Shown here piece after piece: positions 1-18,058 of a stretch of 18,058 nucleotides of DNA. The stretch is from positions 1 to 18,058 of the forward strand of contig JBHLQH010000050.1 of NCBI GenBank assembly GCA_048884965.1. The letters run 5' to 3'. The stretch is from Candidatus Thorarchaeota archaeon. GTDB taxonomy: Archaea > Asgardarchaeota > Thorarchaeia > Thorarchaeales > Thorarchaeaceae. Made by a program: the position numbers and the translations under genes. The notes under the pieces were generated by a model. That model was given only the letters and a program-made list of their open reading frames with translations. It did no database searches and had not been told where the DNA came from. Position 1 is the first letter of the stretch; every line of letters begins with the position of its first letter.

Positions 1-2
1 AG

Positions 3-995
3 AACATGATCACTGGTGCCTCACAGGCAGATGTTGCCATGTTGGTCGTATCAGCAAAGACTGGTGAGTTCGAGGCAGGTATTGGCCCCGGTGGCCAGAC
101 CAAGGAACACGCATACCTCTGTATGACCCTCGGTGTCCCATCAATGATTGTCGCCATCAACAAGATGGACGATGTCAACTACAGCGAGGACAGGTACAAA
201 GAGGTCAAGGAAGAAGTCGCAGGTTTCTTGAAGGGTATCGGTTACAAGACCGATGATATCCCATTCATCCCAACCTCAGCACTCTCCGCTGCTAACCTTA
301 AGCAGAGGACCCCTGATCTCACACCCTTCTACAATGGTCCTTGCCTCCTAGAAGCACTCGATCTGGTTTCCCTTCCACCAAAGCCGATTGACAAGCCACT
401 CCGTGTGCCAATCAACGACGTCTACTCCATCAAGGGTGTAGGTACTGTCCCTGTTGGCCGTGTTGAGACTGGTATCATGAAGTCCGGAATGAAGGTCACT
501 TTCATGCCCCCGAACAAGACCGGTGAGGTAAAGTCAATCGAGATGCACCATGAGATCTTGGCCCAAGCAGAGCCTGGTGACAACATCGGATTCAACATCC
601 GAGGTATCGAAAGGAAGGACCTTGGTCGTGGTGATGTCGCTGGTCCAGTTGATGCACCACCCACAGTCGCAGCTGACTACACTGGTCAGGTGATGGTCAT
701 TCAGCACCCAACCGCTATCACAGTCGGTTACACTCCCGTCATTCACGCACACACCGCTCAGGTCGCTTGCAGGTTCGATGAACTGCAGAAGAAGCTCGAC
801 CAGAGAAGTGGTCAGGTGATCCAGGAGAACCCAGACTTCGTGAAGAAAGGTGAGTCAATGATTGCGAAGCTCGTACCATTGAAGCCAATGGTCATTGAGC
901 CCTACAAGGAGCTCCCACAGCTCGGTAGGTTCGCAGTTCGTGACATGGGTATGACCGTTGCTGTTGGTGTCGTTCTAAGCGTCACCAAGAAATAG
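3..995 (+). CDS. tuf: Translation elongation factor EF-1alpha (aEF1A), 5'-truncated by the window edge
   Basis: [15 protein letters not shown] (G4), [34 protein letters not shown] and LGRFAVRDM are EF-1A signature motifs; the frame is open from the window start. Confidence 0.99.
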
Positions 996-1008
996 TTCTA
1001 GTATTGTT

Positions 1009-1040
1009 GGAGCCTACGGGCTCCTTTCTACTCTTTTTTG
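1009..1040 (+). terminator. Hairpin plus U-tract after tuf
   Basis: GGAGCC-TACG-GGCTCC (6-bp stem, C(UACG)G tetraloop) followed by TTTCTACTCTTTTTTG, starting 13 nt after the tuf stop. Confidence 0.75.
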
Positions 1041-1237
1041 CTTGATTTCTCACTATCGTTTCGGATTGGTATATCACATACCATCATGATAGTGATGAGG
1101 ATACCAGCACCCAGCACTAATACCCAATCATTCGGACTCTGCTGAATCAACCAGAGAATCACGACCCATACTATAGCAATGAATAGGATCGCTCCTGCCC
1201 ATCTCCCCCTTAATGGCACCCTGATGAACCTTGGCAA
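1028..1237 (-). CDS. Small hypothetical membrane protein (2 TM helices)
   Basis: 69 aa with two hydrophobic stretches and a charged tail; TTG start preceded by an SD-like GAGGGG; TATA-like TGCTTAAGCA palindrome about 40 nt upstream. Confidence 0.65.
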   Translation of the reverse strand: MPRFIRVPLRGRWAGAILFIAIVWVVILWLIQQSPNDWVLVLGAGILITIMMVCDIPIRNDSEKSSKKE

Positions 1238-1393
1238 GTTGAATTCCCCTCATTTACATCCCTGTAATGGAAATTGCTTAAGCATTGCCATAGAAATGAT
1301 ATGAAAAGCGAGTTTGTGATACAAACTACGATGTGAGGCAAGCGCTGTCCACTACTTATATTCATTCTATTCATGAACTAGATTGTGATTTGA

Positions 1394-1993
1394 ATGATTG
1401 AATTTGACAAGACAAGACTGAGTGGCTACCTGATTTTCCTAGCTGGCCTTCAATGGTTCATAGGTCTACTTGCTGCAGAATCATGGACCCCTGACTATAG
1501 TAGTCGTATCGACTACGTTAGTGAGCTTGGTATTTGGGAGATGGCTACGTTGTACAATGCTTCTATTTTCATACTTGGAGTCCTCCTAGTTATAGGCTCA
1601 TACCTTCTTTTTCAGGACGGTAAACCGCGACTATTCACGATACTCCTCGCGATAACAGGGATAGGTGCGATAGGTCTGGGTATTTTCCCCGGATACGCTC
1701 AACCAATGCATAGCATTGCCACGCTCATTGCCATCATGGCTGGCACATTGTCTGCAATCGCTTCCTTCCAACTGCAAAAGAAACCGATGTATTTCATATC
1801 CCTTATTCTAGGGCTAACCGCGCTTCTATCAGTCATTATCTTCTTTCCCTATTTGGGTCTGCCAACTGGCTCAACTGAAACCTTTCTTGGCATGGCCAAG
1901 GGGTCCATGGAGCGCTGGGCAATCTATCCGATACTGGCTTGGGCTATTAGCTTTGGCAGCTACTTAGTCGGTTCGAATGACCCTGTCACATAG
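1394..1993 (+). CDS. DUF998-family multi-pass membrane protein
   Basis: About 5-6 TM segments with YS...YVSELG, GIFP...H and G.MERW.IYP motifs characteristic of DUF998. Confidence 0.8.
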   Translation: MIEFDKTRLSGYLIFLAGLQWFIGLLAAESWTPDYSSRIDYVSELGIWEMATLYNASIFILGVLLVIGSYLLFQDGKPRLFTILLAITGIGAIGLGIFPGYAQPMHSIATLIAIMAGTLSAIASFQLQKKPMYFISLILGLTALLSVIIFFPYLGLPTGSTETFLGMAKGSMERWAIYPILAWAISFGSYLVGSNDPVT

Positions 1994-2007
1994 GCATGTA
2001 GTCGCAG

Positions 2008-2041
2008 AAGGAGTCCGTGGGCTCCTTTCTGTTCTTTTTCG
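2008..2041 (+). terminator. Hairpin plus U-tract after the DUF998 gene
   Basis: AAGGAGTC-CGTG-GGCTCCTT stem (one U-G pair) followed by TCTGTTCTTTTTC. Confidence 0.7.
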
Positions 2042-2067
2042 GTCGTTGGTACCGAATTGGACCATTA

Positions 2068-2129
2068 GAATCAATGCTAATAGGGCTGATACACATGATA
2101 TAGGATATTAAGCATTGATTCAGGGCTGA
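2068..2129. promoter_or_regulatory. Promoter or operator of the histidine kinase gene
   Basis: Perfect 11-bp inverted repeat GAATCAATGCT (2068-2078) / AGCATTGATTC (2111-2121) next to a TATTAAG box; each arm is followed by AGGGCTGA (2082, 2122). Confidence 0.45.
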
Positions 2130-2156
2130 AGCAAGAAATAAAACAAGGCCTGTGAA

Positions 2157-3941
2157 ATGTCCAACATGAATGATTCCCCATTAGATATTCAATTGATGTT
2201 CGACCTAGTGGACCATGGAATCATCATAGTCGACGGAAGAGGACGGATCCGCGATTCGAATCGTGGATTCTTGGATATGATTGGTCTGAATCGTGCGATG
2301 CTCATCAGCAGGAAGATCGACGATTTCCTATCTGATGATGACCATCTAAGATTGATAGACGCGATGAGAAGTTGCGAATCGAATGAAGTCAGAAAGGTGG
2401 CTCTCACTTGGACTCGCCAAGACTCTACAAGATACAAGACCATGACGACGTTAGGAATGCTTCCAAGAAGGACGGCCGATGACCAAGCGTATTTTCTGAT
2501 GATTCGTCAGGTGCATGAGAAGGAAGAAGACACCGAACTAGAATTCCAATACAGAACCCTGTTGAATCAAGCACAGATTGGTATCATGATATGGCAGATG
2601 AATCCTGTGCGAATCTCCTATGTGAATCCCAAGATATGCGAATTACTGGGTTACACCCAAGAGGAGCTTCTCTCTCTTAGGGATGAGGATGCCTTTTCTG
2701 TACTGCATCCTGAGGATCGAGCGATAGTAGCGAATCGATTCAAACAGCGACTATCTGGAAGTGACGTTGCCAGGATCTACGAAACCAGAGGTCTTCGAAA
2801 GGATGGCACATCAATCTGGTTGCAGGTCACCGCCAGCTACATTACCTATCAGGGAGAACCAGCATCCCTTACGACCATTCTCGATGTCACTGATGAGGTA
2901 ATCGCAAGATTACAGATACAGGCTTCTGAAAGCAAGTATCGAAAGCTGGCCGAGGGCTCTATTCAGGGCATAGTGCTGCTAAAGGAGGGGCGGATCCAGT
3001 ACGCAAATCCTGCCTATTCGACGATTACTGGCTATTCGAGCGAGGAATTGTACCGCAAGACCTCAAGAGAGGTCCTTGAAATAATCCACCCTGAAGACAG
3101 AAACAGCTTGGCTGATATCCTGCTAGACACTCCAAAGCAATTCCAGAACTACTCCGAAAAGGAGTTCAGAATCCTCAGGAAAGATGGTTCAATCAGATGG
3201 TTGAACGCAACAACCAGTAGGTTCCTCATCGATAATGAACCAGCACTACAGCAGACACTTGTTGACATCACGGACAGGAAGGAAGCAGAGAACAAACTAA
3301 AATCAGCGGCAGAAGCTGCAATGCTCTACTTGGACATCATGGGGCATGACATCAGAAATCAACTTCAAGCTATGTTGATAGGAACTGAAACACTGAGGGC
3401 AAAGCTACCCTCTGATGCTGCTCTGGAGTCAGTTATCGATTCAGTCATGATGTGTGAACGGTTGATATCTGGGATACATGCCACTGAGGGGTTGCTTTTC
3501 GCACCAATGAGCGAAACCAACCTAAACAATGCAATCAAGAATGTAGTGAACAAGACCAAACAGAGGTATCCTGAGGCAATGATCGAAACCACCATACCAG
3601 AAGGATCCACTACCATTCTTGCAGACTCTCATCTCTACTACTTGCTTCAAATCATCTTAGAAAATGCCATCATTCACAATCAAAGCGATGAGAAGAGAGT
3701 GTGGATCATATTGGAAGAGGTAGAAGGAAGATACAATCTATCAATTTCCGATAATGGACAGGGATTCTCTGATTCTCGCAAGAGCGAACTGTTCGATCAA
3801 GATCGGCGTTTTGGTGGGATAGGAGTACACCAAGCAAGAGGTATAATGGACAAATATGCAGGTTCTATCTCGGTCGAAGATAGAATCAGCGGAGTTCCCA
3901 AACAAGGTGCAAAATTCGTTCTAAGATTCCCCAAAGCATAG
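2157..3941 (+). CDS. Soluble sensor histidine kinase with three PAS/PAC domains
   Basis: Three PAS repeats (YVNP..CELLGY, HPEDR, RKDG..W, DITDRK); H-box DIMGHDIRNQL, N-box LENAIIH, G1 DNGQG, short G2 FGGIG, terminal GAKFVLRFP. No TM helix. Confidence 0.93.
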   Translation: MSNMNDSPLDIQLMFDLVDHGIIIVDGRGRIRDSNRGFLDMIGLNRAMLISRKIDDFLSDDDHLRLIDAMRSCESNEVRKVALTWTRQDSTRYKTMTTLGMLPRRTADDQAYFLMIRQVHEKEEDTELEFQYRTLLNQAQIGIMIWQMNPVRISYVNPKICELLGYTQEELLSLRDEDAFSVLHPEDRAIVANRFKQRLSGSDVARIYETRGLRKDGTSIWLQVTASYITYQGEPASLTTILDVTDEVIARLQIQASESKYRKLAEGSIQGIVLLKEGRIQYANPAYSTITGYSSEELYRKTSREVLEIIHPEDRNSLADILLDTPKQFQNYSEKEFRILRKDGSIRWLNATTSRFLIDNEPALQQTLVDITDRKEAENKLKSAAEAAMLYLDIMGHDIRNQLQAMLIGTETLRAKLPSDAALESVIDSVMMCERLISGIHATEGLLFAPMSETNLNNAIKNVVNKTKQRYPEAMIETTIPEGSTTILADSHLYYLLQIILENAIIHNQSDEKRVWIILEEVEGRYNLSISDNGQGFSDSRKSELFDQDRRFGGIGVHQARGIMDKYAGSISVEDRISGVPKQGAKFVLRFPKA

Positions 3942-4048
3942 AGGATACGGTATCACTGTCCTACAAGATTTATGGCATTGTATATGCAATTAGATATTGA
4001 GGACAGACAATTAGTGACATGAATCTCATACCACACCAGACATGTGAA

Positions 4049-4369
4049 TCATCGTCCTTTATCGAACGGTCCCAACTTGAAAATCCATAAGACATCCCCC
4101 TCCATCATATTTGGAGATATCCTTGAGATGATACCGGCGAGAATCAAGAATATACCGAAGATGACTCCAATTCCAACATAGTTCTCCCATGGTGATGAAA
4201 CATACACACTTCCAGTTAAGGCAGCAACAGCCATAGGTAGGATTCCTAGTATGAGTGAAACAATAATCATAACGCAACCGAGGAGGAACAAGTATTTGCC
4301 ACGTCTACGTCTTCGTAGATACGCTTGCCACCTCTTTTCCAGTTCAGGATTCGTATCATCTTCACCCAC
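4049..4369 (-). CDS. Hypothetical membrane protein (2 TM helices)
   Basis: Basic RRRRRGK patch before two hydrophobic helices (positive-inside topology); GTG start. Confidence 0.7.
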   Translation of the reverse strand: MGEDDTNPELEKRWQAYLRRRRRGKYLFLLGCVMIIVSLILGILPMAVAALTGSVYVSSPWENYVGIGVIFGIFLILAGIISRISPNMMEGDVLWIFKLGPFDKGR

Positions 4370-4473
4370 GCGATTACACTACCCATCATACACTCCCTGC
4401 CGATGAACATAAGGATTCCTCCAAGTTGGCAGACAGGTTAGGTATTATAACATCATATTCCACCCTTCAGTAC

Positions 4474-4947
4474 ATGAGTGATATACTAGAGAGAATGGTA
4501 GAATATTGGCAGTGGGCTGACAGTTCTGTCTGGAACCTCGTGACATCTCTTTCTGACAAGGAGTTCACGCATCGTTTTGGTAATGACGGACCAAGTATCC
4601 ATCAGCGCTATCTTCACCTTGCGGAGGACTCTTGGGAGTGGTATGCCGATTGGACCGGGGCCGATATCGAGGAAGAGCCTGACTTTGATGCAATGTCCCG
4701 AGAGGATCTCTTCACCTTCATCTCGGACTACAATCGGAAATGGGCAGCGCTCCTAGAATCGGACCAGAACAAGACAGTAAATGTCGGCACGAGCGATAAC
4801 ATGGTCACTATCACCCTACCTGAGATAGTCTTCCACATGAACAATCACGCGACCTACCACCGTGGACAGATAATAATGGCACTTCGAATGCTTGGAAAGG
4901 AGGTTCAATTCACGGATTATGTCCCCTTCAGACTCAGACGAAGATAA
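4474..4947 (+). CDS. DinB/YfiT-like (DinB family) four-helix metal-binding protein
   Basis: SIHQRYLHL and FHMNNHATYHRGQI His motifs. Start moved to ATG 4474 because TTATAA at 4445-4450 lies about 24 nt upstream (probably leaderless). Confidence 0.88.
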   Translation: MSDILERMVEYWQWADSSVWNLVTSLSDKEFTHRFGNDGPSIHQRYLHLAEDSWEWYADWTGADIEEEPDFDAMSREDLFTFISDYNRKWAALLESDQNKTVNVGTSDNMVTITLPEIVFHMNNHATYHRGQIIMALRMLGKEVQFTDYVPFRLRRR

Positions 4948-5021
4948 GCTAGGAGAATTGTGCCTCTTGAACACCCTTTATCATCTTTCACTGACCTGAT
5001 CTTTTCGTAGGTGTCTGAACA

Positions 5022-5255
5022 TTGGATACGGAATCGAACGAGGCATATGAGGACGGCAATCGGTCAAGACTCCTTGTGGTAGCCCTTCTTCTCTTGATTG
5101 GGTCTCCAGGGTCCCTTCTTCTCTTCACTTTGCCCCTTGAGGTGACTCCCATCCTCTTGCTGCTAGTGATTCCAATCACATTGGCATTTGTCTTCTGGTA
5201 CAGAAGGATTCTCTTGCACCGTGAAAGGTTCCGACAGGATACCTTGCAATTCTAG
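5022..5255 (+). CDS. Small hypothetical membrane protein
   Basis: 77 aa with two Leu-rich hydrophobic segments; TTG start; CTTTATC box upstream. Confidence 0.55.
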   Translation: MDTESNEAYEDGNRSRLLVVALLLLIGSPGSLLLFTLPLEVTPILLLLVIPITLAFVFWYRRILLHRERFRQDTLQF

Positions 5256-5306
5256 AAGCATGTCTGCTGGACCAATCCTTATCATGACTCACTCTTCTTC
5301 CGAACC

Positions 5307-5702
5307 ATGGCAATCTTTGAGGTCGCGAACTTCTGGCTGGTGACAGGCATCGCCTTGTTAGTCATCGGTGAGGCATTTGCATTGCTCATTGGAATGAATA
5401 CGATCTCTACCAAGGCCAAAGAATGGCTGACCCTCAAGAACAATCTACTGCTTGCAGCTGATGTCATCACTGGAGGCATGATTCTCTTCCTGCTCCTCTT
5501 TGAAAGTAATGCTCTTTTCACAACCTCTGTCTTCTATGTTGCAATGGCAGTCATCATTTTCACACACGTTTGGAGGGATATTGAGTACCTTTTTCGCGTT
5601 CCTTTCACATTTCTAGCAAATTCTGGTCTTTTTGCAATGAACAATATCAAGTTAGTAGGTGCAGTATGTTCATTTATCTTCGCGATGTTACCCAGTACCT
5701 AG
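5307..5702 (+). CDS. Hypothetical multi-pass membrane protein (about 4 TM)
   Basis: 131 aa, strongly hydrophobic; CTTATC box about 25 nt before the ATG. Confidence 0.75.
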   Translation: MAIFEVANFWLVTGIALLVIGEAFALLIGMNTISTKAKEWLTLKNNLLLAADVITGGMILFLLLFESNALFTTSVFYVAMAVIIFTHVWRDIEYLFRVPFTFLANSGLFAMNNIKLVGAVCSFIFAMLPST

Positions 5703-5714
5703 CTCCAAGAGGAA

Positions 5715-6155
5715 GTGAGTAAGTTGGACGAACGAAGCTATGATCAATACGACACACCTGAAGCGTCATCGGTAAAATATGTCAAGTTCGTCGTTGCAGC
5801 AGGTGTTATCATTGCCGCAGCCATAGGGCTCTATTACTCAGCTTCGGTCTTAATCATCGATTCTGAGATCTACCTGATACTGCTGCTCTCCTTTCTCGTC
5901 CCAATGGTATGTCTTCTCACTTTCACAGCCTGTGCATGGGCACGAGGCACATCCATAGTTCGGACTGACCTCCGTGAAGATGCCATGATATTCGAAGAGA
6001 TGCATCTACGAGCCAGCAGAGCTCAGCCCATGGAGGGGACTGATTGGTACCGTTGTCCGGAATGCACTGAGGCATTTGAGCTATCCAATGCAAAGCCAGT
6101 GGATGAGAAAGTAGTCCAGTGCCCATTCTGCGACTCGAGGCTCATCGTAGGATAA
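5715..6155 (+). CDS. Membrane-anchored zinc-ribbon protein
   Basis: Two TM helices followed by C-terminal CPEC-x16-CPFC; GAGG SD before the GTG. Confidence 0.8.
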   Translation: MSKLDERSYDQYDTPEASSVKYVKFVVAAGVIIAAAIGLYYSASVLIIDSEIYLILLLSFLVPMVCLLTFTACAWARGTSIVRTDLREDAMIFEEMHLRASRAQPMEGTDWYRCPECTEAFELSNAKPVDEKVVQCPFCDSRLIVG

Positions 6156-6220
6156 CATATCCCACAATCACTGATTTTCAAGTCCTGTCCTGAGTGTGGA
6201 GTTTCTCTTACCTAGATACT

Positions 6221-6505
6221 TCAGCGATCATCATCATGCTTGTATGCTTCGTGTGTATCAGTCTTATCACGTTCTGTACGCAGTCCTACAGGGAAGGGCT
6301 TGTCCCCACCCCAAGAAGATTGACCGGAGTACGAATAGTCATACCCACGTATACCACCGTAGCCATCGACGCTCTTATCTGATGGTCGTGTGACTTGAAC
6401 TCTCCCCGAAGGACGCCCTGTACCAAAAGAACGGGCCGCGCACATCATCAAAATAACGAATCCGACCGCGAAAGCAACTATTGGAATTAAATCGATAAGC
6501 TGCAT
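6221..6505 (-). CDS. Hypothetical single-pass membrane protein (94 aa)
   Basis: MQLIDLIPIVAFAVGFVILMMCAAR N-terminal TM plus a low-complexity G/S/D tail. The tracked ORF extension to 6625 runs into the tRNA and was trimmed; alternative ATG at 6529. Confidence 0.6.
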   Translation of the reverse strand: MQLIDLIPIVAFAVGFVILMMCAARSFGTGRPSGRVQVTRPSDKSVDGYGGIRGYDYSYSGQSSWGGDKPFPVGLRTERDKTDTHEAYKHDDDR

Positions 6506-6553
6506 ACTTGTAGTACAGCTTGAGAGCATATACACTTTCTCAAAAAAAGAGGA

Positions 6554-6667
6554 TGGCGCTGAGGGAGAGATTTGAACTCTCGAGTCTTGCGACACTGGAT
6601 CTTTGCAGGATGACTGGAATGCCAACCATTAGCAATCCAGCTCCCTACCAAGCTAGGATACCTCAGC
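6554..6667 (-). tRNA. tRNA-Ser(GCT) with a 29-nt intron (6601-6629) at canonical position 37/38; CCA encoded
   Basis: Acceptor GCTGAGG/CCTCAGC, discriminator G plus CCA, anticodon stem CTGGA/TCCAG with GCT (6631-6633), long variable arm GTC-GCAA-GAC, T-arm GAGAG-TTCAAAT-CTCTC, T7 run downstream (6542-6548). Confidence 0.97.
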
Positions 6668-6843
6668 ACAAGTGACGCGTTCCTGATACAATTCTCTCAT
6701 AAACATTGTGACGTTGCAAAAATCAAAGTAAAGAGATATTTGTATCGTACCTCTGAATTAACTAGAACCAGCATACGCAGGGAGCTTTTGAATTGACTCT
6801 AATTGGGACGACTAATCCCTCGGTTAAATCATCATCTAGAGGA

Positions 6844-7623
6844 TTGAAGTCAAAGCGTACAATGTTCTTCACCATCTATATCCTACTTGTCGTGTTCATC
6901 GGACTGATAAACTGGGGTATCCTGTTTCCACCTCCACAGCGTGAACTCATAGGCACAACATCTGTTCAATCATGGGTTCCTACATACATTCTCTATGACC
7001 CTCCTGGAGAGCTAAGCTATGGCAGATGTTACAGTTATGATACAATTACTATCAGATTAGCAGGGGGAGATGATGATATCATGGTTGATACCGAATTCAC
7101 GGCGTATCTTGGATTCGGATCCTTCAGCACACGTCTTTTTGGTCTAGGGCATTCAATAAACGCTCCCCTTCTAAATCAGACATGGCAGCTATGGAAGTAT
7201 ACCGATGGTACAAGAGAGTGGCTCCAAGCTGAATTGATCAACATTTCAAATATAGGATCAGGTATTTTCGGATTCGATTCCTCCTCCTATGTTAATAGCA
7301 GAGGAATGTGGGTAGAGGATAAGACAGGTGAAGAGAGTTCACATAGCTTGGAATGGTTCGTTGCTGCTGGAGAACTAGAAGAGATAACCATCGTGTGCAC
7401 TCAGAGGGAATTTGTCCTCTTGGGCGGATATCTACTACATATCTTCGGCTATGACATCGTTCTCAATATTAGCATCTCAATAACTTCCCCTGTCACTAAT
7501 ACCTACGTCCTTAACAATAACATGACTTCCCTTTCCGCACGTCTATATTCCAGTGGACCTATTGAGCAGACTGACGATGGATCATATACAACAGAAGGAG
7601 CCTTTGTATGGTTTGACCAATAA
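6844..7623 (+). CDS. Hypothetical N-terminally membrane-anchored, beta-rich extracellular protein
   Basis: Signal-anchor MFFTIYILLVVFIGLINWGILF, several NxS/T sequons and a YILYDPPG motif. Start uncertain (6793, 6844 or 6862). Confidence 0.7.
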   Translation: MKSKRTMFFTIYILLVVFIGLINWGILFPPPQRELIGTTSVQSWVPTYILYDPPGELSYGRCYSYDTITIRLAGGDDDIMVDTEFTAYLGFGSFSTRLFGLGHSINAPLLNQTWQLWKYTDGTREWLQAELINISNIGSGIFGFDSSSYVNSRGMWVEDKTGEESSHSLEWFVAAGELEEITIVCTQREFVLLGGYLLHIFGYDIVLNISISITSPVTNTYVLNNNMTSLSARLYSSGPIEQTDDGSYTTEGAFVWFDQ

Positions 7624-7642
7624 TATATGAAGATTTGAAAGC

Positions 7643-7667
7643 AAACAAAAAGAAGCTGGGCAGCTCC
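7643..7667 (-). terminator. Hairpin plus U-tract after the 71-aa gene
   Basis: Minus strand GGAGCT-GCCC-AGCTTC followed by TTTTTGTTT. Confidence 0.55.
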
Positions 7668-7686
7668 TACGATTCCTCTTTGGAAC

Positions 7687-7902
7687 TTAACGCAGGAAGC
7701 TGCTTCTGTAACTATCTGCACGGGTGCCGGACTTGAGCGCCTCAAGATCCTTGAGTGCCTGAGCTGATGCGATCTCGCATCGCTGGTACCTAGCCCCTTC
7801 GTCATACTCTAACCAACGGGCAGTCCGCTTTCGCACCTGGGATTTGATAGACTCAACAATCTGTCCAATCTTTGATTCTTGTTCTGTTACTAGTGTTTGC
7901 AT
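7687..7902 (-). CDS. Small soluble, probably helical hypothetical protein (71 aa)
   Basis: MQTLVTEQESKIGQIVESIKSQVRKRTARWLEYDEGARYQRCEIASAQALKDLEALKSG...; amphipathic composition, with its own TATA box upstream and a terminator downstream. Confidence 0.7.
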   Translation of the reverse strand: MQTLVTEQESKIGQIVESIKSQVRKRTARWLEYDEGARYQRCEIASAQALKDLEALKSGTRADSYRSSFLR

Positions 7903-7925
7903 CGTTATTACACACTCGTTGTTTA

Positions 7926-8088
7926 TGTGGTACCTTGGCAACACACCCTTCCTACTAGGTAAACGAGAGCAGGCATGAGCAGATCTTTCAGGGGGTCACT
8001 GGTTCAATACCTGCTTTACTATCCAGTTCTATCGTAGGAGGAATATTTGGCAGCGTAACGAAGGCTGTGTTGCCAATTATTAACCACA
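7926..8088 (-). ncRNA. Candidate structured 5' leader (long imperfect rod) of the 71-aa gene
   Basis: Nested inverted repeats 7926-7931/8083-8088, 7935-7951/8060-8076 (16 of 17 bp), 7951-7955/8034-8038 and 7968-7976/8007-8015; begins about 22 nt downstream of TTTATATA (8110-8117, minus). Confidence 0.5.
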
Positions 8089-8094
8089 ATGAAA

Positions 8095-8168
8095 TTTTGG
8101 GCAAGTTTGTATATAAATATAATGCCCAACGCAACTATTTTTGGTGTTTTTTTGGCAAGTTTTATATA
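8095..8168. promoter_or_regulatory. Divergent TATA boxes with repeated TTGG(G)CA operator-like motifs
   Basis: TTTATATA on minus (8110-8117) and on plus (8161-8168); TTGGGCA-N19-TGCCCAA (8097-8129) brackets the first; direct repeat TTTTGG(G)CAAGTTT(G)TATATA at 8095 and 8150. Confidence 0.6.
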
Positions 8169-8228
8169 CCATTTCTCCAAAATGAGCATAGTTGAGATAG
8201 AAGAAGGTGGACCACACTGGAGATAGCT

Positions 8229-9305
8229 TTGCCCCTAAATGACATAGACGTACAGATTCTGAAAGCACTGGAATTAGAAGGCGCAAAGACCTCGACCAGA
8301 GACTTGGGGAAGATACTTGATATCCCCGATAGGACCGTCAGATACAGGCTCAACCGTCTTCGAGAGAAGAAGATCCTTCATTCCCCCATCATCCAGACCT
8401 ACGAACGAAAGCTAGGCCTTGCAGAGAAGGTGCTCCTCCTCCGTTCAATCCCTTCAAAGGAGTCTGAACTTAAAGAAGTCTTGGATAAGATACCTATCTT
8501 CTATAACTATGCTCCAACCTATGGGAAGTTCGATGGGTTCATTGTATATTCCATGTTCCCCATAGCGGGCTCTCACATGATCGCTCGCTTAACACAAGAA
8601 ATGAAAGAATCGGGACTGATCGAGGCTTGCTATGAGTTCGATCTTGTTGACTACAAGAGAAAAGGAGCCAACGTGGATGCATTTCTTCCTGAGAGTGATT
8701 GGACTTGGGAAAAGTGGTACGCCCAGGTTGGCAAGATAATGGATGATTGTGAGAGGATTGACTTGGGCTTCGAAGAGTTCCCTCAGGTGGTGAGCTTTGA
8801 TTTCAAGGACATCCAGATTATCATGAATATGGTTGAGAATGCAGAGATCACATTGAAGGAGTTGAGCGACATTCTCGACATCTCCCAACCGCAGGTGCAT
8901 AAACGCATCAAGAATCTGGAGGATACTGGCATAATCAGAGGGTATAAGCCATCATTCATGCCTTTCAAGGACTATTCTACGATAAGTACCATTTTCAAAT
9001 CCCGTGAGCACGCTCAAGAGATTCTGTGTGCCTTCCATCGGTTACCCTTCTTTGTGGTCTTCTCAATGGAGACCAGAAATCACTTTTTCGTGACCCTATC
9101 GATTCCATCAAGCGATACAGATTATTTCCTCCAAGGAATCAATAAGCTCAAGCAATATGTGGATGAATTCTTCATTCAGACTCATCTCCGTGGCACTCAC
9201 AAGGGGCATCTCCACCTTCTTTCCACCTATAATCAGGATACTAAACAATGGGACATCCCAATGAGTGACTATGTCGAGATGATTCGATCTGCGTTATCAA
9301 AATAG
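8229..9305 (+). CDS. Tandem (duplicated) Lrp/AsnC-type winged-helix transcriptional regulator
   Basis: Two AsnC-type HTH units (LNDIDVQILKAL...TVRYRLNRL; FDFKDIQII...VHKRIKNLEDTGIIRGY), each followed by a RAM-like alpha/beta region. Confidence 0.88.
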   Translation: MPLNDIDVQILKALELEGAKTSTRDLGKILDIPDRTVRYRLNRLREKKILHSPIIQTYERKLGLAEKVLLLRSIPSKESELKEVLDKIPIFYNYAPTYGKFDGFIVYSMFPIAGSHMIARLTQEMKESGLIEACYEFDLVDYKRKGANVDAFLPESDWTWEKWYAQVGKIMDDCERIDLGFEEFPQVVSFDFKDIQIIMNMVENAEITLKELSDILDISQPQVHKRIKNLEDTGIIRGYKPSFMPFKDYSTISTIFKSREHAQEILCAFHRLPFFVVFSMETRNHFFVTLSIPSSDTDYFLQGINKLKQYVDEFFIQTHLRGTHKGHLHLLSTYNQDTKQWDIPMSDYVEMIRSALSK

Positions 9306-9447
9306 CATGTATGACAATATCCACAGACATATATTCTAATACACTATAGTGAAGTGGACATTGCAGTCAGAAAGACTTAGCTTGATTATTAAACTTCTTC
9401 ATAAAAGAGCAGAAAGAAGGAGATTTGGAAAGAAACGGTGACAAAGA

Positions 9448-10434
9448 TTGTCTAGAATCTATTTTGTTTTGCTAACTATTATGCTTACTCTTCCATTGAC
9501 AATAGGAGTAGATGCCCAAATCGACAGCACAACAACTCCGGAATTGATTATTAGTCCACTCTCAATTATAGCAAGAATGAATACCAATGGATCGACTTCT
9601 ATCTATATTCATGGTACAGTTTCAAACCAAGGTGATAATGCCACAAGTGAAATCAGTTATAGAATCGAATCATTAGATTTACGCATAATTTCTGTAAACT
9701 TCAATGGAGATGCTATTCCAGCAACGATATTTCGAATGGAGCGGCACTCCATGATACTCATCACGCTCTCTGAAAGCCTCGAATCAGGATCTTCGGGAGA
9801 GCTAGATATCGAGGTCATTTCAGAGGATATTCAATCACCACTCGAAATAGCAACTGATGGTGAATCTATGGAAGGTAGTCTAGTCTACTATATGCGTCCT
9901 CATGTCACAATAGCAAATTTTACCTTTACAGCCATTCTTCCAGAGTATGCTTCTCTCTCTGATGAATCATTAGTACCTATCTTTCCCAGTTCCGATGGTA
10001 ACTATACCAACGGTAAATCGCTTATCTTTGTCTGGAATACGAATATACTTCAACCTGGTCAAGAACGTGCATACATCATACGATACCAAGTTGACTATAT
10101 AGAATCAATACCAGAAGCTCTCTCTGCCCTACTTGTCCTACCTTTTTTGGTAGCTGGAATTGGGATAGGATCAATTCTGACATTCTTTTGGCCAAGAATA
10201 GTCGGCCGTATCAAGAAGTCTGGTAGGGTTGAATATCTTGGAATAACTTCTGAAGAAGAAGAGATTCTAGATATCCTCCGAGAGAAAGGTGGTTCCTGTT
10301 CTCAGAAAGAACTCTATCGAAGCTTACCAATCTCTGAATCAAAGGTGAGCTTACTTCTCGGAAATCTAGAAGAAAGAGGCGCAATTCGAAGATTTCGTGA
10401 AGGGCGTGAAAACATGGTCCATCTTATTGAGTAA
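9448..10434 (+). CDS. Membrane-anchored protein with an extracellular domain and a C-terminal winged HTH (COG2512-like)
   Basis: Signal peptide (...IGVDA|Q), about 200 aa beta-rich ectodomain with NxS/T sequons, one TM, then EEEEILDILREKGGSCSQKEL...SESKVSLLLGNLEERGAIRRFREGREN. Confidence 0.85.
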   Translation: MSRIYFVLLTIMLTLPLTIGVDAQIDSTTTPELIISPLSIIARMNTNGSTSIYIHGTVSNQGDNATSEISYRIESLDLRIISVNFNGDAIPATIFRMERHSMILITLSESLESGSSGELDIEVISEDIQSPLEIATDGESMEGSLVYYMRPHVTIANFTFTAILPEYASLSDESLVPIFPSSDGNYTNGKSLIFVWNTNILQPGQERAYIIRYQVDYIESIPEALSALLVLPFLVAGIGIGSILTFFWPRIVGRIKKSGRVEYLGITSEEEEILDILREKGGSCSQKELYRSLPISESKVSLLLGNLEERGAIRRFREGRENMVHLIE

Positions 10435-10447
10435 GGAAACTCTGCAT

Positions 10448-10484
10448 AAAAAAGAGGGGTAGAGAAAGATTTCTCTACCTCTTT
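10448..10484 (-). terminator. Hairpin plus U-tract between convergent genes
   Basis: GGTAGAGAAA/TTTCTCTACC 10-nt inverted repeat (10458-10479) overlapping the stop codon of the 410-aa gene, then CCTCTTTTTT on minus. Confidence 0.6.
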
Positions 10485-11707
10485 CTAATTGTCACTATTG
10501 CAATTATCGATATGATGACAATTGTAGCCAAAAATCCAATTGCTAGACTTGTATCGAGAGGAATCTGTAGAACTGGACTATTTCCTTCTAGTAGACCAAT
10601 TGATGGATCATGTACTATTGAACCATTATTGAAATTGGGATATGCGAAAAAGACAGCTAGTCCCATTCCTGTGGGAATATATGAGGTGGTAACATTGACA
10701 CTTTCAGTTATACCACCTGGCCATGTAATCACTGCTTGGTCTATCCATCGGTAGAATCCCTGTGTCAGATTGGATTCTATATCGATAAAATCAATCTGCT
10801 GCATGTGATTACCTCCAATCCCATGAAATAGTGTTTCATTACCTGACTGAGTGGTCCAGTTCATCATTGATGTTCCATTGAAATTATGGAATCGTTCATG
10901 GGTCATGAACATATGGCCAGCGTTTCCCATATGGCCTTCAGCCATATTCTCATTCAACATGGTCTGTATCGAAACTTGAGAGGTGTTTGTGCTAAAGGGA
11001 AAATTTCCGATCTCTATGTCTACCTTCAGCTCGGTCCCTCCAGCAATAGTATAATTCGTTTGGAGCCCATTTGAATCTGTAATATAATCTTCATAGTCAC
11101 TTAGATATAGATGTGCCCAGATCTGGATTGTGACATCCTCGAATCTCTCGTAATTCGCTCCCTCATCATAGATATGAGGTCCATGCATCATCTCTGGTCC
11201 GCCAGGCATCATGTGATGATGTGACTCCTCATCGCTTAATCCACCTTTAGAGTATTTAAGCCAAACTTCAGTTGTCGTACCATTCGAATCTTCAACGCTT
11301 CCACTCTGCACTGTCCATTCATATGCTGAAAGTGGTGCGAAATCAATTGACTCATTGAATTGAAATGCATTATCACCATTCATGTCTTCGAATTCAGCGA
11401 TTAGACTGTATGATGCCATGAAACGTGCCATAGCACCATTATCATCTTGAGTATACCAAAAATGAAAAGCAGGCATCTCTTTCACTGCCATAATCGTAAG
11501 GGTATCTGTGGTCAACCAAATTGCTTCGTCATCCATCATATGTCCCGGCATATGGCCCATATCTGCCATATCCGGCATACCTGGCATCGTTGGAACTGTA
11601 TCGGTCATTCCTCCATCATCCGATCCATGTGCAGCTACAGGTTGGAATAGAATTCCTGCACTTAATAGAGCAAATGATACGAGAAATATACTAAATCCTT
11701 GATTCAT
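10475..11707 (-). CDS. His/Met-rich, C-terminally anchored cell-surface glycoprotein
   Basis: Signal peptide ending PVAA|H, three His/Met-rich patches, ten NxS/T sequons, C-terminal TM followed by RKR. Confidence 0.85.
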   Translation of the reverse strand: MNQGFSIFLVSFALLSAGILFQPVAAHGSDDGGMTDTVPTMPGMPDMADMGHMPGHMMDDEAIWLTTDTLTIMAVKEMPAFHFWYTQDDNGAMARFMASYSLIAEFEDMNGDNAFQFNESIDFAPLSAYEWTVQSGSVEDSNGTTTEVWLKYSKGGLSDEESHHHMMPGGPEMMHGPHIYDEGANYERFEDVTIQIWAHLYLSDYEDYITDSNGLQTNYTIAGGTELKVDIEIGNFPFSTNTSQVSIQTMLNENMAEGHMGNAGHMFMTHERFHNFNGTSMMNWTTQSGNETLFHGIGGNHMQQIDFIDIESNLTQGFYRWIDQAVITWPGGITESVNVTTSYIPTGMGLAVFFAYPNFNNGSIVHDPSIGLLEGNSPVLQIPLDTSLAIGFLATIVIISIIAIVTIRKR

Positions 11708-11738
11708 TGATTTATCACTAGTTTTTCTCTCTCAGGAT

Positions 11739-11822
11739 ACTATATAATGATTCTGAAGTACCATATAGTTTAAACAATAATAATAAGCACTATAAAGACC
11801 TTAAATGAATTATTATAGTTTA
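11739..11822. promoter_or_regulatory. Tandem palindromic operator ACTATA-N19-TATAGT (two copies) over the promoter of the His/Met-rich gene
   Basis: Half-sites at 11739, 11764, 11789 and 11814 (25-bp spacing, alternating orientation); the first overlaps a TTATATA box on minus. Confidence 0.5.
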
Positions 11823-11883
11823 TGAACTCTTTGAACGATTGAAGGGCTCCTGACTAAAGATAAGAAAACCAAAGAAGAGGAAA

Positions 11884-12200
11884 GGTGCAGCGGCTCACGA
11901 TGCATCGACTGTCCTTCTTCTGAGGAGCATGGACAGTGCGTTTCTCAAAGCAGCTACCTCTGAGGCTCCCACACCTAGCCTTAGGGCTGTTCCCGCCAGG
12001 GCCTGACCCATTTCGTCAATTTAAGACAATCAGAGCATTCCTACGAATGCACCTTTGTCCGTGCAAGACTTCAGAGACTCCTCGTCAACGTCCCGCACTG
12101 AAACTCATCAGGATCGGGGTTCAGCCTCCGCTGTGTTACTGACGCCACTATTGCCATGTGGTTGAAGCCGCGGCAAACGGCCCGTCCTTCCCGCTGCATC
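11884..12200 (-). ncRNA. ffs: Signal recognition particle RNA (archaeal 7S type)
   Basis: 317 nt closed by GATGCAGCGG/CCGCTGCACC (helix 1); helix 6 GCATTC-GTAG-GAATGC (GNAR loop); helix 8 GGGT-CAGG-CCC-TGGC-GGG-AACA-GCCC-TAAG; TTTTTAG box about 25 nt upstream; pyrimidine tract downstream. Confidence 0.88.
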
Positions 12201-12249
12201 TTCGACTCTCTATAGAATCACCTAAAAACATTGTCAATTGCCCAAAGGG

Positions 12250-14031
12250 CTAGACGAAACGTCCTGCGGTTCTTTTAATCTGTACAATCTCATCATATAC
12301 ATCAAGTTCGGGCTGTGTCAAGTCATCCATGAACTTCTGGCGGATAGCCAGTACTTGCGAATCAGGAATATCGATGTAGAGAGTTTCATCCTCCCCTATC
12401 TGTCTTCCAACTGTTGGCCCACGTATGGAGAGAGCCACCTCCATACCAGTAGTAGCTTCATCAATATTGACTGATCTATCTTGAATCTGCATTATCGTTC
12501 CCACACGTCGTCCTTCAGCGTTCATCAATCCCAATCGAGGTTTGATGATGCCATGGACCCGTACTCCAACGACTGCAGGCTTACTGTGCCTGAAGATGTA
12601 TTGTGGGATGATTTCGACCTTTCCAGGTCGGATGATGCTGCTAAGGGACTCTGCCTTTGCTTGTTCACGTTTCACCATGACCCATGCGTTATACTCGTCA
12701 TATAATCGATAGATGACTTCGTTCAGGAACACCTCGACACCATACTCAGCTGCCAGCTCATCAATATCCGGTCCGAATTTGACATTGAAGCCAAGAATCA
12801 CCGCGTTAAGTGGGTCCTCATCCCCTGAAGCCACCGCCTCGATGACATCACGTTTCACGATAGGTCCAACATCTGCGCTTCTGATGGGCACTTTCCTTTC
12901 TTGTAGGAACTGTGATACAGCCTCCAGTGAGCCCAAGGTGTCGGTTTTGAGAACGATACCTGACTTGTCCGTCTGAATTCGTATCGATTTGACCTCATCA
13001 CGGACCTTCTTCTTGACCTCCTCTAATTTCTCAGGATCAGAAACCGCATATACGGGAGCTCCAGCTACAGCACCTTCAATATCGGGTGCCACTATCTTTA
13101 CACCAGCTGCTGCATGTACTTCTGAAACTGGTGTGAACTTCTCCTTTGGGTCCCTAATCTCGTCAAGGGGTTTTGGCTGTAGGAGCGTCCTGATCTTTGC
13201 TACGACGACCTTGTCCAAACCACCAACAACAATGGTATCTGTCTTCCTCAAGATACCATCATAGATGATAGTGTCTAATGTAAGTCCAAGTCCCGTTTCC
13301 TCTCGAATCTCCAAGACAGCACCTTTAGCGGGTCCTGAGGTCACCTTCAACCTCTCCTTCATGAATTGCTGTGTGAGTCCGGAGAGTACCATCAAGAGTT
13401 CGGGAATCCCTTCCCCTGTCTTGGCGCTTGTCGGGACTATGGCGACATTCTTTTTGAAGTCCGTCACCCTGTCGAATCTCTCTGAACCGATATCATTGCC
13501 TGATAACGCGCCAACAATCTCGTAGATTCTCCTATCAAGCTCGGCTTGCACAGACACTGGTTGTGCCTTGATGGCCTGCATCAGTGACATGCCCGGCTTG
13601 GCTTTCCATCCAGGTATCTTGTCCATCTTGTTCGCTGCGATGAGGAAGGGTGTCTTTCCTGACCGGAGGATCTTCAGCGACTCGTAGGTCTGGGTAAGCG
13701 CACCTTCATTGATATCGACAACAAGGATTGCGATATCGGCTATTGCTCCTCCCCTTCTTCTAAGGTTGAGATACGCCTCGTGACCGGGAGTATCTATGAA
13801 TAGGAGGCCGTCGATCTCCAGTTGTGTGTTGATGGACTTGAGCAGGTCTCCGCAGATGGAATTGATGGTTTCAGTGGGGAAGAAGGAGGCTCCGATATGC
13901 TGGGTGATGCCTGCTGCCTCTCTCTCTTGAACACCTGTCCCCCTCATCTTATCTAGAAGGGAGGTCTTTCCATGGTCGATGTGTCCGAGGACTGTAACTA
14001 TTGGAGAACGAAGCTTGGATGATCCTGTCAT
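12250..14031 (-). CDS. infB: Translation initiation factor aIF5B (IF-2)
   Basis: LRSPIVTVLGHIDHGKTSLLD, GITQHIGA, DTPGHEA, NKMD, DTLGSLEA; start set at ATG 14031 behind SD GAGGTG. Confidence 0.98.
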   Translation of the reverse strand: MTGSSKLRSPIVTVLGHIDHGKTSLLDKMRGTGVQEREAAGITQHIGASFFPTETINSICGDLLKSINTQLEIDGLLFIDTPGHEAYLNLRRRGGAIADIAILVVDINEGALTQTYESLKILRSGKTPFLIAANKMDKIPGWKAKPGMSLMQAIKAQPVSVQAELDRRIYEIVGALSGNDIGSERFDRVTDFKKNVAIVPTSAKTGEGIPELLMVLSGLTQQFMKERLKVTSGPAKGAVLEIREETGLGLTLDTIIYDGILRKTDTIVVGGLDKVVVAKIRTLLQPKPLDEIRDPKEKFTPVSEVHAAAGVKIVAPDIEGAVAGAPVYAVSDPEKLEEVKKKVRDEVKSIRIQTDKSGIVLKTDTLGSLEAVSQFLQERKVPIRSADVGPIVKRDVIEAVASGDEDPLNAVILGFNVKFGPDIDELAAEYGVEVFLNEVIYRLYDEYNAWVMVKREQAKAESLSSIIRPGKVEIIPQYIFRHSKPAVVGVRVHGIIKPRLGLMNAEGRRVGTIMQIQDRSVNIDEATTGMEVALSIRGPTVGRQIGEDETLYIDIPDSQVLAIRQKFMDDLTQPELDVYDEIVQIKRTAGRFV

Positions 14032-14191
14032 AACCCAGCACCTCACATGAGATTGTTGCCCCGCAGCCTGAGATAGCATAAGAAAGTGTCGTTTGTGGAG
14101 CTGTCACAAGCCTCAAATAACAAATGTCTGGCTCAAGCCCCAGCAAAGACACAGAATATTCAGTGTCATACCAGTTTATTGGTGAAGAAAA

Positions 14192-14854
14192 GTGGAACGA
14201 TCATTTGTTATAATCAAACCCGATGGGACCGTCCGACGAAGGGTTAGTGCCCTCGCATTGCAGGCACTCCTTGACCAAGGTCTCAAGATCAAAGCCTTCA
14301 AGGAGATGAAGGTCTCAGAGTCACTAGCAAAGATGCACTACGATGTCCATAAGGACAAGCCATTCTTCCCTTGGCTCGTAGATTTCATCTCGTCCGCACC
14401 GGTCCTCACTATCATCTTCGAGGCTGAGAATGCCATTCAGACGATCCGTGATACACTTGGTGCAACATTCGTCCAGAAAGCCAACCCTGACTCCGTTCGG
14501 GGCAAGTATGGTATCTGGGCTGGAATAAACATCGCACATGCATCTGACGCTCCAGAAACAGCGACCAATGAGATCGCTCTCTGGACCTCAGAAGGAGGAC
14601 TCATAGAATCATCTGACGCTCACGAGAGGGCTCAATTCCATATTGCCAAGTATATCTCCGGCGATGCCGACTATACCATGGAGATTCGTGAAACTGTTCA
14701 GAATGCCATCGCAAAGGGTAACACTTCCAAGTATGTGCTTGAGAAGTTGACCGATTTGCTAGGCAAGGACGCTGATGGAATTCCATCAGATCAAATTCAG
14801 GCTTTAGCAAAAGCAATCTTTGACTTCATCATCGAGGAAGTCGAGAAACAATAA
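14192..14854 (+). CDS. ndk: Nucleoside diphosphate kinase with a C-terminal helical extension of about 85 aa
   Basis: IIKPDG, HY..HKDKPFF, R..LGAT, SVRG, NIAHASD (catalytic His), NEI; SD GGTGA before the GTG. Confidence 0.93.
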   Translation: MERSFVIIKPDGTVRRRVSALALQALLDQGLKIKAFKEMKVSESLAKMHYDVHKDKPFFPWLVDFISSAPVLTIIFEAENAIQTIRDTLGATFVQKANPDSVRGKYGIWAGINIAHASDAPETATNEIALWTSEGGLIESSDAHERAQFHIAKYISGDADYTMEIRETVQNAIAKGNTSKYVLEKLTDLLGKDADGIPSDQIQALAKAIFDFIIEEVEKQ

Positions 14855-14862
14855 TAGAATCA

Positions 14863-14898
14863 CACGGTGGCACCAAGTGCCACCATGACTTTGTTTTT
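14863..14898. terminator. Probable bidirectional hairpin terminator between ndk and rpl24e
   Basis: GGTGGCAC-CAA-GTGCCACC (14866-14884), followed by ACTTTGTTTTT on plus and TTCTATTATTGTTT on minus. Confidence 0.7.
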
Positions 14899-14901
14899 AG
14901 A

Positions 14902-15102
14902 TCAACGACCGGCCTTGCCGCCTTTCTCATAGCCGGCAGTCCATTTCGTGTCTCTGGGCTTCATCTTCCTTTTCAGTCGATTGACCTTACACTTGTTGGA
15001 GCAGAACCAAAAGAGAGCGCCATCCTTGGTCTGTACAAAGGCAGAGCCAGTTCCAGGCTCGATGTCCTTTCCACAGAAAGAGCATTTCTGCGTTCCGACC
15101 AT
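14902..15102 (-). CDS. rpl24e: 50S ribosomal protein L24e (eL24)
   Basis: CSFCGKDIEPGTG...FCSNKC...KWT zinc-finger (TRASH) pattern; synteny with rps28e and rpl7ae. Confidence 0.97.
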   Translation of the reverse strand: MVGTQKCSFCGKDIEPGTGSAFVQTKDGALFWFCSNKCKVNRLKRKMKPRDTKWTAGYEKGGKAGR

Positions 15103-15106
15103 TGCT

Positions 15107-15328
15107 CTAGCGCCTCCTCATCTTCCGCGCCTCACGTTCAGTTTCACGCAGGATCAGTATGTCACCCATCCTGACGGGTCCCTTGACGTTGCGTGTGAGG
15201 ACTCGACCCTTATCTCTACCGTCGAGGATCTTAACTCGTACCTGTGTAATTTCCCCAGTCACTCCAGTGCGTCCCAATAGCTGAATGACTTCGGCAGGAA
15301 TTGAAGGTGTTTCTTCTTCACCGCTCAT
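15107..15328 (-). CDS. rps28e: 30S ribosomal protein S28e (eS28)
   Basis: [14 protein letters not shown]...[21 protein letters not shown]; ATG 15328 chosen from the AGGTGA spacing (TTG 15337 is the alternative). Confidence 0.97.
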
Positions 15329-15348
15329 CTTCTTCAATCACCTAACGG

Positions 15349-15720
15349 TTATTTTCGGAGTCCAGCAATCTTGTCTACGATATCACTGACAAGATCCTTG
15401 GCTTTGCCTTCTACAACGATGGCAACTGCTGCTGTGGGACGGTCAATACCTGCAGCGTTTCCAAGGTCTTTCTTGCTTGGAATATAGATGTAGGGGGCCT
15501 TCTTATCATCACAGAGACCTGGCATGTACATTGTGATCTCAGCTGGCTCAACATCCTCAGCAATTACTACAAGACGAGCGATTCCTCGTTCAATACTCTT
15601 TGTCGCCTCGTTGATTCCCTTCTTGATCCTGCCAGTATCCTTGGCAATCTCTAGGGCTTCAAGGGCCTTCTTTTGAAGCTCTTCAGTGGCTTCCCAATCT
15701 ACAAAACTTGGTTTTGGCAT
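15349..15720 (-). CDS. rpl7ae: 50S ribosomal protein L7Ae (eL8), K-turn binding protein
   Basis: IKKGINEATKSIERG.A.LVVIAEDVEP, SKKDLGNAAGI. Confidence 0.98.
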   Translation of the reverse strand: MPKPSFVDWEATEELQKKALEALEIAKDTGRIKKGINEATKSIERGIARLVVIAEDVEPAEITMYMPGLCDDKKAPYIYIPSKKDLGNAAGIDRPTAAVAIVVEGKAKDLVSDIVDKIAGLRK

Positions 15721-15727
15721 AACTGTC

Positions 15728-15752
15728 TACCTCAGTTCGTACTTCATTGGTA
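15728..15752 (-). promoter_or_regulatory. Kink-turn in the rpl7ae 5' UTR (L7Ae autoregulatory site)
   Basis: TACC-AAT-GA-AGT-ACGA-ACT-GA-GGTA: C-stem, 3-nt bulge, tandem sheared GA/AG pairs and NC stem; it sequesters SD GAGGT. Confidence 0.85.
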
Positions 15753-15851
15753 TCCAGATATTCATCGAAATGAATACGGATTAAACAACAGAACCTGTTA
15801 TTCCCTTCGCGCCTCTGTCTATCATCTTTTAAAACTGTCGAACTGCACGTT

Positions 15852-16844
15852 TTAGTAGCCCAGCTCCGAAAGCGCCTGTAGAATCTCATCGTCTGCTACA
15901 TTACAGTGCTTCAATACTGAGTATCGCTCTCTCTTGTTCATAATCTTCAACGCATGATGGATGTCATCTAAGAACATGTCCTTGGACATGTCAAGATCCT
16001 TCAGAGTCACCGGTATCCCATGCTTTCGGATGAATTCCTTGATTTCTTTGGAGCCATGCTCTGCATACCCAGCCTTTTCAAGAAAGAACAGGCTCAATGG
16101 TGTAGCGAAAGCCACCTGAATCCCATGAAGGCTTTGCATTCGTCGGTCCATCGCGTGGGAGATGGCATGCTCTGTTCCCGAGCAGGGTCTTGAGCTACCA
16201 AAAGCTGTCATGGCATTTCCCGTGTCTATGACCGACCTTACTAAGGTTTCAAGGTCGTCACTCCGAATCACGGACTCTAACGATCTGCTCACGATCTCAT
16301 AGACTTCTTTGTCAAGGGGTTCCCCAGCATGCTCATGTGCCAATCGCCATTCCGCGAGGCTAGATGTCTTAGAGATGATGTCCCCAATCCCAGATTTTGT
16401 CAGGATTCTTGGAGCGGTTGCCATTATACTGAGGTCAGCTAGTATCACTTTGGGCTGCTTGCATTTGGCTGAGTATCTGTAGCTATTATGCATGATTGAT
16501 GCTACATCACTTGCAATCCCATCATGGGATGCAGCAGTAGGAACCGAGATCCAGTCCAATCCTGCCTCATTGGCAAAGATCTTTGCTAGATCAATGCTCT
16601 TACCTCCGCCAAAGCCAATGATGATATCGACATCGGAGAAGCTTGAAACCAATCCCTTCTTGTGATCAGGAGAAATGGACCAGATCACATCAGCATCCAC
16701 AAGGTCTTCGACTAATTGACTATACTTGTCAAAGATCATGACATCTGTAACAATGAGAGGTCTCTTGTAATCCTCAAGAACTCTATTGAGCTGATGTATC
16801 GCATCCTCTGCAATAACAACTTTTATCGAACACTCAGAGGACAT
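15852..16844 (-). CDS. egsA: sn-glycerol-1-phosphate dehydrogenase
   Basis: GFGGGKSIDLAK, SVPTAASHDGIAS, SSRPCSGTEHAISHA and HGIQV motifs of G1PDH. Confidence 0.92.
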   Translation of the reverse strand: MSSECSIKVVIAEDAIHQLNRVLEDYKRPLIVTDVMIFDKYSQLVEDLVDADVIWSISPDHKKGLVSSFSDVDIIIGFGGGKSIDLAKIFANEAGLDWISVPTAASHDGIASDVASIMHNSYRYSAKCKQPKVILADLSIMATAPRILTKSGIGDIISKTSSLAEWRLAHEHAGEPLDKEVYEIVSRSLESVIRSDDLETLVRSVIDTGNAMTAFGSSRPCSGTEHAISHAMDRRMQSLHGIQVAFATPLSLFFLEKAGYAEHGSKEIKEFIRKHGIPVTLKDLDMSKDMFLDDIHHALKIMNKRERYSVLKHCNVADDEILQALSELGY

Positions 16845-16947
16845 TCTATCAGCTCCTGTTTTGCCGGACTCATTGCCCTGTTAAGGACTTCTATCTCGCT
16901 ATCATTCCTTTAAACCCATCCGATAGGGTTGCTCTACGATAAAAGTC

Positions 16948-17775
16948 TCAGATTGCGCTAGCATATGCGAGTTTCCCTTTATGTTCCACTATCTCGACGC
17001 ATCTTGCATCACTCTGTAGATCCTCGAGAAAATCAGTGACCGCTTTCCTGACATGGCTTACGGTCAAGGTGCCCTCCGTTCTCTGCATCGCATTCGGCAC
17101 ATATGCATCAGTGAGAAGACTCATTGAGTCCCTTCCAAAACTCATGATATCTCCGAACATCTCAACCCCCATCACTACATTGTCGATGGTCACAATCATT
17201 CCAATCTGCTTGTCCCATCTGCCGAACCTAGCCGCTCGCATACTGAACTGACCTCTGAAAGATTCATAAATCGCTCCTAATGCTCCTGTCTGAGATGAAA
17301 TGCCCCAGAGATTCAGTAGTTCTGCAACGTGACCCCATACTTGGTTCTGATTTGCTCCACTCAGAATCAGCCTTCTGAGTGACACTGGAACGTTCACGTG
17401 GATCCAGCCTTTGTTCGAAGGAGTCCATCTACCTGCCTCAATGCAGAAGACATCGACACTTCTTCTAACATCGATTATCGTACTCTCTCTCACGACTCGG
17501 TCCTGTTTGCCGCCACCAAGGACAGCTTCTCCCGCACGGATTAGAATTGACTGGTCTGTATTGAAGACGAGACTGGGTACATTTCCAGTCTCGTCTATTG
17601 TGAGCTTCTGGAGATCTAGAGATAGATCAAAAGATAGAAGCTCACGTTGAAGCTCAGCATTAGCATCAACAAGTCCTGATATGGCCATGTTTCCAGAGAT
17701 GTGTGGCTCTGTGATAGTACAACCTTCGATGAGCCGAATTAGATCAGCTGAACTTCTAGCCCTCAGTTCGTTCAC
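16948..17775 (-). CDS. ARPP-1 (DUF6569)-family domain protein
   Basis: GE.VLGGGKQDRV, VFCIEAGRW, NQNQVW..V and QIG...ID..V.G.E.F motifs. Start probably GTG 17775 because a TTTTTATA box lies at about 17822-17829; the frame is open to 17865. Confidence 0.78.
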   Translation of the reverse strand: MNELRARSSADLIRLIEGCTITEPHISGNMAISGLVDANAELQRELLSFDLSLDLQKLTIDETGNVPSLVFNTDQSILIRAGEAVLGGGKQDRVVRESTIIDVRRSVDVFCIEAGRWTPSNKGWIHVNVPVSLRRLILSGANQNQVWGHVAELLNLWGISSQTGALGAIYESFRGQFSMRAARFGRWDKQIGMIVTIDNVVMGVEMFGDIMSFGRDSMSLLTDAYVPNAMQRTEGTLTVSHVRKAVTDFLEDLQSDARCVEIVEHKGKLAYASAI

Positions 17776-17984
17776 CCCTATGAACGGAGGATAACTCCAC
17801 GAATATGTACCATCGCTATAGTATAAAAAGACCCAGAAACCGCCAATTGCTAGTATGCTTAGCACTGTTTAAGTAGGTCTTTTTCAGGCGCGGTCTTGAC
17901 ACCTAGTTAGTGTTTCACAGGTAATACATCATATAAAATTCCGACACTACCACGATTCTATTAGGATTTGAGGAGTCAATTCAT

Positions 17985-18058
17985 ATGACGCAATACGTCA
18001 AAGTAGCTCTCATGGGATCAGGTTATGCAGGCAAGTCGACACTCATCAAGTTGTTGAC
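17985..18058 (+). CDS. Small Ras-superfamily-like GTPase, N-terminal fragment (runs off the window)
   Basis: Not in the ORF track: SD GAGGAG, then ATG at 17985 giving MTQYVKVALMGSGYAGKSTLIKLL, a beta1 strand plus GxxxxGKST P-loop. Confidence 0.8.
   Translation, partial: MTQYVKVALMGSGYAGKSTLIKLL

Follow-up and report, generated by a model that had tools for sequence, protein, structure and literature searches.

A covarying inverted repeat in the predicted leader of a small-protein gene divergent from a tandem Lrp/AsnC regulator in Thorarchaeota

Described systems and the setting of the locus

Characterised archaeal Lrp boxes are short, AT-rich sequences of 13-15 bp. In autoregulated Lrp/AsnC systems the regulator gene is divergent from its target, half-sites or palindromes lie across the TATA boxes, and the motif is not found outside the locus. 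At the RNA level, 5' UTR regulators that hide the ribosome-binding site, such as RNA thermometers and translational riboswitch platforms, hold a Shine-Dalgarno-like word upstream of the start codon in a covarying hairpin. The bacterial ompA-type 5' stabiliser stem-loops have a first nucleotide that is already paired and leave no single-stranded 5' tail. Few structured mRNA leaders are, to our knowledge, described in any archaeon, and a full-text literature search found nothing on control of genes at the RNA level in Thorarchaeota, nor on structured leaders in these or any other Asgard archaea.

The window analyzed here is the whole stretch of 18,058 nucleotides from the genome of a Candidatus Thorarchaeota archaeon, of which the assembly comprises 4.09 Mb in 99 contigs. 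An intergenic region of 326 nt separates the gene of a 71-aa protein (7687-7902, minus strand) from that of a divergent 358-aa regulator (8229-9305, plus strand). aIF5B is also encoded in the window. Orthologues of the 71-aa protein are 68 to 72 aa long and display 19 invariant columns across 11 aligned sequences. The protein is predicted to be one long helix, at a mean pLDDT of 74, and no relatives were found in Pfam or the PDB; a PDB profile search returned a weak stretch of ribosomal L21e (E 0.0017), which was judged untrustworthy. The regulator is a tandem protein of the Lrp/AsnC type with two HTH units, in which the Pfam HTH_AsnC-type domain is found twice. Each half resembles the single-unit Lrp/AsnC proteins in the PDB, the first half being PH1519-like, and relatives are named Thorarchaeota wHTH or Lrp regulator in public sources.

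The locus shares the above features of autoregulated Lrp/AsnC divergent promoters. It differs from them in that the regulator is a two-unit fusion and one half-site doubles as the arm of a covarying, putative RNA helix, and its half-site word and 18-19-nt spacers are different from the known archaeal boxes. A covarying hairpin around a Shine-Dalgarno-like word is likewise shared with the regulators that hide the ribosome-binding site, including wobbles or mismatches in some relatives and an overlapping helix (P0, see below) that competes near-equally in about half of the sequences. Unlike those regulators, the locus has no Rfam match, its hairpin is degraded in the window itself, and a conserved ligand pocket built of several helices is absent, the interior of the predicted rod being variable and deletable. 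As in ompA-type leaders, the predicted first nucleotide is already paired and no single-stranded 5' tail is left, and the leader is long compared with the others in the window. This 5' end, itself a predicted one, has its partner some 150 nt further downstream and not within a local hairpin, and the host is an archaeon with different decay enzymes.

We consider it probable that positions 8087 to 7903 form the structured 5' UTR of the mRNA of the small helical protein, specific to this lineage and embedded in an autoregulatory operator array. This reading draws on conservation, covariation, strand bias and promoter geometry, from which we infer transcription, the start site and the functional steps. 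An initial annotation of the window had described a long, possibly two-state RNA leader at this place. Its conserved structured element, belonging to no known family, lying in the predicted leader and distinct from a MITE, is upheld by our analysis, but its two-state switch is not.

Conservation and covariation of the long-range helix

The 17-nt arms of the inverted repeat given in the initial annotation, at 7935-7951 and 8060-8076, are real; they are 94% complementary (16/17) and 108 nt apart. The inner helix it proposed, pairing 7968-7976 with 8007-8015, is also found in minimum-energy folds, together with an outer extension of 5-6 bp between 7927-7931 and 8083-8087. The segment 7926-8088 folds at -55 kcal/mol on the minus strand (z -4.2, with 0 of 200 shuffles as good) and at -53 kcal/mol on the plus strand (z -2.8). 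On the minus strand, 8060-8076 is the 5' arm and 7935-7951 the 3' arm of a long-range helix, P1 (also called H1). The outer extension is named P0; its 5' strand (8083-8087, minus strand) constitutes the first five nucleotides of the predicted RNA and pairs with the 3' strand at 7927-7931 (minus strand). P0 has 4-5 bp in all ten sequences compared here, and one of its columns is U-A in six of them and U-G in the other four.

Inside the arms, the most sequence-conserved block of alignments A2 and A5 is located at 8025-8056 (minus strand). These approximately 30 nt are unpaired or weakly paired in minimum-energy folds, and no conserved pairing partner was found for them. On the RNA they contain a CCUCC word (GGAGG on the plus strand) after a U/A-rich run, as well as a half-site at 8047-8052. 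The remaining centre, 7952-8024 (minus strand), which includes the inner helix, is non-alignable between subgroups, has weak fold z-scores on both strands when composition is controlled, and is missing in one relative, L276. An ACTGG/CCAGT pairing, once suggested as an alternative to the inner helix, is present in the window and by eye absent from at least one more distant relative (L270). A metabolite riboswitch is not favoured: in so variable an interior only the short unpaired block is kept, and the lack of a conserved multi-helix core argues against this class.

Relatives were collected by searches with the small protein and the regulator, followed by contig look-ups. Ten distinct copies were obtained, namely the window, L022, L023 and L024 from genomes of the same genus, and L268, L269, L270, L274, L276 and L281 from metagenomic and NCBI contigs; the duplicates L271 (of L268) and L272 and L273 (of L024) were left out. 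In all ten, the element is situated between orthologues of the small gene and of the divergent tandem Lrp/AsnC regulator, and thus keeps a constant position upstream of the small-protein orthologues. No such element accompanies the more distant small-protein paralogues in other contexts. The small-protein gene had been missed by gene callers in L276 (557-1181) and L281 (446-1300), where an intact orthologue of 68-69 aa is present.

A consensus structure of 21 pairs, composed of P0 and the arm helix, was evaluated for the ten leaders in a plain MAFFT alignment (A5). The long-range helix is retained in all ten sequences. Paired cells account for 84.1% compared with 78.9% after shuffling, the covariation score is 0.222 compared with 0.140, and seven helix pairs are altered on both sides, each being reached by 0 of 500 shuffles; these counts overstate significance, since the ten sequences represent perhaps six independent lineages, and the consensus was read from the very sequences used for the covariation test. 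Sliding the 3' partner by one to three columns reduces pairing to 34-50%. The same covariation picture is given by a nine-sequence alignment. Five pairs of the shared core are invariant and hence uninformative on covariation. Nine pairs on the inner side of the core carry the signal. In three lineages (L024, L022/L023 and L281) the helix extends outward instead of inward, and the changes there are likewise compensatory. The spacing of the arms ranges from 27 nt in L276 to about 120 nt. A covariation check of the kind that the initial annotation had suggested for the leaders of homologues, made here by shuffling on ten leaders, reveals base pairs kept by compensatory change.

No family of Rfam 15 matched at its gathering score anywhere in the window, which agrees with the earlier impression of an element matching no known riboswitch family. 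With a permissive threshold, the region 7700-8300 gave four matches, all with E>7 and to unrelated eukaryotic or bacterial models, and ARAGORN predicted no tRNA or tmRNA gene in the window.

Terminal inverted repeats around a variable core of 100-150 nt are shared with MITEs and short palindromic mobile elements, and the initial annotation had named a MITE as the alternative. The inverted repeat might thus be the relic of an old palindromic, MITE-like insertion that persists in the intergenic region without function, and its terminal repeats of 17 to about 30 nt, its variable interior and the lack of this interior in L276 would conform to such an origin. However, a comparison of the 176-nt element with the 4.09-Mb genome returned only the self-match, the remainder being chance matches of 14-37 nt, and a single-copy element is not a MITE. 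A covariance model of the conserved 5' part found one copy in each of the four genomes of the genus, always at the same locus, and none in the other 82 of the 86 family genomes. The flanks of 7926-8088 are different, with no direct repeat or target-site duplication around the inverted repeat. Moreover, compensatory changes keep the arms paired across lineages whose regulators are only 44-70% identical, which is not what neutral decay would give. The MITE is accordingly not borne out, and we regard the relic as highly improbable.

Predicted promoter, folding strand and Shine-Dalgarno hairpin

The predicted promoter of the small gene contains the TATA box TTTATATA on the minus strand (8110-8117), at -30 to -23 from the G at 8087. 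This geometry is typical of archaeal promoters and fits the start site of about 8088 that had been proposed before; from the TATA spacing and its conservation we place the predicted +1 at 8087 (minus strand). The TATA box has exactly this distance from the G opening the conserved first word of the rod in eight of the ten sequences, and deviates by one or two bases in the remaining two. A pyrimidine at -1 and a purine at +1 are found throughout the ten. The 8-mer TTTATATA occurs 53 times on both strands of the 4.09 Mb, two of these within this intergenic region, while about 300 occurrences are expected by our own estimate from base composition. Being about six-fold under-represented genome-wide, the word can be taken as a meaningful signal. 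No conserved TATA-like box is found nearer to the small gene than 8117-8110. A proximal promoter that would yield a leaderless mRNA was rejected, given that the AT-rich box about 25 nt before the ATG is present in three relatives and not in group A.

From the predicted +1 follows a leader of about 185 nt, as proposed in the initial annotation, with 105-205 nt predicted in relatives. Pairing in P0 begins at the predicted +1 itself, so that the rod would run from the 5' end of the leader to about 25 nt before the ATG.

The initial annotation had left the folding strand open. For the long-range helix, the comparative data favour the sense strand of the small gene. Among the aligned pairs, 15 are G-U on the sense strand versus 3 on the antisense strand, and the arm duplexes of nine sequences contain 18 versus 4 such pairs. 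The two-arm duplex is more stable on the sense strand by 3-11 kcal/mol in all ten sequences. The clearest case is the 16-bp core helix of L276, in which three G-U pairs become A-C mismatches when the plus strand is folded. Such an asymmetry has no cause in duplex DNA, and we therefore take the helix to be an RNA structure on the sense strand of the small gene. Part of the asymmetry could also come, without selection, from a C-to-T bias that accompanies transcription and affects the coding strand.

The strand preference is reversed for a local pairing. The initial annotation had pointed to a second partner of the 5' arm, at 8047-8054, and inferred from it a possible two-state switch. The partner exists and pairs with the arm, but enforcing this pairing makes the ensemble 3-22 kcal/mol worse than that of the long-range helix. 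Furthermore, the local palindrome, named O1 (8047-8076, unstranded; formed by the local partner and the 5' arm, with six-base half-sites 18 nt apart), folds better on the antisense strand in ten of ten sequences; this was calculated for the segment +1 to +51, whose mean z is about -3.1 antisense and -1.9 sense. It follows that part of the complementarity serves, or arises from, a DNA-level palindrome. A local hairpin followed by a U-run was also examined as an attenuator and rejected, as a U5 run is found only in G003 and G006 and the competing arm would be transcribed too late for antitermination.

The greater stability of the O1 hairpin on the plus strand raises the question of whether the functional transcript is the plus strand, either an antisense or independent sRNA ending at this hairpin or a transcript for which the hairpin is the terminator. 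Six T directly follow the hairpin in L269, and the inter-arm region, that is the conserved block with the variable centre, folds lower on the plus strand in seven of eight sequences. The T-run is however restricted to that relative, and for the variable centre either strand gives weak z-scores when composition is controlled. No conserved plus-strand TATA box is present upstream, an AT-rich box being found in three relatives and not in group A, and the helix H1 favours the minus strand. We judge a functional plus-strand transcript very unlikely and continue with the minus-strand leader.

Directly 3' of the rod, a small hairpin of 5 bp can be drawn in nine of the ten sequences. The Shine-Dalgarno-like word upstream of the ATG (7910-7917, minus strand) provides its 3' strand in the relatives with its first five nucleotides, and the Shine-Dalgarno region is thus held in a short, imperfect hairpin. 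Of its 50 cells, 44 are Watson-Crick and 3 are sense-strand wobbles. At one position three pair types occur, A-U (five or six sequences), G-C (two or three) and G-U (one), and in L269 both strands have changed to another pairing. The hairpin of the window itself is degraded, with one broken and one wobble pair. Its 5' strand overlaps the 3' strand of P0 (7927-7931) by 3 nt, so both cannot fully form together. In five of nine sequences, the ensembles with P0 enforced and with the small hairpin enforced are at most 2 kcal/mol apart. A near-balanced competition may therefore exist between this hairpin and the terminal helix of 4-5 bp, the only such alternative found in the modelled folds.

Operator-like palindromes and the proposed mode of control

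Besides O1, a second palindrome, O2 (8098-8128, unstranded), encloses the TATA box and is kept in the group-A relatives, and a third half-site (8152-8168, plus strand) stands beside the TATA box of the regulator gene, half-site first. The spacing of O1, read by eye in eight relatives and in L276, is 18 nt in the former and 14 in the latter. Palindromes of the O1/O2 type number only 13 in the whole genome, two of them adjacent here. The order of a half-site followed by a TATA box is found only twice in the genome, both times in this intergenic region. In all, five half-site-like words lie within about 330 bp, where 0.09 exact copies are expected, and the seven-base word of the putative operator half-sites recurs in the arms of the long-range helix. 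A role of this word as a genome-wide BRE-like promoter element was rejected, because only 1 of the 53 TATA words has a half-site upstream and the combination is confined to the locus. A degenerate pattern of O1 plus the start-site word, applied to metagenome and genome contigs, gave chance matches only among the matches listed after the neighbouring-word filter. In L022 and L023, about 120 extra nt lie between the shared TATA box and the regulator gene and contain further copies of the half-site word in both orientations.

The palindromes, their antisense preference and the locus-unique combination of half-site and TATA box lead us to read these sites as operators instead of an RNA switch. Palindromic sites repeated at the promoter of the regulator itself are what an Lrp/AsnC operator array presents, and O1, O2 and the third half-site are most plausibly putative operators of the adjacent tandem regulator, to which binding is assigned from this arrangement.

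The main rival to the RNA leader extends this assignment to both arms. All half-sites, including the arms, would be operators of the regulator, the left arm would serve cooperative binding or looping, and the pairing of the RNA would be a by-product. The density of half-site-like words, the two adjacent palindromes of one type with one around a TATA box, the half-site and TATA order unique to the locus, the fixed 18-nt spacing of O1, the poorer folding of the local palindrome on the sense strand, and the seven-base word common to arms and half-sites all suit such a purely DNA-level role. But the complementarity of the arms reaches 10-20 nt past the shared word and covaries at seven positions, and two protein sites need neither. 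The ratio of 15:3 in favour of one strand for G-U against A-C has no reason in duplex DNA, and an arm distance varying between 27 nt (L276) and about 120 nt is awkward for phased looping. We hold this rival to be unlikely, although it deserves to be kept in mind.

If the RNA leader is accepted, the TATA box at 8117-8110 would direct the start of the RNA at G 8087. The first 30 nt or so would then pair with about 30 nt ending some 25 nt before the start codon, through P0 (4-5 bp) and P1 (16-17 bp). Both helices would close the leader into a rod with a variable, dispensable tip and one conserved internal stretch that stays mostly unpaired. As mechanism we propose post-transcriptional control in cis, in which the closed rod would bury the 5' end and affect stability, and the competition between the rod and the small hairpin would set the accessibility of the ribosome-binding site. 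The conserved unpaired block would be the likely contact of a trans factor. Independently of this, the tandem Lrp/AsnC regulator probably controls how the two divergent genes are transcribed, by binding to O1, O2 and the third half-site.

One word could also work at two levels, the seven-base half-site being a DNA operator and at the same time the core of the mRNA helix that closes the leader. A trans factor, either the regulator or the small basic helical protein, would recognise the unpaired block and tip the equilibrium of the terminal helix with the hairpin at the ribosome-binding site. We propose this tentatively and find it improbable; if true, it would amount to a feedback module, particular to Thorarchaeota, that acts on transcription and translation together.

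The leader is a compact, testable candidate, with a covarying helix, a predicted 5' end and a hairpin at the ribosome-binding site, and it is tied to a conserved orphan protein and a two-unit Lrp regulator. Its confirmation would make post-transcriptional control in Asgard archaea accessible to study and provide a natural example of an operator palindrome and an RNA helix sharing sequence. The narrow distribution, in one genus and close metagenomic relatives, limits its reach.

A start codon is located exactly at the predicted +1 in the window (8019-8087, minus strand) and in its relatives, and marks either a leaderless frame or chance. It is GTG in nine of the ten sequences and ATG in L022/G003. 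Translation of a leaderless frame from +1 would remodel the rod and couple it to the small gene. Five group-A sequences keep this frame open over 22-24 codons, its end is preserved in L269 by two compensating single-base indels, and in L022/G003 it comprises 66 codons, with a stop that overlaps the start of the small gene. On the other hand, its length goes down to 7 codons in G006, the peptide is not conserved beyond the nucleotide-conserved blocks, and 22 open codons are expected by chance in about one third of sequences. GTG is also a poor leaderless start, and the start site is a predicted one. We regard a translated upstream frame of this kind as highly improbable.

Other coding possibilities were rejected. 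When the relatives were read by eye in six frames, indels break every frame across the conserved block. On the plus strand, a Shine-Dalgarno-like word with TTG or ATG after it begins frames that extend across the TATA boxes; they measure between 3 and about 55 codons and are not conserved.

The start codon of the regulator varies among close relatives (8207-8231 in the window). In L024/L272 it is a GTG inside a Shine-Dalgarno-like word, which is also the called start in L274. In the window and L268 the GTG within this word does not lie in the reading frame of the regulator, whose first standard start is there a TTG (8229), and an in-frame CTG at 8217 is conserved in the region.

Elsewhere in the window, positions 11887-12197 (minus strand) match the archaeal SRP RNA model RF01857 of Rfam over its full length with 84.5 bits (E 2e-19). 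Since this is below the gathering score of 96.5, the SRP RNA is missed by a default search. It is a divergent SRP RNA.
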